Sequence record: PQ327946.1
Strand: one strand, 5' to 3'
DNA from: a phage
Length of the DNA stretch: 64,000 nt
In this document: piece after piece, positions 1-64,000 of the stretch
How positions within the stretch are numbered: the first letter of the stretch is position 1
Layout: each line of letters starts with the position of its first letter
Translations under genes and position numbers: made by a program
Notes under the pieces: generated by a model
The model's database searches: none
What the model was told of the DNA's origin: nothing
What the model saw: only the letters and a program-made list of their open reading frames with translations

Positions 1-152
1 AACCCGGCATTCAGTGCACCACCTAATGCAATATTCAACATCGGAATACGAGTAGGGACTTCATCACGATTATTAAACAGCTTAGACTTAGTCAAGTCTG
101 CAGTCATTTTAGAAGTAGAAGCTTTAATCAGACGAGATTTTAAATCAGACAT
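1..152 (-). CDS. uvsX: UvsX RecA-like recombinase, N-terminal ~50 codons; gene continues past window start
   Basis: ATG at 152..150; translation MSDLKSRLIKASTSKMTADLTKSKLF... matches the T4 UvsX N-terminus as I recall it; synteny with gene 42. Confidence 0.8.
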   Translation of the reverse strand, partial: MSDLKSRLIKASTSKMTADLTKSKLFNNRDEVPTRIPMLNIALGGALNAG

Positions 153-205
153 TGTATTTTTCCATAGGCATCATTATATTTTACTCATGTTTAAAAGATA
201 AGACG

Positions 206-233
206 ATTATATACTAAGGGTTATACAGCATTT
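206..233 (-). promoter_or_regulatory. Candidate MotA-type middle promoter upstream of uvsX
   Basis: Minus strand reads AAATGCTGTA, 12 nt, TATAAT, resembling a MotA box plus -10. Confidence 0.3.
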
Positions 234-252
234 AAAAACTTTAAACAGGCTC

Positions 253-801
253 TTAACGAGCCCATTTGATAATTTCTGTAATCAAATTATTACGTTCGCT
301 TGCATTAAATCCTATAACTTTGTTAGCACCATCATGATTAAGTAATTGATACGTTTGGATTTCGTTATGAATTGCAAACTCTTCAAAATATGAAATGACT
401 GTATTAAAACCGAATGAAGACAAAGTAATAAGGTCGTCTTCAAAACTTTCAGTCATTTCGTTACGTGTTAAAATAATTGTGAACACATCATGGTTTTGGC
501 AAAGACGAACATAATCCTGTTCATAAACGTCAAGAACCGAGTCCGCATCTTGTCGAATACGTCCATAAACCCAGTTACTAATATATCCACGGTCTAACAG
601 ATAAATCTTAGTAGGGTCTAAATAATTCAACATCGTTTCGAAACAGCCAACTTCATTTCGAGACTTAACATCGAAACGTCCATCAACTGTTCGTTTAAGG
701 AAATCAATCTTTACATATCTTTCACTAATTTCCATTATGTCATTAATGAAAGTTGTTTTACCAGCATTATCCGGGCCATCTACTAAAATAATTTTAGCCA
801 T
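253..801 (-). CDS. P-loop NTPase, small kinase-like protein
   Basis: 182 aa ORF; Walker A GPDNAGKTT near N-terminus; ATG at 801..799. Confidence 0.55.
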   Translation of the reverse strand: MAKIILVDGPDNAGKTTFINDIMEISERYVKIDFLKRTVDGRFDVKSRNEVGCFETMLNYLDPTKIYLLDRGYISNWVYGRIRQDADSVLDVYEQDYVRLCQNHDVFTIILTRNEMTESFEDDLITLSSFGFNTVISYFEEFAIHNEIQTYQLLNHDGANKVIGFNASERNNLITEIIKWAR

Positions 802-802
802 T

Positions 803-1702
803 TTATTCCTCGATTACGACATCTTCATATTTAGGTATATTATACGGTGAAGAAATTAAAGCGTTAAAGTAGATGAACTCACCAAGACCTGGATGGAATA
901 CTTCTTCAGGATTTTCGAAATATTGAATCTTCGGACGTCCTTTAAGAATTTGATAGTACTCAGTTTTAGTTGGATTAAAAATTCGAATCAGCGCTTCTTC
1001 AGGATACTTATTTCTGTCGAAACTATTATTTGGATCAGTTATATAAAGCGGTTGACCTAATTGAATTGCGCATTCAACCACTTGTTCAAAACGATAGCAC
1101 GGGTCACTAATTCGAAATGGATGAAAAATACCATCTAGATGAATAGGAGCCAAATCACCTACAAGACGCTGCATGATGGAAGGACGTATAACTTTCTGCG
1201 TTACGATAATCTTATTACCATCCGCACCAGCGTTAACCAGCACTTCCTTTTGACGTTCATTCAACACAGTAGTTTGAAGTGAACGATTAACCGACAACAT
1301 GTCGGTTTTTAAGAATTCGTCAATATAAAAACGCGGTTTATTAGGGTCTGCGGTGATATTGAAATTGAATTCTACATCAAAAGCACCATCATATCCAGTG
1401 ATATCTGTTATTAGAAAATCACAATCATAATAAGCAATTAATGAATCAACCACAAATTCATTTTCAGACCAGAAATATTTACGAGTGTTATACGCGTTAT
1501 CTTTATACCATAATGGAACAAACTTAAATTCTGGGAAAAGACGTTCACATTCTTTAATATCAGATGCATTACGTGGATATGTAATCACATCACCTGGATT
1601 AGCACGGTGCAAATGAAGTTGGAAGTTGCCATCCTTAAGGATAGCATACTGTCCAGTTTCATAAGACCGCATACTCAAGATAGGTACGCGGAAAATAGCC
1701 AT
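803..1702 (-). CDS. Hypothetical protein in the syntenic slot of T4 beta-glucosyltransferase; candidate novel DNA-modifying transferase
   Basis: 299 aa ORF between uvsX and gene 42; no resemblance to T4 beta-gt as I recall it. Confidence 0.5.
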   Translation of the reverse strand: MAIFRVPILSMRSYETGQYAILKDGNFQLHLHRANPGDVITYPRNASDIKECERLFPEFKFVPLWYKDNAYNTRKYFWSENEFVVDSLIAYYDCDFLITDITGYDGAFDVEFNFNITADPNKPRFYIDEFLKTDMLSVNRSLQTTVLNERQKEVLVNAGADGNKIIVTQKVIRPSIMQRLVGDLAPIHLDGIFHPFRISDPCYRFEQVVECAIQLGQPLYITDPNNSFDRNKYPEEALIRIFNPTKTEYYQILKGRPKIQYFENPEEVFHPGLGEFIYFNALISSPYNIPKYEDVVIEE

Positions 1703-2418
1703 TAGTCAAGGAATCCTTTAACATAATCAAAATCACGTTCAAACACATGGGCACTTACCATGGTATGAGTATAATCACCAACTTCTACACCACATTCGTT
1801 AGCGATATAATGAAGTAATTTTCCTTGGAGATAAAAATCCAACTGCATAACAACAGCACAGTTCTGAGAACGCATATGGCAGTGGGTATAAAGCTTACCA
1901 TCACGAATATAATAAGTCACCGAGTCAGTACATGGATATTCAAGCGTTTCGTCCGAATCAAGCAAAGCCTGATCAGAACTTTCTAGAATTTGGAACACAA
2001 CTCTTCGGGAGTTAGGCTTCTCTTTAAGTTCTTTTAGAAGAGCTGGTAATTGGGCCGCAATGCGAGGACCATAGAAAGTGTTGAAGTTCGCCGGCAAAAC
2101 ATCTGATTTTGGTTTAGAAATAAATTTAGCGACATTAGGATATGCCTTAAACGCTTCTTCTGCGTCAGTACCACCAGAAATCATAAACTTCCAGAAGTCT
2201 TCGGCATATTCATAAGAGATGCGGTTAATACGTGGGTCGGTCATTTTGAATGATGATGGAGTGTCAACAACTACTGTCATAGACCCAATTTCATTACAAC
2301 GTCCAATACGAGAATCAGTTACGAATTCCGGGTTTTCTAAAATTTCACGATTGACTGCTTTAAATGCGGTTTGAAAATCTGCGGCTTTGATATATTTCAT
2401 TGTGTTATGTTTTCCCAT
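1702..2418 (-). CDS. 42: dCMP hydroxymethylase (thymidylate synthase family)
   Basis: 238 aa; ThyA-family motifs YPCTDS and MRSQN; position upstream of gene 43 as in T4. Confidence 0.75.
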   Translation of the reverse strand: MGKHNTMKYIKAADFQTAFKAVNREILENPEFVTDSRIGRCNEIGSMTVVVDTPSSFKMTDPRINRISYEYAEDFWKFMISGGTDAEEAFKAYPNVAKFISKPKSDVLPANFNTFYGPRIAAQLPALLKELKEKPNSRRVVFQILESSDQALLDSDETLEYPCTDSVTYYIRDGKLYTHCHMRSQNCAVVMQLDFYLQGKLLHYIANECGVEVGDYTHTMVSAHVFERDFDYVKGFLD

Positions 2419-2696
2419 GTTTACCTCAATACAATTTATTATATACTCAATTCGTAAAGCTTATTTGAATTTCTTGACAATGTTGATATAACGTAAAGCT
2501 TCAGCATCGATACTTCCAAGAACACTATGAAGAAATGCATCAGCGTAGTATTCCAATTAAACAGGTTCTTTAATCACTTTAGCCGCTTTAGTTTCAAACA
2601 GGCCCATCAGGGCCTTTTTAAGAATTTGTTCGATGCTGTTAATTTTCATAGTCAAAATCTCTTCGTTAAGTTGGTGGTTAAAAGTTTTTCTAGAAA

Positions 2697-3857
2697 TCAT
2701 TCTGGGTACCTCAAAGCGTCGTCAGAGTTAGTTATATCAATAATAGATATAGAATTTTCTGATAACCCATTTTTAGATAACTGACGTTTATAATATCTTT
2801 CACAATATGTACACGTCGTCCCGCAGATTTCATTAGCACAATCGAAATCTGGATGTTTGAACCACCTTTTTTCTAAAAAGCCATCTAACAAAGAGGTTTC
2901 AATATTTACCGTATGTGAAAACTCGGTCTCATTTTCAAGAGTGAAAATGGTCTCTAAAGGCTTCCACAATTCCAACAAATTACCTTCAAATTTTTCGGAA
3001 GCATAAGCTTCAAGAACTTTCAAAATGTAGTCTGTGCTACCTGTACGTCCTGAAACTTTGAATTGAGTGATACCAATATCATTATAAAGTTTCAAATCTT
3101 GAGGACGAACAAAACGAGTTCTCAACCAGTTAAATGGGTCTGTATCACGAGCTTTAATACAGTGCTGCATTGGATACCCATTTAAGGATTTGGCATCATC
3201 TACTGTAACATCGGTGCTATGGAAAATATAGCAAGAGTCACGATAACTACAATGTGTTGTATACCCTTTACCAGCATTAGAACAGAACTCATTTACAAGA
3301 ACTTCAAATATTATATTGTTCTTATTACAAAACTCTGCTGCACGCTTCAGGAAAGAAACTGAACGGTTCTTATGAATTCCGCAGCAGACCTTTTTGATAT
3401 TATATTGGTCATGCAAGTATTTGATTTGAGTTACAGCATCGACATGTAGAATTGTTGAAACTTCAATCTCAATGTCTTTATTGACTTCACGAACAATTTC
3501 CATAACAACAGGGTTAGCGATAGTAATACGCCATACGCCTATTGACCAAAGATACTGAACATAATCCTGAATAGCTTTCTTCTTCCACTCAACTAGTTCT
3601 CTTTTTGAACCAGGATTTATCGTGTTGAGTGTATAGTTAAAGCAAATACCTAATTCGTTACAACGTTTAACGTAGTCTTCTAACATCTTTTTGTCAACGT
3701 CAGGAAGCCTAAAATCAGGTCTGGCTGCTACAAAAGCCATTTCTCTTGTAGAGCCATATACTTCGTTTATCAAGCTATTAGGATAGGTTTTATTGAGCTC
3801 TACGATTTTATCAAGAAGAGCTAAATCAAAATTCGTTCCGATTTTAAAAGTATTCAT
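2697..3857 (-). CDS. U32-like TIM-barrel protein with C-terminal cysteine cluster
   Basis: 386 aa; N-terminal pattern resembles U32 family; C-terminal CANEICGTTCTYC cysteine cluster. Confidence 0.45.
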   Translation of the reverse strand: MNTFKIGTNFDLALLDKIVELNKTYPNSLINEVYGSTREMAFVAARPDFRLPDVDKKMLEDYVKRCNELGICFNYTLNTINPGSKRELVEWKKKAIQDYVQYLWSIGVWRITIANPVVMEIVREVNKDIEIEVSTILHVDAVTQIKYLHDQYNIKKVCCGIHKNRSVSFLKRAAEFCNKNNIIFEVLVNEFCSNAGKGYTTHCSYRDSCYIFHSTDVTVDDAKSLNGYPMQHCIKARDTDPFNWLRTRFVRPQDLKLYNDIGITQFKVSGRTGSTDYILKVLEAYASEKFEGNLLELWKPLETIFTLENETEFSHTVNIETSLLDGFLEKRWFKHPDFDCANEICGTTCTYCERYYKRQLSKNGLSENSISIIDITNSDDALRYPE

Positions 3858-3914
3858 TTTTTTTGCATCCCACGTTAATTGATGCGATGGTTTTTGCAGG
3901 TCTTACTTAAATTA

Positions 3915-4316
3915 TTATAGATTCGGTTTATATGATTTAAATGTTTCGAATTCGCCTTTATTCATAAGAGCTTTGAATTCGTCAGGACGCATAGCTTTGT
4001 CGTCGATAATCCAATCATATACTGGTTTATGTGTTAGCAAATTATGGTACTTCAATCCAATGTTTGCCAAGTTCTGAATCAGACTTGGGAGAATGTCAAT
4101 TGCTATACGACCAGGACCGACTGACTTCATACCGCGAGCAGTGTAAAGCGTTATGGTATGCCCTGCATCATACAGGGCATTAATGGCAGATACCATTTCG
4201 ACGTCTGGTTTGAAGTTCACGTAATCACGATTGTTATTCCACTCTGTTATACAATCATCGACATCAAAACAAAGATTAAGCATGTTTTCTACACGGTGCA
4301 TTAGATTCGTTCCCAT
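3915..4316 (-). CDS. HAD-superfamily phosphatase-like protein (start uncertain)
   Basis: 133 aa ORF; FDVDDCIT fits HAD motif I (DxD); alternative ATG starts at 4301 or 4283. Confidence 0.5.
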   Translation of the reverse strand: MGTNLMHRVENMLNLCFDVDDCITEWNNNRDYVNFKPDVEMVSAINALYDAGHTITLYTARGMKSVGPGRIAIDILPSLIQNLANIGLKYHNLLTHKPVYDWIIDDKAMRPDEFKALMNKGEFETFKSYKPNL

Positions 4317-5986
4317 TGATGAGTGATATCGCCACCGATTGGACGATAAGAAACACCAGTTTCTTTATCAGTTAGTACCCATTTACCAGGATTTTTTGTA
4401 ATCAGAGTAGCCGTTACAGGTTCTGCTACATCATAACTAATAGTGCCGTCCTGAAGTACACGGCCCATGTTACGTAATTGCTTAGTCAGAAGTTCCATAC
4501 CTTTATAATATGCGGCTACCGCTTTAAGTGGATTATTCTTGAAATAACCACCTAATGCAATCCAGATAATTGCTACAGCCAAATGATGATACTCATTAAA
4601 CGAACTCATCTTTCCATATTTGTAAACTAATGGATTGATGTTAATAGTCACATTACAAGTTGTTTCATCAATAGTAAACTGACCCCAGGTCGGATTAGCG
4701 TTGAATTCATCATAACCTGAAACAGCATAAAGCACTTTAGCTTCATCATACAATTTTGGCCCATAAATCTTGGTTTCACCAAAATATCCACGAGGGTCGA
4801 TAAACTTGACTTCACCATTATCAGTAATCATAGTATTACTGAAGTTCGGGTCACCATGAATAACAGAGTACTGTCCCTGAGAACGGTTATGATAACGAAT
4901 AAGGTGTTCTAAAGCTTGTTTCAGCATTGGCTTCAGACGCCCAATCTTAGTGTAGTTCACATGTGTGATTTTACCAAATGAATCAATCAATGGTTGAATA
5001 CTTTCACAACGATCAATAACTTTCGTATAGAATTCTTTAGTGAAATCACGACGAACAGTTTCAGGACTTACAAAATAAGTGTCTGTGCTGAATTTCAGTG
5101 CGTCTAAAATTGCATCAACAATTTGTGGACGAGCAAGACTCGATTTGGATTTAATATATTCAAATGCTGGCTTACCTTTAATGCGTTCCATTTCAAAGTT
5201 ATTTTCATTAACAGAAACTAACTGAGGAACTGAATCTGATTTCACTTTAAGATACCATGAAATCTCATCTTTCTGAAGAGCTCGTCCCTGTTCGGTTAAT
5301 GCGAATTTAGTTACAGTTTCTTCACCAATTTCAACTGCATTAAAACTACGATTAAGTTCACGAACTTCATGAGCTTTTTCAAGTTTAGGCATATCACCTA
5401 AATCAATTAGATTCATAAGCTCTGATTTATTGAATGCGCTGCCGTAAAGGAATTCTACGAAATCACGTCCTTTGCAGTATTCATGAATTTCCTCATCAGT
5501 AGAACCCATATAGAATTCCCAGTCTTTGAACTGATAAATTCCTACAACATTACCACCTGTTGAACCTACGTTAGTGATATTTTCGCCGTCGAAATTATAT
5601 CGACATTCGTCACCCTTAACATAGATTGCGTTAACATTCCAAGACCATGAACCAAAATCAGGAATAATATCACACCAGTTAACAATTACATTATGACCGT
5701 CTAAATCTTTGTGTAATTTAGCAAGAGCATAAGCAGAACCGTACGCTTCATCAACTGTACGAATAGTCACATTGAACCCTTCTTGCTCACAATAAACTCG
5801 AACAGTTTCAGCAAATTTTGAATGAACTACTACAATAATTTCATCTGCGCCAAGGTCAGAATAAATTGTATACAAATTGCTCAGAATAGTGTCTTGTTTA
5901 TAGTTAACAAGCACCTTAGGAATATGATGCGTTATTGGATACAAACGAGTTGCCAGTCCAGCACCAAGAATAACAGCTTTTTTCAT
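4301..5986 (-). CDS. Bifunctional sugar-1-phosphate nucleotidyltransferase / APH-fold sugar kinase
   Basis: 561 aa; N-terminal ILGAGLATRL nucleotidyltransferase signature; C-terminal HGDPNFSN ... DPRG kinase motifs. Confidence 0.6.
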   Translation of the reverse strand: MKKAVILGAGLATRLYPITHHIPKVLVNYKQDTILSNLYTIYSDLGADEIIVVVHSKFAETVRVYCEQEGFNVTIRTVDEAYGSAYALAKLHKDLDGHNVIVNWCDIIPDFGSWSWNVNAIYVKGDECRYNFDGENITNVGSTGGNVVGIYQFKDWEFYMGSTDEEIHEYCKGRDFVEFLYGSAFNKSELMNLIDLGDMPKLEKAHEVRELNRSFNAVEIGEETVTKFALTEQGRALQKDEISWYLKVKSDSVPQLVSVNENNFEMERIKGKPAFEYIKSKSSLARPQIVDAILDALKFSTDTYFVSPETVRRDFTKEFYTKVIDRCESIQPLIDSFGKITHVNYTKIGRLKPMLKQALEHLIRYHNRSQGQYSVIHGDPNFSNTMITDNGEVKFIDPRGYFGETKIYGPKLYDEAKVLYAVSGYDEFNANPTWGQFTIDETTCNVTININPLVYKYGKMSSFNEYHHLAVAIIWIALGGYFKNNPLKAVAAYYKGMELLTKQLRNMGRVLQDGTISYDVAEPVTATLITKNPGKWVLTDKETGVSYRPIGGDITHQWERI

Positions 5987-6167
5987 GTTGTGGTCCTCAT
6001 TGGTAAGTAGGAGTATTGTACACTATTCTAGTTAAAGCATTCATACTTTGCTTGTAGTCCAATCATAATCCATCCGATTATAAGAGTCGGAATCATTACT
6101 GGAGCCGTTAAGCTCCAGTAGATAGTCATGACAAGCATCAATAGTAAAAGTCCTATTGTTATTGCTT

Positions 6168-6803
6168 TCATTGTTCGCCTCGTAACATGGCACCTAGTGC
6201 ACCGCCAGGGTGGAACTTAAGGAAGTCATTAGAGGTAAATCCACGTTCAGACGAAAGGTTGATAGCAAACGTATCGATAAGCGCTAACAACAATGTAGTG
6301 GACATAGTCGGAGCCAGAGAATTCTCATCAACCTCTACTGCGATGCCTGTACAGAACGTATAATCAAAAAGAGCTTCGTATTCTTGTGGAATGTCTGGGT
6401 TACAATGCAACAGAATCTGTTTGACGTTCGGACGAATCATTTTAAGATGCTTAGCCACGCCTATCATTTCTTCAGTTTTACCAGAACGACTAATATGAAT
6501 CAACACATCATTAGGCGCAATGAATCCTGCATCACCGTGAGAATAATGCCCGGTGTTCAAGTACATACTCGGGATACCGAGTGAAGCAAATGTCTCAGAA
6601 GCTTTAGTTGCGATATTAGCGTTCTTACCAACACCTGTAATAATTACACGACTTTCATAATTACTAAGTCCTGGGCGTCGAAGAGTTTCTAGAATAGCAT
6701 TATAACGAGCAGGGTTTTGACTAATTACTTTGGCCATAGCGGCCAAAGAAGAAGCTTGTTTTATGATTGCGTCAATAGCGATAGTAATAGGAGTAGTTTT
6801 CAT
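6168..6803 (-). CDS. SIS-domain sugar-phosphate isomerase
   Basis: 211 aa; ITGVGKNANIA ... HISRSGKTEE pattern typical of SIS domains. Confidence 0.6.
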   Translation of the reverse strand: MKTTPITIAIDAIIKQASSLAAMAKVISQNPARYNAILETLRRPGLSNYESRVIITGVGKNANIATKASETFASLGIPSMYLNTGHYSHGDAGFIAPNDVLIHISRSGKTEEMIGVAKHLKMIRPNVKQILLHCNPDIPQEYEALFDYTFCTGIAVEVDENSLAPTMSTTLLLALIDTFAINLSSERGFTSNDFLKFHPGGALGAMLRGEQ

Positions 6804-6843
6804 ATTTCTCTCATTTAATTAGTTTACCGTCCATGGCATTATA

Positions 6844-9555
6844 TCAAAAATCGAACATATCGAACAGAGATGCTTTCTTCTCGTAATCGAGTTTCGCTGC
6901 TGATGTGAATCCTTCAAGTGGTTTAATAAATGTCTTCTCAAGGAGAACAGTGTAGTCCATCCAATGAAGTACGTCGTCTTTAATTAAATCTGTGATTTCA
7001 GTACCAGAAGGCCATGCGATACATTTATCACCGAATGGGTTTCCTTCACGTAAAGGCAGAACATATACTTTTTCACCTTCTACAACTTGCGGTGCATCGA
7101 TATTACCTTTGATAGCACGGTTATACGTCAGAATTCCACGAATATGGAATGGGCATTTGGGACCAGGGAATCCACCTACATCATATTTAGCAATGTTATT
7201 CGCAGAAGATACCGACGCGATGCTAATATAATTCAATTGACGGAATTCTTTTTCAAACTCTTTAAAATATTCTTGTAATGATTCTTCACCTTCTTGAAGC
7301 ATACGACGAATACATTCTTTAAGAGCTTTCTGTACTGCTTTAGGAGTCGAAGATTTCTGAGTCTCTAGACCCATGATTTTGAGTTTAGGCTCAGCATAAC
7401 GAGTACCTTCCATATCCCACACGTTTAATGCATAACGTTTCTTACCAGTCCAGAATCCACCAATACCTTTAGAACCGAGTGGAGGCCCGGCGATAGCTTC
7501 TCGGTCCATGAACATTAAGTGTTGTTTATTGTTCATGTATTCACACATTTCACGGAAACCTCTATCAATAGCTGGTTCCATACGTTCACGTGCAAACTTA
7601 TCTAAGAAGTCTACCCAATGGTTGGTATCACGGAATTTAGATTCACCAACCTTATCGATAATTTTATCAGCAGATACGTAAATAGAGTCTGTATCACCAT
7701 AAAGAACGAAAGCTTCACCTTCTGTACCACAAACTTCATTCAGATATTCATTAACTTTACGTTCAATCCACTGTAAAGCCATTTGACCAAATGTTGTGAT
7801 TGCAGTAGCATTACGCAAATCGTAATAACGGAACCAAACGTTTCCAAGTGCACCATAAAGCGAGTTGATGAGCAATTTACGGTTAATCTGTGCAGTCATA
7901 CCTGCAACTTCAGTACGTTGAGCTCTAAACAACATTTCATTAAGAGATTTAGCAGACAACTTTTTAATCTTTTCTTTAATCTCATCACTGAAGTCGAAAC
8001 GATAATCAACATCTAATGGTTCGTCAACAGAAAGATTAGGATTATGCAATGCCTCTTTAATTATTTCACCATTACGTTGAGCCGCAAGCATATAACCTTT
8101 ATGTTCTTTACGTTGATTAAAGACTTTAGTGATTTCAGTTGGAACAACACCGTCACGGTCTTTATAATACATCATGCCGTTAGGAGAACAACTGTACACA
8201 TCAGAAGGACGTTCAGCAACAGCGTTAATATAATCATGCAATGGAGCTACTTTAAACGTTCCTGCTATTGTTTCCGGGCTAATATTCACTTGGCGAATAA
8301 TACTTGGATACAGAGATGTAAGGTCGAAACTCATTACATATTTGTATCGATTTGGAATAGGTTCCTTAACAAAAGCGCCGGGATAAGGTTGAACCGGGTG
8401 AGAACGACCTTGTGGAATCACCTTGTTCTGCTCTTTAAGGCTATTAAAAATAATAGCATCCCATGTTTTAATTGGGCTAAACACGGATTGAATCTGTATC
8501 TTAGCATAATAACCCATGTCCAAACTCAAGTTGATGAACTGACGCTTAGCATCAATTTGCAATACACGATACACGTCGATAATGTTATAAGAAATATATC
8601 GTTGGTGATTGCTTTCACGAAGCTTAGAAATAGGGCCGTCATATTTCAGTTTACCAACGTTCAATTCAAATTCTGAAATGTAATCCAGAGAATACGACGG
8701 TTGATTGGTAAAAGAGAATTTTTTGTAAAGGTCAATGTAATCAAGAACAGAGATACCGAATAATGTAATGATTTCACGAGAACCATACATGTTTTCGATA
8801 ACTTTAACACGAGTTTTACGATGTGGTGATAAACGTTTCGCAGTAGATTCGCCAAAAATATTCTTGATTCGGTTATACACATATGGAATATCAAATGACT
8901 CAACGTTCCATCCAGTCAAAATGACAGGAGTTTTCTGTTGCCAGAAATTGAGATATTCCATCAATAATTCTTTTTCGTTATCGAACGGCATATAAATGAT
9001 TTTATCGATAATTTCGGATGGAACTTCATCACCACCTTGTTCTTGAAGCTTAGCCGCAATTTCGATAGACCATTCTTCTACATTACCATATGGAGAATTC
9101 AATAGATCAAATACGTAGAACCTGTCGTCAATTGAGTCATAATGGGTGATAGCATCAATCGGATGTTTTGCTTGTGACGGCTCAGGGAACCCATCCGGAG
9201 ATGTTACTTCGATGTCGAAGTTAGCCACACGAATTTTTGTATGATCGTATTTGATTTCATAGTTATAAGTGTCAGACAAATACGCCAATTTGAAATCGTC
9301 CATGCCAAGTGCTTCAAGACCGATATCTTCCATGCGTTTAATCCATTGGGAGGCATCACGCATATTGGCGAACAACTTACGAGTACACGGCTTACCGTAG
9401 ATATCGAAATATTTCGTAGCCTGACTTTCCGGACAATGAGCAAACAGTGATGGTTTATATTCTACTTCACGAGTACGTTCACGGCCATTAGAATCGATGT
9501 AACGTTCAAAAATTGAATCACCAATCTGTTCAACCGTTAAGTAAAATTCTTTCAT
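6844..9555 (-). CDS. 43: DNA polymerase (family B)
   Basis: 903 aa; exonuclease and polymerase motifs (FDIE, YGDTDS); N-terminus matches RB69-type gp43 as I recall it. Confidence 0.97.
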   Translation of the reverse strand: MKEFYLTVEQIGDSIFERYIDSNGRERTREVEYKPSLFAHCPESQATKYFDIYGKPCTRKLFANMRDASQWIKRMEDIGLEALGMDDFKLAYLSDTYNYEIKYDHTKIRVANFDIEVTSPDGFPEPSQAKHPIDAITHYDSIDDRFYVFDLLNSPYGNVEEWSIEIAAKLQEQGGDEVPSEIIDKIIYMPFDNEKELLMEYLNFWQQKTPVILTGWNVESFDIPYVYNRIKNIFGESTAKRLSPHRKTRVKVIENMYGSREIITLFGISVLDYIDLYKKFSFTNQPSYSLDYISEFELNVGKLKYDGPISKLRESNHQRYISYNIIDVYRVLQIDAKRQFINLSLDMGYYAKIQIQSVFSPIKTWDAIIFNSLKEQNKVIPQGRSHPVQPYPGAFVKEPIPNRYKYVMSFDLTSLYPSIIRQVNISPETIAGTFKVAPLHDYINAVAERPSDVYSCSPNGMMYYKDRDGVVPTEITKVFNQRKEHKGYMLAAQRNGEIIKEALHNPNLSVDEPLDVDYRFDFSDEIKEKIKKLSAKSLNEMLFRAQRTEVAGMTAQINRKLLINSLYGALGNVWFRYYDLRNATAITTFGQMALQWIERKVNEYLNEVCGTEGEAFVLYGDTDSIYVSADKIIDKVGESKFRDTNHWVDFLDKFARERMEPAIDRGFREMCEYMNNKQHLMFMDREAIAGPPLGSKGIGGFWTGKKRYALNVWDMEGTRYAEPKLKIMGLETQKSSTPKAVQKALKECIRRMLQEGEESLQEYFKEFEKEFRQLNYISIASVSSANNIAKYDVGGFPGPKCPFHIRGILTYNRAIKGNIDAPQVVEGEKVYVLPLREGNPFGDKCIAWPSGTEITDLIKDDVLHWMDYTVLLEKTFIKPLEGFTSAAKLDYEKKASLFDMFDF

Positions 9556-9567
9556 TTAATTTCCTTT

Positions 9568-9583
9568 AGACGAGTTATTGTCT
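9568..9583 (-). promoter_or_regulatory. Candidate gene 43 translational operator hairpin
   Basis: mRNA AGACAAUAACUCGUCU (4-bp stem, 8-nt loop) directly 5' of SD AAGGAAA and ATG, the architecture of the T4 gp43 operator. Confidence 0.4.
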
Positions 9584-9602
9584 TTTGTTTGTTGATGAAC
9601 TT

Positions 9603-9633
9603 ATTATACTCCAAATGGGACCGAAGTCCCATT
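9603..9633 (-). promoter_or_regulatory. -10 TATAAT element plus UUCG-tetraloop hairpin downstream of regA
   Basis: Minus strand AAUGGGACUUCGGUCCCAUU (8-bp stem) then TTGGAGTATAAT, shared with promoters at 27553 and 28546. Confidence 0.45.
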
Positions 9634-9636
9634 GCT

Positions 9637-10014
9637 TTAATTACCAATTGTATATTTTGCTTTCAAAGTCCAGTCATCTTTCTGTTTAAAAGAGATAACA
9701 CGGAAGTTATTAGTCAGGCCAAACAGATCTTCACGAGCAGAGTCTTCAATAACAATCAATCCCCATTCTTCAAGCAACTGAGCAATCGAATCACGTCGCT
9801 GATAGTCTTCACCGTCAATATCAACCTGACGTCCGTCCATACGCAACATTTCTTTAAAGTGGACGATATAGTACTTACCTTGCTTTTGGAGGATATGACA
9901 AGACTGGTAAAGGACTTTATCTTTGTTATTAGCGATGCCCATACGAGTCAGAGTCTCTTTGACTTTCAGAAAATCTTCAGGGTTCTTCAATTTAATTTCA
10001 ATCATTTTTACCAT
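9637..10014 (-). CDS. regA: Translational repressor RegA
   Basis: 125 aa; synteny between 43 and 62; sequence resembles T4 RegA. Confidence 0.85.
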
Positions 10015-10571
10015 TCCAATGCTAATTTTTTAAATTGTTTTTGTTCTTTCACATTTTTTGTAACTTCTTTGAGAAACTCATCAGTGACCATGGCCTTCAG
10101 TTCTTTAAGGACTATTGGCAACTTGTTATTTTTTTCAAGGAGCCGCTTATACTCAGTAGCATCATTCATGTTGATTGTGTAATGTTTCATCAACAGTTTG
10201 ATAACTAGTAACTCTGAAGTGTCTTCGACTAGTTTAGCCCATTTAGAGAATCGACGACCACGTGGAATTGCCGCCATCATATAGTTGAAGTGCGCTTCAT
10301 CACTTAATTCAGAACCGACTAAGTTCATCATGTAAACGGCTGGCATACATTCTGGAAACTGGGATAATGAGTTCTCAACCATAAATTTTGAGTAGTCGAC
10401 CTGAGCAATTGACATAGATTTCTTTTCATTAATAGCATTAATGATTTTAAAGAATTCATTCTCAGGTTTTTCTTTAAACATATCAGCACATTTTTGAATC
10501 GCATCAGCGTCATTAGACTTCCATGCAATTTGGTGCTCGTTAAGCCGGACGTCATCATCGAATAAGTTCAT
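10008..10571 (-). CDS. 62: Clamp loader small subunit
   Basis: 187 aa, same length as T4 gp62; between 44 and regA. Confidence 0.85.
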
Positions 10572-10572
10572 A

Positions 10573-11535
10573 TTATTTCCAAGTCAGTTCGCAGGTCAGT
10601 TGAAGAAGCATATACATAACATGTAATTCAATATTACTTGCTAATCCATGAAACTTATTGTTTTCGCCTGCAATTTCATAAAGCGAAATAATACTTTTAC
10701 CAGGTGCAACTTGGTCATAACATTCTGAAACTAATTTATCGATGAACCATGAATAATCTGCGGCATATTTTGGAGCTAATGCACGAAGCTGTTTGATATC
10801 TTTGTTCTTCATTGCTTCGATAACATCAGAGACTGTGCCACGGTCATTAGTTACGATAGACAAAATACCCGCATCAAGAACACCTTTAGACGAGTACTGG
10901 TCTAATTGACCAATTGTGCGACGAAAGTCTGGGAAGTTCTTTTTAACCAGAGCTGCAACAACTTTCATATCAGCGATTTCGATATTTTCATTCTTACAGA
11001 TTTCAACCATACGATGAATCATTTTCTTCATCATCGAGATTTTATCTTCTTCGGTTGGACGCCCGAATTCGATAACTCGACAACGACTACGTAATGGTTC
11101 AATAATTCCATCGATGTTGTTAGCAGTAATAATAATAGAACAGTTACTAGAGAATTCTTCCATGAATGTACGAAGGTGACGTTGTGATTCGGCGAGGCCA
11201 CTACGGTCAAATTCATCGATAACAATAACTTTCGGCTTGCCTTCCATTGAGACTGAACGAGCGAATGCGGTTAACGGTCCGCGTACAAAATCAATCTTAC
11301 AATCAGAACCGTTGACGAACATCATTTCAGCGTTGATATCATTACACAATGCTTTTGCTACGGTTGTTTTACCTGTACCAGGAGAAGGAGAGTGCAAAAT
11401 AATATGAGGAAGTTTTCCTTTAGATACTAAAGACTTGAATGTTTCATGGTCATACGCTGGCAGAATACATTCGTCAATGGAAGAAGGACGATATTTCTGT
11501 TCTAGAATGTGTTCTTTGTGATTGATAGTAATCAT
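10573..11535 (-). CDS. 44: Clamp loader ATPase subunit
   Basis: 320 aa; Walker A GTGKTT and Walker B VIVIDEFD. Confidence 0.9.
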
Positions 11536-11610
11536 GTAATTTTCCTCATTATCATTAAACTGGAGGATTTCTCCTCCATAATAGTACTACATTAAACGTA
11601 AAGCTTTGAC

Positions 11611-12297
11611 TTAGAAGTCGTGAGTAGAATCGGCTTCCATCGCAATAACATAACTTACTTGAGGGCTTTCAAACTTGGCTGCAACTTTATCACCAGCTCC
11701 CCACAACATTACTTTATAATTACCCGGCTGAATTTTCATATTAGCCATATTGATTACGAAGTTAAAGTTGTTAGAACCATCATAATCGGTAAGAGTCAAA
11801 GAATACTTAGGACGAGTTAGTCCGGAATCTTCAACTTTATTATAGCCATTGATAACAATTTTACCATCTTTATTTGTAATAGCAATTGTATCAATCTGAA
11901 GACCACGTGAAACTCGAAGCAATTGTTGAAGGTCTTCAGCTTTAATTTCAGTAATCACAGAAGCCACTGGGAATTGAATTGGCTTATTAGGAAAAACAAT
12001 GGTGCTCTTGTCAGCGGCAGGCCAATAAACCGTGGAACGTGTATCTGCAATTTTAATATTGCCATCGGTGTGCATTGAAATTTCAGCATCATCAGACACT
12101 AGACTCAAAATGCTTAAGAAGCTATTCAAATCATAAAGTGCTACGTCAAAATCAATTTCATCAGAGATATTTGCTTCCGCATAAGTGGTGCCATTAACTG
12201 CACGAGTCATAATAAATTTACCTTGACTCAGCAGAATACCGGAGTTAATAGAGGCAAAGTTTTTCAGAATAGCGATAGTATCTTTAGACAGTTTCAT
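11611..12297 (-). CDS. 45: Sliding clamp
   Basis: 228 aa from ATG at 12297; MKLSKDTIAILKNF matches T4 gp45 start. Confidence 0.9.
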   Translation of the reverse strand: MKLSKDTIAILKNFASINSGILLSQGKFIMTRAVNGTTYAEANISDEIDFDVALYDLNSFLSILSLVSDDAEISMHTDGNIKIADTRSTVYWPAADKSTIVFPNKPIQFPVASVITEIKAEDLQQLLRVSRGLQIDTIAITNKDGKIVINGYNKVEDSGLTRPKYSLTLTDYDGSNNFNFVINMANMKIQPGNYKVMLWGAGDKVAAKFESPQVSYVIAMEADSTHDF

Positions 12298-12337
12298 TTT
12301 ATTTCCTTTCAAGACAATTCAAAGTTTAACAAATTTA

Positions 12338-12754
12338 TTATGCAGCAACCATTTGCTTTTTAATAGCTTCAGGCAGTGATTCAATATATTCTGGAATTTT
12401 AGAAGCAACAATTTCGCCAGCTGCAATTAGTTGTTCGTCGGCATCAACACAATAGAAATCTTCCAGACGTTCAGAACCATCTTTATCAAGAACGATTTTT
12501 CCGCCGGCTTCAATAGAATCTTTATAGTGCTTACGCATCAGATGAATCCACATATCAGATACATCATTATCAATAAAACCATAAATCATAAAACGAGTTT
12601 CTTGTGGCAAAGATTGGAGTTTTTTAGCACTTGCGTCATCACAATGCAGGACCCATGCTTTACGAACACGATTATGGTTATGTGGGTTAGCGTCAGTACG
12701 GATAGAAGTAACTTTCAGATCAGCAGCAGTGAAACCTTTAGCAGTAGTAAACAT
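12338..12754 (-). CDS. rpbA: RNA polymerase-binding protein RpbA-like (by synteny)
   Basis: 138 aa ORF in the position of T4 rpbA. Confidence 0.5.
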   Translation of the reverse strand: MFTTAKGFTAADLKVTSIRTDANPHNHNRVRKAWVLHCDDASAKKLQSLPQETRFMIYGFIDNDVSDMWIHLMRKHYKDSIEAGGKIVLDKDGSERLEDFYCVDADEQLIAAGEIVASKIPEYIESLPEAIKKQMVAA

Positions 12755-12766
12755 ATTATTTCTCTC

Positions 12767-12958
12767 TTATTCGTAGAAGTCGGTAACTGTCCATGCGGAA
12801 TTGCGATTAGACATTATTTTATTATACTCATCTTTAAAAGCAGATTTGAGCATTTGTTCGGTAACAATATGTTCTTCACCTGAAAACGTATTGGTCAAAA
12901 CATATTTTTTAATTTCAGGGACAACGAGAAGATGTTGCCCGGTTGAATACTCCGCCAT
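12767..12958 (-). CDS. 45.2: Small protein, 45.2-like
   Basis: 63 aa ORF in position of T4 45.2. Confidence 0.45.
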   Translation of the reverse strand: MAEYSTGQHLLVVPEIKKYVLTNTFSGEEHIVTEQMLKSAFKDEYNKIMSNRNSAWTVTDFYE

Positions 12959-12982
12959 TATAAATCTCCGTGTTTAAAGCAA

Positions 12983-12990
12983 TATAAATA
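12983..12990 (+). promoter_or_regulatory. Late promoter TATAAATA for the HNH endonuclease gene
   Basis: Exact TATAAATA on plus strand about 45 nt upstream of ATG 13036; SD AAGGA at about 13023. Confidence 0.5.
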
Positions 12991-13035
12991 GGTTTATCAA
13001 TTTATCTGTTGCTGTATCAAATAAGGATTTAGTAA

Positions 13036-13752
13036 ATGAATTATAACTCAATATACGAAAAGCTTATCGCCAATGCTAAATCAAGAAGTTTAGATGGTTA
13101 TACAGAACGTCATCACATTATACCACAATGTTTAGGTGGAAGTGATGATGCTTTAAACTTAGTAGACTTAACACCGGAAGAACATTATTTGGCACATCAA
13201 CTGTTGGTCAAAATCCATCCAGATAATGCCTCTTTAATATATGCCGCTCGTATGATGACAATATCATCTCCTAAAGCAGATAGAAGCAAAAACAAATTAT
13301 TTGGATGGCTTCGACGTAAGAATCAAGAAGTTCAAAAGAACAAAGAATTCACTGCTGAAACCCGTAAGAAAATGTCTGAAGCCGCTTTAAAGAGACCAAA
13401 GATTACCTGTCCACATTGTAATAAATCTGGATACGTTTCTAACATGCGTCGTTGGCATTTCGACAACTGTAAGCATGGACCCAACAAGTGTGTACATACT
13501 ATACCTGAATCACAAAAGCAAAAAATAAAAGACGGGTTAAAGAATGTGGTTCACACTATAGTCCAATGCCGGTATTGTAACATGGAAGGTATAAAGTGTG
13601 TTATAGCAGCACATGAAAAATTCTGTAAATCAAATCCCAATAGAAAGAAAAAAGAGGACAAGAAAATTCAGTGTCCTCATTGTGATAAAATAGGAATCCC
13701 TGCTAATATGTATCGTTGGCATTTTGATAATTGTAAACACAAGCCTCATTAA
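13036..13752 (+). CDS. HNH homing endonuclease with tandem C-terminal zinc-finger repeats
   Basis: 238 aa; HHIIPQCLGG ... EEHYLAHQ HNH motif; two repeats CPHC.K.G...NM.RWHFDNCKH; opposite strand to all neighbours. Confidence 0.75.
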   Translation: MNYNSIYEKLIANAKSRSLDGYTERHHIIPQCLGGSDDALNLVDLTPEEHYLAHQLLVKIHPDNASLIYAARMMTISSPKADRSKNKLFGWLRRKNQEVQKNKEFTAETRKKMSEAALKRPKITCPHCNKSGYVSNMRRWHFDNCKHGPNKCVHTIPESQKQKIKDGLKNVVHTIVQCRYCNMEGIKCVIAAHEKFCKSNPNRKKKEDKKIQCPHCDKIGIPANMYRWHFDNCKHKPH

Positions 13753-15437
13753 GAGGCTTTCATTACAGTAAATCGTCCAACTTTGCTCATTTGAAGATGT
13801 TGTCCATAACGTTGAGGGTCATGGTCTCTATGAGAGATAATGAACACGTTAGTATTTTGTAAACTGCCAAGGATGGTATCTATAGCCTTAACAGCCTCAG
13901 AATCAACAGCTCCATCAAAAACCTCATCAAGAATCAACGTGTTGATTTTAACACCAGAAACCTTTTCGGCAATATCTCGCCATGTAAACAACAATGCGAT
14001 ATCGATACGTGCCTTTTCACCTTGACTAAATGAAGCATAACTGAACTCTTCACGACCACGTGATTTTATAGATTCATTGAATTCTTCATCAATAGAAAAC
14101 ACGTAATCAGCTTCCATGATTTTAAGATAATGGTTAATCTGCTTGTTGAACAGAGGCACATATTTTTTAATGATAGCACCTTTAATACCAGAATCTTTTA
14201 ACATATCTGTGATAATACCACGATGGTATTTTTCAAGAACGATATCTGATTTTGTTTTAATGATTTTATCAAGTTCTTTTTGAAGCAAAGCTATCTCATC
14301 GGCATGGTCGATAAATTCTGCTGAGGCTTGTTCTATTGCGGCTTTAACTTTCTTAGCTTTATCAATAGTGGCAATCATTGCTTGTTTCTTGGTACGAATA
14401 TCAGATGCAAGGTCCTGTTTAGTCTTAACATTAGCTCTATATTCGTCCACTAGGACACTCAGATTATCTCTGTGACATGTAAGTTGCTCGAATGAGTGAT
14501 TACATTCGTGAAGCTTATCGGTAATCTTAGAGACAATAGGGTCACCCTGGTGCAACTGTGACGCACAAGTAGGACATGTGCCACCGTCATGATACATCTT
14601 AATAACTTTGTTATATGAGTCGATTTTAGATTTAATCAAGAATGCTTCTTGTCCGATCTTGTTGAATGCCTCAGTAGGGTCTTCATCAAGAACGATATTA
14701 AGTAGTCGCTCATTAGCTTCTTCGATTTCTGCTTTTAATGAACGAGCTTCTTTGGCTAGGTCATCATACATATTCTGTAGACGCGCTACATTATCACCAG
14801 ATAATTTCTTTTGACGTTCGATATTCTCGTTATAAATCTTAATTTGTTGGATAACACCATCTTTCTTGGCATCGAGAACTTGTCCCTGGGAATTAAGTTC
14901 TCGAACTTGAGACTTATTGATTTTATCCATTTCAGCGAGTGTGCCGACTTCTAAAAGGTCTTCGACAAGTTTTCTACGAGCAGGGGTGCTAAGAGCCATG
15001 AAAGGGGTATACCCTGCCGTCCCAAGCACAACGATTTGTTTAAAAGACGCGTATGACATTCCGATGCTACGTTCAAATTCTTCTTGGAAGTCACGACTGC
15101 TGGCAGATTCATCGAGACGAACACCGTCAACGGAGATTTCGAAAATATTGGGCTTTTGGCCACGTTTAATGAAGTATTTTTTACCATCGAATTCCATCCA
15201 AAGCTCAACTAAGAGCTCTTTCTTGTTCGTGCTATTAATGATTTGCCCTTTCTTAACATCACGAAATGGTTTACCGAAAAGTCCGAAAGTAATGGCTTCT
15301 AACATCGTAGATTTACCACCACCATTTTTACCAGTGATTAATGTCTTTTGGACTTTATCTAATTGGATGTCAATAGGATTCCCACCTACCGACATGATGT
15401 TTTGATAACGAACACGATTTAATTTAAATGATTTCAT
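13749..15437 (-). CDS. 46: Recombination nuclease subunit (SbcC/Rad50-like)
   Basis: 562 aa; Walker A GKNGGGKST, C-terminal ABC signature region; T4 gp46 is 560 aa. Confidence 0.9.
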   Translation of the reverse strand: MKSFKLNRVRYQNIMSVGGNPIDIQLDKVQKTLITGKNGGGKSTMLEAITFGLFGKPFRDVKKGQIINSTNKKELLVELWMEFDGKKYFIKRGQKPNIFEISVDGVRLDESASSRDFQEEFERSIGMSYASFKQIVVLGTAGYTPFMALSTPARRKLVEDLLEVGTLAEMDKINKSQVRELNSQGQVLDAKKDGVIQQIKIYNENIERQKKLSGDNVARLQNMYDDLAKEARSLKAEIEEANERLLNIVLDEDPTEAFNKIGQEAFLIKSKIDSYNKVIKMYHDGGTCPTCASQLHQGDPIVSKITDKLHECNHSFEQLTCHRDNLSVLVDEYRANVKTKQDLASDIRTKKQAMIATIDKAKKVKAAIEQASAEFIDHADEIALLQKELDKIIKTKSDIVLEKYHRGIITDMLKDSGIKGAIIKKYVPLFNKQINHYLKIMEADYVFSIDEEFNESIKSRGREEFSYASFSQGEKARIDIALLFTWRDIAEKVSGVKINTLILDEVFDGAVDSEAVKAIDTILGSLQNTNVFIISHRDHDPQRYGQHLQMSKVGRFTVMKAS

Positions 15438-15688
15438 ATGTATTCTCTTCGAATGAAGTCCTCTACATATTTTAACATGTCATCTCTATCAGCAAAATAT
15501 TCATCTAGTTCTGCATACATAACAACACCTGGTGCGTACTCACAGGTAACATACATTGTTCCAAAGAAACGAGGAGTTGATTCCTCGTAATTCTCAGTCC
15601 ATTCAACGATACCAATATAACCGTCACCAATACTAAATTCATGACGATGGATTTCATAATCAGTCTTCGTCATTATACGCGTCCTCAA
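15434..15688 (-). CDS. 46.1: Hypothetical small protein
   Basis: 84 aa ORF between 46 and 47. Confidence 0.45.
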   Translation of the reverse strand: MRTRIMTKTDYEIHRHEFSIGDGYIGIVEWTENYEESTPRFFGTMYVTCEYAPGVVMYAELDEYFADRDDMLKYVEDFIRREYI

Positions 15689-15917
15689 TACATGCTTCAG
15701 CCATTTTAAGAATAGAACCAGGAGTATCGTTGTCCATTATATTAAAGCTAAATTCAATAGCCCAGTCGGTGCAGACATGAACTGCTTTAACTTCATTGCC
15801 TTCAACGCGTAATGGCTCAATCCAATACTTGATAGCGTTCTCAAATCCATCATCGTCTTTAACGTCCATTTCAACTTCAAGTCCAAGCCCAGCATTGTTA
15901 AATTCATCTAAAGTCAT
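15660..15917 (-). CDS. 46.2: Hypothetical small acidic protein
   Basis: 85 aa ORF between 46 and 47. Confidence 0.45.
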   Translation of the reverse strand: MTLDEFNNAGLGLEVEMDVKDDDGFENAIKYWIEPLRVEGNEVKAVHVCTDWAIEFSFNIMDNDTPGSILKMAEACIEDAYNDED

Positions 15918-16933
15918 TGTGTTGCCTCAATATAAAGTTCGTTGGAATATTTGACCAGCGCTTCTCTGTCTTCGTCTGAGATATCTGGAATCGCGTCAAT
16001 ATATTCTTTAATGATATCTTGAAGTGATTTAATCTCGATTTCCTGGTCGTCATCAGATTCAACACTGTTATCAACTTTAGAAACCATACGAAGAGAGTGA
16101 ACTACTTTTTCAAGTTCAGATTCAAACTTAGTCAACTCTGAATCAATTTCTGATACTATAACACGTATGGCTAGATTAGTATAATCAGAATAATTGATTT
16201 TGCCTTTAAACGGATAAGTGATTCGTCGATGCCATGTTGTTTCATTAGGAATAAATTCCATACGTTCAACATCAGTGTCAAATACCCAGAATCCGCGTGG
16301 GTCGTTCTCATCACCTGCAGTAAGTGTCCACGGTGTCCCAATATATTTGACGTTAGCAGCTTCAGAGATTGTGTGGAAGTGGCCGGACCAGACTTGTTTA
16401 TAGGTCTTTAAGAAATCAGGTTCAAGCCCATGAGACTTCATTCCTTTATAGAAATAAAAGCCGTTCAGTTCCCAGTGACCAACACAATACGCCGCGGAAG
16501 AAGTCTTGATGTGCTCTAAGATTTCACCTGTATTTTCTTCACACATCCATGGAATGATATCAATCAGACATCCGTCAAAATCTACAGTAGTTGGATGTTC
16601 GTAAATAGTAAAGTTTTCAAATTGAGTTAACAATTCAGAAACAGTGTTAGGTGTTATTGTATTCTTAAACGCCATGTCATGGTTTCCTATCGTGACATGA
16701 ACGTGAATGCCTGCTTTAGAAATCATATCAACGATTTCACGATTGAATTCCATCGTACGATGTGTAATTGCTTTACGGACGTCAAACCAATCACCGTACT
16801 GAATCCAAGTTTTAATCCCGTGTTTCTTAGAGTATTCAATTGCTTGACGAATACCATCACGTTGAATATCTTGAACCCATGGGTCGTCTTGTTTGACTCC
16901 GATATGGAAGTCGCCTAAGTGCAAAATTTTCAT
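15914..16933 (-). CDS. 47: Recombination nuclease subunit (SbcD/Mre11-like phosphoesterase)
   Basis: 339 aa; calcineurin-like motifs GDFH, GNHD. Confidence 0.9.
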   Translation of the reverse strand: MKILHLGDFHIGVKQDDPWVQDIQRDGIRQAIEYSKKHGIKTWIQYGDWFDVRKAITHRTMEFNREIVDMISKAGIHVHVTIGNHDMAFKNTITPNTVSELLTQFENFTIYEHPTTVDFDGCLIDIIPWMCEENTGEILEHIKTSSAAYCVGHWELNGFYFYKGMKSHGLEPDFLKTYKQVWSGHFHTISEAANVKYIGTPWTLTAGDENDPRGFWVFDTDVERMEFIPNETTWHRRITYPFKGKINYSDYTNLAIRVIVSEIDSELTKFESELEKVVHSLRMVSKVDNSVESDDDQEIEIKSLQDIIKEYIDAIPDISDEDREALVKYSNELYIEATQ

Positions 16934-17215
16934 ATTATTTCCTCATTAGTTAATTCATTCTATCATCCGTTTATAAAGCAAAAAAGGAACTCCGAAGAGT
17001 TCCTATCCACATAGTACACCGTACAGAGGCTCATTTGAACTTTTAAATCGAATGGGCTTGTATGTAATAGTTCCTTCGGCTTTAGCTTTATCATAAGACT
17101 CTTTAAAACGTCTCATTCTTTCTGCTTTGCCTTTACGGATTTTATCGAAATTTTCAGAAGTCTGGGTGTTCGTCATGCATAATCACCTCTCAGAAAATAC
17201 CTAAATCGATTTCTC

Positions 17216-17437
17216 TCATCGTTTCCACCATTTCTTAACTTGAAATGAATCAACCCACACGAGTTGTTTTGGGTCTGCCTTTACAATAGGTGGACAAATT
17301 TCTGTAATAGAACTGTCGTGATATTCCTTTTCAGAGATTTTAACACAAAGAGGACCTCCCAATTTAATGGAGAATCCTGCGTTCAGATTAAGACGTTTAA
17401 ACTTTGTTTGAACTAGCGCCATTAATGATGTCCTCAA
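17216..17437 (-). CDS. Hypothetical protein (alpha-gt slot)
   Basis: 73 aa ORF. Confidence 0.3.
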   Translation of the reverse strand: MRTSLMALVQTKFKRLNLNAGFSIKLGGPLCVKISEKEYHDSSITEICPPIVKADPKQLVWVDSFQVKKWWKR

Positions 17438-17720
17438 TAGCCTGACGAGTAGTAATCCACTGGATTTTAATTAACTTGTCATTATATGGTTGTCGTAGAA
17501 TATCCCGAGATTTCTTAATAGCATATTCATAAGCTTCGAAGTTGTTTTGAATTGCTGCTTCTTGAGCATGAGCATAAAGACGGTTTAGTTCAAAACGATT
17601 CTTTTTAAGAATCTTTTCGGATTTTTTACGTGCTTCAGCTTCATTTTTCTTTTGGATTTCTTGTAGCATTTTAGCTACTGCATCTTCTGCTTCTTTATTT
17701 TCAATAATCTCGGTAGTCAT
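17397..17720 (-). CDS. Hypothetical protein (alpha-gt slot)
   Basis: 107 aa ORF, charged/helical. Confidence 0.4.
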   Translation of the reverse strand: MTTEIIENKEAEDAVAKMLQEIQKKNEAEARKKSEKILKKNRFELNRLYAHAQEAAIQNNFEAYEYAIKKSRDILRQPYNDKLIKIQWITTRQAIEDIINGASSNKV

Positions 17721-17721
17721 A

Positions 17722-17931
17722 TTATCTCATTAAATTAAAATAAAAACGTCCATCCTCTTCAATACAGAACTCATACTCAACCGGAGTCCCATTTATCGAA
17801 AATGACACGTCATGTGGGTTCAAAGGGTCGATGTCAAAATTAATTTTAAATTCACGACCCAACAGTTTTACCAAATAAGGGATTGCTTCGTCAAAAGGTT
17901 CTTCTAAGTAGTTAGAGATGTCAATTGTCAT
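17722..17931 (-). CDS. Hypothetical protein (alpha-gt slot)
   Basis: ORF trimmed to ATG at 17931, just after gp55 stop. Confidence 0.4.
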
Positions 17932-18496
17932 CCTCATATAAAAAATCCAAACTAGGCGAATCGCTAACAACTTCCTTCTTTTCAGCCCCAGGAGCTTTAT
18001 AAGCGGATTCTTCATAATGCGTCATTTTATCGTAGATGTCTTGAATAAACGTTTCATCTACCAACGCTACCATATCATCGTCATGACTGTCGTAGACATT
18101 ATGAACGAAGTAACTATATTTCTTTGCAACTTCCTTACGTTCTTTTTTGATACGTTGGACAAAAGCATTAAAACAAGCTCGAGTTATGTATGCATGTGGG
18201 TTATTGTACTTAGTTTCGTCGAAATTATGAAGTCCCTTAATAGAGGCTTCAATCCCATCTGCAATCATCTCCTGCTTCCAAGACTGGGTATATCCTGAAA
18301 AGTTGAAACGTTTGGACAGGCCTTCGGCGATAAGCATAATTGCTAAACCGATGGTATCATTCTGACGAATAATTTTGTTTGGGTCTTTATTATTTAAGAG
18401 CTCCTTTTTCCACTCGATTATAGCGGCGAGAAGCTCTTTATTATTCACATAGTTATTTTTAGGTTTTTGTTCAGTCATAAGTACCTCTTGGCTCAA
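17921..18496 (-). CDS. 55: Late-transcription sigma factor
   Basis: 191 aa; sequence closely resembles T4 gp55 as I recall it. Confidence 0.85.
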
Positions 18497-18633
18497 TTCA
18501 TAGGTCTATTATATCATAATATTTAGAGACCTATCTTAAAGCACGAGATACTATCAAAGATACGTAACTTTCATAAAGTTGTCGACTTAAAATTCACCAA
18601 ACTTTTCTTCGGTTATAGCGATTCAAGATAGTT

Positions 18634-18861
18634 TCATTCTATTTCCTTTGCTGCAAATAAGGCAGCATCCAACGAATCAAATTGGTCAACGAAATCAATA
18701 TTCAACGCATCGTCAACCGTAGCATATAACCACCATTGTTTGAATTCGTATTCAAGAATAAATCCGGGACCTTCAATCTGAGGAAGACCTAGGCTATTTG
18801 TACCAACTTCGTAACCAGCTAGACGCAGGTCATTAATCAAAGTTTCTGTTAATACGCTCAT
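18634..18861 (-). CDS. Hypothetical protein
   Basis: 75 aa ORF. Confidence 0.4.
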   Translation of the reverse strand: MSVLTETLINDLRLAGYEVGTNSLGLPQIEGPGFILEYEFKQWWLYATVDDALNIDFVDQFDSLDAALFAAKEIE

Positions 18862-19190
18862 TTTACCGCCTTAACAATTTTCAAGTCAGCGAATTTTTTC
18901 TTACGTTGATTTTTCATACGACGGATAGTTTTTTCAGAGATTTCATGTTTCTGATAAGCTTTAGATTCAACACCAAATGCAGCAACGTCAAATTCAGAAA
19001 GAATATATTGTACTAGAATTTCGCGAATAGAATTACGTCCAATTTTCTGGTCGTGTTTTTGCATGATTTCATAAAGACGGAATTCCCACGCGTCAAGAAC
19101 TTGAGGAGTAACAATATTGCCGGATTCAAGAAGAGCAACAACTTTATCGAAAGCGAAAGAATTAACTACGTTTTTGATTTTAGTAGACAT
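18858..19190 (-). CDS. Hypothetical protein
   Basis: ATG at 19190 with SD GAGGAAA; longer track ORF begins with TTG inside promoter. Confidence 0.45.
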   Translation of the reverse strand: MSTKIKNVVNSFAFDKVVALLESGNIVTPQVLDAWEFRLYEIMQKHDQKIGRNSIREILVQYILSEFDVAAFGVESKAYQKHEISEKTIRRMKNQRKKKFADLKIVKAVK

Positions 19191-19208
19191 ATTATTTTCC
19201 TCGGTTAT

Positions 19209-19255
19209 TTTATTATCCAATGATAGAATTATACTCTGCTCTCAAGAGTTTGTAT
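19209..19255. repeat. 47-nt promoter/stem-loop cassette repeat, copy A
   Basis: 45 of 47 nt identical to 48662..48708. Confidence 0.7.
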
Positions 19256-19256
19256 A
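19228..19256 (-). promoter_or_regulatory. Early promoter (TATACA-N17-TATAAT) with inverted repeat around -10
   Basis: Minus strand TATACA, 17 nt, TATAAT; part of 47-nt repeat shared with 48662..48708. Confidence 0.55.
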
Positions 19257-19258
19257 CT

Positions 19259-19498
19259 CTATTTTTTAAGCATGAAAAGTAAGTAATTTGTATCACGTGG
19301 AGTAATATCAACACCCATATCAAAGATGCCTTTATAGATTGGGTATTTGTTTTCGGTTGTATCGAAGCTGAAACTATTTCCATCACATCTAACAGTAATA
19401 GCATCTGTTAAAATGTCATACTCAATCCTAACAATTGAATCCCCAATTTTAACGTCGAGGTGTTTTTTGAATTTGATAAAATCTAATTCTTGTTCCAT
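19259..19498 (-). CDS. Hypothetical protein
   Basis: 79 aa ORF. Confidence 0.4.
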   Translation of the reverse strand: MEQELDFIKFKKHLDVKIGDSIVRIEYDILTDAITVRCDGNSFSFDTTENKYPIYKGIFDMGVDITPRDTNYLLFMLKK

Positions 19499-19561
19499 GA
19501 TATTTTCCTCATTTTAAGACGATAGGAAGATAATAACATGTCTTCCTATCGTTGTACATTA

Positions 19562-19774
19562 TTAACCGAACTTTTTAGCGCCTTTCCAGCCTTCGTACAT
19601 AACTGCGCAAGTCAGTAGTACAGCGTGCTGGCATTCTTTGTATTTGTAAATCCAGAACCAACGTAAAAAGTCTTCATCATCAACACCGTTGAGTTTCATA
19701 TTGGCAAAGAATTCGGCACGTTCTTCACGAAGTTGCCATGACACAATATTTTCAGGATTCATTTTGTGTTCCAC
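19562..19774 (-). CDS. Hypothetical protein
   Basis: 70 aa ORF. Confidence 0.4.
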   Translation of the reverse strand: MEHKMNPENIVSWQLREERAEFFANMKLNGVDDEDFLRWFWIYKYKECQHAVLLTCAVMYEGWKGAKKFG

Positions 19775-19893
19775 GCCCCATTTTCATCGATGAACTTAAT
19801 CCAGTCATTTACAGACCATTTAGTTGTATCACCCTTTGGATTAGCATTTAAAGTATATAATCCCTGCTTAAAAAGCATTCGTTTGATATTCAT
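19759..19893 (-). CDS. Hypothetical small protein
   Basis: ATG at 19893 preceded by SD GAGGAAA; 44 aa. Confidence 0.35.
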   Translation of the reverse strand: MNIKRMLFKQGLYTLNANPKGDTTKWSVNDWIKFIDENGAWNTK

Positions 19894-19900
19894 AATTTCC

Positions 19901-20194
19901 TCAACTGTAACGATAACATTCGTTAGCTTTACGTTTGGCTTCAGTATGAGAAGTATTATAATCATACTCTTCTTTACTGTAAACATCTTTTTTCAACTTA
20001 CGAACTTCTTTGCGGAGTTGTCGATTCATTTCATTCTTGACTTCAGAATCAACGCCTTTCATACGTTTCCATTTATCTGAGCGGAAGATGTTTTCAACCA
20101 TGTCTTTGTGGCTAACACCGTCAGGAGCTTTACGCTTACCAAAATAGTCGTAATCGCGAACTTTCAAATCTTTACGACGATATGTTTTACCCAT
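19901..20194 (-). CDS. Hypothetical basic protein
   Basis: ATG at 20194 with SD GAGGTA; lysine/arginine-rich. Confidence 0.4.
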   Translation of the reverse strand: MGKTYRRKDLKVRDYDYFGKRKAPDGVSHKDMVENIFRSDKWKRMKGVDSEVKNEMNRQLRKEVRKLKKDVYSKEEYDYNTSHTEAKRKANECYRYS

Positions 20195-20201
20195 AAGTAC
20201 C

Positions 20202-20453
20202 TCAGAGGTTGATTGATACAATGCGTTTGATAAAATTCACTTCACTTACTGAAAGGTGGTCTTTAAGACCGATTGATTCTAAACGCTGAGTAAGCGTCAA
20301 CATTGGGATATAGTCCCAATGTGTTTTAGACGTTTGATAAGTACGGACGCCATTAGCAATTTCAACGTTCAAATCGGAAATGGTAATGAATATCAGACGT
20401 TCGTTGTTTACATTAAGAGTTAGAACAACTTTCTTTGAATCTAAACCAATCAT
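20202..20453 (-). CDS. Hypothetical protein
   Basis: 83 aa ORF. Confidence 0.4.
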   Translation of the reverse strand: MIGLDSKKVVLTLNVNNERLIFITISDLNVEIANGVRTYQTSKTHWDYIPMLTLTQRLESIGLKDHLSVSEVNFIKRIVSINL

Positions 20454-20632
20454 GGCTTAATTTCCTTCGCAATTGAACAGAAGATACCACGGTCACAAAG
20501 CATTTCACCAATTTCTGGATATTTGATCGAACGGTACCAAACATCCAGGCTTGAAACTCTGGTTATCTGTACTGCACTACCGTTGACAGAATAGTACTGG
20601 TCGACCTTAATTTCTTTATCTTCAATTGTCAT
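20450..20632 (-). CDS. Hypothetical small protein
   Basis: ATG at 20632 after promoter-like GTTTAC-N17-TAAGAT. Confidence 0.4.
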   Translation of the reverse strand: MTIEDKEIKVDQYYSVNGSAVQITRVSSLDVWYRSIKYPEIGEMLCDRGIFCSIAKEIKP

Positions 20633-20797
20633 TTTATTTTCCTCTATAGTAGATGGTTTAATCTTAACACATCTATTGAGGATGTAAACTGTTTTATGAA
20701 AATATTTTCGATTTGAGAGGGGCACAAGGAGATAGTGAAGTGAAGATTCCAATGGATTATATTAGAAATGAGATAAAGAAGACCAGGCGGCACCTGG

Positions 20798-21091
20798 TCA
20801 ATCTTCTATGATATCAGAGTCATATCCTAATGAAATCAAGGACTTTTTAAACTCTGCGATATTCCTTTGTTTCTTATCATTTAAAAATATGACAGGATAA
20901 CGAATATTAAGTGAAGTGAATCCTGCACGTTTAGCAAGAGATACGATTAAAGGACGGTCATATTCAATCTTACCATTATTAGTGAGGACTTTATAAAATG
21001 TATAAGGAGCATTGAGCTCCTTTAAAAGTTTTGTAACAGTATAACATCCCGGACAACGTCCTACTTCTTCAGGGATGCCATAGATTTCAAT
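20798..21091 (-). CDS. nrdH: Glutaredoxin-like NrdH-type redoxin (start codon unresolved)
   Basis: CPGCYTV CxxC motif after KIEIYG; no in-frame ATG near expected N-terminus. Confidence 0.5.
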   Translation of the reverse strand: MEIYGIPEEVGRCPGCYTVTKLLKELNAPYTFYKVLTNNGKIEYDRPLIVSLAKRAGFTSLNIRYPVIFLNDKKQRNIAEFKKSLISLGYDSDIIED

Positions 21092-21404
21092 CTTGTTCTT
21101 TAAGTTCGAGTTTTGTTCCACGAGAAATAATTCCTTGGTAAGCCCAATATGGCGGGTTAACAGAATCATCACCGGAGTTTTCTTCAGGAAAATAAACCTG
21201 GATAACAAATCCGGATTCATCAAAGGTAAAATAAACCGTAGGCAGTTCACCTAACAATTCGGCACGAGCATTAATTTCTTCGAGATCTCGTTCACGTCCA
21301 GCCCAAAAACTAGGATTTAGATCACATTCGTAAAAATAATAGTCATTACCGAACATATCAAACCCCTTCCAACTCTCTACCACATACTGCTCAAAACTAA
21401 TCAT
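21087..21404 (-). CDS. Hypothetical acidic protein
   Basis: 105 aa ORF. Confidence 0.45.
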   Translation of the reverse strand: MISFEQYVVESWKGFDMFGNDYYFYECDLNPSFWAGRERDLEEINARAELLGELPTVYFTFDESGFVIQVYFPEENSGDDSVNPPYWAYQGIISRGTKLELKEQD

Positions 21405-21406
21405 AA

Positions 21407-21622
21407 TTAAGCCTTTTTATCAAGAACAGAATTCAGTTTATTAGTAATTTTGTCCAAACGTTCATTGAATTCGCTGGAGGATAATCCCTTTTCCGGAGAA
21501 ATTAAACTAATCAAGAAAAATACAACAGTAAAAGGAATAAGAAAAATAGCTCCAACTGCCATAAACAAAAAGAACGTTACAGTTGTAAGAAAATCAGCTA
21601 AACCTTTACGAAATTTATACAT
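21407..21622 (-). CDS. Small membrane protein
   Basis: 71 aa with a long hydrophobic helix. Confidence 0.45.
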   Translation of the reverse strand: MYKFRKGLADFLTTVTFFLFMAVGAIFLIPFTVVFFLISLISPEKGLSSSEFNERLDKITNKLNSVLDKKA

Positions 21623-21732
21623 ATTTACCCTTAATTAACTAAGCATTGATAAACACCAAACTATACTGCGAATAAAATTCTGGACCAAAACGAAAAATCA
21701 TATCATTTATAGTATCCATAATGTAATTCAAT

Positions 21733-22203
21733 TTAATCATGTTTCCACACCCCATCGGTATTTGACCAAAGTCGCTGATTATCTGATCCTCGCCACATCT
21801 TTTTAGTCGGAAGATTTTTCTCATACTTCCCATCAATAATAACATCAACATATTTAAGCATTTCTAGTTGTTTAATATCTTCAAACTTATATCCTGTCCA
21901 CAACCAAATGCTTTTATTGGGATAAAGATTTTTTACTGTTTGAGCAATGCGATGAATAACATCTCGGTTATCAGGATAGAGAGGATCTCCTCCGGTTATA
22001 GTTAATCCTTCTATATAATCATTATTCAAACATTCAATCAATTGTTCTAGTGTTTCACCAGTGAATGGAATACCATTTCTAGCGTTCCATGTTGATTTAT
22101 TATAACACCCTTCGCATTTATGCAAACAACCTGTAACGAAAAGAACGACCCTGCAACCAGGGCCATTCACAAAATCGCAAGGATAAAATCTATCATAATT
22201 CAT
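21733..22203 (-). CDS. nrdG: Anaerobic ribonucleotide reductase activating protein (radical SAM)
   Basis: 156 aa; CxxxCxxC motif GCLHKCEGC. Confidence 0.9.
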   Translation of the reverse strand: MNYDRFYPCDFVNGPGCRVVLFVTGCLHKCEGCYNKSTWNARNGIPFTGETLEQLIECLNNDYIEGLTITGGDPLYPDNRDVIHRIAQTVKNLYPNKSIWLWTGYKFEDIKQLEMLKYVDVIIDGKYEKNLPTKKMWRGSDNQRLWSNTDGVWKHD

Positions 22204-24017
22204 TGGTGTTTAACCCTATGCATGATTTCTTTATTTTTACCGAGATTAAATCCGCGTTCGTTCGGATTTCCCAAATAACCACATGTTCTTCTTATGGTGT
22301 TCATCTTTTTAGGATCACTTTCTCCACAAACTGAACAAACAAATCCGTTTTCAGTAGGAGTCATTTCATGAGTACTTCCACATGTAAAACATTTATCTAC
22401 TGGCATATTAACACCAAAATAATCTAAATGTTGTGCAGCATAATCCCAGACAGCCTCAAGACCTTTTAAGTTATTTTTCATATCTGGAAGTTCAACATAA
22501 GAAATGTGACCGCCTGTTGCAATGAAATGATATGGGGCTTCGCGAGAAATCTTTTCAAATGGAGTAATATTTTCTTCTACTGAAACGTGGAAACTGTTAG
22601 TGTACCAGCCTTTATCGGTAACATCTTTTACACTTCCATATTTCTCAGTATCAAGTTTACAGAAGCGATAGCACAGGTTTTCAGCAGGAGTAGAATACAG
22701 GCTAAAAGCAAAACCGGTTCTTTCAGTCCACTGCTTAAGACGAGCATTCATTTTAGTTAAAATTTCCTGTCCAATATCACGTCCGACAAGAATATTCAAT
22801 TCGTGAATACCAATGTATCCTAGGGACACTGAACTTCTGCCGTTTTTAAATAACTCAATTATATCGTCATCAGGTTTAAGACGAACCCCGAATGCACCTT
22901 CTTGGTAAAGAATAGGAGCAACAGTAGCTTTAACTCCTTTTAAGGAACTAATTCTGCACATCAATGCTTCAAAACATAAATCCATTCGTTCATTGAATAA
23001 TTCAACAAATTTCTGTTCATTGAACTGTGTTCCAATATAAGAATCTAACGCAATACGAGGAAGATTCAGTGTTACAACACCAAGATTATTACGTCCATCA
23101 AGAATTTCATTACCAGTCGAATCTTTCCATACGCTCAAGAAACTACGACAGCCCATTGGAGAAACAGGAACAGATGAACCAGTGATAGCTTTATTATTCT
23201 TAACTGAAATAATATCAGGATACATTCTTTTGCTTGCACACTCTAGAGCAAGCTGCTTAATATCATAATTCGGATCGTCTTTATAAAGATTAACACCTTC
23301 TTCAACGAACATAACAAGTTTAGGGAAAATAGGAGTTATCCCATCGCGACCAAGACCTTTAATACGATTTTTCAGAATTGCTTTCTGAATCATTCGTTCA
23401 GTCCAGTCAGTTCCAGTACCAAATGTAATTGTCACAAAAGGCGTTTGTCCGTTTGAACTAAAGAGAGTATTTACTTCATATTCATAAGCTTGGAATGCAT
23501 CGTATACGTCTTTTTCTGTTTTAGATTGGGCATAATTCAGCGCATCAGCGATTTGCCATTTTTCTGCATCTTCAATATGTTTTGCGTAGGTGCGTTTAAC
23601 ATAAGGAGAAAGGACTTTATCTACATTCGCAAATGTAGTTCCACCGTATTGATGGGAAGCAACCTGCGCAGTAATTTGTGCCATAATTGCAGTAGCAACA
23701 CCAATCGATTTAGGCGTTTCAATTTGAGCATTGCCTAATTTAAATCCATTCTCAAGCATCCCCTTTAAATCGACTAAACAGCAATTAGTAAATGGAAGAG
23801 CAGGAGAATAATCAATATCATGCATGTGGATAATTCCACTTTCGTGTGCTTTCATAATAAAAGACGGGACCATATTTTTGGCAATGTGCTTAGACACAAT
23901 ACCAGCCATAAGGTCCCGTTGAGTTGGAAAAACACGAGAATCTTTATTAGCATTCTCGTTCAAAAGATCTTTATTAGTTTTATGAATTAATCCTTCAATT
24001 TCTTTTTCAATTTTCAT
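22200..24017 (-). CDS. nrdD: Anaerobic ribonucleoside-triphosphate reductase
   Basis: 605 aa; C-terminal zinc-ribbon cysteines and glycyl radical motif RTCGYLG; uninterrupted. Confidence 0.93.
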   Translation of the reverse strand: MKIEKEIEGLIHKTNKDLLNENANKDSRVFPTQRDLMAGIVSKHIAKNMVPSFIMKAHESGIIHMHDIDYSPALPFTNCCLVDLKGMLENGFKLGNAQIETPKSIGVATAIMAQITAQVASHQYGGTTFANVDKVLSPYVKRTYAKHIEDAEKWQIADALNYAQSKTEKDVYDAFQAYEYEVNTLFSSNGQTPFVTITFGTGTDWTERMIQKAILKNRIKGLGRDGITPIFPKLVMFVEEGVNLYKDDPNYDIKQLALECASKRMYPDIISVKNNKAITGSSVPVSPMGCRSFLSVWKDSTGNEILDGRNNLGVVTLNLPRIALDSYIGTQFNEQKFVELFNERMDLCFEALMCRISSLKGVKATVAPILYQEGAFGVRLKPDDDIIELFKNGRSSVSLGYIGIHELNILVGRDIGQEILTKMNARLKQWTERTGFAFSLYSTPAENLCYRFCKLDTEKYGSVKDVTDKGWYTNSFHVSVEENITPFEKISREAPYHFIATGGHISYVELPDMKNNLKGLEAVWDYAAQHLDYFGVNMPVDKCFTCGSTHEMTPTENGFVCSVCGESDPKKMNTIRRTCGYLGNPNERGFNLGKNKEIMHRVKHQ

Positions 24018-24487
24018 TTTAAACTCTTTCTAAGCTGCTTTTTGAATGAAGCTATTAATTGTGTTTTGGTATCAGATTCATTATATTCAAATCCTCTTTG
24101 AAGCATCTCGGCCATCATTTCCTCTTTACCTAGTCTTGAGAACTCTTTAGTTTTGTCTGGAACAAAATTAGGATGGATATTATTATCAGAATAATCTTGT
24201 TTCAAATAAGCAAGAAGAGCTTCAAGCCATTCTAAGTAGTCAACGTTTTGTCCTTTCAAACCGGAACGGTTGAACTTATGCTTCATTTGACCTTCTGCTG
24301 CGTTGCACAGATTACAGAGTAAACCACGAACTCTACCTGCTTTTGGCCCGTTTAATTCGTGGTCGTGGTCAAGATGGTTACCTTGAACATCAGGGTCTAA
24401 TTCACGGTGGCAAATAGGACACTTACCATTCTGTGCATCATAAAATTTTTGTTTTTCTTCTTTATATTTTGCGCCTGATAATAACAT
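24014..24487 (-). CDS. 49: Endonuclease VII (Holliday junction resolvase)
   Basis: 157 aa; sequence closely matches T4 endo VII as I recall it, including zinc-binding cysteines. Confidence 0.9.
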   Translation of the reverse strand: MLLSGAKYKEEKQKFYDAQNGKCPICHRELDPDVQGNHLDHDHELNGPKAGRVRGLLCNLCNAAEGQMKHKFNRSGLKGQNVDYLEWLEALLAYLKQDYSDNNIHPNFVPDKTKEFSRLGKEEMMAEMLQRGFEYNESDTKTQLIASFKKQLRKSLK

Positions 24488-24492
24488 AATAA

Positions 24493-24524
24493 ACCCTTAC
24501 CTTAAATAGATAAGGGTATTTATA
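24493..24524 (-). promoter_or_regulatory. Gene 49 late promoter plus SD-sequestering hairpin
   Basis: Minus strand TATAAATA followed by ACCCTTA ... TAAGGGT inverted repeat whose 3' arm contains the SD. Confidence 0.55.
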
Positions 24525-24526
24525 AT

Positions 24527-24952
24527 TTAGTAAACGTTATAAAAGTCTCGATGAAAACGTCTTTCTAAATATTCAATGTATTCCGCTGCGGCTTGCATCA
24601 GATTACCTTCATAACCGTCATTATTTTCTTGGGCGGCTAATTTAGCTAGAGCATAAGAAATACGTTCACCTTCGAATTTGCCAACACAAACTACTTGGTC
24701 AATTTCTTCGAGTTCATCTATTGAATGGGATTCCCAGAAGCACCAAAGAGAAGTATCACGGTCATAGATGCAAAGTTTATCACCTGTGTTCAACATCACT
24801 TCGTTAATGCCATGGCCGCCATAACCACCTTCGGTAGTAGTACCAATTACCTTGATGAGTGTTCCTTTCTTTAATTCAGGAAACTTGACTTGTAGTTCTT
24901 CATCTTCTTTAACAATCTTGAACCATTTACCGCGAGTTTCAGAAATATTCAT
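24527..24952 (-). CDS. Hypothetical protein
   Basis: ATG at 24952 (MNISETRG...); track N-terminal extension looks like off-frame read-through. Confidence 0.5.
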   Translation of the reverse strand: MNISETRGKWFKIVKEDEELQVKFPELKKGTLIKVIGTTTEGGYGGHGINEVMLNTGDKLCIYDRDTSLWCFWESHSIDELEEIDQVVCVGKFEGERISYALAKLAAQENNDGYEGNLMQAAAEYIEYLERRFHRDFYNVY

Positions 24953-24953
24953 A

Positions 24954-25151
24954 TCAATATTCTCTATAAAAGTTACGATGAGAACGTTTAGCTTTGCGAA
25001 GCTGACGTTTAGTAGGACGAACTGTAAATGGTTGTCCAGAGAAAAAATTCGGATCGGTTTTAATAAGCAAATACCAATCATGCTTGCCATTTTTTAATAA
25101 ACGGTACAATAATTTAACTTGCATAATAATCTCTTCCCATTTCCATATCAA
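24954..25151 (-). CDS. Hypothetical small basic protein
   Basis: 65 aa ORF. Confidence 0.3.
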   Translation of the reverse strand: MIWKWEEIIMQVKLLYRLLKNGKHDWYLLIKTDPNFFSGQPFTVRPTKRQLRKAKRSHRNFYREY

Positions 25152-25252
25152 TTAATTCATTTATTGAAGGTTCATCATAACACGTTTCTTCGTCATTGTA
25201 AACTGTTTCGACGTCTGGCTCGACTGTCTCCCATCGAGCCGAATACCACGGT

Positions 25253-25609
25253 TTAACCCCGGAGTTTATTGAGCTCTTCATAATCAATCCAGGATTCTAG
25301 CCCTGAAGGCAGGTCACATTCAATGTTCCACAGAAGCTCTTCAATGGCTTGCAGGCGATTATATTCTTCAACGGTAATGGTAACCATTGGTGCAACCGGT
25401 TCTGCCTTTTTAACCATCATATCGTTCATCAGGACGTAAAGGTCATCACGAACGACAGTGTCGTTCCAACCCCATGATTTGGCTTCGTAAGCTAATGATG
25501 AAGGGAGCACATTTAAAACTTCAATAATAGTTGGAGCATCAGGACCAAGTTCATTGGCACAAACTTCGTATACATCTTGGAAATCTTTAAGATTTAATGA
25601 ATATGTCAT
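25253..25609 (-). CDS. Hypothetical protein
   Basis: 118 aa ORF. Confidence 0.45.
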   Translation of the reverse strand: MTYSLNLKDFQDVYEVCANELGPDAPTIIEVLNVLPSSLAYEAKSWGWNDTVVRDDLYVLMNDMMVKKAEPVAPMVTITVEEYNRLQAIEELLWNIECDLPSGLESWIDYEELNKLRG

Positions 25610-25869
25610 TTAAAATATTCTCGCAGTTGGTCAAATCCACCAATATGACTTCCGTCAGGAGCAAACACTTGAGGCATAGTCAATCCGATTTGTGATTCAC
25701 GTCCAAGCTTAACCAGAAGCTCAGCAATTTTCTCATCATCAAAAACACCTTTTTCCGGCATAACATTAATGAATTCGAATGGCTGTTTCTTAACGGTCAG
25801 CAATCGTTTCGCATTATCGCAATAAATGCATTTATGAATAGTAGAGTCATAACCATACACTTTAAACAT
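25606..25869 (-). CDS. nrdC: Glutaredoxin-like protein (T4 thioredoxin NrdC)
   Basis: 87 aa from ATG at 25869; CIYC CxxC motif; matches T4 NrdC. Confidence 0.85.
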   Translation of the reverse strand: MFKVYGYDSTIHKCIYCDNAKRLLTVKKQPFEFINVMPEKGVFDDEKIAELLVKLGRESQIGLTMPQVFAPDGSHIGGFDQLREYFK

Positions 25870-26275
25870 TATTTTTCCTTTCATCGATTAAATATGCAAT
25901 GCCAAATACAATACATGTAATAAAACCTGTGATACAGATAGAAACCAACAACACTGTACCAAAGAACCAAATCAAGTTATCTTTAGTAGTTTGTTTGATA
26001 TCCATCTCACGAATTTCTATAGCTATCGTATCACCTTTATTCAGAAGCGTATAAAACGATGGCGATACACGCCTGTCAAAAACTCGTCCTTGCTCATCTT
26101 TATAGACTGCAATAAATTCTAATTTAGAATATTTTCCTGTAGATTGGCCTGAGATTAATTCCACTACCTCCACAGGAATTACTTTAGTTTCCATGTAAGT
26201 ATTCTGGCTGTTCCAAATGAATGGAATGATGGCAAAAACTAAAGCTGCAATAAAGCAACGAAGGCTATATCTCAT
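25862..26275 (-). CDS. Membrane protein
   Basis: 137 aa with N- and C-terminal hydrophobic helices. Confidence 0.5.
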   Translation of the reverse strand: MRYSLRCFIAALVFAIIPFIWNSQNTYMETKVIPVEVVELISGQSTGKYSKLEFIAVYKDEQGRVFDRRVSPSFYTLLNKGDTIAIEIREMDIKQTTKDNLIWFFGTVLLVSICITGFITCIVFGIAYLIDERKNNV

Positions 26276-26580
26276 TATAATGTTCTCTCAAATTTGTGGA
26301 AGCATTTACGGCATTTCAATTTCAAGTTATCAGTGGTCCAGTTAACCAGTTGGACTTGGATAGTTCCACATTCCGGACATGGATGTTTTGCTGCCGATTT
26401 GGCAGCATTTTCACGTCGTTCAACCATTTTCATTATTTCGTTCCATGCCGGAGGAACGAACTCTTCTTCACCGTGGATTTTATCTCGCTGAACAAATTCA
26501 ATCTTTGAACTATCGTCAATAAACTTAACCAAGCCATGATTAGTGCTCATATCAATATCCTCTAAAAGACGTAGTTTCAT
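26275..26580 (-). CDS. Zinc-ribbon protein
   Basis: 101 aa; CPECG ... CRKC pairs. Confidence 0.5.
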   Translation of the reverse strand: MKLRLLEDIDMSTNHGLVKFIDDSSKIEFVQRDKIHGEEEFVPPAWNEIMKMVERRENAAKSAAKHPCPECGTIQVQLVNWTTDNLKLKCRKCFHKFERTL

Positions 26581-27524
26581 TATAACACCTCAATGGCATT
26601 TCGTAAGCCATCCGCTTTCGCATTCAGAGCTTTTAACGATTTAGTTTGTTCTGCAATCTGGGCTTCGACTTCTTTCAGACGAGATTTGAGATATTCGCGT
26701 TCTTCTCTTAAGTTATCAACTTTTTCTGCTTTAGGCTCTTTAATAGGCTTATACTCATTAGGGTTCTTCAACTTAATTTGAATGCGAGAACTGTATAACA
26801 TTGAACCGTTATCTTCGGTTTCGCTGAACATTTCAACAACATCCATAGTCTGTAATATCATACGAAGTTTATAAGACAGCGAACTAACGGTTTTGTTGCG
26901 CTTATTAATTTCTTCGGCTTTCATGGTACCGAGATTACGTGAGTAGTAATAAGGAACCTGGATATCAATTGACAATGATGCGTTACCATTACCAGTTGGT
27001 TTGAATACTGCAGTAACCCAATCTTTAACATGAACTTTATTTGTACGACCGTCGCCGCCTGTGAATAATTTACGTGAATGTTTAAAAAGCATATTCACTT
27101 GGTTATTGAATTCACAAGCAAATTTATCAGCAAATTTAGTTTCAGGAATGGTAGATAACCAATCAGCTAAATAGGTCTTTTTAACATCGTTAACAATAGT
27201 AAATTCAACCAAATCGGTTATAGATGTCGCAGTTTTAATGAATCTCGGCTTCATAAAGTTTTTAATGTTATCGCGAGCTACAGTAGAAGATAACATACGA
27301 GAACGTTTAAACCATTGAAGCAAATTGCCCAACGAATGAGAATAAGCGTTCTGTGTATCTTTACAGATATGATTTTCTTGACCTGTGTATGTACCAAAAT
27401 CGCGAAGAATACCACTTACTACAACTCGGTGTGGAACATCAAATCCTAATGAACCGGAAGCACGTTGGGCATGAACGTTAGCGATAAGACCTGCAAAATA
27501 ATCAACATAATGTGAACGTGTCAT
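26580..27524 (-). CDS. Hypothetical protein with C-terminal coiled coil
   Basis: 314 aa ORF; ATG at 27524 with SD GAGG. Confidence 0.55.
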   Translation of the reverse strand: MTRSHYVDYFAGLIANVHAQRASGSLGFDVPHRVVVSGILRDFGTYTGQENHICKDTQNAYSHSLGNLLQWFKRSRMLSSTVARDNIKNFMKPRFIKTATSITDLVEFTIVNDVKKTYLADWLSTIPETKFADKFACEFNNQVNMLFKHSRKLFTGGDGRTNKVHVKDWVTAVFKPTGNGNASLSIDIQVPYYYSRNLGTMKAEEINKRNKTVSSLSYKLRMILQTMDVVEMFSETEDNGSMLYSSRIQIKLKNPNEYKPIKEPKAEKVDNLREEREYLKSRLKEVEAQIAEQTKSLKALNAKADGLRNAIEVL

Positions 27525-27552
27525 AATATTTTCCTCTCGTTAAGATAGAAAG

Positions 27553-27581
27553 ATTATACTCCAACCATCCTTGGTTGTAAA
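27553..27581 (-). promoter_or_regulatory. Early promoter TTTACA-N17-TATAAT with hairpin in spacer
   Basis: Minus strand TTTACA, 17-nt spacer with CAACCA/TGGTTG stem, TATAAT; 27 nt identical to 28546..28572. Confidence 0.6.
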
Positions 27582-27586
27582 CTGAT

Positions 27587-28519
27587 TTATGATTTTAATG
27601 CATTCATTGCGTTAAAAAGTTTAGAGTACTGCAACTGGAGCTTGGTAACTACTTGTTGAGCATCACGAAGCTTAGCTTGTGCTTTGTCAAGTTCAACAGA
27701 CAGTTGGTCCACAGTGCCTTTGATTTGATTATAATAGTAATCTTCGGCAGGAAGAAGACCGTTAGAGATTTCCAGTTTAGTCGACGGTGTGCCGTTAAAC
27801 ATAACAGGTTGTGCTGAAGCTGCATTAATCTTACCGATAGTTGGGGCGACAATAATTGACGCTTCGAACGTTGCATTTTCCTTTTTAAGATTTTGATAGT
27901 ATTCAGAGTCTTTGTGCCACCATGGCGCAGGAACCTTTTTACCAATAGATACACGAGCCTGGATAGCGATATGGCCCTTATTCTTGATAGGGTTGATAAT
28001 ATTAAGCTCACGAGAATAAATTGCTTTAATCTGGTGAATATTATCACCTAGCACTTCCAACGCTTGGTGGAATACACGAGCAACGTTATCATTCTTAGGT
28101 TTATACGTAAGAGTGAACTCGTTCTCACTGATAACCATGATTTCCAACTTATCGTAAGTATATTTCAAATGTTTCATGTTAATTGCTTGAGGACGAATAC
28201 GAGAAGCAATGGCCATCAGATTGTTAAGGTTATTCCGGAACTGCTTAGCGAAATATTGTCCTTCATCGCCAATACAAAAATTACGAAGTTTCTGTTTGGC
28301 TAATAAACGGCTGAACTCACCATTTTTAATGAACTCTTTAACGGGTGTGTTAGTAACGCATTCAAATTGAGTAAACTTACGAGAAGTAATCCCATAATAT
28401 GAACAGATTTCCTCAATCTCTTCAGGAGTCTTTACAGGCATACGGATAGGATTAGGACCTGGGGTATATGCGTTCGAGGTAAATTCTTTGATAAGTTCTC
28501 TACGTGTAATAGAAGCCAT
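27587..28519 (-). CDS. Hypothetical protein with C-terminal coiled coil
   Basis: 310 aa ORF. Confidence 0.55.
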   Translation of the reverse strand: MASITRRELIKEFTSNAYTPGPNPIRMPVKTPEEIEEICSYYGITSRKFTQFECVTNTPVKEFIKNGEFSRLLAKQKLRNFCIGDEGQYFAKQFRNNLNNLMAIASRIRPQAINMKHLKYTYDKLEIMVISENEFTLTYKPKNDNVARVFHQALEVLGDNIHQIKAIYSRELNIINPIKNKGHIAIQARVSIGKKVPAPWWHKDSEYYQNLKKENATFEASIIVAPTIGKINAASAQPVMFNGTPSTKLEISNGLLPAEDYYYNQIKGTVDQLSVELDKAQAKLRDAQQVVTKLQLQYSKLFNAMNALKS

Positions 28520-28545
28520 TTTATATTCCTCATGTTGAAAAATTT

Positions 28546-28574
28546 ATTATACTCCAACCATCCTTGGTTGTACA
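28546..28574 (-). promoter_or_regulatory. Early promoter TGTACA-N17-TATAAT with hairpin in spacer
   Basis: Same spacer and -10 block as 27553..27581. Confidence 0.55.
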
Positions 28575-29570
28575 TCATTCCTTAAGAAGTTTTACTACTT
28601 GAATAAGATTAGCTCGTTCTGTTTTATTTTTACCGTTTAAGCCTGCTAATCGTGAGATTTCATCATCAGTCTGTTGAATAGTTACATTAAGTTCGTTAAT
28701 CAAAGCTTCAAAGTATTTGATTTGCTCAGCATGTTTTGATTCAAATTTTTGAACCGGAATAACGTCTTGGTTTAGTTCATCAATAAGGTCTTTAAGAGCA
28801 TCTTCTTGGTTGATATCATATTCAACTTCTTTTATTTCTTCAACGAGCTCGTCTTTATATCTAACGTCTTTTAGTCCTGGTGCTGGTCCTGAAATCTCTT
28901 CTTTAAGAGTACAAACATATCCAATACGGTATCCAATACCGTCTCGCTTGATAACAACTTCGTCAATAAATCCACAATGTTTAAGACCGGAGCCGATTAG
29001 GTCAAAATATCCTTGACGTCGTCCTTCAAACGTTACACGAACTACTAAGACAGTTTTACCTGCAACCTTTTGAAGCTCACATTTATAAAAGTCTGTTGAA
29101 CCTGAATAACGTGGATGAGTTTTAAAGTTCATCTGACGATCTAGGCCCATTTGTAAGCGTGCTGATACGGCCATAAAACGTGTTTGGTTCTCGTTAAGAT
29201 GAGCAACAATCCATTTCAAAGGCATTTTACACTGTTCACGACCGAACAAATCAGTACGTCCTAGATTACGCAGGATGTTGTTAGAGTTAATCATCGACAG
29301 AACGTTAAGTTTATTCAGCGCGCTGAAGATTCCATCGGCCATTGATTTTCCGTAACCTTTACACGCTTTAATAAGCGCTCGCGGTAGATTAGTATAGATT
29401 TCAGACGGCATATGAAAATCAAATTTACTAGTCAGTAATTGATGAACTTGGATAGCAATTTGCTCATAATTAAGTGCTCTGCGATCATTATGGTCTTTAA
29501 ACCACACTTTAATCTGTGAAGCACATAAACCGTTAATTTCATGTTTTACCGCATCAGATGTAATGCTCAT
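28575..29570 (-). CDS. Hypothetical protein with C-terminal coiled coil
   Basis: 331 aa ORF. Confidence 0.55.
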   Translation of the reverse strand: MSITSDAVKHEINGLCASQIKVWFKDHNDRRALNYEQIAIQVHQLLTSKFDFHMPSEIYTNLPRALIKACKGYGKSMADGIFSALNKLNVLSMINSNNILRNLGRTDLFGREQCKMPLKWIVAHLNENQTRFMAVSARLQMGLDRQMNFKTHPRYSGSTDFYKCELQKVAGKTVLVVRVTFEGRRQGYFDLIGSGLKHCGFIDEVVIKRDGIGYRIGYVCTLKEEISGPAPGLKDVRYKDELVEEIKEVEYDINQEDALKDLIDELNQDVIPVQKFESKHAEQIKYFEALINELNVTIQQTDDEISRLAGLNGKNKTERANLIQVVKLLKE

Positions 29571-29632
29571 AACTATTTCCTCAGATTGAATTGGAACTCA
29601 AAACCATTATAACCCGTCCTTGGGTAAAGCGT

Positions 29633-30160
29633 TTATGCGTGAACCGTCTTTAAACGTTCTTCAAATTTCCGAAGAGTACTAATACGTTCTGCTTTCTGTT
29701 TTGTATAGTTTGCAATACGTTCTGAAGTGAGAGCGTATCGTTCGTTTACTGTTTCTTTCATGAAGTCAGGGATTTCACGAGAAGCTTTAATTTCATCAAA
29801 CTTATCGAGTACTGCCTGGTCTTCAGCGATTAAATTTTCGTACATCTCGATATCTTTCTTGATAAACTCGATATCTTCCTGGGTTACTTTGGATAAACGA
29901 GATGCTTTATCCTTTTTGTACTGCTCGTTAGTTTCACGAGACCAGAATAATGTACGTTTTTTGTTAGTGTTTTTGTAGACTTCCACAATTCCAACTGAAT
30001 CGATGATAGCAATCCAATTCCAGCGAGATTTGAAAATCTGACCTCCGTCCACGGTAATCTCGTTACCATAAGCAACGTCATTAAAGAACTTGCTTTGTGC
30101 TTCAGATTTAAATTTACCGTCGTTATAATTTACCAGGTTGAAAATATCTTTAGCGTTCAT
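29633..30160 (-). CDS. Hypothetical protein
   Basis: 175 aa ORF. Confidence 0.5.
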   Translation of the reverse strand: MNAKDIFNLVNYNDGKFKSEAQSKFFNDVAYGNEITVDGGQIFKSRWNWIAIIDSVGIVEVYKNTNKKRTLFWSRETNEQYKKDKASRLSKVTQEDIEFIKKDIEMYENLIAEDQAVLDKFDEIKASREIPDFMKETVNERYALTSERIANYTKQKAERISTLRKFEERLKTVHA

Positions 30161-30187
30161 GTTTTACCTCCAGTAGTTGATAGGTCT

Positions 30188-30216
30188 ATAATAACATAAC
30201 CATAGACCTTGTAAAC
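30188..30216 (-). promoter_or_regulatory. Early promoter GTTTAC-N17-TATTAT within inverted repeat
   Basis: Minus strand GTTTAC, 17 nt, TATTAT; AGGTCTAT/ATAGACCT inverted repeat. Confidence 0.5.
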
Positions 30217-30218
30217 AA

Positions 30219-30506
30219 CTAAAAGAAACTTTTTTCGGTATTTTTTCCACTGAACCAAACCGATTTCGGAATTTTCTGTAATTTTTCAGATTTAAGTTTC
30301 TCTTCCTGTTCTTTCTTATATGCATCCTTGTCGTACTGGAACAACTCTAAGGCATTCTTTTGTAGACGGTCTAAGGTAATTAAGGCTTTAGTTTTTCCTT
30401 TCAAGGAAGAGTCCTGGCGAACCTCCTCGCTATATTGCATCGTAGAACTAACCATACGATGAGCATAGAGTTCTACTGCGGCTTTAATTTTTTGCATAAA
30501 ATCCAT
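30219..30506 (-). CDS. Hypothetical protein
   Basis: 95 aa ORF. Confidence 0.4.
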   Translation of the reverse strand: MDFMQKIKAAVELYAHRMVSSTMQYSEEVRQDSSLKGKTKALITLDRLQKNALELFQYDKDAYKKEQEEKLKSEKLQKIPKSVWFSGKNTEKSFF

Positions 30507-30644
30507 AACATATCCTCTTTGATTTGTACATCATTATTTTTAAATATTTCTATGCCCTCAGTAGGTTCCTGGTGTCCTTCTTTGAGGTAAGCCATATGAT
30601 TATTCATCTTTATGGCTTTTGTTACCTCAGAACTTCCTATAAGC

Positions 30645-31646
30645 TTATTTCAGTAAAGTTACTTCAGAGATTTCCTCCCAACCATCTTTATCAGTTGAAA
30701 TAAAATCTGCTACGTAAAGAGCCGTACGTAATGATACATTGCGAAGACGAGATACGTTAGCCTTCATCCAGGACAATGCTTTATACGTTTCTGCATCCGT
30801 CAGACCACGTTTCTGCATCATGTCAGTAGATAATATTACATCTTCAACTCGAACCATAATCTCTTCATTAGAGTGTACTCCAAGGTCGAGATACACTGAA
30901 CGAGATACTAAAGCTTGAAGGTGTGGGGCAAGTTTCGAACCGCGTTCTAACTCTTTATCGATATCAACGTTTGTAATGAAAACGATAGTACCTTCAAACT
31001 CAAATTCTTTATCAATACCCTTATCATCGAGATAAGATGACGCAGTGCTCCAACAAACTTTGCGTTTATCTCCAGTATCTAATGCTGCTTTAAGAAGGTT
31101 CAAGATGTCCATATCTGAGAATACGTCAACGTCGTCGATTAAGAGAACGCTGTCTGCATCACGGTTGAGCCAAAGTTGTTCGTAAAGGCCGATACCAGAG
31201 ATTTTACCATTAATGCTTTTGTATTTGATGAAACCATTATCATTAGCGTTATTAAGTGCTTTATCCAGAGAATACGTCTTACCAATACCAGCTGCACCTG
31301 AAATAATGAGTGAACGAATTTTACCATCGATAATGCCATTCGTCATCATGTTCATTACTTTAAAGCGTTTGTTGATACGAGTTTTCATATCTTCAGTGCT
31401 TTCAACGACTGCAACTGGTGATGTCTCAACTCCTTCCATTACGATGTCTGATTTGAAGACCCATACTCCACGTTCAGAACCGTCAATCATAACGAAGATT
31501 TTACCATCACCTAAGTGGGAACATTCAGGATTAAGCTTTGCCGGGAACCAGGTCTTTGTGGCAACATAAGAACCAGAGATTTCGTTATTACGATAGATAC
31601 CTTTTTTGATTTGAACGTTGAACATTTTATTCTCCAATTTACTCAT
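30645..31646 (-). CDS. AAA-type ATPase
   Basis: 333 aa; Walker A GAAGIGKT and Walker B VLLIDDVD. Confidence 0.6.
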   Translation of the reverse strand: MSKLENKMFNVQIKKGIYRNNEISGSYVATKTWFPAKLNPECSHLGDGKIFVMIDGSERGVWVFKSDIVMEGVETSPVAVVESTEDMKTRINKRFKVMNMMTNGIIDGKIRSLIISGAAGIGKTYSLDKALNNANDNGFIKYKSINGKISGIGLYEQLWLNRDADSVLLIDDVDVFSDMDILNLLKAALDTGDKRKVCWSTASSYLDDKGIDKEFEFEGTIVFITNVDIDKELERGSKLAPHLQALVSRSVYLDLGVHSNEEIMVRVEDVILSTDMMQKRGLTDAETYKALSWMKANVSRLRNVSLRTALYVADFISTDKDGWEEISEVTLLK

Positions 31647-31663
31647 TTCGTTTCGATAGGTCT

Positions 31664-31691
31664 ATAATAACATATCCTAAAAGCATGTACA
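31664..31691 (-). promoter_or_regulatory. Early promoter-like element (TGTACA-N16-TATTAT)
   Basis: Minus strand TGTACA, 16 nt, TATTAT upstream of ATPase gene. Confidence 0.4.
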
Positions 31692-31720
31692 CCACTTTTT
31701 AAAAATATTTTATCCCCCTA

Positions 31721-31738
31721 AAGGGCCTTCAGGCCCTT
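31721..31738 (-). terminator. GC-rich hairpin after nucleotidyltransferase gene
   Basis: AAGGGCC-TTCA-GGCCCTT directly after stop at 31740; weak U-tract. Confidence 0.35.
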
Positions 31739-31739
31739 A

Positions 31740-32753
31740 TCATTTATAGTACGAATTGTGGTTTTCTAAGTAAACTTGTTCAAGGAAGTCATCCCAGAAA
31801 CTCATATCTACTTTTTGCTGCATACCATTCTTAGCGGCTTGTTCTGACGCATGTTCTACCTGGTCAACAATATCTTCCAGGAATTCTTGTACAGTTTTAA
31901 ACGTATGTTTACCAAGCTTAACATCGAGAATAAATGGAGCATCTTGAAGCGGGTAAACCAGGTCGCCGGTTTTGTAAATTTCCAATAATTGAAGTCCACC
32001 ACGGCATGCATGACTCAATGCTTTCCAGTCAATACCTTCGTTAGCTTCTGCCTTACGAGCACGTTCACCGTATTCGGCATCAAGTTTATTCAAAGACTGC
32101 TTAAGCTCAATAAGAGAAAGTGTTGTCTGATATTTACGACCCAACACAGTGTAGAACGTTTGTGGGCCGGTTTTCTCATGATTATGGAATACCCATTCAC
32201 AAAACTCGTTTTCAGGGAGTCGGTGTTTGATATCTTCTACCTTAGTTCGGCGTAAACGATCTGGAATTCCCTCTTGGTAATCAACCCACTGGTCAGGGAT
32301 TTGATTAACTACTTTCAATACATCACGTAATGCGGCCAATCGAGAACCCTTGACGCCATATTTAGAAGCTTGCTTACGGACATACCCTAAATAAGATTTC
32401 ATGTTAGTAGTATAGAAACGAGACCTGTTGTCTCGAATATACTTCCACACGTCAGGCAAATCAGATTTAACTACTAAACTTGGTGGAGTGTGAAGCATAT
32501 CTAATGCGACTGTTTCACCATCTGCAGCTAGTTTAAAGAAATATTTGAGACTATACAACTCATGGTCCACGTCGTCTTTTGTGTTCTTAGAAGACGTGTT
32601 ATTCGTGTTCTTGCTCATATGTTCTTTAACGTTACCGGTCAAGATATCACGAGCATGAGGGACGTAAATTTCTTTAAAATCGACGTCAGATTCAGGAGTA
32701 GACGTTCCATAAAGGTGACTACCAAAATAAGTTTTCACAATTGTTTTCATCAT
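31740..32753 (-). CDS. Pol-beta superfamily nucleotidyltransferase-like protein
   Basis: 337 aa; N-terminal GS ... SDVDF minimal NTase motif. Confidence 0.5.
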   Translation of the reverse strand: MMKTIVKTYFGSHLYGTSTPESDVDFKEIYVPHARDILTGNVKEHMSKNTNNTSSKNTKDDVDHELYSLKYFFKLAADGETVALDMLHTPPSLVVKSDLPDVWKYIRDNRSRFYTTNMKSYLGYVRKQASKYGVKGSRLAALRDVLKVVNQIPDQWVDYQEGIPDRLRRTKVEDIKHRLPENEFCEWVFHNHEKTGPQTFYTVLGRKYQTTLSLIELKQSLNKLDAEYGERARKAEANEGIDWKALSHACRGGLQLLEIYKTGDLVYPLQDAPFILDVKLGKHTFKTVQEFLEDIVDQVEHASEQAAKNGMQQKVDMSFWDDFLEQVYLENHNSYYK

Positions 32754-33223
32754 TTAGCCTTATATTCAAGAGTAGGACAGACTTTTTCTTTACGAGCTTT
32801 AAGGTATTCACCTATTAATGATTTCTTACGTTCAATAGGCTCAAGTCCATTTTTAATTCGTTCTTGGTTTTGTGCAATGAGCTCAACTTCTTTATAATAC
32901 TTCCGCTCTCTGTATAAGTCGATTAGCCACGGTATGCCTAATACTAAAACTATAGAAATACCAACACATAATGCAATGAATAAAACACCTACGCCAATTG
33001 AGGCCGGAACTAATGACCATAAACTACTAAAGACAAAGAATTTAGTTAAAATTTCCTGGCCAACGATTGTGGCCGCTGCTAAAATCGCAAATCCAATAAT
33101 CGAAACAAACAATACCGGGAGAAACGTTTTCCAAAAATAAGCACACAACGTTTTCGGGCGATTCCATGTACTATTGAACGCGGCGTAAATTTTAAAGTGC
33201 CAAGAGTTTTCATTGATAATCAT
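32750..33223 (-). CDS. Membrane protein
   Basis: 157 aa with two to three hydrophobic helices. Confidence 0.5.
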   Translation of the reverse strand: MIINENSWHFKIYAAFNSTWNRPKTLCAYFWKTFLPVLFVSIIGFAILAAATIVGQEILTKFFVFSSLWSLVPASIGVGVLFIALCVGISIVLVLGIPWLIDLYRERKYYKEVELIAQNQERIKNGLEPIERKKSLIGEYLKARKEKVCPTLEYKAK

Positions 33224-33232
33224 AATAATTCC

Positions 33233-33763
33233 TTATTTCAAAGTTGGGATAATAGAATCGAGATAAGCTTTAAGAGCAACTGCTTCATCTTTGTCTAATG
33301 TAACGATATGCTGACGAAGGTCATCAATTTGACGAATAACTACAACATCGCCATCTTCATAAGAAGGATTAACACCTAGGATCGTTGTATAGTCAGGGCG
33401 GTCCTGATTTGTAATAAAAGCATTACGGCATTTAGCCCATTGAAGTTTGGCTTTTTTGTCTGTTTCAGATTCCATGAATTCTTTCACCTTAGTGACGAAT
33501 GTTTTCCAATTATTAATAGAAAAACATTCGTCTTCAGTTTCGATATTAACCCCACTATAAAGTCCGTGATAAAAACGAACTTGAAGGTCTTCATCAATGT
33601 TAATTACAGATGCATGGCCGGGTGGATTGAGTTTCAAAATCTTGTCCAGTTCCATAGGAAGAATAGTAGCAGCATCATCTTCTTGTGTCAGAACATACAC
33701 ATAACCACGTTTTTCGATACATAAATCACCAAACAACTCGGTTGTTTCAATTACAGTTTTCAT
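33233..33763 (-). CDS. Hypothetical protein
   Basis: ATG at 33763; track start is TTG. Confidence 0.5.
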   Translation of the reverse strand: MKTVIETTELFGDLCIEKRGYVYVLTQEDDAATILPMELDKILKLNPPGHASVINIDEDLQVRFYHGLYSGVNIETEDECFSINNWKTFVTKVKEFMESETDKKAKLQWAKCRNAFITNQDRPDYTTILGVNPSYEDGDVVVIRQIDDLRQHIVTLDKDEAVALKAYLDSIIPTLK

Positions 33764-33764
33764 A

Positions 33765-33944
33765 TTATTCACCAATTAAAGTTTCAACAAAATTCACCAA
33801 AGCATTCTGGCAAGCATCAACCTGATTTTCATAAAAGTCTCCGTTATCATTTACCGCATGATAAGCTACATCATTCAAATCTGAATCGGCTTCACGTAAG
33901 TCATGGATAAGTTCCATCAATTTATTAGCTTGTTCACGGGTCAT
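33765..33944 (-). CDS. Small ORF (59 aa) below the track cutoff
   Basis: Hand translation MTREQANKLMELIHDLREADSDL...; ATGA-type junction with downstream gene. Confidence 0.35.
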   Translation of the reverse strand: MTREQANKLMELIHDLREADSDLNDVAYHAVNDNGDFYENQVDACQNALVNFVETLIGE

Positions 33945-34108
33945 TTTACCATACTCATTTCAATAAGATTCACTATGCCGTTTACCATGTTATAAGTAAA
34001 CATCGGATAATTGTATTGTACTACAACATAAGCGATAAGCAAAAGTTTCATTTTGTTCTCCATTTGTTTTGGTAGGATTACTATATCATAGTCCTACCAA
34101 GACGTAAA

Positions 34109-34324
34109 CTACCGATTATGTTTTAAAATGCTATAAAGAGCTTCTACTTGGCTTGCATCCAGGTAAATAACATCATCATCTTGCTCAATGGAAATCCCAC
34201 CAGTATTACCTGCAACAAAATTACATTCACATACTTCAACTGGGCGGTATACGTCACCAACTGGATGCTCAGGTTCCAGAACAATCACACCATTTTCAAA
34301 ATTACCACTTGGGTCATACAGCAT
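34109..34324 (-). CDS. Small protein, MLYD family paralog 1
   Basis: ATG at 34324; MLYDPSGNFENGVIVLEPE parallels neighbour. Confidence 0.45.
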   Translation of the reverse strand: MLYDPSGNFENGVIVLEPEHPVGDVYRPVEVCECNFVAGNTGGISIEQDDDVIYLDASQVEALYSILKHNR

Positions 34325-34415
34325 TACAGTTTCCTCGCTAACCATGAAAAGAATAAACCAATTAAAACAGGCCCTATAGCCATTGTTAACCAAGCCCAAG
34401 GTTCAAGATAGTAAA

Positions 34416-34580
34416 TCATCTCATGCTCCTGTGCCAACAGTTTCTTGGTTCACGTTTAAAAATTTCATCACGCATTGATTGACAACCAACACAAAACATC
34501 ACTACCATATCATCTTCAGCGCTTTCAGGTAAAAGTTCAAGTACACCGTCTTCAGATTTTCCAGTATAATCGTAAAGCAT
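34416..34580 (-). CDS. Small protein, MLYD family paralog 2
   Basis: ATG at 34580; MLYDYTGKSEDGVLELLPE; CxxC pair. Confidence 0.45.
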   Translation of the reverse strand: MLYDYTGKSEDGVLELLPESAEDDMVVMFCVGCQSMRDEIFKREPRNCWHRSMR

Positions 34581-34587
34581 AATATCC

Positions 34588-34767
34588 TCACATAATCTCG
34601 TTAACATACATTTGCAATTCGGTGTGGGCTTCGGCCATCTTTTTCATAGCTCTGTTAATGTCGATGTCTCCATCTTCGCAACCATGAGCATTTTCCCAAT
34701 CAGATACCGCATTAGCATACTCTTCAATCAAAAACATCAACTTAGAAATCTTTTCTTTACGTGACAT
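34588..34767 (-). CDS. Hypothetical small protein
   Basis: ATG at 34767 (MSRKEK...). Confidence 0.4.
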   Translation of the reverse strand: MSRKEKISKLMFLIEEYANAVSDWENAHGCEDGDIDINRAMKKMAEAHTELQMYVNEIM

Positions 34768-34794
34768 AACGTTCTCCTCTAGTAAGTAAGGTCT

Positions 34795-34823
34795 ACTATA
34801 ACACAACCTGAGGAGAAGTAAAC
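34795..34823 (-). promoter_or_regulatory. Early promoter GTTTAC-N17-TATAGT
   Basis: Minus strand GTTTAC, 17 nt, TATAGT; flanked by TTCTCCTC/GAGGAGAA inverted repeat. Confidence 0.5.
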
Positions 34824-34833
34824 TGCTAAATGC

Positions 34834-34861
34834 AAAAAAGCCCCAACCGTAAGGAAGGGGC
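34834..34861 (-). terminator. Rho-independent terminator (repeat family copy 1)
   Basis: Minus strand GCCCCUUCCUUACGGUUGGGGC followed by U-run. Confidence 0.6.
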
Positions 34862-34868
34862 TAGTAAA

Positions 34869-35171
34869 TTAGATAGATGTAGGCTCTAATTTTATTTTCA
34901 TGAACTCGGCAAATTGTCTGGCAGTTTTTATGCCTTGTTCATGACATTCAAATGCATCATCACAGGGGCTATTTTTGTAATGCTTTGCCATATACTTATA
35001 GAATTTTTCAGAATTCTCGACATTTTGAATTTCAAACAAAGTATATACGTTTTTAATCCCTGATTCCATAAAGTTATCAAAATATGGGTCGGTGTACGCA
35101 GTACCAACGTTAGGAGTTGTTGCTGCAAAAAACCCCAGCATCGCCATGACAGCTATCGCTCTTAAGGCCAT
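34869..35171 (-). CDS. Secreted small protein
   Basis: 100 aa; N-terminal signal-peptide-like hydrophobic segment. Confidence 0.5.
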   Translation of the reverse strand: MALRAIAVMAMLGFFAATTPNVGTAYTDPYFDNFMESGIKNVYTLFEIQNVENSEKFYKYMAKHYKNSPCDDAFECHEQGIKTARQFAEFMKIKLEPTSI

Positions 35172-35183
35172 ATAGGCCTCCTG

Positions 35184-35396
35184 TTAATTTTGGCCAGTAT
35201 TTATTTTTCGCCTTTGGACGGCCTTAACATCTGTGAGGTATTTTTCCAGCTTGCGCTTGCGTGTATAATCAGCTTTAGAACCAGTTTGACGGATATCCTC
35301 GTTTAAATGAGAAATAGAATGTCCTATTTCTCTTCGGATTTCATCCAATTGGGTTACAGTAAGATTACGAAGTTGTCTTTCGTTTAATTGCTGCAT
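35184..35396 (-). CDS. Hypothetical small protein
   Basis: 70 aa ORF. Confidence 0.4.
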
Positions 35397-35420
35397 ATAT
35401 ACCTCTTGGTTAGATATTAG

Positions 35421-35428
35421 TATTTATA
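35421..35428 (-). promoter_or_regulatory. Late promoter-like TATAAATA
   Basis: Exact TATAAATA on minus strand about 25 nt upstream of ATG 35396. Confidence 0.4.
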
Positions 35429-36005
35429 ACAACCCTGTCAAATCATTCCAATGCTTCCGGCATAATGACACATATCTATCGGTATCACCAATTTCAATTT
35501 GACTGCCATCTGTAATTGGAAGTCCGTCTTCCGTGACTCTAGCTACCATTGTGGCCTTTTTACCACAATGACAGACACCTTTAAGTTCAACAAGCTTATC
35601 GGCAATAGCCATTAATGCTTGAGAACCTTCAAATAGATTACCTTTAAAATCTGTTCGTAGTCCATATGCCATTACCGGCACATTGTATACGTCAACAATA
35701 CGACTAAGTTGATACACCTTTTCAGTAGTTAAGAACTGAGCTTCGTCAACAAATACACAATGAATATCCTTTTGTGCTGCAGCCCATTTATAGAATTCAA
35801 AGATATCCATGTCTTTTGTAATTATATTGGCATCCTGACGAATACCAATACGAGAGACTATTTCACCTTTTGAATCACGAGTATCAATAGCCGGTTTAAG
35901 AACTAATACACCCATGCCACGTTCTTTATAGTTGTGTGCGGCTGTAAGTAATGAAGCAGACTTACCAGCGTTCATAGCGGCGTATGTAAAAATTAAACTC
36001 GCCAT
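35424..36005 (-). CDS. tk: Thymidine kinase
   Basis: 193 aa; P-loop AMNAGKS; zinc ribbon CHCGKKA. Confidence 0.9.
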   Translation of the reverse strand: MASLIFTYAAMNAGKSASLLTAAHNYKERGMGVLVLKPAIDTRDSKGEIVSRIGIRQDANIITKDMDIFEFYKWAAAQKDIHCVFVDEAQFLTTEKVYQLSRIVDVYNVPVMAYGLRTDFKGNLFEGSQALMAIADKLVELKGVCHCGKKATMVARVTEDGLPITDGSQIEIGDTDRYVSLCRKHWNDLTGLL

Positions 36006-36006
36006 T

Positions 36007-36195
36007 TTAATCCTTAGTTAAATTTTCTAAATATGTTTTTAAATCATTTTCAGCTTTATCGATAGATTTTACTAATTCGTAATATGTTTCGGCATCTCCA
36101 TATTCAGAAGATATTTCAAAAGACAAATCCTTTTCTAAACTAATAATTTCACCAACTAAAAATAATATTTCGTTCTTTTGTTCGCGAGTAATCAT
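36007..36195 (-). CDS. Small protein, paralog pair member
   Basis: 62 aa; similar spacing of EQK ... EY.EL.K to neighbour. Confidence 0.4.
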   Translation of the reverse strand: MITREQKNEILFLVGEIISLEKDLSFEISSEYGDAETYYELVKSIDKAENDLKTYLENLTKD

Positions 36196-36383
36196 AAGGA
36201 ATTTATATAATTAATAAGTTCTTGTTCTTTATTATCGAATTCTTTAGAAAGTTCTTCGTACTCGTTTGCACTAAAAGGACCGCATTCATTACAAACTTTT
36301 TCCAATTCACTATTTTTATCCATAACTTCGTGGATAAGAGAAAAGAGTTTGTCTTTTTGTTCTTTACTTAAACTCATAACCAT
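36192..36383 (-). CDS. Small protein, paralog pair member
   Basis: 63 aa ORF. Confidence 0.4.
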   Translation of the reverse strand: MVMSLSKEQKDKLFSLIHEVMDKNSELEKVCNECGPFSANEYEELSKEFDNKEQELINYINSL

Positions 36384-36601
36384 GTCACCTTTAAGCAGTA
36401 TTCTTCTACATGCTGTTTACGACCTTTCTTATCAATAAAGGTATATTCAACGAATGTTCCGATGTAGTCTTTATCTACATCATGTGGACTATTAATTGGA
36501 CATTTGGTACGACAAATGCGTTCCCATTGACGAATAATTACTACCTTATTCTTTGGGTCATATGGATGTGGATAATGTATATTCATAATAACGGTTCCCA
36601 A
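36374..36601 (-). CDS. Hypothetical small protein
   Basis: 75 aa ORF. Confidence 0.4.
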   Translation of the reverse strand: MGTVIMNIHYPHPYDPKNKVVIIRQWERICRTKCPINSPHDVDKDYIGTFVEYTFIDKKGRKQHVEEYCLKVTWL

Positions 36602-37080
36602 TCAACAATCACAATTTCTAGTTTAGTGGAATACGTATCTAAAATCTCTTCGATGACATCCCAGTTTCCACCACCGATACCTGCACCAATTCTTGGCATA
36701 TAAATTACAGGCTTTGTTATCTTATTCTTTCCGAATTCATTTAATTCTATTATACAATTCATTAAAGCAGAGTACTCAAAATTAGGTCCCGGCTCAAACT
36801 GCGTATAAAGATTAAAGCAATAAGCTTTATGGGTCTTAAAATATTTTTCATAAACTGAATAAGTCCCGAGTTTAGACTCGTCTCCGAATTCGGTTTGAAG
36901 TTTATCGGCTTCTAAAATTTTTGGATAAGCCTTTGCTAATTGGCCTGCTACACCGGCGCCCATTGTATGAAAACAATTACACCCATGAGCAATATTATTA
37001 CCTTTAGAAAACAGGGCGACAATATCGCCCTTGATATAGTTTTTAATCACTTGCTGCAAGTCCTCTATTATAAGAGTCAA
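36583..37080 (-). CDS. Macro-domain (ADP-ribose binding/processing) protein
   Basis: 165 aa; glycine-rich MGAGVAG and IGAGIGGG segments in macro-domain arrangement. Confidence 0.6.
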   Translation of the reverse strand: MTLIIEDLQQVIKNYIKGDIVALFSKGNNIAHGCNCFHTMGAGVAGQLAKAYPKILEADKLQTEFGDESKLGTYSVYEKYFKTHKAYCFNLYTQFEPGPNFEYSALMNCIIELNEFGKNKITKPVIYMPRIGAGIGGGNWDVIEEILDTYSTKLEIVIVDWEPLL

Positions 37081-37390
37081 CTAGACGGTCCACCATAGAA
37101 TTGCATGCTGCTTTATCTTTAGGTTCCGCCACCGAGCATTCTAATATTTGCCATTTTTTATAGTATCTTTTAATTAAGGTAGACGCCTTGAACCTACTAG
37201 ACGCCCCATCTTTTTCTCCGTCTTTATACGCATATAACAATTTTTGTGAAAAATCTACTTTACACTCTTGACTTTGACCACAATAATCAGATGCCGTTCT
37301 GTTTGTATACTCCGTTACATCAGTATATGTAGTATTAGCAAGAGCGTTAAATGAAACCAAGCCAACTATTAAAGCCAACATTTTGGTCAT
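37043..37390 (-). CDS. Secreted/periplasmic protein
   Basis: 115 aa; signal-peptide-like N-terminus. Confidence 0.5.
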   Translation of the reverse strand: MTKMLALIVGLVSFNALANTTYTDVTEYTNRTASDYCGQSQECKVDFSQKLLYAYKDGEKDGASSRFKASTLIKRYYKKWQILECSVAEPKDKAACNSMVDRLVDSYNRGLAASD

Positions 37391-37929
37391 TCTTTTATTT
37401 CCAGTAGTTTGTTTGATTTAAGGTAATTAGCCTTTTCTAGGACTTCAGAAGCATATTTACTTCCAGCACTCGTCTTCCATCCCGCATTATATGAGGATAT
37501 AGCTTTTCTTATATCCCCGTTATGTATATTTAACCAATAAGAAAATTCGATATAAGCCCATCTGGCTGAATTAGACCGCTTAGATAGCATTTTCTTAATT
37601 TGGGCATCAGACATATTATAACCAAGCCGGTTAATTCTTGCCCTCATTGTTGGTAGATAATTTTGGAACATTCCATACGCATGGTGACCTTTCTTATCTT
37701 TAAGATTAATACCAGCAGATGATTCCTGCCATAGTATTGCGGCCATTATGTATCCAAGTCCTTTCTTATGCATATTTTCATGCGTTTTAAATTTTCCATC
37801 CTTAGAAAACTGTTCCCCAAACTGATAAGCATAATTCAAGTTATCGAGTTGGACATTACTAAAAGTATGCTCGGAGCTATGTGCTGATAACGAAAGAGCA
37901 AATAGACCAGCGAGTAGTGCTTTTCTCAT
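37387..37929 (-). CDS. Secreted lytic transglycosylase-like protein
   Basis: 180 aa; signal peptide; WQESSAG ... GMFQ ... YNAGW resembles SLT-domain motifs. Confidence 0.5.
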   Translation of the reverse strand: MRKALLAGLFALSLSAHSSEHTFSNVQLDNLNYAYQFGEQFSKDGKFKTHENMHKKGLGYIMAAILWQESSAGINLKDKKGHHAYGMFQNYLPTMRARINRLGYNMSDAQIKKMLSKRSNSARWAYIEFSYWLNIHNGDIRKAISSYNAGWKTSAGSKYASEVLEKANYLKSNKLLEIKE

Positions 37930-37937
37930 GTTTACCT

Positions 37938-38396
37938 CTAGATTTTAATCACTGCTTTAGAAGCTTTTCCTGGTAGTCGTTTACTGTTAATAATAGCCAT
38001 TCTACATTGAAGAGTCTTCATTTTGAATGCTGGATTTTCGCGACAAACTGTAAGTCCTAGCCAAAGATTTCCATCAGTTATTTCTAAACGGCCTGGACGA
38101 TATTCGACACCTTCGACAAAATCTTCATCAACATCTGGACGTGCCGGCATTGATAAAAATTCTGCAACTTCTTTAACATGATTTTTTACTTTACGAAATA
38201 ATTCAAAAACGTAGTTCTCATCTATTTCTCTCTGGATAGCACGATCTAAGAGATGTTGAGAATACTTGATATGAAAGCCTGGTAGTCCAAGAGACTTTGC
38301 AGCATCTTTTATACCGGCATTTATTTTGCGGAACTCCGTTTCAAAGATTCGACGGAGTTTATTACGGCGGATAAAAACGTCAGAATTGATAGTCAT
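37938..38396 (-). CDS. regB: Endoribonuclease RegB
   Basis: 152 aa; sequence closely resembles T4 RegB as I recall it. Confidence 0.85.
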   Translation of the reverse strand: MTINSDVFIRRNKLRRIFETEFRKINAGIKDAAKSLGLPGFHIKYSQHLLDRAIQREIDENYVFELFRKVKNHVKEVAEFLSMPARPDVDEDFVEGVEYRPGRLEITDGNLWLGLTVCRENPAFKMKTLQCRMAIINSKRLPGKASKAVIKI

Positions 38397-38404
38397 TTTT
38401 GATT

Positions 38405-38454
38405 TCTCCTCTAGTTGACAGGTCTATAGTAACACAACTAGAGGAGAAGTAAAC
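38405..38454 (-). promoter_or_regulatory. Early promoter GTTTAC-N17-TACTAT inside a 13-bp inverted repeat; SD-sequestering hairpin for regB
   Basis: Arms TCTCCTCTAGTTG (38405..38417) and CAACTAGAGGAGA (38435..38447) flank the -10. Confidence 0.55.
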
Positions 38455-38753
38455 TACTCTTTGAAAGGAATTAACTTTTTAACTGCTTTAGATACTTCGT
38501 CACGAACCTGGTGGAAGTTCTTGAGCTGTTCAAGGCGTTGTTCGTAATACGCAATCTCATCTTCTTCAAGACAATCGTCAGCGTCTTCTTTCAGATATGC
38601 CTTGTACTCATTAAAGAGGGCCCATAGGCGATTCTCAAAGTCATCAAGGCTTTGAATTTTCTTGTGCTTCGGAACAAGGCCAAAAGGATTGCTTTCAGTT
38701 ATGCGTCGAGATGCTTCATAATGAGTTCCAAAGCCTGATAGGATTTGAGCCAT
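38454..38753 (-). CDS. Hypothetical protein
   Basis: ATG at 38753 overlapping upstream stop. Confidence 0.4.
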
Positions 38754-39019
38754 TAGTATTTTTCCTCTGGTCGAAATACCGCACGGCATGCCCACATGCT
38801 GGCTTCTTTTAGATGTTGCTTAGCATACTTAAGAGCCTGCACTGCATCCATATCTTCTTTGGTTTGTTGCTCTGATTCATTTTCTTTCAAGATATATGCT
38901 TCTTCAATCAGAGCATCAAACATCAATCCAAGACGGACTTCTGCGTCTTTAATAGCGTTCACTTTACTGATTTTATCATCGGTATGTGGCTTGTAGCCTT
39001 TGATGTCTTCAATCGACAT
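38753..39019 (-). CDS. Hypothetical protein
   Basis: ATG at 39019 with SD GAGGAAA. Confidence 0.4.
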
Positions 39020-39233
39020 AAGGAATTTCCTCATCGGTGGCAAGGTCATATTCAACCAATTGGATAGGCTCATTAATACCATATCCGCGTACAGTGATAT
39101 CAGTTGTCGGATATTTTCCAGTAATATCACCCGTTCTAAATGCTTCAATGAATGATTGCTCGCCTGAGCAACTAAACCAGGCGGCAAAACATTTTAAAAC
39201 ATCTTCAGACCCTTCTATAATCAATTTAGCCAT
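39009..39233 (-). CDS. Hypothetical small protein
   Basis: 74 aa ORF. Confidence 0.4.
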   Translation of the reverse strand: MAKLIIEGSEDVLKCFAAWFSCSGEQSFIEAFRTGDITGKYPTTDITVRGYGINEPIQLVEYDLATDEEIPYVD

Positions 39234-39595
39234 TATAGACTCTCAGTAAAGGTACGAGCGATAACGTCGCGCTGCTGTTCCGGAGTCAGAGAGTTAAAGC
39301 GAACTGCATAACCGGATACACGGATGGTCAACTGCGGATATTTTTCCGGATGCTTAACTGCATCTTCCAGAGTTTCGCGACGCAGAACGTTAACGTTCAG
39401 GTGTTGACCACCTTCAATTTTAACTTTAGGTTGATGTTCAATTTCAATTTCACGGGCATTCAAACCGTAGAAAATTTCCGGGTCTACAATAGCGTCTTCT
39501 TTAAAAGTCTTAGAGACAATAATCCGGGCTTGAGTACCGTCTTCAAAATAAATAGTGCCTTTGTGTGTGCCTTCAAGAATTTGATATGCTTTCAT
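39233..39595 (-). CDS. Autonomous glycyl radical cofactor-like protein (GrcA/YfiD-like)
   Basis: 120 aa; C-terminal RVSGYAVRF glycine radical motif. Confidence 0.65.
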
Positions 39596-39601
39596 ATAAC
39601 C

Positions 39602-39910
39602 TCAATTAGAAAATAAATTTATCCAAGATTTTTCTTTAATCAAAAATGGGTCGGAATTAAACGCCATTAAACTTTGAGTGATTAATCCCTTAAATGGCCC
39701 ATCAATAAATTCCATTTTGAAATGCGGAATACTAGTCATCAACCGTGCATTAGGAGCAGTACAAAGAACCTGCTGACCTGCGAACGGACCTTTAGTCAAA
39801 CGATATCGTTTAGGTTTAAAATGGTAGATCTCGTAATTTTCTACAAGAGCCCTTTTATTGCATACTGGACTGTTATAACAATACTCAAAAACTTCAATAG
39901 TGGTCATCAT
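39602..39910 (-). CDS. Hypothetical protein
   Basis: ORF trimmed to ATG at 39910/39907. Confidence 0.4.
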   Translation of the reverse strand: MMTTIEVFEYCYNSPVCNKRALVENYEIYHFKPKRYRLTKGPFAGQQVLCTAPNARLMTSIPHFKMEFIDGPFKGLITQSLMAFNSDPFLIKEKSWINLFSN

Positions 39911-40446
39911 TGCATTCCAATCACAAAAAATTGAGGACGAGCAGTACCGCCTATGCAATATTTGCTTTTGCAGCAGTGCTGTACTGATTTAATATGGACA
40001 TTGTAAATCTTATCCATATCAGGAGCTTTAATAGGCTCGTCAATTATGTATAGAATACGAGAAAGCGTTAATCCACGGAATTTAGAACCTTCATTGCCAA
40101 TAAAACTACGGACAGAATCAGTAAATAAACGGAATCGAATATCATCGCTAGAATAACGAGAAAATTCTTTTTTAATGTTGCCAGCAGAAATTTTAGCATA
40201 AGCTGAAGTATTAGAAAGAACAATAACTGTTCCATCGTCGTGCAGCCAATTAGCAGCAAAATTAGTTACTGCAGTGGATTTACCTGATTGTCTGCCACCG
40301 TCTAAACGAAGTGTACAGTACTGCTTGAGTATGTCTTCAAATGGTGGGACATAACCGTTCTTACAAATTTCTTCTACTCTAGCATCAGAATGGTGTGTAA
40401 AAGCATTCATCAGGGATAGATAAGGTCCAGTTAAAAATGTTTTCAT
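39907..40446 (-). CDS. P-loop ATPase
   Basis: Walker A GGRQSGKST and Walker B ILYIIDEP; start at 40446 or 40494. Confidence 0.5.
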   Translation of the reverse strand: MKTFLTGPYLSLMNAFTHHSDARVEEICKNGYVPPFEDILKQYCTLRLDGGRQSGKSTAVTNFAANWLHDDGTVIVLSNTSAYAKISAGNIKKEFSRYSSDDIRFRLFTDSVRSFIGNEGSKFRGLTLSRILYIIDEPIKAPDMDKIYNVHIKSVQHCCKSKYCIGGTARPQFFVIGMQ

Positions 40447-40718
40447 TTTGTTCTCTCTAAGTTTGGGCCATTCCATGGCACATGAATTGTCCATTTCTGT
40501 ATTTACCCATTACCGCACTTGGGCTCGACCTTATTACAGGTTGGCGGGAATCCCTCATAGAATCATGAGGTCCAGCTTGTTCCCATGTTATTTGAATGTA
40601 AATATTTTTGCCTTAATACTTATACCAGTGTGGCTTCATTAAAATTTTTTCATCGAGTCATTTTACCTCTCCAAGTAATTATGATTATACTATCACAATT
40701 CTAGGAGAAAGTAAACTG

Positions 40719-41021
40719 TTATTTACCTTTAATTACTTTAGCTGCTTCGATAGCCGCTTGCTGAAGGTCATCCATAGACATACCGAATTTAGAAGCAAAG
40801 TTATCAATTTTCTTTTCAACAGCATTCAAAGGCTTGGCCTGTTTACCTTCATTAGCGCCAGGAAGAGCGAGAATACGCTCTTTGTCAATATAAAGGCTTA
40901 CAAGTTTCTTACGGTCTTTATCGGACAAATCGTGAAATGAATGGGCCTTTTTATTTATAGCGGCTTCTAATTTACCTGCACTCACTCGCGCTTCAGTAAT
41001 AAATTCTTGATATGTTTTCAT
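40719..41021 (-). CDS. Internal protein candidate with capsid targeting sequence (IPII/IPIII-like)
   Basis: 100 aa; N-terminus MKTYQEFITEA matches the T4 internal-protein targeting sequence. Confidence 0.55.
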   Translation of the reverse strand: MKTYQEFITEARVSAGKLEAAINKKAHSFHDLSDKDRKKLVSLYIDKERILALPGANEGKQAKPLNAVEKKIDNFASKFGMSMDDLQQAAIEAAKVIKGK

Positions 41022-41112
41022 TTTTGTTTCCTTGTTTGTTTTGATAGAGTAATTATACCATATTAATACTTAAGCGTAAACTGTTTAAGCTTTACCATCG
41101 CAACCTTTTTCC

Positions 41113-41526
41113 TTAGTAAATTGATTTACCATAGTATTTGTACCAAGTAGGACGTTGAGCAATTTTTTCATCTAAACGAGCTTGACTTATCGCAATGGAC
41201 GCTTCGGTCGGGACATAATTATTACGAAATTCGGCAGGGATGTCGGAAATATCTTGGACAGTCGTGTCCTTGATTTTGAAACCACGTTTCAAGCATTCAG
41301 CGATTAGCTCGATTTGACGTAAACGTAAAAATTCGAGTTTGTCGTAAAAGAATGTTACATGACCTGTGCCTAAGATAAATGTCGGGGAGATTTTAAAATC
41401 CTTTACACGTTTACCGTTTTGAACATGTTTACGGACTGCACCAAATACGCGTGGTAATTCACGATACTCAGCCATAAGATGTTGGTCGGTCAGTTCAGAA
41501 ACAAGTGTTAAATTGATACGAGTCAT
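41113..41526 (-). CDS. denV: Endonuclease V (pyrimidine dimer DNA glycosylase)
   Basis: 137 aa from ATG at 41526; [12 protein letters not shown] matches T4 DenV. Confidence 0.9.
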
Positions 41527-41529
41527 AAT

Positions 41530-41583
41530 TTCCTCCAAGTAGTTGATGAATGTATAGTATCAAAACCCTTGGAGGAAGTAAAC
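41530..41583 (-). promoter_or_regulatory. Early promoter and SD-sequestering inverted repeat upstream of denV
   Basis: Arms TTCCTCCAAG (41530..41539) and CTTGGAGGAA (41568..41577) flank -10 TACTAT; -35 at about 41577..41583. Confidence 0.5.
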
Positions 41584-41584
41584 A

Positions 41585-41866
41585 CTATTTTTCTGAAGCG
41601 CCTGAAATGTATTTTTCAAGACGTTGTTTCATCAGCGAGCCGTTCTTAGCGATTTCTTCCGGTTTATCGCACATACGCAACAAGGCTTCAAGCTTAACGA
41701 TATCACTGGTGCGCTCAAATTTGCGAGTATCTATCTTACTAGCAAGTTCAGAAATACGTGCTAATAGACTTTCAGCTTCAACCAAAGCTGCACCTAGCTT
41801 AGTTGCAAATGTGTCAGTAGCTTCGTTAAGAATAGATTCTGATAAAAATTCACTATATGTTTTCAT
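41585..41866 (-). CDS. Internal protein candidate with capsid targeting sequence
   Basis: ATG at 41866 overlapping lysozyme stop; N-terminus [10 protein letters not shown]. Confidence 0.55.
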
Positions 41867-42351
41867 ATATACGCTTTCCAAGTTCCTGTTTTAAATGTTG
41901 AGATTACGCGTTTCGCGCGATTAGGTGTCTGACGATACCATTTAGATTGTGCTAGATTTACTGCCGCTTCGTCCCAACGTTTCTGTTGAAGCATACGAAG
42001 AGAATTAGTAAAACCGGCAACGCCTGCTACACCCATTTGGAAGACCATATTGACCAATGCACATCGACGAACTGCATCTAAAGAATCATACACCGGTTTA
42101 AGTTTAGCATTACCCAAGATTCCACGAACGGCTTTATCAACGTCTTCATTAAATAGCTTTTCAGCCTCATCAAGGGTAATTGTACCGTTGCATTTACGTC
42201 CGATCATTCTGTCAAGTTCAGCTTTAGCTACGGTTAAAGACGGGTTCTTTGTTACTAAATGACCTATGCCAATCGTCCAAAAGCCTTCAGTGTCTTTGTA
42301 TAAAGTCAGTCTAAGACCTTCGTCATTACGAAGCATTTCAAATATATTCAT
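41863..42351 (-). CDS. e: Lysozyme (endolysin)
   Basis: 162 aa from ATG at 42351; [15 protein letters not shown] matches T4 lysozyme. Confidence 0.93.
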
Positions 42352-42352
42352 A

Positions 42353-42378
42353 ATACCTCCCACGTTTATAGGAGGTAT
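42353..42378 (-). promoter_or_regulatory. SD-sequestering hairpin with late-promoter-like loop upstream of gene e
   Basis: ATACCTCC/GGAGGTAT arms; loop contains TATAAACG on minus strand; SD GGAGG in 3' arm. Confidence 0.5.
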
Positions 42379-42385
42379 TTATTAC

Positions 42386-42844
42386 TTATAGGATGGTAGT
42401 GAGCACCTTATATAATGATTTGCCCATTACATATTCCCATTGAGAAGGTTTAATTAAAGCGAATGCATCAAATTCAGGAATCTGTCGTCCGTCTGGGAAT
42501 GTATGATAGGAATTACAAACACTGTTTCTGAATTGCTCGTGCTCTACAGGGATGGTATATAGGAACAGATGAATATTCTTATTGTCTGAGTAATGATGTT
42601 CACCTAGGTCTTTCAGGAAGGCAGGGTCATATTGTGTAAACCCAGTTTCTTCTTCGCATTCACGAATAGCGGCTTCGATAGGAGATTCACCGGGCTCGAC
42701 ACGACCTTTAGGAATATCCCACCGATGAGCTAAAGAACCTTTAGGACGAGAACCAGTTACACGCCCCATGAATAACTCTTTATCTTTTGTCATGAAGATA
42801 ATACCGGCTGATAGTTCTTTCACTTTATTTTTCTTACTCATCAT
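42386..42844 (-). CDS. nudE: Nudix hydrolase
   Basis: 152 aa; Nudix box GRVEPGESPIEAAIRECEEETG. Confidence 0.8.
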   Translation of the reverse strand: MMSKKNKVKELSAGIIFMTKDKELFMGRVTGSRPKGSLAHRWDIPKGRVEPGESPIEAAIRECEEETGFTQYDPAFLKDLGEHHYSDNKNIHLFLYTIPVEHEQFRNSVCNSYHTFPDGRQIPEFDAFALIKPSQWEYVMGKSLYKVLTTIL

Positions 42845-43085
42845 CTCGGTCCCATGATTTAGCCATTAATTCGGACATAAATTCTTCAATGCGCGTTTCT
42901 TTAGATGGACTTTCACTATTAGAGACCGCAAGTTTGTAATCTGCAATAGGACAGAACATATCAAGGTCCATATTAAGATCGTCTTTGATTTTTTCTTCTG
43001 ACACGTCTTTATCGTATGTGTACAGATAACTATCACATGATTCTGATTTAATGTAAATTGCTATACTCATCTCAAATTCCTGCAT
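42834..43085 (-). CDS. Hypothetical small acidic protein
   Basis: 83 aa ORF. Confidence 0.4.
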   Translation of the reverse strand: MQEFEMSIAIYIKSESCDSYLYTYDKDVSEEKIKDDLNMDLDMFCPIADYKLAVSNSESPSKETRIEEFMSELMAKSWDRDDE

Positions 43086-43558
43086 TCGGTAATAAAACGT
43101 TCAACTTCATTATTCTTGGCCTTTATCTTGTCTTTACGTTCCTGTAAACTACTTTTAACAAGATTAATAGCGATGCCTACAGTACCTCCACCAATAATAC
43201 CACCAATAATACTTACAATAGTAGATGCTAATAAGATAGCGATAATATCTAGTACAGCAAAGGCACTTACTTTAGTACTAAAAAACCATACCGACGGTAC
43301 AAATATAATCCATCCTGTTATCCATTGGCACTTATTGAAAAACTTTTCAAGATCAGCTTGAGTTGTTCGTATTACTTCATCGATAGGTTGATATCCATTA
43401 ATGTATCTGTTCACAATAATACCTGCTGGCTGGTCGATTTTAAATTCTTGGCAAATATGTTTCACTAAATAGGATGGACATCCCGTCCAATCTACTGAAT
43501 AGTATGAAATACCTTCGTTGTCATCGTCTATATTAGACCAATATGTTTTGTTAATCAT
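43067..43558 (-). CDS. Membrane protein
   Basis: 163 aa; central hydrophobic helices and glycine-zipper-like segment. Confidence 0.5.
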   Translation of the reverse strand: MINKTYWSNIDDDNEGISYYSVDWTGCPSYLVKHICQEFKIDQPAGIIVNRYINGYQPIDEVIRTTQADLEKFFNKCQWITGWIIFVPSVWFFSTKVSAFAVLDIIAILLASTIVSIIGGIIGGGTVGIAINLVKSSLQERKDKIKAKNNEVERFITECRNLR

Positions 43559-44244
43559 TACCAGCCTTCCATAGGGAATTCTAGATAAACTTGAGCGTTG
43601 ACACGAATTTCATTGGTAATCTTTTTAACTCGGTCTGTATTACGAGATACACGTCCGAACCAACGCCATCCATTACTAATTGCACGAGAACCAGTGTGCC
43701 ATGTTTGCCAATCAAACTGAAGAAGAGTACGATCTGGAGCTTCCCATTTCTCTAGTTCACCTTTTTCAATTTTTTCGAGGACTTCTTTGTGCCACTGGCG
43801 ATAGATAAGTTCGCCATCAGGAATCTGACTGAACTCTGCAGTTCCTGTTGCAAAATGAGTAGGACACACATCAGCGTTAACAAGACCAAGAATATGTTCA
43901 GACAAATAACGAGGATTGTCATAATCAGGTTGTCCTGCAGTAATAAAATGTTGTCCTGTTGGAATATCTGGGCGCGGTACGTCATCATGGTGATATCCAG
44001 GAATAGCAGGGTACCAACCAGGCATCAGCATGTGGACTCGTGAATCAAATACTACATCCGAGTCTTTCCAATCGTCAGGAAGATTTTGGATAAAGCTACG
44101 AGTAATCGGGCCGCCATTATCAAAAGTAAAATTCAAATCACAGTTAAAGAACATAGGCTCGTTTTTAATCTGGTCGTTTTTAATCGCATGAGCAAAACCG
44201 CCTACTGCACGAGCTTGGCTATTAAACACTTTAGAACTATTCAT
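43558..44244 (-). CDS. Hypothetical protein
   Basis: 228 aa ORF. Confidence 0.5.
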   Translation of the reverse strand: MNSSKVFNSQARAVGGFAHAIKNDQIKNEPMFFNCDLNFTFDNGGPITRSFIQNLPDDWKDSDVVFDSRVHMLMPGWYPAIPGYHHDDVPRPDIPTGQHFITAGQPDYDNPRYLSEHILGLVNADVCPTHFATGTAEFSQIPDGELIYRQWHKEVLEKIEKGELEKWEAPDRTLLQFDWQTWHTGSRAISNGWRWFGRVSRNTDRVKKITNEIRVNAQVYLEFPMEGW

Positions 44245-44245
44245 A

Positions 44246-44551
44246 TTATTTTCCTCGACATTCTTTAATGAAATTTTCTAGATTGGTAGATTCAATAGCT
44301 TTTTTACGAGCTTCTGCGTGTTCTTCTTCAGACAATTTACATTTATAATTGACCCAGACATTATGGTCGAAACTAGTCGTGGCATATAATAACAATGCTC
44401 CGACGAATAATAAAAACGGTGATAAGAATACAAAACCAGGAACACCATCCATATCGTAAGCCTTTTGTAATACTGCAACAGAAAGAGCTGCGTAAAAAGG
44501 TGATGCAAGTATTGTTAAAAGACCAATTCGGTTGGTTTCTGTTAATTTCAT
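44246..44551 (-). CDS. Membrane protein
   Basis: 101 aa with two hydrophobic helices. Confidence 0.45.
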   Translation of the reverse strand: MKLTETNRIGLLTILASPFYAALSVAVLQKAYDMDGVPGFVFLSPFLLFVGALLLYATTSFDHNVWVNYKCKLSEEEHAEARKKAIESTNLENFIKECRGK

Positions 44552-44579
44552 AATATTCTCCTCATGTTTTAATAGGACT

Positions 44580-44609
44580 ACTATAACATAGTCCTATAAT
44601 TGTGTAAAC
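44580..44609 (-). promoter_or_regulatory. Early promoter GTTTAC-N18-TATAGT with inverted repeat
   Basis: TAGGACTA/TAGTCCTA inverted repeat around the -10. Confidence 0.45.
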
Positions 44610-44622
44610 AGTTTTTGCGAAA

Positions 44623-45579
44623 TTATTTGAAAGGTTTTACCATATGAAAGTTTTGTTTGAAACGCTTGACGTAATCGTCGTGTCCTAAGCTTTGGTACAT
44701 ACTTACTACTTTGCTATAATTTTCCCAAGCGAACTCACGGAACCAACCGGAGGTGATGCTTGTGCAGACTTTTTCTAATGCCATCATGAAACTGGCTTCA
44801 GGGTTAATTTCAAAGTTATTAGGAATCTGAGAACGTTCTAACGCTAGTACACATGATTCTTCGTATACACCGGCCAATTTGACCATTTCCGGAAGTGATT
44901 CAAACTTCTCGCGTGAGGTCATTACTTCAGAACCGTCTTTCATATAAAACGTATAAGCCGGACGGTCTGTTAGTGCAATGGCTTCATGAATAGTATCATG
45001 GTCATATGTATAGATGTCATCTTTAAAGAACGCACTTTTAGAAGTGTCAAGAATCGGGTGAGCATAGTTCAAGGTTTCTTTCTGGCGTTTCAGCATAATT
45101 TCAGTAAGTTCATCGTTCAGTGTAACACCTTTACCACGAAGATACTGAATATGGTTCATAGTCTTTAAAAAGAATGGATTATTTTTCTTGAAACGATGAG
45201 ACATCTTAATTGCAAGACATATCTCAGGAGTTGCCCAGTAAAACCCGTTCAAACGGTCTTTAGTCAAATTTTTCTTGGCGTATTTTAAAAGGTCATAAGA
45301 AGACGTGAAATCTTCAGGAGTGAGTTCACCGACTAATTCACTGACATTAGTGATTGCCGGAACAATATATGCTTCAAAATGAGTTTCGCGTCCATTATGG
45401 AAGCATTTGAAAACTTGGACATCAGGGTTATCTTGATGAACATATACACCCATCATTTGATTTTTGAATGCATTCCAAGAACCTTGGTCTGCAATAAAGT
45501 CCCAGTCACTATTTTTGATAGCGTTAGAATCAATAAGACCGTGATAGTGAAGTGCACGAGAACCAATAACTAACATCAT
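44623..45579 (-). CDS. Hypothetical protein
   Basis: 318 aa ORF. Confidence 0.5.
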   Translation of the reverse strand: MMLVIGSRALHYHGLIDSNAIKNSDWDFIADQGSWNAFKNQMMGVYVHQDNPDVQVFKCFHNGRETHFEAYIVPAITNVSELVGELTPEDFTSSYDLLKYAKKNLTKDRLNGFYWATPEICLAIKMSHRFKKNNPFFLKTMNHIQYLRGKGVTLNDELTEIMLKRQKETLNYAHPILDTSKSAFFKDDIYTYDHDTIHEAIALTDRPAYTFYMKDGSEVMTSREKFESLPEMVKLAGVYEESCVLALERSQIPNNFEINPEASFMMALEKVCTSITSGWFREFAWENYSKVVSMYQSLGHDDYVKRFKQNFHMVKPFK

Positions 45580-45604
45580 AATAATTTCCTCGAATTTAGA
45601 TTAC

Positions 45605-45856
45605 TTAAATTTCACGACATGCGATATTATATTCATCCCAGAGGTCGTCATGTGAAGCCTCTACCAATGGAACGATTGTACCGTTTATGTCTTCATTATA
45701 AGGACAAATTGTACAGTGCGCATCTTCGAATCGGATGCCTTTGTGTTCAGATTTTTTATAACGCATATCGAATATCTTTGCAAACTTTTCACGAGTAATG
45801 GTTTTACCAACCACTTTGGTTCCGATACTTTCGTAATAAATCATTGTGGACTCCAT
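45605..45856 (-). CDS. Hypothetical small protein
   Basis: 83 aa ORF. Confidence 0.4.
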   Translation of the reverse strand: MESTMIYYESIGTKVVGKTITREKFAKIFDMRYKKSEHKGIRFEDAHCTICPYNEDINGTIVPLVEASHDDLWDEYNIACREI

Positions 45857-45872
45857 TTAATTTGATAGGACT

Positions 45873-45902
45873 ACTATAACATAGCCCTATCTTGTTGTAA
45901 AC
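45873..45902 (-). promoter_or_regulatory. Early promoter GTTTAC-N18-TATAGT
   Basis: Same cassette type as 44580..44609. Confidence 0.45.
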
Positions 45903-45906
45903 TGTT

Positions 45907-46104
45907 TTAGCAAGAATAACTAGATGATACCCAGCCTTGAACAGTAATGCTATTATTGGATAATGAGATCGCGTCCTGGAGATTCAGACCTGCGTTATCT
46001 TCAATCCACAATGTAACTTCTTCGCGTTCTTCTGTTGCAATTTGGAACAGGTTTTCCAGAGCAGCTACTGCCGTACGTACAGCACAATCTAATTCACGAG
46101 ACAT
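45907..46104 (-). CDS. Small protein, tandem paralog family (C-terminal W-x-S-S-x-x-C)
   Basis: 65 aa ending GWVSSSYSC. Confidence 0.45.
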   Translation of the reverse strand: MSRELDCAVRTAVAALENLFQIATEEREEVTLWIEDNAGLNLQDAISLSNNSITVQGWVSSSYSC

Positions 46105-46113
46105 ATGGTTTCC

Positions 46114-46386
46114 TTAGCAAGTGTGAGAAGATGCGATCCAACCACCAGTTTCGAGGCTCAGGTTGTAGTCGTATTGGTAAACATCAGCCCATTCAGCATA
46201 GCCGTTTTTTGTACAACGTTCAAGATCGGCTTTAAGTTGTCCGGGTGAATGATAGGTTCCACCCATACCATAAGCTGGATACAAGTCGAATGTTGTGTTT
46301 TGTTTATCAGCAATTTCTTTGGCAGCCTCAATAGCTGCATAGATTTTTGCTACAGCTTCAGCCAGTTCGGTTTGTTCTTTAGACAT
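46114..46386 (-). CDS. Small protein, tandem paralog family
   Basis: 90 aa ending GGWIASSHTC. Confidence 0.45.
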   Translation of the reverse strand: MSKEQTELAEAVAKIYAAIEAAKEIADKQNTTFDLYPAYGMGGTYHSPGQLKADLERCTKNGYAEWADVYQYDYNLSLETGGWIASSHTC

Positions 46387-46395
46387 AATGATTCC

Positions 46396-46701
46396 TTAGC
46401 ACAACGCAGAAGACGAAACCCAAGCACCTTCAGTAATAACGTAACCATTACCTTCACGCTTAACATCGCCACCATTATTTTCAATTTCATCTTTCATCCA
46501 CTGGGATACGATTTCACCCTTAGGATAATAAGTACGACCGCTACCATAATCACCTACAGAAAATGATACGGCGTATTGGTCTGCGATCTTTGTTGCTTCT
46601 TCTTCGATACGTTCAGCTTGATTCAGAAGTTTATAAATTGCATCTGAAGCGGATTTGGCATCATTAAACTCTGGTACTTTAATTTCAATAATCTTACTCA
46701 T
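46396..46701 (-). CDS. Small protein, tandem paralog family
   Basis: 101 aa ending GAWVSSSALC. Confidence 0.45.
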   Translation of the reverse strand: MSKIIEIKVPEFNDAKSASDAIYKLLNQAERIEEEATKIADQYAVSFSVGDYGSGRTYYPKGEIVSQWMKDEIENNGGDVKREGNGYVITEGAWVSSSALC

Positions 46702-47057
46702 TTTCTACATTCCTTAATAAAGTTTTCTATTGTTTCATTTTCACGTCTAGCTAGGAGTTCATTATAACTAATCATTTGAGAAGCGTAAACCTTTTTATTT
46801 TTCTTGTTATGGCTTATAAAATCATAGTAAAAATAGACTACAGTACAAAAGGATGCGATGGATGCAAAGGCTTGGGTATACCGTAAGTCCTGCCATTGGT
46901 CTGTGAATCCACCGGTGTTCCCTATAAATCCTAACACAACGCCGTCAATAAGAAATCCAACTAATCCAAAGGCAAATCCCATGCCAATACTCATAATAAA
47001 AATTAGAATGTTCTCGCCAAGAGAAGGCCATACGGTTAAGAGTTGAGGCTTTTGCAT
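46698..47057 (-). CDS. Membrane protein
   Basis: 119 aa with hydrophobic helices. Confidence 0.45.
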   Translation of the reverse strand: MQKPQLLTVWPSLGENILIFIMSIGMGFAFGLVGFLIDGVVLGFIGNTGGFTDQWQDLRYTQAFASIASFCTVVYFYYDFISHNKKNKKVYASQMISYNELLARRENETIENFIKECRK

Positions 47058-47461
47058 CTTATTTCCTTAACGAATTCCATAGCTTCTTCATATTCATACT
47101 TTTTAACAGCTTCATCATACTGAGCTTGGGCTTTTGCGCACTGAACTTTCCATTCTCTTAATCGGGCTCTGTGATGGCGTCCTTGGTACCAATATCCCAC
47201 CCAGTTAATAGGCATTAATAAAAATGGTACAATAAACGACCCGGCTATAATAAGTAAAAACACTGCATCAGACGATATAACTTTATTGGAATCTAAAATA
47301 GCTCCTATAATCATAAAGATTAAAAATGCTAAAGCTAAAATAGGGCCAAATAGTACTTCATTTGGGATTAATTTACGCTTGTATTCATACGCCCAGGGCT
47401 TACTTGGCATGTATAGGGTTGGCTTTGACATATTCTCTACATTCCATAATAAATTGCTCAA
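47036..47461 (-). CDS. Membrane protein
   Basis: 141 aa with two hydrophobic helices. Confidence 0.45.
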   Translation of the reverse strand: MSNLLWNVENMSKPTLYMPSKPWAYEYKRKLIPNEVLFGPILALAFLIFMIIGAILDSNKVISSDAVFLLIIAGSFIVPFLLMPINWVGYWYQGRHHRARLREWKVQCAKAQAQYDEAVKKYEYEEAMEFVKEIRCKSLNS

Positions 47462-48017
47462 GGATTAAATTGTTAGTGAAATTAGGACTAACAACCATGG
47501 TTTCATAAAGCGCATCAATAGCACTTAAAGCATCAACTCTTTTAAGCAAAGGCTTGCCTTCATACATAGTTTCAGAATCGACGATTAACGTAAAGTAATA
47601 TTTTTTATTATTGACCAGAACTTCTGTATCAATATAAAACATGTTAGATCTTAAAAGCTTGTCTCTAAAGCCTACGTAATCATCTGAACGTTCGCTGATA
47701 TATTCCCATTCAGTGTTTAAACAACAAACAGACCACGTAGGAGCAACGAAATCAGTGAATCTAATATCATGGTCTGCAACTAGTTTAGCAATAGCTCCGA
47801 TATCATGAATCATAATACCTGGGGCTAATAAAGATTTTCGGCGATTTGCATATTCAGTTGTCTCATAAGAAGACGACCAGTACCATTTACGTCCAGTTGC
47901 AACATGTCGTAATGAATCAACTAAAGACGTAGGTGGATTTACCTTATCTCGGAACTCTTCGAACATTGAGTCAATATCATTATTTTGGTTTCGCATGTTA
48001 ACTCCTTTATTATCCAA
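47400..48017 (-). CDS. Hypothetical protein
   Basis: 205 aa ORF. Confidence 0.45.
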   Translation of the reverse strand: MDNKGVNMRNQNNDIDSMFEEFRDKVNPPTSLVDSLRHVATGRKWYWSSSYETTEYANRRKSLLAPGIMIHDIGAIAKLVADHDIRFTDFVAPTWSVCCLNTEWEYISERSDDYVGFRDKLLRSNMFYIDTEVLVNNKKYYFTLIVDSETMYEGKPLLKRVDALSAIDALYETMVVSPNFTNNLILEQFIMECREYVKANPIHAK

Positions 48018-48045
48018 AAGGAGGACCGGAGTCCTCCGTATTATT

Positions 48046-48639
48046 TTATTTCAAAGAGTTAATATATTCTTGTACATCAGCAGAAGTGGTTTCGACACCA
48101 GCTGGAGTGCCATTGAACGTTTCAACACGAGTCAGAGTGTCTTCGATATCAACCTTAGTCAGTGCAGCGATTTCAATTACATCATCAGCCGTAGAGATAC
48201 CAAGGGCATTGGCTGCTCGAGTTTCACGAATGTATTCGAGTTTGATTGCCAGGTTCTGACGAGCATCGTCAAGTTCAACAACCTTACGAGCAATTTCAAT
48301 TCGCATAGCGGCATACCCGTCAGCTTTTGTATTAAGTTGTTCGGCCGTTCGACGATACAGAAGACCAAGCTTAGCATGCATGGTAACATCTTGTCCTTCA
48401 GCCAGGAGCTTACGAATTTCACGTTCCTTAGAAGCGGCTTGCTTGTTCTTTTCATTAACAAGTTCGCGAATACGTTTTTCTTCATTAATAGATTTAACAG
48501 AAGCCGTTTTTAGTTCTTTGATTTGGGTAATCAACTTATCTGCAGCTGCGTTATACTGTTCTTCGACAGTCAGATTTTTAGCCATAGCAGTACCCAGTTT
48601 AGTGCGGATGAATTCAACAAGTTTCTTCAGTGTGTTCAT
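48046..48639 (-). CDS. Coiled-coil protein, possibly PspA/IM30-like
   Basis: ATG at 48639 (track start is TTG); long heptad-like helical sequence. Confidence 0.4.
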
Positions 48640-48661
48640 ATTATTACCTTTCAATTGGTGG

Positions 48662-48708
48662 TTTATTATCCAATGAGAGCATTATACTCTGCTCTCAAGA
48701 GTTTGTAA
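48662..48708. repeat. 47-nt promoter/stem-loop cassette repeat, copy B
   Basis: 45 of 47 nt identical to 19209..19255. Confidence 0.7.
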
Positions 48709-48709
48709 A
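48681..48709 (-). promoter_or_regulatory. Early promoter TTTACA-N17-TATAAT with inverted repeat
   Basis: Part of 47-nt repeat shared with 19209..19255. Confidence 0.55.
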
Positions 48710-48937
48710 TTATTTTTTAATCAAATTGACATAAAACTCGGCGTCTTCCGGGTGCATGCCTTCGCAGTATTCTTCAACCATGAACTTCTTAACAGCTTCA
48801 TAAGGACCACTCAGATTAAGCTCAGTTGTCCAGAACTTGGAATCTTGGACTGAATCGATACGAACTTCAGGGTGGCGGTTGCGAATAACTTCTTCGGTGT
48901 ATTCATAATCAACGACATCAATACTAACTGTAGCCAT
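48710..48937 (-). CDS. Hypothetical small protein
   Basis: 75 aa ORF. Confidence 0.4.
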   Translation of the reverse strand: MATVSIDVVDYEYTEEVIRNRHPEVRIDSVQDSKFWTTELNLSGPYEAVKKFMVEEYCEGMHPEDAEFYVNLIKK

Positions 48938-48966
48938 TTTGTTTCTCCTCTGTAGTTGATAAGTCT

Positions 48967-48995
48967 ATAGTATCACCATCTTTGGTGCTTGTACA
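48967..48995 (-). promoter_or_regulatory. Early promoter TGTACA-N17-TACTAT with hairpin spacer
   Basis: Spacer contains CACCA/TGGTG stem. Confidence 0.5.
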
Positions 48996-49004
48996 TCATT
49001 ATTT

Positions 49005-49310
49005 TTAATTTTTCCAACTTAACAACTTGTAGTGTCCTTCATTCATACGTGGTTTATCCCAAGAAATACTAATATATGATTCGCTGTCAATAGAAGTCGC
49101 CGGGTTTTTCTCTACCGTAAGACCTTCACTTTCCAGCCATTCAATAGTATTTGCGCATAAATCGGAAGAACACCTCATCGGAAACCTGCAAGATTTTTCA
49201 CCTTTAGATGCAGCGTTATACATCTTTTCTAAAATACGCTTTTGCACGTTTTTAAAAATAGTTTCAGCAGATTCTTCAGATTTTTTATTCAGTTCAGTAT
49301 AAAGACTCAT
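49005..49310 (-). CDS. Hypothetical protein
   Basis: 101 aa ORF. Confidence 0.45.
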   Translation of the reverse strand: MSLYTELNKKSEESAETIFKNVQKRILEKMYNAASKGEKSCRFPMRCSSDLCANTIEWLESEGLTVEKNPATSIDSESYISISWDKPRMNEGHYKLLSWKN

Positions 49311-49338
49311 AACATTTTCCTATGTGGTTGATAAGTCT

Positions 49339-49367
49339 ATAGTATCATGTCCTTAGAAGAAGTAAAC
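49339..49367 (-). promoter_or_regulatory. Early promoter GTTTAC-N17-TACTAT
   Basis: Consensus-like -35 and -10 with 17-nt spacer. Confidence 0.5.
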
Positions 49368-49400
49368 ATCTTTATGAAATATTTTTATGCCCTAGATACC

Positions 49401-49427
49401 AAAAAGCCCCAACCGTAAGGAAGGGGC
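49401..49427 (-). terminator. Rho-independent terminator (repeat family copy 2)
   Basis: Same GCCCC...GGGGC hairpin plus U-run as 34834..34861. Confidence 0.6.
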
Positions 49428-49433
49428 ATTCTA

Positions 49434-49898
49434 TTATTTAATTTGTTTAGCAGACCAGATACGGTCTTTAATAAGTTTTTGGATATCTTCAACATACTCG
49501 AGGCTATGAGCGTGAGGATTATCTTTGAAGCTATGTGCTCGTGCCAGTTTCCGGCCTTCTGTTTTGATTACTAAAAGCTCTTTAAGAATTGCTTCATACT
49601 TAGAAATAATTCCTTTGGCGATATTTTTTTCTTGAGCGGCTTTAGGGTCCGCTTTTGGCGTAGGTGCTTTACCTGTAGCTTTTTGGAACAATTCACCTGA
49701 TGCAGCTAGGCTTTTAAAAACTCGGCTAACAGTATTAGCATTAGTAAAACCTTCGGCTTTAAAATCTCTAATAAAACGGAAACGTTCTTCATCAGAGGCG
49801 TCTTTGTAAGAATATTTACCTGCTTGAATTGCTGCAATCGCAGCGGCTTTTACATCTGAACTAGATTGTTCAGTCAAAAATTCAGCGTATGATTTCAT
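49434..49898 (-). CDS. Internal-protein-like protein with capsid targeting sequence
   Basis: 154 aa; N-terminus MKSYAEFLTEQ; flanked by terminators. Confidence 0.5.
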   Translation of the reverse strand: MKSYAEFLTEQSSSDVKAAAIAAIQAGKYSYKDASDEERFRFIRDFKAEGFTNANTVSRVFKSLAASGELFQKATGKAPTPKADPKAAQEKNIAKGIISKYEAILKELLVIKTEGRKLARAHSFKDNPHAHSLEYVEDIQKLIKDRIWSAKQIK

Positions 49899-49942
49899 GT
49901 TGCTTTTCCTAAGTTAATTAACTTATCTATTTATTATTATAC

Positions 49943-49971
49943 AAAAAAAGCCCCAACCTTTCGGAAGGGGC
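49943..49971 (-). terminator. Rho-independent terminator (repeat family copy 3)
   Basis: Minus strand GCCCCUUCCGAAAGGUUGGGGC plus U7. Confidence 0.6.
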
Positions 49972-50024
49972 TATGCCTTGCGGCAACCTTGTCGGGGTTC
50001 CACCTGCTAAGGCAAGTGTTTGTA

Positions 50025-50048
50025 CGAAACGCCGGGATTCGAACCCGG
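50025..50048 (-). other. tRNA-like T-arm/acceptor remnant
   Basis: Minus strand CCGGG-TTCGAAT-CCCGG; no convincing D or anticodon arm found by hand. Confidence 0.3.
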
Positions 50049-50283
50049 TTATTAAGCAGTTGACACTACTCAATATTTTTAAAAGGCCATATCTCGACCA
50101 TATCCGAACGTTCCGTCAAAAACGCTACTCGGCTTACGGCAAAGATATTTCCTCGAATCGATAATTCTGTGCGCCGTTTCTGCTGTGATGTAAGGGGATA
50201 TTAACGAATCATAAAGATTTATTAAGACCAGTCCTTACACAGGGAACATCAGTCCGACGACTTGCCGGTAGCGACCCGGCTTC

Positions 50284-50628
50284 TTATTTTGGCATATCAT
50301 CAATTTGCTCTCGACGCCGACGCCATAGATTAATCGCTTCATAAACACATTCGGCATTTGGTATATGGCGGCAATAATATAATGATTCACGTTTCTGGAA
50401 CCGATGTTGCAATGGGATTTCGTTTAAAAGGTCTTTACGGTCAAAGTATTCAAAACTAGTTAACCCGGAACGATTTTTAATGAACTTCCAATGTCCAAAT
50501 TCATTTTGAACATAGATGTAATCGGCATGCTGATACAGCGAATTAATCAATCGATGAGAAATAACTGTATCATATTCGTTAAAATAAAACGTTAAATCAT
50601 GAACTACCAGATAAATATTGCCTTTCAT
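50284..50628 (-). CDS. Hypothetical protein
   Basis: ATG at 50628 with SD GAGGAAA; track extension would overlap tRNA-Arg. Confidence 0.45.
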   Translation of the reverse strand: MKGNIYLVVHDLTFYFNEYDTVISHRLINSLYQHADYIYVQNEFGHWKFIKNRSGLTSFEYFDRKDLLNEIPLQHRFQKRESLYYCRHIPNAECVYEAINLWRRRREQIDDMPK

Positions 50629-50646
50629 ATTTTCCTCACTTAAAGT

Positions 50647-50723
<77 letters not shown>

Positions 50724-50729
50724 AATATA

Positions 50730-50803
50730 TGACCCAGACCAGATTCGAACTGGTAACCTTTCCCTTATGAGGGGACTGCTGCTAACCATTGAGCTACAGG
50801 GCC
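50730..50803 (-). tRNA. tRNA with anticodon CAU (Met or lysidine-Ile), non-canonical D arm
   Basis: Acceptor GGCCCTG/CTGGGTC, T arm ACCAG-TTCGAAT-CTGGT, loop CTCATAA; 6 nt downstream of tRNA-Arg. Confidence 0.6.
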
Positions 50804-50882
50804 TAAATAACTTTCTATTATGAAAGGCACTTTAGAGCACCTTTGGTAATAGATGGTATGAATTAATAATAACACATAATTC

Positions 50883-51398
50883 TTAAAGCAAATCAATCAT
50901 TTTAACTGTTGGCAAAACGATTTCTTCTTCAATATAAGCAAATTCGACACGTTCAACTACACGCAAGAAATCATAATCATAATATTCAGAAGCATGGCCA
51001 AGAATATCAGTGAGACCTTCTGATACCAAATATTCATTCTCACGGAACAGGTCGAATACACGCGATTCGTCTTCTTCAGATTTATTACCGAGGTCGACTT
51101 CAATATCAAAGACCTTTTTAATGAATTCTGGATAAAGCTGGTCTGAGAACAGTCCTTCAACCAAGTATTCATAGATTAAAAGCGAGCAATCACTGAATAG
51201 TGTATTACCACAGTAACGTTCAGCTTTAGTACTAGAATGACGACTCTTAAATTTCTTCAAGAGATATTTAAACTGTTGGAGCTCATGCTCTTCTACACCA
51301 AATAATGTTTTGGTTTTATAGTTGTCACTGTCATTTTCCCAAGTAGTGACATCAATTACATAACCTTTAGGAATTGTACTGCCTAAACAAATATTCAT
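50883..51398 (-). CDS. Hypothetical acidic protein
   Basis: 171 aa ORF. Confidence 0.45.
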   Translation of the reverse strand: MNICLGSTIPKGYVIDVTTWENDSDNYKTKTLFGVEEHELQQFKYLLKKFKSRHSSTKAERYCGNTLFSDCSLLIYEYLVEGLFSDQLYPEFIKKVFDIEVDLGNKSEEDESRVFDLFRENEYLVSEGLTDILGHASEYYDYDFLRVVERVEFAYIEEEIVLPTVKMIDLL

Positions 51399-51402
51399 TT
51401 AA

Positions 51403-51693
51403 TCACCGTACCATATTAATGTAATTATATTCAATGCAACGTAATTTCAAAGGGTTCTTGAAAATATCATATTCAAGAGGGCCTGATTCAGTTTCAATAA
51501 AGAAATCAAAGTTAACTGTGTTAAATTTATCATCTTCACAGAGTAATTTAACCTGTGAAGACGAACGGTCGATGTAAACCTTTTCAACTTCAAAACATGT
51601 TAAAATGCCATAATCATCAATCAAGGCTTTAGCTGCTTCTTGATCATATTTATATCCATTTTCAATGGATGATACTTTCGCATAAAGAATCAT
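51403..51693 (-). CDS. Hypothetical protein
   Basis: 96 aa ORF. Confidence 0.4.
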   Translation of the reverse strand: MILYAKVSSIENGYKYDQEAAKALIDDYGILTCFEVEKVYIDRSSSQVKLLCEDDKFNTVNFDFFIETESGPLEYDIFKNPLKLRCIEYNYINMVR

Positions 51694-51695
51694 TA

Positions 51696-52079
51696 TTAAC
51701 CTTTATCAACAATAGTATGTGTATGGGCATTTACGATTTGCCACCAGTCAAAACTATCGCCAAATCGTTTTGATTTATTGTCTTCAATAATTTGGCGTAA
51801 TTCATCTTCAGTAGCGGCTTTCGCGATTAAATCAGCATATCCACCACGAGGATAATAATTATCACCTGCAAAAAGTAAAAAGTTTGGTTTAATATTATTA
51901 AACTCTTCAAGAGTAATAACTGTTCCACCAGGTTGAACAATATCTACATAACTATATCCTAATTTTTGAGCAGCATCTACTGCTTCAAGCAGGGTATCAT
52001 GAGCCCATCCAATTTGGCAATCTGGCTTTTCAGATGGATTAGCCTGATAATCCGCGTACACTTTATACATTCTATTCAC
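51696..52079 (-). CDS. Hypothetical protein
   Basis: 127 aa ORF. Confidence 0.45.
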   Translation of the reverse strand: MNRMYKVYADYQANPSEKPDCQIGWAHDTLLEAVDAAQKLGYSYVDIVQPGGTVITLEEFNNIKPNFLLFAGDNYYPRGGYADLIAKAATEDELRQIIEDNKSKRFGDSFDWWQIVNAHTHTIVDKG

Positions 52080-52257
52080 CTTTAGAAATTTTATCCATAA
52101 CGATAGCGATTAAACCGATTAGAAATGCTACTACCAATGAGATAGAATTTTCTGTTGTTGTCAGTAGTCCACAAATGAATCCTACAAACATCGAAAAACT
52201 AAAAGCCATTGAAGCAATTACTACAGCAACATTACGAATCAGTTCAGCGCGTTTCAT
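52072..52257 (-). CDS. Small membrane protein
   Basis: 61 aa, two hydrophobic segments. Confidence 0.4.
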   Translation of the reverse strand: MKRAELIRNVAVVIASMAFSFSMFVGFICGLLTTTENSISLVVAFLIGLIAIVMDKISKGE

Positions 52258-52287
52258 TTTATTATCCTCTCATGTTTTGATAGGACT

Positions 52288-52317
52288 ACTATAACATAGT
52301 CCTATCAGCATGTAAAC
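52288..52317 (-). promoter_or_regulatory. Early promoter GTTTAC-N18-TATAGT with inverted repeat
   Basis: TAGGACTA/TAGTCCTA repeat around -10. Confidence 0.45.
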
Positions 52318-52321
52318 TACT

Positions 52322-52609
52322 TTACAGAAGAGTTTTTGCAATAATTTTAAGCTGAGCTACAGAAATATGCTTAGCTTTAAACAGTGTAGTCTCTTCAGCC
52401 GGAGAGATAACAATAGTAGCGCCGTCTTTCTTAGCAGACCATCCATCACCTAAGTAAACAGTACCTTTTACTTCTTCGCCGTCAACCAGACTAATCATCG
52501 GTTTACCCTCACGTCCTTTATTTGCTTTAATAACTTCGGAAGTAAGAGTTGCTTCAGTCAGAGTAGAAACGTTAGCAACAGGTGATATAAATTCTTTATA
52601 GGTTTTCAT
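52322..52609 (-). CDS. ipI: Internal protein I-like (capsid targeting sequence)
   Basis: 95 aa, same precursor length as T4 IPI as I recall it; N-terminus MKTYKEFI; directly upstream of 57B. Confidence 0.6.
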   Translation of the reverse strand: MKTYKEFISPVANVSTLTEATLTSEVIKANKGREGKPMISLVDGEEVKGTVYLGDGWSAKKDGATIVISPAEETTLFKAKHISVAQLKIIAKTLL

Positions 52610-52643
52610 TTTATTTCCTTGAGGTCGTTTATTTGATAGGATG

Positions 52644-52673
52644 ATAGTAACACACCATCATCCTTATGTAAAC
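52644..52673 (-). promoter_or_regulatory. Early promoter GTTTAC-N18-TACTAT
   Basis: Cassette with GGATGAT/ATCATCC inverted repeat. Confidence 0.45.
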
Positions 52674-52686
52674 TGTTTTGTGAAAA

Positions 52687-53372
<686 letters not shown>

Positions 53373-53376
53373 TTTA

Positions 53377-54111
53377 TTACCTTAAGATTGTTTCAATTTT
53401 AGAATAAAGCTCTTCTAAAGAGCCGTCGTTTGTAATAACTAAATCGCCTTCTTCAATAGGCAACCCAGCTTCTGTAATATGTTTATCAGTGGATTCCGTA
53501 CCAGAGCGAACCACATGAATAACTGTAGCACCCATCGCTCTAGCGGTTTCCATTTCATGGACTTGGCGTGTATCGGTTACAACATAGTAATCGAAATCAC
53601 TTCCAATATAATCCATATAGTTTAATGCAAAAAGTTTAACCCAATACATACGGTCAAATAAATTAACGACAACATCCGTACCGAGGGCTTGCATAAGACG
53701 GCGGATTGACCATGTGTCGTTGATATTATTTATAGCTTCACGCAGGGCTTCATATGGTTTAATATCTAGATATGAATACCCACCTTCTAATGATGATAAT
53801 ACTTTAACATTATTAATTGGTAAATATTGACTTTGTAAATAAATTAGCGCTTCTTCCAATAATTCAATAACATCCAACTTATTGAGATTTAATGGTGTTT
53901 CACGGTCGTATCCAACACCTTCGAAGTATTCATATTTCAACTCAGTGAATACATCAGGATTTTCAGCATGCCTACGTCCCCAGGCTATTGCTAGAGCGTC
54001 TTTAATCGGATATGCCAATTGGTATTTTACGGATTTAAAGTTTGAATTGATGTAATCGGCAGTAGTGTCTTTACCACTACGTTTGATGCCGCTTAAAAAG
54101 ATTAGCTCCAT
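53377..54111 (-). CDS. 1: Deoxynucleoside monophosphate kinase
   Basis: 244 aa; P-loop SGIKRSGKDT; closely matches T4 gp1. Confidence 0.9.
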   Translation of the reverse strand: MELIFLSGIKRSGKDTTADYINSNFKSVKYQLAYPIKDALAIAWGRRHAENPDVFTELKYEYFEGVGYDRETPLNLNKLDVIELLEEALIYLQSQYLPINNVKVLSSLEGGYSYLDIKPYEALREAINNINDTWSIRRLMQALGTDVVVNLFDRMYWVKLFALNYMDYIGSDFDYYVVTDTRQVHEMETARAMGATVIHVVRSGTESTDKHITEAGLPIEEGDLVITNDGSLEELYSKIETILR

Positions 54112-54164
54112 AGGTTTTCCTCATATAATTTATGAATGATTATAACATACGGAGCTAGAAGCGA

Positions 54165-54749
54165 TTAACGCAAGGAAGGGTGTCTAGAAATGGATTTAGA
54201 TTCGACCGCTTGACGTGGCTGTTGAGATACAATGACTTCGCCATCCTTTTCTATCGTCATATACGCGTAGTGAATAGTTGCTACGCACGTAACGGCAGGG
54301 TCAGAGTCTTCGGTGTAACTAAATTCAATTTCACTCAAATCAGAAATCCATGGTTTATAGAAATTTGCCGTCAAAACTACTTCGGTCTTATTGTTGTTTA
54401 AAATGTGCAAAGTAACAAACTCAGGACCATCTGAGTGGGCCGTATTATGTCCGGTTATATAGTTATTAGTGCTGAGCATCCATTTATACATGTTCATCCA
54501 GGACGTCATGTCTTCATCAACTATAAATCGTACAACAAAAGGGTCATATTCAAATGTGGTGCCTGCACGCATTGCACGTCCTAACCCCATTGTGCCTGTC
54601 ACAGTTTCAACAACAGGAATTCTCACACCTGGCAATGGAGCCGTTTGGGCATTGAGCACAAAACCTGAAGTTCGTGTACTATCTGGGATATCCACAACAA
54701 AGTTTGTTATATTTGTTTGGTTAAAAATCTGTCTCGCTGGACGAGTCAT
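54165..54749 (-). CDS. 3: Tail completion / sheath stabilizer protein (by synteny)
   Basis: ATG at 54749 with SD GAGGTG; position between genes 1 and 2. Confidence 0.6.
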   Translation of the reverse strand: MTRPARQIFNQTNITNFVVDIPDSTRTSGFVLNAQTAPLPGVRIPVVETVTGTMGLGRAMRAGTTFEYDPFVVRFIVDEDMTSWMNMYKWMLSTNNYITGHNTAHSDGPEFVTLHILNNNKTEVVLTANFYKPWISDLSEIEFSYTEDSDPAVTCVATIHYAYMTIEKDGEVIVSQQPRQAVESKSISRHPSLR

Positions 54750-54851
54750 AAGCACCTCAAAAACGCTTTAATAAAAATGCAGTATAATGGTTTTAGGTCT
54801 CTTCCATTAATCCGGTTCAACAGAATATCAGAAGAACGGAAGAGAATAGAA

Positions 54852-55673
54852 TTAAGATTTCCAAACAGTATTCGCAGAGAAACGTTTTCCTTTTGACATA
54901 AACTGCTGAGTAGGTAACATGATTATGTTAGCCCAGTCTTTAGGAGCTATTTCTGTTATTGTTCCTCTAATGTGGCCTGGCAGGTATGCTTTAATCATTT
55001 TGTCAGCACCTTGAAATCCTTTCACCTTGCTCCAGTCTATCTTCAACTTTGTGTTATTAGTAATAGTAGTTGTGCTAGCATATTGCTTCAGCAATTCTTC
55101 AAGAAACTGTTGTCGTGCTTTAGGTGGGATATAGTGTAAGTTTAACCCATACATCAAATTATGTTTACCTAATCCTAAATAAATAATCAAAGGATATCGG
55201 TCCCAGTACGGCAGAGTATCTTTATGTTTAGCATCATACACGTAAGTATAAATTTTGCCTGGCGTAGGCTTGACTACTTTATGACCTTTTACACTTTTCT
55301 TAATTGTTTCAACAAACCACTTAGATGATTTGTTGTTTACTGCTGCGCCTTCATTTCTAATCTTTTCTCGTATTGAACTGCGAAACGAGTTTATCATCAG
55401 AAGTTGACGTTCTTGCTTATTGAGTTTATTTTTAGGTTTAGATTCAAGTGTTTCAATTTTCTGTGCAGTCTTAATAGATGATGCATATCTAGACATTGCA
55501 GATGTAAACGACGAGTATTTTATTCCTTTTGATTCTGCAAATGCTTTTGCAGTGATTCCTTTCTCTTTAGCTTTCTTGTATTCTAATCCTATCTCAATCC
55601 ATTTTCTTTCATTCATAGACTGAGCAATCTTAGGGGCTTGTACGCCTTCAGATATAATTTGGAATATGCTCAT
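54852..55673 (-). CDS. 2: DNA end protector protein (by synteny and length)
   Basis: 273 aa (T4 gp2 is 274 aa). Confidence 0.65.
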
Positions 55674-55675
55674 AA

Positions 55676-56125
55676 TTACCCCTTGTATCCGAGTTTTCTA
55701 AGACCATCCTCGGTTAGAACTCGGAATTTTATATTTCTCTTTTCAGCAACAGCTGAGGCAGCTTTCCATTTATCACAGTTCACAGACCAGGTATATATTT
55801 CATTCATATAACGTTTCTTTGCTGCAGTCGTAAGATTTGCAGGCTTAATAGGTGGTTGAGTTTCTTTCTTTGGTTTTATTTCTACAAAGAACTCTTGACC
55901 TGATGCATCCTTCATCCATATATCCATAAAGTATCGACGTTTTTTACCTTCTGCGTTACAGAAATATGGAATTACTGCTGTTTCACTACCCCATGCAATA
56001 ATTTCTGGATTTTTATCCAACCATTCGAAAAAGAATTTTTCCCAGTTTGAACGATACGTTATTTTGGTATGGTCTCCACGGTATTTTTTTAAATTTTTTG
56101 GGACCCATTTACCAGAGTAGGCCAT
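55676..56125 (-). CDS. 4: Head completion protein
   Basis: 149 aa from ATG at 56125 with SD AAGGAGG. Confidence 0.65.
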
Positions 56126-56136
56126 GTTGTCCTCCT

Positions 56137-56144
56137 TATAAATA
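56137..56144 (+). promoter_or_regulatory. Late promoter TATAAATA (gene 53 direction)
   Basis: Exact TATAAATA on plus strand between divergent genes 4 and 53. Confidence 0.5.
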
Positions 56145-56151
56145 GTATTAT

Positions 56152-56159
56152 TATTTATA
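56152..56159 (-). promoter_or_regulatory. Late promoter TATAAATA (gene 4 direction)
   Basis: Exact TATAAATA on minus strand about 27 nt upstream of gene 4 ATG. Confidence 0.5.
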
Positions 56160-56186
56160 CCAATTTCATATTGGAAGGAGACTATC

Positions 56187-56762
56187 TTGTTATTTACATT
56201 CTTCGACCCAATAGGATATAGTGCTAAAACAGTTAATAAGAATGCACCTACTATTCCTATGACAGACATATTTCGTAACTATAAAGAGTACTTTAAGCGT
56301 GTTGCTGCCAATTATAGATTACGTTCTTATTATATTAAAGGCTCTCCGCGTCCTGAAGAACTAGCAAACATAATTTATGGCAACCCTCAATTATACTGGG
56401 TCCTTTTGATGTGTAATGACAACTATGATCCGTATTATGGTTGGATTACATCTCAGGAAGCAGCGTATCAAGCTTCTATTCAGAAATATGCTAATGCTGG
56501 CGGCGACCAAGTTCTTTATCATATTAATGAAAATCGTGAGAAATTTTACAATTTGGTTTCATATCCGGACGAGCCTTTAGTGTGGTACGATAAAGGTGAT
56601 GAAGCTCGTAAGTATCCGCAATATAAAGGACCTTTAGCTGCAGTAGATACTTATGAAGCGGCAGTATTAGATAATGAAAAACTTCGTAAAATAAAAATTG
56701 TTGCAAAAGAAGATATAAACTCGTTTATCACAGATTTGATTCGTGAGATGGAGATTGCATAA
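56187..56762 (+). CDS. 53: Baseplate wedge protein
   Basis: 191 aa; LFTFFDP N-terminus matches T4 gp53; TTG start with SD GGAAGGAG. Confidence 0.8.
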   Translation: MLFTFFDPIGYSAKTVNKNAPTIPMTDIFRNYKEYFKRVAANYRLRSYYIKGSPRPEELANIIYGNPQLYWVLLMCNDNYDPYYGWITSQEAAYQASIQKYANAGGDQVLYHINENREKFYNLVSYPDEPLVWYDKGDEARKYPQYKGPLAAVDTYEAAVLDNEKLRKIKIVAKEDINSFITDLIREMEIA

Positions 56763-58495
56763 TGGAAATGATTAGCAGTAGCCTTAATTGGTTCGTGGGT
56801 GTTGTCGAGGATAGAATGGACCCATTAAAACAAGGGCGAGTTCGAGTTCGAGTCGTTGGTCTTCATCCGGCGCAGAGAACACAAGGTGATGTACAAGGTA
56901 TTCCTACAGAAAAACTTCCATGGATGACTGTTATTCAACCTATTACGTCTGCATCAATGTCAGGTATTGGTGGTTCTGTTACAGGTCCTGTTGAAGGAAC
57001 TCGAGTATATGGTCATTTCTTAGACAAATGGAAAACAAACGGGATTGTACTTGGTACATATGGCGGAATAGTACGTGAAAAGCCTAATAGACTTGAAGGT
57101 TTTTCAGACCCGACAGGTCAGTATCCGCGACGTTTAGGTAATGATACGAACGTATTAAACCAAGGTGGTGAAGCTGGTTATTATTCAAACTCTAACGTAA
57201 TTCAAGATAACAACTTGGATTATGGTATAAACCCAGATGATACAGATTTAGCAAATATTCCAGAAGATGATGACCCTAATTTTACAATAACAGAAATGTT
57301 ACGTCGTGACGAAGGTCTTCGTGATAAAGTGTATTGGGACCATCTCGGGTATCCTACAGTAGGTATTGGACACCTTATCGTAATGGAAAAGACCCGAGAT
57401 ATGTCTCGAATTAATAAATTGTTATCTGATCAAGTAGGGCGTGAAGTAACAGGAAATCCGGGAACTATTACATTAGAAGAAGCAACAGCGTTATTTGAGA
57501 AGGACCTTGCTAAGATGCAGAAAGACATTCGTTCTAATTCTAAAGTAGGTCCTGTTTATGCTAAAATGAACAGATCTCGCCAAATGGCGTTAGAAAACAT
57601 GTGCTTCCAGATGGGCGTTGGTGGTGTAGCAAAATTCAATACTATGCTTAAAGCAATGGCCACAGGTGATTGGAAAACCGCATACAAATCTGGACGCGAT
57701 TCGTTATGGTTCCAACAGACTAAAGGGCGTGCTTCACGTGTAACAACAATTATTTTAACTGGTAACATGGAATCATATGGCGTTCCTGTTAAAACACCAC
57801 CTTCACCAGGAGTTGGTGCTGATTTAGTTACTAGAAATACCGATCCAGAAGACCCAGCTGGTCCTCCTGTTCCGTTAGATTCACGCATCCTTTTTAAAGA
57901 ACCGGAATCAAGTTATCGTGGTGAGTATCCATACGTTCATGCTATGGAAACAGAAAGCGGACATATCCAAGAATTTGACGATACTCCAGGTAATGAACGT
58001 TATCGCTTAGTTCATCCAACAGGGTCATATGAGGAAGTTTCTCCGTCTGGGCGTCGTACTCGTAAAACTGTAGAAGACCTTTTTGACATCACTAATGGCG
58101 ATGGGAACTTCTTGATTTCTGGTGATAAGCTTGTTAACGTTGGTGCTAACGAAATATATTATAACATGGCAGACCGCCTCCATCAAATAGATGGCAATGA
58201 CACAATCTTTATTCGCGGTAACCAATCTAAAACTGTTGAAGGCGATGGAACTCTTTACGTTAAGGGTAATATCAAAATAGTTGTTGACGGAAATGCAGAT
58301 ATTCTTGTTAAAGGTGATGCTAAAACTCAGGTCGAAGGGAATCATGATTACACCGTCAACGGAAACGTTAAATGGACTGTTAATGGTAATGTTGATATGA
58401 CTGTTGCCGGGGATTGGGCAGAAACAATGTCTACAATGAGCTCAGTAGCTTCAGGACAATACACTGTTGACGGATCTCGTATTGATATTGGGTAA
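56762..58495 (+). CDS. 5: Baseplate hub and tail lysozyme, cell-puncturing device
   Basis: 577 aa; central T4-lysozyme-like domain; C-terminal VxGxxxxxV beta-helix repeats. Confidence 0.95.
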   Translation: MEMISSSLNWFVGVVEDRMDPLKQGRVRVRVVGLHPAQRTQGDVQGIPTEKLPWMTVIQPITSASMSGIGGSVTGPVEGTRVYGHFLDKWKTNGIVLGTYGGIVREKPNRLEGFSDPTGQYPRRLGNDTNVLNQGGEAGYYSNSNVIQDNNLDYGINPDDTDLANIPEDDDPNFTITEMLRRDEGLRDKVYWDHLGYPTVGIGHLIVMEKTRDMSRINKLLSDQVGREVTGNPGTITLEEATALFEKDLAKMQKDIRSNSKVGPVYAKMNRSRQMALENMCFQMGVGGVAKFNTMLKAMATGDWKTAYKSGRDSLWFQQTKGRASRVTTIILTGNMESYGVPVKTPPSPGVGADLVTRNTDPEDPAGPPVPLDSRILFKEPESSYRGEYPYVHAMETESGHIQEFDDTPGNERYRLVHPTGSYEEVSPSGRRTRKTVEDLFDITNGDGNFLISGDKLVNVGANEIYYNMADRLHQIDGNDTIFIRGNQSKTVEGDGTLYVKGNIKIVVDGNADILVKGDAKTQVEGNHDYTVNGNVKWTVNGNVDMTVAGDWAETMSTMSSVASGQYTVDGSRIDIG

Positions 58496-58498
58496 TAT

Positions 58499-59014
58499 AT
58501 GGCACAAATACTTCCTTTAAATACCGACTTAGGAGAAGACATGGAAGGGGCGTCTATTGACGTCCTTTTTACTCCACAGTTAGAAACAACCGAAACTTTA
58601 GTGTCAATAAATATAACAGATTATGAACCGACACAAGGCATTACGGTAGATGGTAATCGTTTATATGGAACATATGAAAGTGTGTTTAGCTTTTCTTCGG
58701 ATGCATTGAAATACCGATTAAATGATGATTTTGAAACCGCATCTTCATGGGATGATTTACCAAAAGATGAATCCACACAGTTATATTTGTGGAGAGCTCC
58801 TCAGAATCTTCGTAAAGTGTTTAGTTATACGGTTGAAATGATTTATAACTACCAAGAAGAAAGTTCATCAGGCGGTTCTAGAAGTGACTCTGGTACAGAA
58901 CCTCCACCGGCTCCAGTACAAAAAACTCTTACTAAGGTTTATACAAAAACTATAGTAGGAAATTGGAGCAAATGGGCTCAACAATTACGAAACTATGTTT
59001 ATGTGAGGCCGTGA
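58499..59014 (+). CDS. 5.1: Baseplate-associated protein
   Basis: 171 aa ORF after gene 5. Confidence 0.6.
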
Positions 59015-59016
59015 AA

Positions 59017-59310
59017 ATGTCTGGCTTAAGTTACGACAAGTGCGTTACAACAGGTCATGAAGCATGGCCTCCTACTGTAATAAATGCTTCCCAATCTAAA
59101 GTATTCACCGGTGGTATTCCTGTTCTTGTGGCAGGAGACCAAATAACACCTCATACAGAAATTAAAAAACCATACGAGACTCATGGAGGTGTTACTGAAC
59201 CTCGTACATCTAAAGTATACGTCACCGGTAAAAAGGCCGTTCAAATGGCTGACCCAATTTCATGCGGGGATACTGTTTCTCAGGCCTCGTCAAAAGTCTT
59301 TATAAAATAG
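59017..59310 (+). CDS. 5.4: PAAR-repeat spike tip protein
   Basis: 97 aa from ATG at 59017, same length as T4 gp5.4. Confidence 0.7.
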
Positions 59311-59318
59311 GAATTAAA

Positions 59319-61292
59319 ATGGCAAACACTCCTGTAAATTATCAATTAACACGAACAGCGAATGCTATTCCCGAGATTTTTATCGGGGGCACATTTGCCG
59401 AAATCAAACAGAACATTATCGAATGGCTCAATGGGCAGAATGAATTTCTTGATTATGATTTTGAAGGTTCGCGTTTAAACGTATTGTGTGACCTTTTAGC
59501 ATATAACACTCTTTACATCCAACAGTTCAGTAATAGTGCAGTGTATGAAAGTTTTATGCGTACTGCAAACTTGCGTAGTTCTGTTGTACAAGCGGCTCAA
59601 GATAACGGATATCTGCCTTCATCTAAATCAGCAGCACAAACAGAAATTATGCTCACATGTACGGATGCATTAAATAGAAACTATATCACCATTCCACGTG
59701 GCACTCGTTTCTTAGCATACGCTAAAGATACTTCTGTTAACCCGTATAACTTTGTTTCTACTGAAGATGTCATTGTAGTTAAAGACAAAAATAACCAATA
59801 TTTTCCACGTCTTCGATTAGCTCAAGGACGTATTGTTCGCACTGAATTAACATTTGATAGATTAAAACCTATCATTATTCGTGATAAGAATATTGACCGT
59901 AATTTGGTTAAGCTGTATGTTGACGGAGCAGAATGGATTAACTGGACTCGTAAGTCGATGGTTCACGCTGGTTCTACGTCAACAATCTATTATATGCGTG
60001 AAACAGTTGATGGGAACACCGAATTTTATTTTGGTGAAGGCGAAATCTCTATTAACACATCAGAAGGTGCGTTAACATCTAACTATATTGGTGGCCTTAA
60101 ACCTGTTCAGGGTTCTAAAATCGTAATTGAGTATATTTCTACTAACGGCGCAGATGCTAACGGTGCTGTAGGATTTTCTTATGCTGATACATTAGCTAAT
60201 ATCACGGTAATCGATATTAACGAGAACCCTAGCAATAACCCAGACTTTGTTGGGGCCGACGGCGGCGGCGACCCTGAAGATATTGAACGTATCCGCGAAT
60301 TAGGCACAATTAAACGCGAAACTCAACAACGTTGTGTAACCGCTTCCGACTATGACACATTCGTCTCTGAGCGGTTTGGTTCTATTATTCAAGCGGTTCA
60401 AACATTCACAGATTCATCTAAACCAGGGTACGCATATATTGCTGCTAAGCCTAAATCTGGATTGTATTTGACTTCTGTTCAACGTGATGATATCAAAAAC
60501 TATTTGAATGATTATAACTTAGGGACTATTACACCTGTTGTTATTTCGCCTGATTATTTGTTTATCAAAATGAATATCAAAGTTACGTACGCGTTGAATA
60601 AACTCCAAGAATCAGAACAATATCTTGAAGGGCAGATTATTAATAAAATTGACCGTTATTATATTGAAGATGTAGAAATTTTTAACTCATCGTTTGCAAA
60701 ATCTAAAATGCTAACTTATGTCGATGATGCAGATATTTCTATTATTGGTTCTTCAGCTACTATTCAAATGGTTCGCGAAGTACAAAACTTCTATAAAACG
60801 CCTGAGGCCGGTATTAAATACAATAATCAGATTAAAGATAGATCGATGGAATCTAATATATTCTCGTTTGATTCGCACAGACCTAATCCAGAAAATGCAA
60901 ACGAAACTATTAAATACGGTGTTCGCATAGTATCTTCTGACCGTAATGATCGTGGCATAGGTCAAGTTATTATTGGTCCATTTGCAGACGGTGATGTTGT
61001 TGAAAACGAAAATATACAACCTTATACAGGTAATGATTTTAATAAACTTACTGTTACTGACGGACGAAACAAATACTATTCAATTGGTGAAGTGAATTAT
61101 CCTGCCGATTCGATTTATTGGAACATTGCTAAAATTGACCTCACTTCAGACCGTTTTGAAGTTCAAACAATTGAACTTTATTCCGACCCTGCAGATGATA
61201 TTATTTTTACAAAGGATGGTTCTTTAATCGTATTCGAAAATGACTTACGTCCTCAGTACTTAACTATAGATTTGGAGCCTATTTCACAATGA
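59319..61292 (+). CDS. 6: Baseplate wedge protein
   Basis: 657 aa from ATG at 59319; size and position match T4 gp6. Confidence 0.8.
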   Translation: MANTPVNYQLTRTANAIPEIFIGGTFAEIKQNIIEWLNGQNEFLDYDFEGSRLNVLCDLLAYNTLYIQQFSNSAVYESFMRTANLRSSVVQAAQDNGYLPSSKSAAQTEIMLTCTDALNRNYITIPRGTRFLAYAKDTSVNPYNFVSTEDVIVVKDKNNQYFPRLRLAQGRIVRTELTFDRLKPIIIRDKNIDRNLVKLYVDGAEWINWTRKSMVHAGSTSTIYYMRETVDGNTEFYFGEGEISINTSEGALTSNYIGGLKPVQGSKIVIEYISTNGADANGAVGFSYADTLANITVIDINENPSNNPDFVGADGGGDPEDIERIRELGTIKRETQQRCVTASDYDTFVSERFGSIIQAVQTFTDSSKPGYAYIAAKPKSGLYLTSVQRDDIKNYLNDYNLGTITPVVISPDYLFIKMNIKVTYALNKLQESEQYLEGQIINKIDRYYIEDVEIFNSSFAKSKMLTYVDDADISIIGSSATIQMVREVQNFYKTPEAGIKYNNQIKDRSMESNIFSFDSHRPNPENANETIKYGVRIVSSDRNDRGIGQVIIGPFADGDVVENENIQPYTGNDFNKLTVTDGRNKYYSIGEVNYPADSIYWNIAKIDLTSDRFEVQTIELYSDPADDIIFTKDGSLIVFENDLRPQYLTIDLEPISQ

Positions 61293-64000
61293 CAGTAAAA
61301 GCGCCAGCAGTCACAAGTCTCAGAATATCCAAGTTGTCCGCTAACCAAGTTCAAATACGCTGGGATGACGTTGGTGCTAATTTCTACTATTTCGTAGAAA
61401 TCGCTGAGACTAAAACGGCAGACGGGGAAATAATTCCCCCTGCCAGCTACAGATGGACAAATTTAGGATATACTCCTAATAGCAACTGGTTCGAAAGTAG
61501 CTTAGACCCATTAACTTCTTATATTATTCGTGTATCAACTGCCGCCGAAGGCTTCGAGAGATCTGATTGGGTATATACTGAAATATTTGAATCATTTCAG
61601 ACTAACGCGTATACATTTCAACATATGATTGAAATGCAATTGGCTAACACTTTTATTAGAGAAAAATTTACAAATAACAACATGGCTTATGTCGATTTTA
61701 ATAACGACACTATAATGGCAGCTCTAATGAATGAATCGTTCCAATTTAGCCCTGCTTATGCGGATATTTCATCTATTAAAAATTTCATTATTGGCGAAAA
61801 TGAGTATCATGAAATTCAAGGTTCGATTCAACAGGTGTGTCATGATATAAACCGTGTTTATTTGATGGAATCTGAAGGAATTCTTTATTTGTTTGAACGG
61901 TATCAGCCTGTGGTTAAAGTCTCTAATGATAAGGGACAAACCTGGAAATCGGTTAAATTGTTTAATGACCGTGTAGGGTACCCTGTATCAAGAACAGTGT
62001 ATTACCAGACAGATTACACCACGTATGTTCTTGGATATGATAAATTATTTTACGGCCGTAAATCAACCGACATTCGTTGGTCTGCCGATGATGTGAGATT
62101 TAGTTCTCAAGATATAACATTTGCTAAAATTGGTGACCAATTAAATTTAGGATTTGATGTAGAAATATTTGGTAACTACGCATCATTACCTGCTAACGTA
62201 TCACGTATTGCAGAAGCTATTGTTTGCAACGACGATTATGTATACGTTGCTGCTCGAGATAAAGTTCGTTTTATTAAAACTAGTAATGCCCCTATTGATT
62301 CAGACCCGTTATCTCCGACATATTCCGAACGTTTGTTTGAACCAGAAACATTTAACATCACAGGTAACCCTAAGGCCGTTTGCTATAAAATGGATTCTGT
62401 TGGTGGTAAAATATTTGCACTGATTATCGGTGAAGTTGTTAATCTTAATGACGACCCGAGGACCACTCCTATTGTTGATTCTGTTGATAAGGGTGTTTAC
62501 GTTCTAGACCATGATGCTGGCACATTTAAACGTGTGTTTGGTAATACTGAAGAAGAACGCCGTCGTATTGAACCTGGGTACACCAGTATGTCTACTGATG
62601 GTGTTGAGTTATCTATTTCATCTAGTAATTTTAAATTTTTAGAATCAGATATTGTTGATGACCCAAAAACACAAGCCAAGTACGGTTTAATCGGTGCTGT
62701 TAAATACGAGTATCCTCGCGAATGGTTGGCTGATAAACATTATCATATGATGTCATTTATTTCAACCGAAGACTCTCAATGGGAATCGTTCACTCCTCAA
62801 CCGATGGAATACTATGCTGAGCCATTCTTTAGTTATTCTAGAAAGTCTGGTACTCGTTGTTGGATTAATAACTCAGACAAGGCCGTTGTAATTTATTCTG
62901 ATTTACTTTACACTAAGGTTATTGAGAGTCATCCACTTAGTTCTCCAGACCGTGAAGTTCATGAATATTGGAAGGACGGTGACTGTACAATAGTGATGCC
63001 TAACGTAGATTTCACCGGATTTAAAAAATATGCATCCGGCATGATTTTCTATAAAGCATCAGGTGAGATTATTTCTTATTATGATTTTAGTTACCGTGTT
63101 AGAGATAATGTTTCTATAATTTGGAAGCCTACTAATGTATTCTTAACAGCATCGTTACAAAACCAAGAAAAAGATACCACATGGTCTCCTGTGGAAGAGA
63201 ATGGTATTGCGGACCCAGATTTACGACCATTGCTCACTACAATGATGCCGGAGTCTTATCTTTTAGATAATACAAACTTCGAAGCATTCTGTGAGGCTTA
63301 TATTCAGTATCTTTCTGACGGCTATGGGACCCATTATAACAACCTTTTAAATCTTATTAAAAATCAATATCCGCGAGAAGAACATGCGTGGGAATATTTA
63401 TGGTCTGAGATTTATAAACGAAACATTTACTTAAACGCCGAAAAACGCGATTTAGTGTCTCGTTTCTTTGAATCAAGAAGTTATGACTTCTATTCAACTA
63501 AAGGAACTGAAGCATCATATAAATTCTTGTTTAAAGTGCTTTATAATGAAGATGTTGAAATTGAAATTGAATCTAGTTCCGGGACCGAATATGATATCAT
63601 CATTGAATCTGATTCGTTGACAGAAGATTTGGTCGGACAAACCATATACACCGCTACAGGACGTTGTAATGTAACGTATATCGAGAGAAGTTACTCTAAA
63701 GGTAAATTACAATGGGCTGTAACAATTCACAACCTCTTAGGTCGTTTAATCCAAGGACAGGAAGTTAAAGCTGAAAGACTCCCTGGTTTTGAAGGTGAAA
63801 TTGTTCGTGGTATTAAAGGTAAAGAGCTTTCTCAGAACAACATCGATTACATAAATCGTGGTAGAGCATACTACGTAATGAAGATTAAATCTAAACTTCC
63901 ATCATCTCGTTGGAAATCAGACGTATTACGTTTTGTTCATCCGGTTGGATTTGGATTTATCGCAATTACCCTTCTCACAATGTTTATTAACACCGGATTA
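61289..64000 (+). CDS. 7: Baseplate wedge protein, 5' part; continues beyond window end
   Basis: ATG at 61289 overlapping gene 6 stop (ATGA); frame appears open to 64000. Confidence 0.7.
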   Translation, partial: MTVKAPAVTSLRISKLSANQVQIRWDDVGANFYYFVEIAETKTADGEIIPPASYRWTNLGYTPNSNWFESSLDPLTSYIIRVSTAAEGFERSDWVYTEIFESFQTNAYTFQHMIEMQLANTFIREKFTNNNMAYVDFNNDTIMAALMNESFQFSPAYADISSIKNFIIGENEYHEIQGSIQQVCHDINRVYLMESEGILYLFERYQPVVKVSNDKGQTWKSVKLFNDRVGYPVSRTVYYQTDYTTYVLGYDKLFYGRKSTDIRWSADDVRFSSQDITFAKIGDQLNLGFDVEIFGNYASLPANVSRIAEAIVCNDDYVYVAARDKVRFIKTSNAPIDSDPLSPTYSERLFEPETFNITGNPKAVCYKMDSVGGKIFALIIGEVVNLNDDPRTTPIVDSVDKGVYVLDHDAGTFKRVFGNTEEERRRIEPGYTSMSTDGVELSISSSNFKFLESDIVDDPKTQAKYGLIGAVKYEYPREWLADKHYHMMSFISTEDSQWESFTPQPMEYYAEPFFSYSRKSGTRCWINNSDKAVVIYSDLLYTKVIESHPLSSPDREVHEYWKDGDCTIVMPNVDFTGFKKYASGMIFYKASGEIISYYDFSYRVRDNVSIIWKPTNVFLTASLQNQEKDTTWSPVEENGIADPDLRPLLTTMMPESYLLDNTNFEAFCEAYIQYLSDGYGTHYNNLLNLIKNQYPREEHAWEYLWSEIYKRNIYLNAEKRDLVSRFFESRSYDFYSTKGTEASYKFLFKVLYNEDVEIEIESSSGTEYDIIIESDSLTEDLVGQTIYTATGRCNVTYIERSYSKGKLQWAVTIHNLLGRLIQGQEVKAERLPGFEGEIVRGIKGKELSQNNIDYINRGRAYYVMKIKSKLPSSRWKSDVLRFVHPVGFGFIAITLLTMFINTGL

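What the first reader, a model, noticed from the sequence alone, without database searches (positions are those of the whole stretch)
4301..5986. Fusion of a sugar-1-P nucleotidyltransferase with an APH-fold kinase
N-terminal ILGAGLATRL is a sugar nucleotidyltransferase signature. The C-terminal half has HGDPNFSN and DPRG motifs of the aminoglycoside/choline-kinase fold, also used by anomeric sugar kinases. Such a fusion would convert a free sugar to its NDP derivative in one polypeptide, a salvage-type logic unusual in phages.
Basis: inference. Interest (0 to 1): 0.75.

Follow-up and report, generated by a model that had tools for sequence, protein, structure and literature searches.

The report
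Known phage UDP-arabinose kinase/nucleotidyltransferase fusion
This gene really does encode a two-domain enzyme that joins a sugar-nucleotide-forming domain to a small-molecule kinase, but it is the already published RB69 gp52:53 / "AfhE" enzyme that makes UDP-arabinofuranose for decorating phage DNA, so it is real and functional but not new.

Summary
Window 4301-5986 (minus strand) is one intact 561-aa ORF. It has an N-terminal sugar-1-phosphate nucleotidyltransferase domain (aa 1-205), a C-terminal small-molecule kinase of the APH/choline-kinase fold (aa 210-507), and a 54-aa tail. Catalytic motifs in both halves are invariant across 42 homologues.

The window comes from an RB69-like Mosigvirus. 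The protein is 99.3% identical to frameshift-corrected RB69 gp52:53 (ORF53_52c). Thomas et al. 2018 identified that protein, and Lee et al. 2026 equate it with AfhE of phage HY126, which He et al. 2026 report as a D-arabinose-5-phosphate kinase plus UDP-D-arabinose pyrophosphorylase.

The route is de novo and resembles the heptose pathway: ribulose-5-P → Ara-5-P (neighbouring SIS isomerase) → Ara-1,5-P2 (kinase domain) → Araf-1-P (neighbouring HAD phosphatase) → UDP-Araf (NTase domain). UDP-Araf is then transferred onto 5-hydroxycytosine in DNA. The fusion is also not rare: 374 phage records carry it.

Verdict: already known, low interest.

The most interesting thing I found is next door. A highly conserved U32-family Fe-S protein, paired with a chorismate mutase in sister genera, may give an O2-independent, prephenate-dependent route to 5-hydroxy-dC. 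None of the papers I could read makes this link.

The parts
4301..5986 (-). Whole gene: 561-aa bifunctional NTase/kinase, orthologue of RB69 gp52:53 (ORF53_52c), AfhE-type; stop codon at 4301-4303
   Evidence: The ORF is listed. It is 97.6% nt identical to RB69 and 99.3% aa identical after removing the reference's extra C at codon 219. RB69 annotates it as two ORFs, p053 and p052.
5372..5986 (-). N-terminal sugar-1-phosphate nucleotidyltransferase domain (aa 1-205)
   Evidence: Pfam NTP_transferase, E 2e-9, above its cut-off. PDB phmmer best hit is LicC 1jyk, E 1.7e-5. Foldseek matches LicC, MurU, RmlA, HddC and IPCT at E about 1e-8 and TM(target) 0.62-0.71.
5915..5965 (-). NTP-binding signature GAGLATRLYPITHHIPK (aa 8-24; G-x-G-T-R...P-K)
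   Evidence: Read directly from the sequence. G10, R14 and K24 are invariant in 42 homologues.
4466..5359 (-). Small-molecule kinase domain of the APH/choline-kinase fold (aa 210-507)
4835..4858 (-). Brenner phosphotransferase motif HGDPNFSN (H-x-D-x4-N, aa 377-384); D379 is the putative catalytic base
   Evidence: Read from the sequence. H377, G378, D379, S383 and N384 are invariant.
4787..4798 (-). DPRG (aa 397-400); D397 is the DFG-equivalent Mg2+-binding Asp
   Evidence: Read from the sequence. I396, D397, P398, R399 and G400 are invariant.
4304..4465 (-). C-terminal 54-aa tail (aa 508-561), an extra module absent from distant homologues
   Evidence: Distant homologues cover the query only to about aa 502. 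pLDDT is 78-87. The tail matches stand-alone phage proteins of 58-60 aa at 38-40% identity, TM(target) 0.71-0.72 (ranks 45 and 49).
3915..4316 (-). Downstream small HAD-type phosphatase (RB69 gp51, AfhF-like). Its likely start ATG at 4299-4301 overlaps the upstream TAA stop (TAATG)
   Evidence: NCBIfam TIGR01689 capsule-biosynthesis phosphatase, E 4e-13, below its cut-off. PHROG 1238. The DVDD motif is visible in the translation. The role as Araf-1,5-P2 5-phosphatase comes from PMC13326640.
6168..6803 (-). Upstream SIS-domain arabinose-5-phosphate isomerase (RB69 gp55)
   Evidence: Pfam SIS. NCBIfam KpsF/GutQ E 2e-32 and KdsD E 1e-30, both below the full-length cut-offs. PHROG 5670 'arabinose 5-phosphate isomerase', E 2e-116.
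1702..2418 (-). Thymidylate-synthase homologue (RB69 gp48), reported as a flavin/O2-dependent 5-hydroxy-dCMP synthase that makes the sugar acceptor
   Evidence: Pfam Thymidylat_synt. Function shown experimentally for RB69 gp48 in PMC13326640.
803..1702 (-). 299-aa ORF corresponding to RB69 gp46:47, the proposed first DNA arabinosyltransferase. It is intact here but split in the RB69 reference
   Evidence: PHROG 3891. The assignment comes from structure-based analysis in PMC13326640; I did not test it.
2697..3857 (-). U32-family protein (RB69 gp50). An accessory member of the cluster and a candidate O2-independent hydroxylase (my hypothesis)
   Evidence: Pfam Peptidase_U32, E 6e-11. At least 82% identical in 222 phage records. 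Ten invariant Cys. Absent from the Acinetobacter DLP1 and E. coli Bp7 clusters.
2461..2700 (-). Small ORF homologous to RB69p049, interrupted here by an in-frame TAA at 2557-2559. It is syntenic with a true chorismate mutase in other genera

Best explanation
The gene encodes the Mosigvirus orthologue of RB69 gp52:53, an AfhE-type enzyme. It is a bifunctional enzyme of a phage-encoded de novo pathway to UDP-D-arabinofuranose, the donor used to arabinosylate 5-hydroxycytosine in phage DNA.

The proposed steps are:
1. The neighbouring SIS isomerase (6168-6803) converts host ribulose-5-P to D-arabinose-5-P.
2. The C-terminal APH-fold kinase domain uses ATP to phosphorylate the anomeric C1-OH of Ara-5-P, giving Araf-1,5-bisphosphate. 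Residues involved are K227/E241 for ATP, D379 as catalytic base, and N384/D397 for Mg2+.
3. The translationally coupled HAD phosphatase (3915-4316) removes the 5-phosphate, giving Araf-1-P.
4. The N-terminal nucleotidyltransferase domain (G10/R14/K24, D106, D195) condenses Araf-1-P with UTP to give UDP-Araf and PPi.
5. Phage glycosyltransferases transfer Araf onto 5-hydroxy-C.

Shown here: the architecture, the folds, the invariance of the catalytic motifs, the gene neighbourhood, and near-identity to RB69 gp52:53.

Taken from the literature, for homologues only: the substrate order and UTP specificity (HY126 AfhE/AfhF, as relayed by Lee et al. 2026), and use of UDP-Araf by phage glycosyltransferases.

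My inference: phosphorylating C1 while C5 still carries a phosphate locks the pentose in the furanose ring. That explains how UDP-Araf is made without a pyranose/furanose mutase.
For: Architecture and folds. Invariant catalytic residues in both domains across 42 homologues at 28-75% identity.

Identity to RB69: 4 differences in 561 aa after correcting the known reference frameshift. Thomas 2018 resequenced the gene and saw a single 63.9-kDa product.

Literature: Lee et al. [quoted passage not shown] NMR shows D-Araf on 5-hydroxy-dC in RB69. UDP-Araf is the donor accepted by DLP3 gp76+gp77 on RB69 DNA.

Neighbourhood: SIS isomerase, fusion gene and HAD phosphatase are conserved together in RB69, Entb_45 and DLP1. 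The fusion gene's stop overlaps the HAD gene's start (TAATG).

Rosetta-stone evidence: relatives of 890-955 aa carry HAD, SIS, NTase and APH-kinase domains in one polypeptide.

Genetics: the 54%-identical Thanatos TH1_060 is essential for phage propagation.
Against: I could not read the primary biochemical paper (He et al. 2026) or obtain the HY126 AfhE sequence. The substrate order therefore rests on a second-hand description, and orthology to AfhE rests on Lee et al.'s equation.

Lee et al.'s own Table 1 still lists the alternative order, with gp51 dephosphorylating Araf5P to Ara and the C-terminal domain phosphorylating Ara to Araf1P.

The window protein itself does not reach any Pfam kinase threshold; it gives only sub-threshold Fructosamin_kin, EcKL and RIO1 hits.

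Purified Thanatos TH1_060 gave no NDP-sugar from xylose-1-P with any of five NTPs. That fits Araf-1-P specificity but is not positive evidence.

Nucleotide specificity cannot be read from the sequence.
Confidence: 0.8

Rival explanations
1. Free-sugar route. The HAD phosphatase first makes free D-arabinose from Ara-5-P, or the sugar is scavenged. The kinase domain then phosphorylates the free sugar at C1, and the NTase domain activates it at once, so the two consecutive steps happen in one polypeptide as in AmgK/MurU or LicA/LicC.
For: APH-fold anomeric kinases that act on free sugars (NahK) and the LicA/LicC pair are among the structural neighbours. Table 1 of PMC13326640 lists exactly this order. 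A fusion of consecutive steps is the more common design (my own knowledge).
Against: The revised text of the same paper, citing in vitro work on HY126 AfhE/AfhF, gives Ara-5-P as the kinase substrate and Ara-1,5-P2 as the phosphatase substrate. Free D-arabinose is mainly pyranose (established carbohydrate chemistry), whereas the DNA carries Araf and the transferases use UDP-Araf. The presence of a dedicated isomerase argues for de novo supply rather than salvage.
Confidence: 0.1
2. The protein is itself the DNA or nucleotide pentosyltransferase. On this view the N-terminal 'GT-A-like' domain transfers the sugar to cytosine, as suggested for Thanatos TH1_060.
For: CD-search places the N-terminus in the GT-A superfamily, and the Thanatos authors keep it as a glycosyltransferase candidate.
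Against: The N-terminus carries the G-x-G-T-R...P-K pyrophosphorylase signature. It matches LicC, MurU, RmlA and HddC, not glycosyltransferases. TH1_060 showed no transfer activity. Separate GT-B-type transferases are encoded in the cluster.
Confidence: 0.02
3. The C-terminal half is a protein kinase or a degenerate, non-catalytic domain.
Confidence: 0.02

Closest known systems
RB69 gp52:53 (ORF53_52c) / HY126 AfhE. Sources: Thomas et al. 2018, PMC6024577; Lee et al. 2026, PMC13326640; He et al. 2026, Nat Chem Biol (not readable here)
   Same: It is the same protein as RB69 gp52:53: 557 of 561 residues are identical. The gene neighbourhood is the same, as is the two-domain architecture of NTase followed by kinase.
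   Different: There is no functional difference. The window copy is intact, whereas the RB69 reference has a one-base sequencing error that splits the gene. Percent identity to HY126 AfhE could not be measured.
Nucleotide-activated heptose pathway: GmhA (SIS isomerase), HldE or HddA (anomeric kinase acting on the sugar 7-phosphate), GmhB (HAD phosphatase), HldE-C or HddC (nucleotidyltransferase). E. coli HldE is a bifunctional kinase/adenylyltransferase (my own knowledge).
   Same: The four-step logic is identical: isomerase, then anomeric kinase on a sugar phosphate, then distal-phosphate HAD phosphatase, then NTase. As in HldE, the two non-consecutive steps (kinase and NTase) are fused. HddC is a structural match of the N-terminal domain (5xhw).
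   Different: The kinase fold differs. HldE has a PfkB/ribokinase-like kinase and HddA a GHMP kinase, whereas this protein has an APH/choline-kinase fold. HldE's transferase is of the cytidylyltransferase type. The sugar is a pentofuranose and the product goes onto DNA rather than LPS. The resemblance is convergent: it works like HldE but is not a family member.
LicC/LicA of Streptococcus pneumoniae, and the LicCA fusion of Treponema denticola (Kent et al. 2004; my own recollection, not verified here)
   Different: The substrate there is choline and the nucleotide is CTP. The two steps are consecutive with no intervening phosphatase. Identity to this protein is only 12-19%.
AmgK/MurU (MurNAc salvage) and NahK: APH-fold anomeric sugar kinases plus a minimal uridylyltransferase
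   Different: Those enzymes act on free sugars (salvage), are separate polypeptides, and need no phosphatase.
5-Methylthioribose kinase (MtnK)
   Different: It is a single-domain enzyme of the methionine salvage pathway, and its C5 substituent is a thioether rather than a phosphate.

Membership tests
Sugar-1-phosphate nucleotidyltransferase (Pfam PF00483; RmlA/LicC/MurU type) | Profile match above the curated threshold | tested here: met
   PF00483 matches at E 2e-9, 37.8 bits against a cut-off of 21.2, over aa 3-99. 32 of 42 family members also match.
Sugar-1-phosphate nucleotidyltransferase (Pfam PF00483; RmlA/LicC/MurU type) | N-terminal G-x-G-[TS]-R-x(n)-P-K NTP-binding signature and two metal/substrate Asp residues | tested here: met
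   GAGLATRLYPITHHIPK spans aa 8-24. G10, R14, K24, D106, D195, G197 and D198 are invariant. The roles assigned to the Asp residues are inferred by analogy.
Sugar-1-phosphate nucleotidyltransferase (Pfam PF00483; RmlA/LicC/MurU type) | Rossmann-like alpha/beta fold superposable on solved members | tested here: met
   Foldseek E about 1e-8 and TM(target) 0.62-0.71 to 1jyl, 4y7t, 2xme, 4ecm and 5xhw, using a model with pLDDT 93.9.
APH / choline-kinase-fold small-molecule kinases (Pfam PF01636 and relatives) | Profile match above the curated threshold for this protein | tested here: not met
   Only sub-threshold hits were found: Fructosamin_kin 17.0 bits, EcKL 16.1 and RIO1 16.1. Eleven of 42 homologues do match PF01636, best E 6e-10. 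The family is therefore a divergent member of the clan at the sequence level.
APH / choline-kinase-fold small-molecule kinases (Pfam PF01636 and relatives) | Brenner motif H-x-D-x4-N, DFG-equivalent Asp, and beta3 Lys / alphaC Glu pair | tested here: met
   H377-G-D379-PNFS-N384, D397, K227 and E241 are all invariant.
APH / choline-kinase-fold small-molecule kinases (Pfam PF01636 and relatives) | Bilobal kinase fold closer to small-molecule kinases than to protein kinases | tested here: met
AfhE-type bifunctional Ara-5-P 1-kinase / UDP-Araf pyrophosphorylase (He et al. 2026, as relayed by PMC13326640) | NTase N-terminal domain plus kinase C-terminal domain in one polypeptide | tested here: met
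AfhE-type bifunctional Ara-5-P 1-kinase / UDP-Araf pyrophosphorylase (He et al. 2026, as relayed by PMC13326640) | Clustered with an A5P isomerase, a HAD phosphatase (AfhF), a ThyA-like 5-hydroxy-dCMP synthase and a DNA arabinosyltransferase | tested here: met
   Window genes at 6168-6803, 3915-4316, 1702-2418 and 803-1702. The same order is found in RB69.
AfhE-type bifunctional Ara-5-P 1-kinase / UDP-Araf pyrophosphorylase (He et al. 2026, as relayed by PMC13326640) | Sequence orthology to HY126 AfhE | not testable with these tools
   Neither the HY126 sequence nor its accession was available. The indirect evidence is 99.3% identity to RB69 gp52:53, which Lee et al. equate with AfhE.
AfhE-type bifunctional Ara-5-P 1-kinase / UDP-Araf pyrophosphorylase (He et al. 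2026, as relayed by PMC13326640) | Ara-5-P kinase activity and UTP:Araf-1-P uridylyltransferase activity | not testable with these tools
   This needs an enzyme assay. The activities are reported for HY126 AfhE only, and I have them second-hand.
HldE-type heptose kinase/adenylyltransferase | PfkB (ribokinase-like) kinase domain plus cytidylyltransferase-like domain | tested here: not met
   No PfkB or CTP_transf_like match was found. The folds are APH-like and RmlA-like. The protein works like HldE but is not a member of that family.
Eukaryotic-type protein kinases | Closest structural and sequence neighbours are protein kinases | tested here: not met

The most novel reading that the evidence does not exclude
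The fusion enzyme itself offers little room for novelty, but the operon it sits in may be larger than the published pathway. Between the HAD phosphatase gene and the 5-hydroxy-dCMP synthase gene lies a U32-family Fe-S protein (window 2697-3857). In 51 sister phages it is immediately followed by a genuine type II chorismate mutase.

Cellular U32 proteins (RlhA, TrhP, UbiU/V) carry out O2-independent hydroxylations that depend on prephenate, and RlhA makes 5-hydroxy-C in rRNA. The published phage 5-hydroxy-dCMP synthase needs O2.

The reading my evidence does not exclude is that U32, with or without the chorismate mutase, is an anaerobic, prephenate-dependent back-up route to 5-hydroxy-dC. That would keep the arabinosylation pathway fed by this fusion enzyme working in the anoxic gut.

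This concerns the neighbouring gene, not coordinates 4301-5986. He et al. 2026 or Mahler et al. 2025, which I could not read, may already address it.
Probability: 0.35. Interest if true: 0.65.

Novelty: already known. Interest (0 to 1): 0.2.

Why it matters
The enzyme supplies UDP-D-arabinofuranose, a sugar nucleotide the E. coli host does not make. That allows the phage to replace every cytosine with arabinosylated 5-hydroxycytosine and so escape restriction enzymes, DNA glycosylases and some CRISPR systems (PMC13326640, PMC13216743). This significance has already been recognised and published.

For the scan, the useful outcomes are these:
- Its pathway logic needs correcting from salvage to a de novo, heptose-like route.
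- The neighbouring U32/chorismate-mutase pair deserves its own follow-up. If it is a prephenate-dependent deoxycytidylate hydroxylase, it would be the first U32 hydroxylase acting in DNA-precursor metabolism. It would also be an example of a phage carrying both aerobic and anaerobic solutions to the same modification step.

Tried and rejected
- I tried to read the primary AfhE papers by DOI (He et al. 2026; Mahler et al. 2025). Neither is held. Searches for preprint versions found only citing papers.
- I looked for a HY126 accession in the supplements of PMC13326640. None are held.
- AFDB50 fold search is not installed, so I used BFVD instead.
- My first pairwise-alignment script read the wrong record and gave a meaningless 50% identity. 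It was corrected.
- I considered a beta-phosphoglucomutase-like mutase route, with the HAD protein interconverting Ara-5-P and Ara-1-P and the kinase only priming the bisphosphate cofactor. I rejected it as unlikely: the phage HAD protein is a 133-aa cap-less core, and the literature reports phosphatase activity.
- I considered that the Mosigvirus small ORF (RB69p049) is a diverged chorismate mutase. This is not supported: it has no Pfam or NCBIfam hit and no BLASTP similarity to the Entb_45 chorismate mutase.
- A profile search of the U32 alignment against PDB sequences found nothing meaningful.
Full report
**Observation.** The interval 4301-5986 is exactly one ORF on the minus strand, 561 aa plus a stop at 4301-4303. 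The window is AT-rich (GC about 0.37). Its neighbours are a T4-type replication module with DNA polymerase gp43, regA, the gp62/44 clamp loader and the gp45 clamp. The gene is 98.9% nt identical to several Mosigvirus genomes and occurs in 171 phage records at the DNA level.

**What the protein is.** Pfam places aa 3-99 in NTP_transferase above the curated cut-off. The C-terminal half gives only sub-threshold kinase hits. I collected homologues and aligned 42 of them spanning 28-75% identity. Invariant positions include:
- the pyrophosphorylase signature residues G10, R14 and K24, plus D106, D195, G197 and D198;
- in the second half, K227, E241, H377-G-D379-x4-N384 and I-D397-P-R-G.

The second set is the ATP-binding Lys/Glu pair, the Brenner phosphotransferase motif and the Mg-binding Asp of APH/choline-kinase-type kinases.

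AlphaFold2 gave confident models of the full-length protein (pLDDT 93.9, pTM 0.89) and of aa 205-561 (pLDDT 94.0). Foldseek against the PDB matches the N-terminal domain to LicC, MurU, RmlA, HddC and IPCT (E about 1e-8, TM(target) 0.62-0.71). LicC is also the best sequence hit among solved structures.

The last 54 residues (aa 508-561) are an extra tail. Distant homologues stop at about aa 502. The tail resembles stand-alone phage proteins of 58-60 aa.

**It is a known protein.** The RB69 reference annotates this gene as two ORFs, RB69p053 and RB69p052. The window copy differs from RB69 by 39 substitutions and by the absence of one C at codon 219. With that base removed, the proteins differ at 4 of 561 positions.

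Thomas et al. 2018 resequenced exactly this region. They found that the reference C-29116 is an error, named the 561-residue product ORF53_52c, and saw a single band of about 64 kDa. With the SIS protein ORF055c, they proposed a role in UDP-arabinose synthesis, partly on the basis of a multidomain Butyrivibrio homologue (PMC6024577).

Lee et al. 2026 (PMC13326640) report several further points:
- RB69 DNA carries beta-D-Araf-(1-3)-alpha-D-Araf on 5-hydroxycytosine, not on hydroxymethylcytosine.
- The ThyA homologue gp48 is an O2/flavin-dependent 5-hydroxy-dCMP synthase.
- UDP-Araf is a working donor for phage transferases.
- gp52:53 corresponds to AfhE of phage HY126. Citing He et al. [quoted passage not shown] They equate gp51 with the Mg2+-dependent phosphatase AfhF.

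The Durham-collection paper and the Thanatos paper describe the same cluster. In Thanatos the 54%-identical TH1_060 is essential for phage propagation.

**How it most likely works.** The neighbours fit the published pathway.
- Upstream, 6168-6803 is a SIS-domain KpsF/GutQ/KdsD-like arabinose-5-phosphate isomerase.
- Downstream, 3915-4316 is a minimal HAD phosphatase with a DVDD nucleophile motif. Its start overlaps the fusion gene's stop as TAATG, which suggests translational coupling.

The route is ribulose-5-P → Ara-5-P → Ara-1,5-P2 (kinase domain) → Araf-1-P (HAD) → UDP-Araf (NTase domain). The fusion therefore catalyses steps 2 and 4, not two consecutive steps.

This is the logic of the nucleotide-heptose pathway (GmhA, HldE kinase, GmhB, HldE transferase; my own knowledge), built from different folds.

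My own inference is that phosphorylating C1 while O5 is still blocked by phosphate fixes the furanose ring. That explains how a furanosyl nucleotide sugar is made without a mutase.

Independent support for the functional coupling comes from relatives of 890-955 aa that carry HAD, SIS, NTase and APH-type kinase domains in a single chain.

What I did not show: the substrate order and the UTP specificity. Both come second-hand from the literature, and Table 1 of Lee et al. still lists the alternative order through free arabinose.

The fusion and both fold assignments are right. 'Free sugar to NDP-sugar, salvage-type' is probably wrong, since the pathway is de novo from the pentose-phosphate pool with an intervening phosphatase. 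'Unusual in phages' is wrong in the sense that 374 phage records encode the fusion. These include Mosigvirus at 96-100% identity, other enterobacterial T-even relatives at 66-73%, Acinetobacter phages at about 50-57%, Dhakavirus, Klebsiella and Proteus phages at about 42%, and a few jumbo phages at about 28%.

**Comparison with known systems.** The protein is a member of the NTP_transferase family: profile, signature and fold were all tested and met. It is also a structurally clear, sequence-divergent member of the APH/choline-kinase clan: motifs and fold were met, but its own Pfam threshold was not. It is, for practical purposes, RB69 gp52:53. It works like HldE without being a member of that family. 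The nearest architectures built from the same two folds are LicC/LicA, which I recall are fused as LicCA in Treponema denticola (not verified), and MurU/AmgK. Both of those act on unphosphorylated substrates in consecutive steps.

**Side observations.**

1. *The U32-family protein at 2697-3857 (RB69 gp50).*
   - Lee et al. label it only 'sugar or heterocycle reductase'.
   - It is at least 82% identical in all 222 phage records that have it, far more conserved than the fusion enzyme in the same genera.
   - It has ten invariant cysteines, including a C-terminal CX4CX3CX2C.
   - It is absent from the otherwise syntenic clusters of Acinetobacter phage DLP1 and E. coli phage Bp7.
   - In 51 phages, including Klebsiella, Serratia LC53 and 92A1, Yersinia, Enterobacter and Thanatos, a 75-79-aa ORF between U32 and the ThyA-like gene is a genuine type II chorismate mutase (CM_2, 40.9 bits against a cut-off of 27).
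   - Relatives of this U32 subfamily on other large phage-like contigs sit beside dCMP deaminase, NT5C, dNK and nucleoside deoxyribosyltransferase genes.
   - Cellular U32 Fe-S proteins need prephenate, the chorismate mutase product, for O2-independent hydroxylation. RlhA makes 5-hydroxy-C in 23S rRNA (PMC5727448, PMC10990095).
   - I therefore propose an anaerobic route to 5-hydroxy-dC. No held paper makes this link, but the two key primary papers were unreadable.

2. *The Mosigvirus small ORF.* In Mosigvirus the syntenic small ORF (RB69p049) is not detectably a chorismate mutase. In this window it carries an in-frame stop.

3. *The four-domain fusions.* They lie in giant-virus-like contigs with MutS7-HNH, Rpb2, dUTPase, glycosyltransferases and epimerases nearby.

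**Verdict.** The feature is real and functional but already known, so interest is low (0.2). The neighbouring U32/chorismate-mutase pair is the lead worth passing on.

Noticed in passing
window 2697-3857 (-): The U32-family protein (RB69 gp50) is at least 82% identical in all 222 phage records that carry it and has 10 invariant Cys. It is absent from Acinetobacter (DLP1) and Dhakavirus (Bp7) versions of the cluster. Cellular U32 proteins are prephenate-dependent, O2-independent hydroxylases, and RlhA makes 5-hydroxy-C in rRNA. It could be an anaerobic route to 5-hydroxy-dC. Papers I could read label it only 'peptidase' or 'sugar or heterocycle reductase'.
   Followed up: partly
L002 6158-6397 (Enterobacter phage Entb_45), plus 50 other phage records: A 75-79-aa ORF wedged between the U32 gene and the ThyA-like 5-hydroxy-dCMP synthase gene is a genuine type II chorismate mutase (Pfam CM_2, 40.9 bits, above threshold). 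Its product is prephenate, the co-substrate of U32 hydroxylases. It is present in Klebsiella, Serratia (LC53, 92A1), Yersinia, Edwardsiella, Erwinia and Providencia phages and in Thanatos.
   Followed up: partly
window 2461-2700 (-), stop at 2557-2559: The homologue of RB69p049 (79 aa) carries an in-frame TAA where RB69 has Gln48, splitting it into 47 and 31 codons. The segment is 100% identical to phage vB_EcoM_JQD51. RB69p049 has no detectable similarity to the chorismate mutase that occupies the same position in other genera.
   Followed up: partly
window 4304-4465 (-), aa 508-561 of the fusion protein: This 54-residue C-terminal tail is missing from distant homologues. It matches stand-alone proteins of 58-60 aa from uncultured Caudovirales phages (38-40% identity, TM about 0.72). 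Its function is unknown; it may be a docking module.
   Followed up: no
L005 7001-9781; L007 1-1144 and 7001-9679; proteins P0084, P0088, P0089, P0091, P0092, P0118: Relatives of 890-955 aa fuse HAD, SIS, NTase and APH-kinase domains, putting the whole ribulose-5-P to NDP-pentose pathway in one chain. They lie in giant-virus-like contigs with MutS7-HNH, RNA polymerase Rpb2, dUTPase, GT2 and sugar epimerases. One comes from a eukaryote transcriptome set. This suggests nucleocytoviruses make a related NDP-pentofuranose, perhaps for virion glycans.
   Followed up: partly
window 803-1702 (-): This single 299-aa ORF corresponds to RB69p046 plus RB69p047. It supports the published statement that the split in the RB69 reference is a sequencing error. 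It has no Pfam or NCBIfam hit, and the literature proposes it as the first DNA arabinosyltransferase.
   Followed up: no
window 4299-4303 (-): The stop codon of the fusion gene overlaps the probable start of the HAD phosphatase gene (TAATG). This suggests translational coupling between the enzyme for steps 2 and 4 and the enzyme for step 3.
   Followed up: no
literature: PMC13326640, Table 1 versus the text of the UDP-arabinose section: The paper is internally inconsistent about the order of steps. Table 1 says gp51 dephosphorylates Araf5P to Ara and the C-terminal domain phosphorylates Ara. The text, revised after He et al., says the C-terminal domain phosphorylates Araf5P and gp51 dephosphorylates Araf1,5P.
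   Followed up: yes
L010 (Escherichia phage Bp7) 5440-10151: The Dhakavirus version of the cluster has the fusion gene (42% identity), the HAD gene, a thymidylate-kinase-like gene and a ThyA-like gene. It has no U32 gene and no annotated SIS isomerase; a 166-aa hypothetical protein sits in that position. Its DNA modification may differ.
   Followed up: no

Follow-up and report, generated by a model that had tools for sequence, protein, structure and literature searches.

Three stacked control elements, each of which had been described previously, very probably account for the 81-nt spacer between regA and gene 43 of the RB69-type phage analyzed here. They are a stable UUCG hairpin (hairpin 1), a -10 promoter element, and a small hairpin next to the Shine-Dalgarno (SD) sequence of gene 43 (hairpin 2), which matches the translational operator of the phage DNA polymerase, gp43. 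The DNA analyzed was a stretch of 64,000 nucleotides (PQ327946.1), referred to below as the window. The spacer occupies positions 9556-9636 and lies between two minus-strand genes. Upstream is regA (9637..10014), which encodes a translational repressor in a 125-aa ORF with the stop codon TAA at 9639..9637, as identified from the ORF list and the annotation of RB69 (AY303349). Downstream is gene 43 (6844..9555), a 903-aa DNA polymerase ORF with its AUG at 9555..9553, as identified from its match to RB69 polymerase. On the minus strand, the spacer reads UAA-AGC-AAUGGGAC-UUCG-GUCCCAUU-UGGAG-UAUAAU-AAGUUCAUCAACAAACAAA-AGAC-AAUAACUC-GUCU-AA-AGGA-AAUUAA-AUG. The analysis established the sequences and positions of the elements, showed that the locus is identical to that of RB69 and that the loop is shared with T4, and demonstrated covariation of both stems. 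Nothing at this locus is new, and it represents textbook biology of the T4 family; the spacer nevertheless contains a genuine small regulatory RNA that could be recognized from the raw sequence.

The region 9440-9760 of the window, including the regA-43 spacer, was 100% identical to RB69 AY303349, and, judged by its sequence, the window is that of an RB69-type phage (Mosigvirus). A 401-nt query around the spacer matched 159 phage records, nearly all of which were Escherichia/Shigella Mosigvirus. The 903-aa gp43 matched the PDB chains of RB69 DNA polymerase (1clq, 1waj, 1ih7 and others) over the full length with 2097 bits. The annotation of AY303349 gives the gene order 44-62-regA-43 at the homologous place and contains zero features in the regA-43 spacer. 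The T4 records AF158101/NC_000866, M10160 and KJ477686 likewise lack annotated promoters, terminators or operators in the spacer. Among the records inspected, spacer features are annotated only in fPS-90 (a predicted middle promoter) and OE5505 (a terminator predicted by ARNOLD), and in none of them is the operator annotated as such.

We compared regA-43 junctions from 80 IMG/VR contigs (retrieved via the RegA protein), T4 and two T4-like records, and eight further named phages, namely JS10 (Dhakavirus), SP18 (Gaprivervirus), Kc304 (Winklervirus), KP179 (Jiaodavirus), CIP9 (Kanagawavirus), PM2 (Bragavirus), ESCO47 (Mosigvirus) and Klebsiella phi1_146055. All 41 distinct leaders except two (L043 and L046) had a common order, which consisted of the stop codon, a stable hairpin with a tetraloop and trailing U residues, (G)GAGTATAAT, a variable spacer, a hairpin with an AAU(A/C/U)ACUC loop, an A-rich stretch, the SD sequence and the AUG. 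Both hairpins recur in T4-like phages from at least nine named genera. From 21 whole leaders in an unfitted MAFFT alignment, RNAalifold returned exactly two helices, corresponding to hairpins 1 and 2, with no other pair, and 8 of the 10 pairs carried compensatory changes. The (G)TATAAT column block was near-invariant among the relatives, and the distance from the -10 element to the AUG ranged from 43 to 61 nt.

The preliminary description had placed a TATAAT element after the UUCG hairpin, and this element is indeed present on the minus strand, at 9608..9603. It is preceded by GGAG (9612..9609), which lies between hairpin 1 and the -10 element and is kept in most of the aligned relatives. TATAAT agrees with the sigma-70 -10 consensus TAtaaT; no sigma-70 -35 element accompanies it, as TGGGAC at 17-bp spacing matches 2 of 6 positions, and the promoter scan made no call on the minus strand. 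In T4, P43 is an identified middle promoter with its start at 29933 (PMC2988021, Table 1), and the T4 region with gene 43 was found to be highly MotA-dependent by RNA-seq (PMC6024815). In the T4 sequence (NC_000866), gene 43 begins with an AUG at 29893, and the homologous TATAAT occupies 29943..29938; the experimentally mapped P43 start lies 5 nt downstream of TATAAT and 3 nt before the operator stem. The TATAAT of the window would accordingly be read as the -10 hexamer of a gene 43 middle promoter homologous to T4 P43, with a presumed dependence on MotA/AsiA. Its -30 region would fall within the DNA of hairpin 1, and transcription would start 5-7 nt past the hexamer. From the homology with T4 P43, we infer that the gene 43 transcript begins near 9598-9596 on the minus strand and carries a leader of about 41-43 nt.

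On the opposite strand, we observed a perfect MotA box, TTGCTTA, which is complementary to a conserved TAAGCAA immediately 5' of hairpin 1, and a TATATT that follows on the + strand 11 nt on. The idea of a conserved antisense promoter on the + strand was not supported. TATATT merely reflects the conserved C-terminal codons of regA (K-Y-T) and is lost wherever an extra ORF separates regA from the hairpin, whereas TTGCTTA stays.

Hairpin 1 is located just past the regA stop codon, where the preliminary description had put it without stating the strand; it lies on the minus strand at 9633..9614. It is composed of AAUGGGAC-UUCG-GUCCCAUU, with an 8-bp stem and a C(UUCG)G tetraloop at 9625..9622, and it was supported by sequence, folding and covariation. 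UUCG hairpins were first described in T4 mRNA (PMC4371310). Folded alone, hairpin 1 had a free energy of -11.7 kcal/mol (z = -4.9), and 0 of 200 shuffled sequences folded as well. In relatives, the stem sequence changes, the loops are mostly UUCG, UACG, UCCG or GAAA, and a run of U residues follows. Among 26 distinct blocks, 94% of the cells were paired with 41 double changes, values that 0 of 500 shuffles reached, in an alignment that was centred on the best stem and is thus structure-biased.

With 8 bp and 4 G-C pairs, the stem qualifies as a terminator stem-loop. The tail that follows on the sense strand is UGGAGUAUAA, or AUUUGGAG when the two outer A-U pairs are open. Its tract AUUUGG falls short of the U run of an intrinsic terminator (at least about 5 U in 8 nt on the sense strand), and the terminator scan called the hairpin 1 site only on the + strand, not on the sense strand. 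Better U tails occur in relatives, such as UUUUU in JS10 and UUAUUU in T4, both of which reach a U run of this kind. We also observed an identical module before gene 47 in the window, in which AGGAACUC-UUCG-GAGUUCCU-UUUUU is followed by TTTGCTTTA, 11 nt and TAGAAT.

These findings are best read as indicating that hairpin 1 is a terminator-type or 3'-end hairpin of the regA transcripts. A role in termination or 3' protection fits because the hairpin is stable, lies right after the stop codon, is followed by U runs in relatives and has a copy before gene 47. In the window, termination would be leaky at best and efficient termination is doubtful; the hairpin is possibly mainly a 3' stability element. 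It would end or protect the 45-44-62-regA transcripts by acting as a leaky intrinsic terminator combined with a barrier to 3' exonucleases.

The DNA of hairpin 1 overlaps positions -37..-18 of the promoter of gene 43. The palindrome may have a function as DNA. The MotA box has the consensus (a/t)(a/t)(a/t)TGCTTtA and lies 12 ± 1 bp upstream of the -10 element, and MotA is reported to tolerate deviations from it; an ACTT core occurs in T4 P46 (PMC2988021). The position of the box in the window (-35..-26) holds TGGGACTTCG, which is made up of the 5' arm and loop of hairpin 1; it matches 5 of the 10 consensus positions and has the core ACTTC at a spacing of 13 bp from TATAAT. It is conceivable, although we consider it rather unlikely, that the palindrome works mainly as DNA, with the loop-encoding (G)ACTTCG serving as the MotA box and the RNA hairpin being a by-product or a second use. 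The expected place of the ACTTC core and the ACTT precedent of P46 speak in favor of this explanation. So does the arrangement in lineages with 18-21 nt between the hairpin and the -10 element, which have a separate TGCTAT or ACTTTA box at 11-12 nt, and in fPS-90 the predicted middle promoter was annotated from GCTTCG to TATAAT. However, the spacing between the loop and the -10 element is 13 in the window, 14 in JS10, 15 in T4 and CIP9 and 17 in L017 and Kc304, and is therefore mostly outside 12 ± 1; the T4 core GCTTCG, at 15 bp, is outside it as well. Furthermore, the loops of some lineages (GAAA, UACG or UUAC) lack a CTT core, and compensatory changes keep the pairing, an outcome that selection acting only on a DNA site for a protein would not produce.

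A combined reading, to which we give the same tentative standing, is that a single 20-bp palindrome does two jobs, one as the RNA terminator or stability hairpin of the regA transcripts and the other as a DNA MotA box (ACTTCG, 13 bp from TATAAT). The comparison suggests that in compact spacers the loop DNA may double as the activator site. If this dual use is true, a separate TGCTAT box had to be gained by the lineages in which the hairpin moved to a distance of 18-21 nt. Older work on T4 P43 may already imply the dual-use reading.

Returning to hairpin 1 as a 3'-end hairpin of the regA transcripts, we considered its relation to the gene 43 leader. The preliminary description had stated that the gene 43 leader carries a UUCG hairpin. 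Its presence was verified, yet its membership of the leader is improbable, and the statement was only partly right because hairpin 1 lies upstream of the inferred +1, given that the T4 P43 start is 5 nt downstream of the homologous TATAAT. Hairpin 1 is probably outside the P43-initiated gene 43 leader and outside the operator on this positional ground, and gene 43 RNA would contain it only in the case of read-through from regA. There is an improbable alternative in which the UUCG hairpin is functional in the gene 43 leader or operator, with most of the mRNA arising by read-through and the hairpin aiding gp43 binding, folding or 5' stability after processing. In favor of it, the hairpin is tied to gene 43 rather than to regA, because it always lies within 5-21 nt of the -10 element, even with an extra ORF between the hairpin and regA; the weak U tract in the window also suggests read-through past the hairpin. 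Against it, in T4 the hairpin lies upstream of the mapped P43 start, and the published operator consists of the hairpin near the ribosome-binding site (RBS) and an RBS-overlapping sequence, without an upstream element (PMC3014915). In addition, the spacing between hairpin 1 and the operator differs greatly among relatives, with a -10-to-AUG distance of 43-61 nt, unlike a composite binding site, and a like hairpin-plus-promoter module is present before gene 47.

The RB69 gene 43 operator was reportedly described and dissected biochemically between 1997 and 2002, by Wang, Pavlov and Karam in 1997 and by Petrov and Karam in 2002. RB69 gp43 is said to bind both the RB69 and the T4 operators, and T4 gp43 to prefer its own (Wang, in 1997). 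The T4 gene 43 operator was, by repute, the target of the first SELEX experiment, that of Tuerk and Gold in 1990.

The polymerases of T4 and RB69 each act as autogenous repressors of translation (PMC535899). In autorepression, gp43 binds an operator composed of a hairpin and an RBS-overlapping sequence; the hairpin has 16 bases in RB69 and 18 bases in T4, and the loop nucleotides are common (PMC3014915). The loop sequence shared by T4 and RB69 is -UAAC-, which also emerged as the main selected sequence in the first SELEX experiment (PMC3014915). RB69 gp43 binds the RB69 operator hairpin, and the operator RNA crosslinks to the palm domain of gp43 (PMC3014915). RNA binding and DNA binding by T4 gp43 are mutually exclusive, and the RNA-binding site of RB69 gp43 seems to be within its DNA-binding region (PMC535899).

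In the window, the hairpin with a 4-bp stem and an 8-nt loop that had been noticed 5' of the SD sequence was found on the minus strand at 9583..9568, as AGAC-AAUAACUC-GUCU (stem 9583..9580/9571..9568, loop 9579..9572). The SD sequence AGGA is at 9565..9562, 6 nt ahead of the AUG; the gap from the stem to AGGA is 2 nt and that to the AUG is 12 nt. The likeness to the T4 gp43 operator that had been proposed was borne out, as the 8-nt loop AAUAACUC recurs in T4 (NC_000866), where the hairpin likewise lies after the -10 element and before the SD sequence. The published description of the RB69 operator, a 16-base hairpin with the T4-shared loop (PMC3014915), fits as well, the match having been made via the review. 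The review gives the top ten bases as identical between T4 and RB69 (PMC3014915); here, 9 of 10 were identical, with a closing pair of C-G versus U.G in T4. The hairpin at 9583..9568 is identified by its sequence with the already known, published translational operator of RB69 gp43, because it is 16 nt long, has the loop shared with T4 and lies in a spacer identical to that of RB69; binding and repression by gp43 are taken from the literature.

Folded alone, the 20-nt operator segment had a free energy of -3.2 kcal/mol (z = -5.2), and 0 of 200 shuffles were as good. The structure of the 110-nt leader region as a whole was not unusual (z = -1.3). Counting both strands, chance alone would yield about 0.44 hairpins with a 4-bp stem and an AATNACT[CG] loop per 64 kb, and evidence from the single sequence is weak for this reason. 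A second such hairpin, presumably accidental, was observed in the window at 55966-55981 on the + strand. The operator hairpin is instead settled by its position and by the comparative evidence.

For that comparison, 19 distinct operator blocks were aligned by anchoring on the loop motif alone, independently of the stem. In these blocks, 85% of the cells were paired and 27 double (compensatory) changes were counted, and 0 of 500 shuffles reached such values. When the 3' partner was slid by 1-3 columns as a control, the pairing dropped to 18-44%. The invariant columns of the 19 sequences were A10, A11, T12, A14, C15 and T16 in the loop and G18 of the closing pair. The stem variants included AGAC/GUCU, AGUC/GACU, AGUCC/GGACU, GACC/GGUC, AGCCU/GGGCU, AGACU/GGUCU and GGUCU/GGACC, and the loop consensus AAU(N)ACUC was nearly invariant (N = A, C or U). 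Conservation in relatives had been set beforehand as one point on which the operator reading could fail; the hairpin was kept and its stem covaried, and the reading survives. Across the comparative set of at least nine named genera and metagenomic contigs, the AAU(N)ACUC loop with a covarying stem of 4-5 bp is conserved well beyond T4 and RB69. A covariance scan of 9300-9900 on both strands with Rfam 15 (E ≤ 10) gave chance matches only (E = 1.6-3.5, far below the gathering scores), and AAUAACUC as a literal literature query returned unrelated papers only. With no matching Rfam family, the operator will continue to be overlooked by annotation pipelines.

In the minimum free energy (MFE) fold of the inferred leader, the operator helix was the sole structure, and the SD sequence and the AUG were unpaired. 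Neither the MFE fold nor RNAalifold predicted a larger structure or a pseudoknot in the leader. Masking of the SD sequence by RNA pairing is excluded, because the hairpin omits the SD sequence and both the SD sequence and the AUG are unpaired in this fold. Because the stem ends only 2 nt from AGGA and its pairing cannot mask the SD sequence, repression must come from a protein bound at the RBS. The hairpin AGAC-AAUAACUC-GUCU, together with the adjoining A-rich stretch and the SD sequence, would form the translational operator in a leader of about 42 nt. A gp43 molecule that is off the primer-template DNA may bind the leader RNA by reading the UAAC core of the loop on its short stem. Bound gp43 would then abut the SD sequence and block entry of the 30S subunit, and the polymerase level would be set autogenously. 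Such repression by protein occupancy agrees with the model in the literature, in which free polymerase binds the operator and competes with the 30S subunit.

A different repressor, RegA, may be envisaged as acting on the same leader in place of gp43, through the A/U-rich UAUAAUAAG and AAAUUAAAUG, but we regard this as very unlikely. RB69 RegA selects UAA-rich RNAs in SELEX, RegA sites occur at A/U-rich RBS regions (PMC3014915), and both UAAUAA and AAAUUAAAUG are present in the leader. However, RegA sites are without structure and gene 43 is classed under specific gp43 autocontrol (PMC3014915), UAUAAUAAG is at or upstream of the inferred +1, and the conserved loop with its covarying stem would be left unexplained. 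Least credible of all is the idea that hairpin 2 arose by chance or masks the RBS in a generic way, without a specific protein ligand in this phage: the chance expectation and the second copy noted above, the weak stem and the existence of T4-related polymerases that do not autoregulate (PMC3014915) can be cited for a chance stem, but the spacer is 100% identical to that of RB69, with published binding (PMC3014915), the loop is nearly invariant across genera while the stem covaries, and a hairpin that omits the SD sequence cannot mask it by pairing.

With hairpin 2 read as the gp43 operator, each of the three elements can be set beside a known system. Hairpin 1 resembles the intercistronic C(UUCG)G hairpins of T4 (Tuerk et al. 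1988) and intrinsic terminators in having a G+C-rich stem after a stop codon with U residues next to it. It differs from intrinsic terminators in that the U tract of the window is only AUUU, below the scan criteria on the sense strand. The promoter shares with T4 P43 the GGAGTATAAT element, a like distance from the operator and the AUG, and the DNA of a UUCG hairpin over the -30 region. The box core is GCTTC at 15 bp in T4 P43, compared with ACTTC at 13 bp in the window.

The gene 32 operator of T4 and RB69 is likewise one through which a replication protein represses its own translation via leader RNA (PMC3014915, PMC535899). It is a 5' pseudoknot that nucleates cooperative binding along unstructured A/U-rich RNA (PMC3014915). 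Unlike it, the gene 43 operator is a single small hairpin with a sequence-specific loop and no evidence of a pseudoknot.

The closest counterpart is the RB69 gene 43 operator, which is the same element, with a spacer that is 100% identical, a length of 16 bases, a UAAC-containing loop and a position adjoining the RBS. There was no detectable difference between the two, the match at the level of bases resting on the review description and the RB69 GenBank sequence. The T4 gene 43 operator differs in its stem, which has 5 bp (AGCCU-AAUAACUC-GGGCU) and a closing U.G pair, whereas the stem in the window has 4 bp (AGAC/GUCU) and a closing C-G pair. The distance from the hairpin to the AUG is 12 nt in the window versus 18 nt in T4, and that from the inferred +1 to the operator hairpin is about 14 nt versus about 3 nt. 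Common to both are the 8-nt loop AAUAACUC, the location downstream of the P43 -10 element and upstream of the SD sequence, a leader of about 40 nt, and the logic by which the polymerase binds the RBS region of its own mRNA.

In many relatives, regA and the UUCG hairpin are separated by a small additional ORF of 54-73 aa. Among the regA-43 junctions compared, this ORF lay at 380-595 in JS10 (L087) and SP18 (L088), at 380-601 in fPS-90 and OE5505 (L083/L084), and at 783-947 in CIP9 (L093), and it was annotated as hypothetical, with the name 'ORF43.1' in one record. It was absent in the window, RB69 and T4. Where the extra ORF was present, the block of hairpin, promoter and translational operator remained joined to gene 43 and not to regA.

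In the window, the sequence directly 5' of the tetraloop hairpin (9634..9641) contains a TAAGCAA-type motif, which reads AAAGCAA on the minus strand and TTGCTTTA on the plus strand. The TAAGCAA motif is kept at this position in many lineages and, when reverse-complemented, gives a perfect MotA box. In the window, a TATATT hexamer follows this complement on the plus strand after 11 nt. A conserved antisense promoter made up of the plus-strand TTGCTTA and TATATT is not supported, because the hexamer simply represents regA C-terminal codons and is gone where the extra ORF is inserted, while TTGCTTA stays. On the gene 43 side, the distance from the tetraloop hairpin to the -10 element was 18-21 nt in the leaders L012, L013, L016, L019, L034, L036, L037, L040 and L041, all of which showed a separate, canonical-looking MotA box, (C/A)TGCTAT, 11-12 nt from the -10 element. 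Leaders of the KP179 type (L029/L030) had ACTTTA 12 nt from the -10 element. With compact spacers, such as that of the window, the position of the MotA box is taken up by the hairpin itself.

The RegB endoribonuclease recognizes the tetranucleotide GGAG. This sequence occurs on the minus strand between the tetraloop hairpin and TATAAT (9612..9609), and it is conserved in most relatives, with occasional GUAG or GGGG variants. At this position, GGAG would be confined to read-through RNA, and it may represent either a processing site or plain promoter sequence.

A second copy of the hairpin-promoter module was found upstream of gene 47 (17004..16950, minus strand), the ORF of which (15914..16933) encodes a protein starting with MKILHLGDFH. 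On the minus strand, this copy reads, 5' to 3', AGGAACUC-UUCG-GAGUUCCU, UUUUU, TTTGCTTTA, 11 nt and TAGAAT, in which TTTGCTTTA is a near-perfect MotA box. The module looks like a homologue of the T4 middle promoter P47 placed immediately after a UUCG terminator.

Two further loci in the window were recorded. The sole other operator-like hairpin (55966..55981, plus strand; ATGG-AATTACTG-CTGT with G.U pairs) agrees with the number expected by chance, about 0.44 per window, and probably has no meaning. On the strand opposite to the replication genes, a 238-aa ORF (13036..13752, plus strand) has repeated C-x2-C ... W/RWHFDNCKH segments and, close to the N-terminus, an HNH-like motif (ERHHIIPQCLGG...EEHYLAH); this ORF looks like a free-standing homing-endonuclease-type gene.

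In Proteus phage PM2 (L092, Bragavirus), the 65 nt before the gene 43 start hold a very compact version of the leader, with a GGCC-GAAA-GGCC hairpin, UUUAUUUAUAUU and, immediately thereafter, UUCU-AAUCACUC-GGAA. Because the TATAAT block is absent between these two hairpins, the operator-like one may be reached only via read-through or from an abutting atypical -10 element (TATATT). In the regA junctions L047-L078 and L080-L081, the gp43 N-terminus was not found within 700 nt of regA. Among the more distant regA-43 junctions from IMG/VR contigs, the AAUNACUC hairpin was not found before the polymerase start in L043 and L044-L046. This absence fits the remark in a review of T4 post-transcriptional control that some T4-related polymerases either are not autoregulated or use a different loop, such as UAAA in RB49 (PMC3014915).

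Follow-up and report, generated by a model that had tools for sequence, protein, structure and literature searches.

The mob genes of phage T4 are homing endonuclease genes (HEGs) that stand free between conserved T-even genes and occur sporadically, and in their products an HNH nuclease domain is joined to a separate DNA-binding region at the C-terminus (PMC2988022). MobA and MobE introduce nicks at their targets and are inherited preferentially, and mobA, mobC, mobD, and mobE have been described as promoter-less cassettes (PMC2988022). The T4 HEGs are co-oriented with their neighbors, with the sole exception of segD, which encodes a GIY-YIG enzyme and for which no specific promoter was found (PMC2988022). 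The other enzyme of relevance here is I-TevIII, the HNH endonuclease of the nrdB group I intron of RB3 and T4. Its CX2CX12-13HX3C motifs bind zinc, and DNA binding depends on them; they are found among the ~75 residues at the C-terminus, a region that mediates dimerization and thereby double-strand cleavage (PMC1865063). In the literature we found no paper on a HEG at the 45.2/46 junction, nor an experimental study of any allele there.

The window considered here is the whole 64,000-nucleotide stretch of sequence record PQ327946.1. It corresponds to the region of early and middle genes in a T-even phage nearest to the Mosigvirus group, with ~97% identity to SSE1/HX01 over 10 kb, and its minus strand carries genes 62, 44, 45, rpbA, 45.2, 46, 46.1, 46.2, and 47. 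The original prediction, made from the letters alone, had placed an antisense HNH gene between 45.2 and 46 and had called it the only plus-strand gene in about 56 kb. The open reading frame (ORF) is there, and the second statement is true for recognizable genes. Plus-strand ORFs of at least 50 aa were picked by a greedy map from position 1 to ~56.2 kb and searched against PHROG; none of the others has a PHROG match, and one of them overlaps regA/62. The plus-strand ORFs at ~9589-10182, 38796-38996, 40475-40642, 46249-46566, and 49973-50164, being without a PHROG match, were rejected as genes and are probably spurious.

The coordinates of the features discussed below are collected in Table 1. 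The start codon assigned to the HEG is supported by the N-terminus that follows it, MNYxxIYxxLI, which is common to T4 MobB, MobC, MobD, and MobE; at the other end, the HEG stop codon overlaps that of gene 46 by 4 nt. The sequence comparisons support the identification of this element as a free-standing Mob-type HNH homing endonuclease gene cassette with I-TevIII-type fingers. Elements of this kind are well known, and alleles that share its site, orientation, and architecture already bear the label "homing endonuclease" in the databases (F2, YP_010068820; Bp7, YP_007004119; G4498, YP_010070154; Klebsiella phage Prick1, XNS45197).

Table 1. Features of the 45.2/46 region, in window coordinates
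Feature	Positions	Strand	Remarks
Gene 45.2 (flank)	12767-12958	-	63 aa; PHROG 1045; one Ala codon more than in HEG-less relatives
HEG cassette, ~806 bp	12954-13759		Takes the place of a ~65-bp 46/45.2 junction in HEG-less relatives; net +741 bp
Candidate MotA-dependent middle promoter, TGCTTTA-N12-TATAAT	12957-12981	-	Left cassette edge; -10 and 45.2 start codon overlap
T4-type late promoter motif, TATAAATA	12983-12990	+	Exact match, 45 nt upstream of the ATG
Shine-Dalgarno sequence, AAGGA	13023-13027	+	8 nt ahead of the HEG ATG; kept in F2, ST0, Bp7, FB, and G4498
HEG ORF	13036-13752	+	238 aa; flanked by 45.2 and gene 46, antisense to both
HNH catalytic core, residues 24-54 (ERHHIIPQCLGGSDDALNLVDLTPEEHYLAH)	13105-13197	+	HNH residues H26/H27/N41/H50/H54
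NUMOD3-like helix, residues 104-120 (FTAETRKKMSEAALKRP)	13345-13395	+	Ahead of ZF1; second such helix at residues 155-170
Zinc finger 1 (ZF1), CPHC-X12-H-X3-C, residues 125-145	13408-13470	+	46% over 28 aa to I-TevIII ZF-II
Zinc finger 2 (ZF2), CRYC-X11-H-X3-C, residues 178-197	13567-13626	+	Swapped module
Zinc finger 3 (ZF3), CPHC-X12-H-X3-C, residues 213-233	13672-13734	+	C213, C216, H229, and C233 invariant in the family
Hairpin, AAGCCTC-ATTAA-GAGGCTT	13741-13759		Spans the overlapping HEG/gene 46 stop codons
Gene 46 (flank; SbcC-like recombination nuclease subunit)	13749-15437	-	Convergent with the HEG

Domain organization of the 45.2/46 endonuclease

The hallmark of the HNH superfamily is a catalytic histidine (HH), a structural asparagine, and a metal-binding histidine, in the order H...N...H. 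The HEG protein has this motif as E24-H26-H27...N41...H50...H54, and H26, H27, N41, H50, and H54 are invariant across 46 relatives, which bears out the canonical HNH motif of the original prediction. The core lines up, residue for residue, with its HNH counterparts in McrA, a group II intron maturase, and Cas8-HNH; a sequence search made directly against the PDB returned marginal HNH cores only. An AF2 model of the protein (pLDDT 89) has beta strands at residues 24-27 and 42-45 and a helix at residues 47-60.

The N-terminal 95 residues are a domain of the T4 Mob type. BLASTP matched the protein to MobE (43% over 120 aa; E = 2e-27), MobB (50% over 98 aa), MobD (55% over 75 aa), and MobC (38% over 130 aa), and a tblastn search against T4 hit five places, which are the five mob genes. 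The HEG shares with MobE of nrdA/nrdB, MobB, and MobD the N-terminal HNH signature MNYxxIY...E-HHIIP-C-GG-DD-NLV-LT-EH-AH. PHROG 655, "homing endonuclease," matches with E = 8e-64, and there are 2761 homologs at E <= 1e-5. The protein itself falls below the Pfam cutoffs (12.7 bits versus 21.4 for PF01844 and 14.7 versus 27.5 for HNH_5), a shortfall that we attribute to divergence of the subfamily from the Pfam seed, since PF01844 is matched by 29 of the 46 aligned relatives at E < 0.01. PADLOC returned the generic "HEase" profile only (E = 6e-8), and membership of the HEG in a defense system was set aside because the match is limited to that profile.

These results bear on the simplest alternative, that the frame arose by chance, antisense, within an AT-rich intergenic insertion and is not a gene at all. 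All that speaks for this is the general frequency of spurious ORFs, such as the first of the plus-strand frames listed above; the 2761 homologs, the PHROG match, the confidence of the AF2 model, and the purifying selection described below leave it practically no probability, and homology has already refuted it.

The C-terminal half of the protein has three zinc fingers of the form CX2C-X11/12-H-X3-C (CCHC), with all 12 zinc ligands intact. On this point the original prediction, which spoke of two tandem zinc-finger-like repeats, has to be corrected: there are three fingers, and the two obvious repeats are not tandem. A 77-nt direct repeat, with copies 73% identical at 13399-13475 and 13663-13739 and 264 nt apart, encodes ZF1 and ZF3, and the divergent ZF2 sits between them. 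The segment ZF2-KSNPNR-ZF3 aligns with ZF-I-KLNPNR-ZF-II of I-TevIII at 38% over 61 aa (E = 2e-8; residues 37-92 of T4 I-TevIII). PHROG 12324 (E = 7e-8) and the PADLOC HEase profile mentioned above point to the same homology, and the I-TevIII-family profiles cover residues ~164-235 only, that is, the C-terminal ~70 residues. By this alignment the C-terminal fingers are homologous to the DNA-binding domain of I-TevIII and form the predicted DNA-binding half of the enzyme.

ZF1 and ZF2 are each preceded by a helix that resembles NUMOD3; in the AF2 model, helices at residues 107-118 and 158-169 occupy the corresponding positions. The Pfam NUMOD3 profile (PF07460) matches 17 of the 46 aligned relatives, with a best E value of 1.7e-29, and gives no match for the HEG protein itself.

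The protein thus resembles both groups of enzymes described above and differs from each. I-TevIII shares the zinc-finger module but is intron-encoded and has two fingers, whereas the 45.2/46 HEG is intergenic and free-standing, has a Mob-type nuclease domain and three fingers, and has a spacer of 11 residues in ZF2; it is not an I-TevIII ortholog. MobB, MobC, MobD, and MobE, for their part, are without the three-finger array. The architecture is therefore that of a Mob-type nuclease with an expanded I-TevIII-type finger array fused to it. Like segD, the gene runs opposite to its neighbors, unlike the other T4 HEGs, but it belongs to another nuclease family than segD.

Cassette boundaries and expression signals

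The edges of the cassette were obtained by alignment with HEG-less PNJ-9 and the HEG-bearing phages F2 and ST0, and homology to HEG-less phages restarts at 13760. Both flanking genes are touched by the replacement. The start of 45.2 reads MAEY... versus MEY... in HEG-less relatives, and gene 46 differs in its three final codons, so that its product ends in ...MKAS versus ...MTVS.

T4 late promoters, which depend on gp55, have TATAAATA at about -10 and need no -35 element. The copy upstream of the HEG recurs at the same relative position before the Dhakavirus (Bp7, FB) and Tequatrovirus (G4498) alleles, where the surroundings have diverged; the Klebsiella allele has TTAAATA in its place. The motif shows no enrichment in the window (8 matches versus 8.3 expected), and because this frequency is that of chance, its significance lies in its positional conservation upstream of divergent alleles. 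The late-promoter motif and Shine-Dalgarno sequence that had been ascribed to the gene are both present and conserved. Since no early gene is transcribed on the plus strand, late-only expression, from TATAAATA, is likely. Possession of its own conserved late-promoter motif distinguishes it from the promoter-less mobA, mobC, mobD, and mobE cassettes and from segD. A scan of 12300-14300 for sigma-70 promoters and terminators gave nothing above chance. An autorepressor/operator arrangement, as in I-TevI, was also considered and rejected: the sequence upstream of the HEG (12959-13040) scores 18 against the HEG-less junction, compared with a shuffle mean of 18.4.

On the minus strand, the left edge of the cassette includes a candidate MotA-dependent middle promoter, with a perfect TGCTTTA-N12-TATAAT. 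The MotA-type pattern occurs 11 times in the window, versus 4.0 +/- 2.0 expected, and 9 of the 11 matches are on the early-gene strand. A comparable sequence is found in HEG-less phages within the spacer that the cassette replaces, TGCTTTA-N11-TATAAT in T4 and CGCTTTA-N12-TATAAT in PNJ-9. Because the -10 element of the candidate promoter overlaps the ATG of 45.2, it would serve rpbA and 45, not 45.2.

At the right edge, the 13741-13759 hairpin has a dG of -15.7 kcal/mol as plus-strand RNA and -16.1 kcal/mol as minus-strand RNA (z of -5.6 and -5.0, respectively). The same hairpin is present in Bp7 and FB, and G4498 has a different, weaker one. It fails the T-run rule of the terminator scan. The hairpin may form the 3' ends of both convergent transcripts, as a candidate bidirectional structure. 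Together with the candidate middle promoter, it appears to compensate for host signals displaced by the cassette.

Distribution, mosaicism, and selection

Only a minority of closely related phages have the cassette. Fourteen records among ~150 close Mosigvirus-like relatives have the HEG and ~140 do not, and the matched span is 2003 bp with the gene versus 1262-1264 bp without it; the gene is thus missing from most close relatives, and its presence in all of them, which would have counted against the original prediction, is not what is seen. RB69, T4, PNJ-9, and HX01 are among the HEG-less phages with an intact short 46/45.2 junction. In T4 that junction is a 55-bp spacer only, in agreement with the original prediction that T4 has nothing there, and an empty site in T4 is a point of difference from the mob genes. 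Presence and absence are found even within the mar005p1 species, where OZ035759 has the HEG at this site and LR027386 does not.

Antisense alleles occupy this site as well in the Dhakaviruses Bp7 and FB (72-75% amino acid identity), in the Tequatrovirus G4498 (60%), and in T4-like phages of Klebsiella (46-49%). The nearest allele in the phage collection (INPHARED/GenBank) is 78% identical overall to that of the window, and exact copies of the protein in the same context were found in two metagenomic contigs only. A scan of IMG/VR with the family alignment gave distant relatives only (<=39% over the full length), on unrelated contigs.

The similarity of the HEG and that of its flanks do not agree. 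Compared with FB, the HEG protein is 75% identical (85% in the nuclease domain), versus 58-68% for gp46, gp45.2, RpbA, and gp45, and compared with G4498 it is 60% identical, versus 82% for gp46. The discordance extends into the gene. The nuclease domain is 99-100% identical to that of F2/ST0, and ZF3 is identical at 36 of 38 positions, but residues 151-200, the ZF2 module, share 12 of 50 residues with F2/ST0 and 26 of 50 with FB, and so are nearer to the Dhakavirus type. On these alignments the HEG is itself a mosaic, with a swapped ZF2 module.

The window cassette sits in a gene 46 3' haplotype of the PNJ-9 type, and the 14 HEG-bearing records of the phage collection have the HX01 type. The cassette junctions are identical in both haplotypes, and the flanks turn to the local type within ~15 bp. 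The discordance between HEG and flanks and the occurrence of one cassette in two haplotypes support the earlier reading of the locus as a mobile homing-endonuclease insertion. We considered whether the final 200 bp of the F2/ST0 gene 46, which are 24-31% diverged, might be a foreign co-conversion tract, and rejected this idea, since the F2/ST0-type gene 46 end is found at 97-98% identity in many HEG-less Mosigviruses (HX01, JK36, mar005P1). The divergence of the gene 46 3' end is for this reason a standing dimorphism and no evidence of conversion. No clear co-conversion gradient was seen around the HEG, and donor- and recipient-type single-nucleotide polymorphisms in the window flank are patchy and uninformative.

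The dN/dS of the HEG against divergent alleles is 0.12-0.18, and its nuclease domain compared with that of F2 has a dN of 0 at a dS of 0.086; the protein is therefore under purifying selection. This is one of several observations against the view that the HEG is an inactive relic, an intact ORF at the last stage of the HEG life cycle, whose enzyme cleaves no extant target and whose patchiness reflects ongoing loss and ordinary homologous recombination. T4 does have a defective mobA and a defective I-TevIII, and the lack of a clear co-conversion gradient would suit a relic. The catalytic residues and zinc ligands are all intact, however, the nuclease domain has accumulated no nonsynonymous change relative to F2, and the promoter motif and Shine-Dalgarno sequence are conserved, so that we consider a relic quite improbable.

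Selection of this strength, and alleles at one site and in one orientation in four genera, would also be expected of a domesticated nuclease, a former HEG that is kept for phage benefit and no longer spreads by homing. The benefit might be the exclusion of competing T-even phages through cutting of the gene 46 region, or the supply of a promoter and terminator to 46-45.2-rpbA-45; such a benefit could also account for the long stay of the alleles at one site across several genera, and the candidate middle promoter and the hairpin appear to stand in for displaced host signals. On the other side, ~90% of close relatives thrive without the cassette, the HEG and flank phylogenies disagree, and the cassette lies on two flank haplotypes. 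Exclusion of competitors is moreover a by-product of homing in T4 (PMC2988022), and domestication on that ground is for this reason not a truly separate mechanism. We regard domestication as unlikely, though somewhat less so than a relic.

Proposed homing and its implications

The reading that we favor, an active, late-expressed homing endonuclease cassette that spreads by intronless homing, is probably correct, judged from the sequence comparisons. Late in infection, RNA polymerase with gp55 would start at the TATAAATA motif, and the enzyme would be made only then. The zinc-finger array would bind an extended asymmetric site in a co-infecting relative without the HEG, at its 46/45.2 junction or close by, and the HNH domain would nick the DNA there, as MobA and MobE do, or produce a double-strand break if the zinc-finger domain dimerizes as that of I-TevIII does. 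The recombination-repair machinery of the phage would then copy the cassette from the HEG-bearing genome. That genome would itself be immune, most simply because the cassette has taken the place of the junction, along with the final codons of gene 46 and the opening codons of 45.2.

The 45.2/46 HEG leaves the current understanding of homing unchanged, and it is only mildly unusual, in its antisense and self-promoted layout, its three-finger array with a swapped middle finger, and its apparent replacement of host signals. A bolder reading, which we think rather unlikely, is that the cassette is a self-contained module, a natural modular zinc-finger nuclease whose specificity evolves by finger swaps and which rewires host transcription. 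Such rewiring, if true, would work through a late promoter belonging to the cassette, a substitute MotA middle promoter by which the start codon of 45.2 is bypassed, and the bidirectional hairpin. The window allele has a ZF2 module that differs from that of F2/ST0 and adjoins the alternative haplotype of the hyper-diverged gene 46 end (last 200 bp). If ZF2 type and gene 46 haplotype are functionally matched, the locus would preserve the trace of an arms race in which recognition by the HEG is set against escape of the target site.

Those who engineer phages or compare their genomes should count on local mosaicism near gene 46. Were its target mapped, the three-finger HNH enzyme could also offer a compact, naturally modular scaffold for nicking or cleavage. 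The main value of the finding lies in annotation, in that the 45.2/46 junction joins the recurrent HEG insertion sites of the T-even phages, and the combination of a Mob-type nuclease with I-TevIII-type fingers illustrates domain shuffling between free-standing and intron-encoded endonucleases.

Homing endonuclease sites flanking gene 46

Two alternative homing endonuclease sites flank gene 46, one on each side: besides the endonuclease site at 45.2/46 there is one at 46/46.2, where phages F2 and PNJ-9 carry a further Mob-type HNH gene of 286 aa. This second gene matches PHROG 655 (E = 4.5e-31) and has the same orientation as the genes that adjoin it. F2 is occupied at both sites, PNJ-9 at 46/46.2 only, and the window at 45.2/46 only, with 46.1 (DUF5487) standing in place of the second HNH gene.

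F2 (NC_054913.1) is classed as a Tequatrovirus. Despite that filing, the proteins of its 44-47 region are 96 to 100% identical to those of the Mosigvirus-like window and only distantly like those of T4, which points to either misclassification or a mosaic genome.

An imperfect inverted repeat of 20 nt, its arms 70% complementary, lies close to both ends of the 45.2/46 cassette and is probably a chance occurrence in AT-rich DNA.

Coordinates of features in the window and in stretches of F2 (L094), PNJ-9 (L002), and Bp7 (L004)
Feature	Location	Strand	Basis or remark
46/46.2 Mob-type HNH gene, F2	L094:2028-2888		PHROG 655
46/46.2 Mob-type HNH gene, PNJ-9	L002:3886-4262		PHROG 655
46.1 (DUF5487)	15434-15673		Position of 46/46.2 HNH gene
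Diverged gene 46 patch	13775-13975
Gene 46 region beside the endonuclease, Bp7	L004:3217-4900		Gene 46 pieces 3400-3582 and 3662-4900
Inverted repeat	12970-12989/13721-13740
197-aa ORF	9589-10182	+	Antisense to regA (9637-10014) and gene 62 start
tRNA-like gene	50022-50116	-	ARAGORN
ORF overlapped by tRNA-like gene	49973-50164	+	Unsupported
MotA-box pattern, example sites	6015-6039, 16957-16980, 24080-24105, 36744-36769, 50866-50890	-	Pattern match

The 3' end of gene 46

Over its final ~200 bp, a hyper-diverged patch adjoining the 45.2/46 site, gene 46 occurs as two haplotypes that are 24 to 31% apart in genomes 97 to 99% identical elsewhere. Genomes with and without the endonuclease are found for each haplotype. 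Past conversion could have left this patch, or it could reflect target-site escape.

In Bp7, the gene 46 beside the endonuclease is annotated in two pieces, with a 183-bp gap after the endonuclease gene; this could come from a frameshift or genuine damage to the gene, or from an error in sequencing.

Other features of the window

The 197-aa plus-strand ORF, for which PHROG comparison gave no match, is probably spurious. The 95-nt tRNA-like gene, with no identity call and an anticodon called as four bases (ttta), neighbors tRNA-Arg(tct) and tRNA-Met(cat).

The MotA-box pattern TGCTTNA-N11-13-TANNNT occurs 11 times in the window, compared to an expected 4.0 ± 2.0, and nine of these matches lie on the early-gene strand. 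Judged by pattern, the 11 sites provide a candidate map of the middle promoters of the PQ327946.1 phage.

Follow-up and report, generated by a model that had tools for sequence, protein, structure and literature searches.

The locus lies on the minus strand of the window, as the 64-kb (64,000-nucleotide) stretch of record PQ327946.1 that was analyzed is called here. Its downstream border is gene 47 (15914-16933), which encodes an SbcD-like recombination nuclease subunit (phrog_100, Metallophos) with 76% amino acid identity to T4 gp47 over 339 aa. The upstream border is gene 55 (17921-18478), which encodes the late sigma factor (phrog_234) and is 91% identical to T4 gp55 by tblastn and 89% identical by global alignment. 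Mechanical translation gave three minus-strand ORFs in this region, at 17216-17437 (73 aa), 17397-17720 (107 aa) and 17722-18015 (97 aa). A preliminary description of this DNA had reported three ORFs of about 70-107 aa between genes 47 and 55; ORFs were indeed found at that span, but the number of genes is four, the a-gt.2 orthologue at 17003-17176 having been missed.

The four small genes, all on the minus strand, are orthologous to the T4 genes a-gt.2 to a-gt.5. The gene at 17003-17176 encodes a 57-aa protein with 75% amino acid identity to T4 a-gt.2 (E = 4e-23; DUF5486, phrog_2140) and lies next to the 68-aa a-gt.3 orthologue at 17216-17422 (69% identity, E = 1e-28; phrog_1648). The 107-aa a-gt.4 orthologue at 17397-17720 has 58% identity to its T4 counterpart (E = 4e-32) and belongs to DUF2654 (PF10849, E = 1.6e-27; phrog_951), and the a-gt.5 orthologue at 17722-17937, of 69-71 aa, has 47% identity to full-length T4 a-gt.5 (E = 1e-14; PF17595, DUF5491, phrog_1169). 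When the T4 proteins were used as tblastn queries, the matched spans were 17006-17161 (a-gt.2), 17222-17416 (a-gt.3), 17418-17708 (a-gt.4) and 17725-17937 (a-gt.5). Pfam scores of 95.9 bits for DUF2654 and 48.2 bits for DUF5491 exceeded the curated cut-offs of 25 and 27, respectively. For a-gt.3, a-gt.4 and a-gt.5, family membership was shown by a full-length match combined with a same-strand position between a-gt.2 and gene 55.

At two starts, those of a-gt.3 and a-gt.5, the true genes are likely to be shorter than the mechanical ORFs. The mechanical ORF of a-gt.3 reaches a TTG at 17437, and the ATG at 17422 gives a protein of 68 aa, as in the annotation of relatives. The T4-like start of a-gt.5 at 17937 gives 71 aa, and the equivalent of the start annotated in phages RB69 and F2, at 17931, gives 69 aa; a start at 18015 would overlap gene 55 by 95 nt. 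Compared to T4, the dN/dS ratios were 0.23 for a-gt.2, 0.15 for a-gt.3 and 0.18 for a-gt.4, and these are therefore real genes under purifying selection; for a-gt.5, at 49% amino acid identity, dS was saturated.

The T4 reference used was NC_000866. This record was chosen because OZ209023, which is labelled Escherichia phage T4, is an a-gt deletion mutant (locus tags T4MUT_ALPHAGT) in which a 138-nt remnant is annotated as alpha-glucosyltransferase, a trap if it is taken as the T4 reference. The T4 order is 47, 47.1, a-gt, mobB, a-gt.2, a-gt.3, a-gt.4, a-gt.5, 55, so that the four small genes and their borders, 47 and 55, are orthologous in the two phages and alike in order and orientation. 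In RB69 (Mosigvirus RB69, NC_004928) the gene order 47, a-gt.2, a-gt.3, a-gt.4, a-gt.5, 55 and its spacing are identical to the window, and the RB69 record annotates the a-gt.2 and a-gt.3 orthologues under those names. In the Klebsiella Jiaodavirus Mineola the a-gt.2 to a-gt.5 block precedes and adjoins a-gt. The three ORFs had been placed in the position of the T4 alpha-glucosyltransferase gene, but they are not stand-ins for a-gt, because T4 carries a-gt.3, a-gt.4 and a-gt.5 as well, between a-gt and gene 55. Nor can they serve, as had been suggested, as support for a type of DNA modification, since they are kept in the glucosylating phage T4 and in Jiaodavirus, which bears a-gt. The a-gt.N names denote a position on the T4 map and have no functional implication; these genes are kept with or without a-gt, and their function is therefore independent of glucosylation.

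Searches of PDB sequences with a-gt.3, a-gt.4 and a-gt.5 returned nothing useful, and in the full-text literature no functional study was found for a-gt.2 to a-gt.5 or for DUF2654. The homologue search for a-gt.3 gave four clusters only, and the AlphaFold2 (AF2) model built from a five-sequence alignment had a pLDDT of 42 and was discarded. Between 16800 and 18700 no structured-RNA match to Rfam was obtained at E≤1. Sigma-70-like promoter matches were not above chance (nine found, compared to 6.7 ± 2.6 expected from shuffled sequences).

The true empty a-gt position is the 69-bp spacer between a-gt.2 and gene 47, at 16934-17002 on the minus strand, the sequence of which was read directly. Unlike Tequatrovirus and Jiaodavirus, the window has no a-gt gene between a-gt.2 and 47, only this spacer. 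Nucleotide similarity to T4 runs from gene 55 down to 16970 (position 5703 of the T4 locus extract) and picks up again at 16935 (extract position 3450), immediately before the start codon of gene 47 at 16933. In between, the window has 34 unmatched bases and T4 has 2252 bp, which hold mobB, a-gt and 47.1. On the minus strand the spacer reads, in order, the a-gt.2 stop codon, a hairpin, a T-run, TTTGCTTTA, 11 nt, TAGAAT, GAGGAA and the ATG of gene 47. The hairpin, found at 17004-16985 by a terminator scan, has the form AGGAACTC-ttcg-GAGTTCCT, is followed by the T-run and overlaps the a-gt.2 stop codon. The MotA-box-like TTTGCTTTA is at 16982-16974 and, after an 11-nt spacer, TAGAAT is at 16962-16957, with GAGGAA as the ribosome-binding site. 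In T4, MotA-dependent middle promoters have the form TGCTTtA placed 11-13 nt upstream of TAnnnT. Judged by their motifs, the two elements of the junction are a putative terminator and a putative middle promoter.

By alignment, RB69 and Mineola each have one copy of this hairpin and promoter module, located after a-gt in Mineola, and T4 has two copies, one following a-gt.2 and the other following a-gt. The T4 modules, at 5670-5760 and 3560-3640 of the locus extract (NC_000866), each consist of a GC-hairpin, a T-run, GCTTTATA and TAnAAT and bracket mobB and a-gt; the window module is at 16957-17004. In the single copy of the window and of RB69, the left half matches the first T4 copy and the right half resembles the second. 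The 69-bp junction of RB69 differs from that of the window by one base over the aligned stretch. The single, hybrid-looking copy suggests, without proving it, that the cassette was gained or lost by recombination at this site. It is conceivable, although we regard it as rather doubtful, that the module is the recombination joint for gain and loss of the a-gt cassette, with the corollary that a-gt.2 to a-gt.5 would form an early or middle module that is independent of DNA modification and perhaps acts in host takeover or anti-defence. Promoter and stem-loop cassettes have been proposed to shuffle modules in T4-type genomes, which is analogous to reading the module as a joint. The mobB gene has been described as a free-standing HNH endonuclease gene that lies as an insertion between a-gt and a-gt.2 and is preceded by a non-coding promoter of its own (PMC2988022).

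The best matches of the window were RB69-like phages (F2, PhAPEC2, HX01, APCEc01, NHEP10, HY126 and Mosigvirus mar005p1), and nucleotide identity was 97-99% to many phages of this type, including NHEP10, F2, HY126 and mar005p1. NHEP10, the complete genome of which was used for whole-genome checks, is among the closest relatives, with approximately 97% nucleotide identity and collinearity with the whole window. RB69 is a different isolate from the window phage. On these identities the window is assigned to Mosigvirus, as an RB69-like member of the T4 family. Across 47-55, phage F2 (NC_054913) matches the window at 99% identity and shows the RB69-type layout, yet its record is filed under Tequatrovirus, not Mosigvirus.

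Several stretches of the window had no blastn match to NHEP10 (32088-32335, 34150-34491, 36005-36372, 38464-38891, 40544-41106, 49373-49923 and 51693-52018), and the segment 32335-34150 was only 89% identical to it; the unmatched stretches probably represent variable spots for accessory genes. A 238-aa HNH homing endonuclease (phrog_655), the N-terminal 96 aa of which are 50% identical to T4 MobB, is encoded on the plus strand at 13036-13752, between 45.2 and 46 and on the strand opposite to them, its 3' end overlapping the gene 46 stop by 4 nt. NHEP10 also carries this gene; in RB69 its place is taken by a gap of just 54 bp, and phage F2 carries another HNH gene in its stead, located between 46 and 46.2. 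ARAGORN called a 95-nt tRNA-like gene on the minus strand at 50022-50116, with the unusual four-base anticodon ttta; it lies upstream of the genes for tRNA-Arg and tRNA-Met (50647-50803), the two normal tRNAs and the only ones reported by Rfam at the gathering threshold.

The statement that both T-even glucosyltransferase genes are missing was borne out. In tblastn searches of the window, the best match was E = 0.53 over 16 aa for T4 a-gt (400 aa), E = 4.8 for T4 b-gt and E = 0.57 for the T2-type ba-gt from RB27. The whole-genome search for a-gt and b-gt that had been put forward as a check was run on the complete, approximately 97% identical NHEP10 genome and likewise returned no homologue at the sequence level, the best values being E = 3.7 for b-gt, E = 0.83 for ba-gt and E = 0.042 for a-gt, the last over 69 aa at 27% identity. 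This a-gt match (NHEP10 3334-3513, residues 18-86 of T4 a-gt) was rejected, since it lies in a 200-aa phrog_2607 protein that is too short for a glycosyltransferase and since the orthologue of that protein in the window (47400-48017) had no a-gt match. No a-gt or b-gt was found in RB69 by BlastP (Thomas et al. 2018, PMC6024577). For the part of this exact phage outside the 64-kb window, we infer the absence of both genes from this one genome and from the RB69 literature. In the phage collection a-gt was present in 657 records, and the identity bands were those usually seen for Tequatrovirus and for Klebsiella phages.

The absence of a-gt could in principle reflect a recent deletion or a mutation acquired in the laboratory by a phage that otherwise glucosylates its DNA. 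Such a strain exists in the database as the T4 mutant OZ209023, with a-gt reduced to a 138-nt remnant, and the repeated hairpin and promoter module that bounds the slot could mediate a deletion. However, the 47-55 arrangement of the window is common to approximately 147 records, independent isolates at 95-99% identity, and to the RB69 reference, and the 34 unmatched bases hold no a-gt remnant. Furthermore, b-gt, ba-gt and an orthologue of gp42 are absent as well, and a full arabinosylation cluster is present. A recent deletion is therefore very improbable, and a lineage that lacks the glucosyltransferase genes is the preferred reading.

The cytosine arabinosylation cluster occupies 253-6803 on the minus strand, between uvsX and gene 43, and consists of homologues of RB69 gp45-gp55 (ORF045c-055c) with 95-99.6% amino acid identity. 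RB69 has ORF045c-055c between the same two genes, and the window has all of them; T4 has segA, b-gt, 42, imm and imm.1 there. In the window, on the minus strand throughout, the cluster comprises a kinase gene (253-801), a gene for a 299-aa GT-B transferase (803-1702; 99% identical to RB69 046+047, gp46:47), a thymidylate-synthase homologue that by homology would be a 5-hydroxy-dCMP synthase (1702-2418; Pfam thymidylate-synthase domain; 99.6% identical to RB69 gp48), a small ORF (approximately 2464-2700), a U32-like protein gene (2697-3857; Pfam Peptidase_U32), a phosphatase-like protein gene (3915-4316; phrog_1238), a gene for a 561-aa nucleotidyltransferase and kinase fusion (4301-5986; NTP_transferase with a kinase-like C-terminal part), a second small ORF (approximately 6031-6138) and an arabinose-5-phosphate isomerase gene (6168-6803; SIS domain). 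The proteins proposed to supply NDP-arabinose (isomerase, phosphatase and kinase/nucleotidyltransferase) are 99% identical to their RB69 homologues. Each of the RB69 pairs 046c/047c and 052c/053c corresponds to one intact ORF in the window, of 299 aa (803-1702) and 561 aa (4301-5986), respectively. These intact ORFs agree independently with the published frameshift sequencing errors in the RB69 record.

The protein encoded at 803-1702 had no match in Pfam or in a PDB sequence search, so its GT-B glycosyltransferase fold was assigned by structure prediction (AF2, 52-sequence alignment, pLDDT 95). In a Foldseek search the top match of the model was MshA (3c4q), and the top matches, 3c4q and 6kih, were those published for RB69 gp46:47. 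The T4 DNA alpha-glucosyltransferase is also a GT-B enzyme (PDB 1y6f/1xv5), but it has 12% sequence identity to the 803-1702 protein with no sequence-level match, and approximately thirty bacterial GT-B enzymes match the model better than T4 a-gt does. The two also differ in length (400 aa for T4 a-gt, 299 aa here), in locus, since 803-1702 is in the b-gt/42 region, and, by homology, in sugar and acceptor base. The fold-level GT-B relative in the window is the proposed arabinosyltransferase of the lineage.

Since this GT-B enzyme escapes recognition by Pfam and a fold does not reveal sugar specificity, it might also be supposed that this enzyme, a small ORF or some other protein of the window is a cryptic glucosyltransferase that has diverged strongly, and that glucose is still used. 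The small proteins, however, at 57-107 aa are much shorter than a GT-A or GT-B fold requires, and they occur in T4 alongside its glucosyltransferases. The 803-1702 enzyme is near-identical to gp46:47 of RB69, the DNA of which has arabinose and not glucose, and its gene neighbours encode the arabinose-5-phosphate isomerase and the proposed NDP-arabinose enzymes, with no glucose pathway. Continued use of glucose is thus hardly credible, and arabinose is the sugar that these data favor.

The identity of the modified base was considered separately. RB69 DNA was reported to carry an arabose-type sugar (arabinose) instead of glucose, in a modification called ara-hmC (Thomas et al. 2018, PMC6024577). 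Because that study read the base as hmC, base identity rests on later mass spectrometry, NMR and enzymology. RB69 cytosines were identified by MS/MS and NMR as 5-hydroxycytosine in mono- and di-arabinosylated form, with an ether bond to the sugar at O5, gp45-gp55 were described as the RB69 modification cluster, gp48 was found to make 5-hydroxy-dCMP, apparently with a flavin cofactor and O2, and comparative genomics suggested conservation of the trait in Mosigvirus and in further genera of the Straboviridae (Lee et al. 2026, PMC13326640). The published RB69 nucleoside ions are m/z 376 and 508.

An alternative is that the phage makes arabinosyl-hydroxymethylcytosine and that its thymidylate-synthase homologue is a dCMP hydroxymethylase like T4 gp42. 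This is how the 2018 study described the RB69 modification; in the RB69 record, ORF048c is annotated as resembling dCMP hydroxymethylase, and the window synthase does belong to the thymidylate synthase superfamily. That synthase, however, is only 25% identical to T4 gp42 and is near-identical to PDB 9iqc/9ir2 (E = 1.6e-161). At 99.6% identity it corresponds to RB69 gp48, the expression of which yields 5-hydroxy-dC with 18O2 incorporation, and the base fragment from RB69 DNA was m/z 128 (5hoC) and not 142 (hmC), with arabinose on O5 by NMR (PMC13326640). The hydroxymethyl alternative is accordingly improbable. From homology, we infer that the window phage makes the same DNA as RB69, in which case its base is probably not hmC. 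The modification had been predicted to be a non-glucose form of hmC: the non-glucose sugar is upheld, arabinose being that of the RB69 lineage (PMC6024577), whereas the hmC part does not agree with the gp48-type synthase and 5-hydroxycytosine (PMC13326640).

On the 5-hydroxycytosine reading, the thymidylate-synthase homologue would form 5-hydroxy-dCMP, and the arabinose-5-phosphate isomerase, the phosphatase and the kinase/nucleotidyltransferase would supply NDP-arabinose. The GT-B transferase encoded at 803-1702 would add the first arabinose, and a second glycosyltransferase, encoded outside the window, would add the second. The individual glycosyltransferase and sugar-pathway steps are proposals for the authors of the RB69 study also (PMC13326640). 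In NHEP10 the second glycosyltransferase belongs to the RB69 gp3 type and is nearly identical to the HY126 glycosyltransferase with a solved structure, 9iqz.

In summary, the window very probably represents a lineage without either T-even glucosyltransferase gene, in which a-gt.2 to a-gt.5 are retained beside gene 55 and protection comes from the arabinosylation cluster at 253-6803. Both glucosyltransferase genes would be missing because the phage arabinosylates its cytosines by means of this cluster. That RB69-type phages lack a-gt and b-gt and have an arabinose modification is already known, having been published in 2018, with the chemistry and the cluster added by 2026; the only mildly new detail is the single, hybrid-looking copy of the hairpin and middle-promoter-like module. 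The analysis places the window taxonomically and shows a-gt.N to be a positional name, and it carries the warning that the cytosine modification of RB69-type phages should not be annotated as hmC-based. Annotation of the base matters in phage therapy candidates, for which sensitivity to restriction, to CRISPR and to modification-dependent defence systems is to be predicted.

When compared to the RB69/DLP3-type pathway (PMC13326640, PMC6024577), the dCTPase was not located, and the gp3-type second transferase lies outside the 64-kb window and was seen only in NHEP10. The window encodes near-identical counterparts of all gp45-gp55 components of that pathway.
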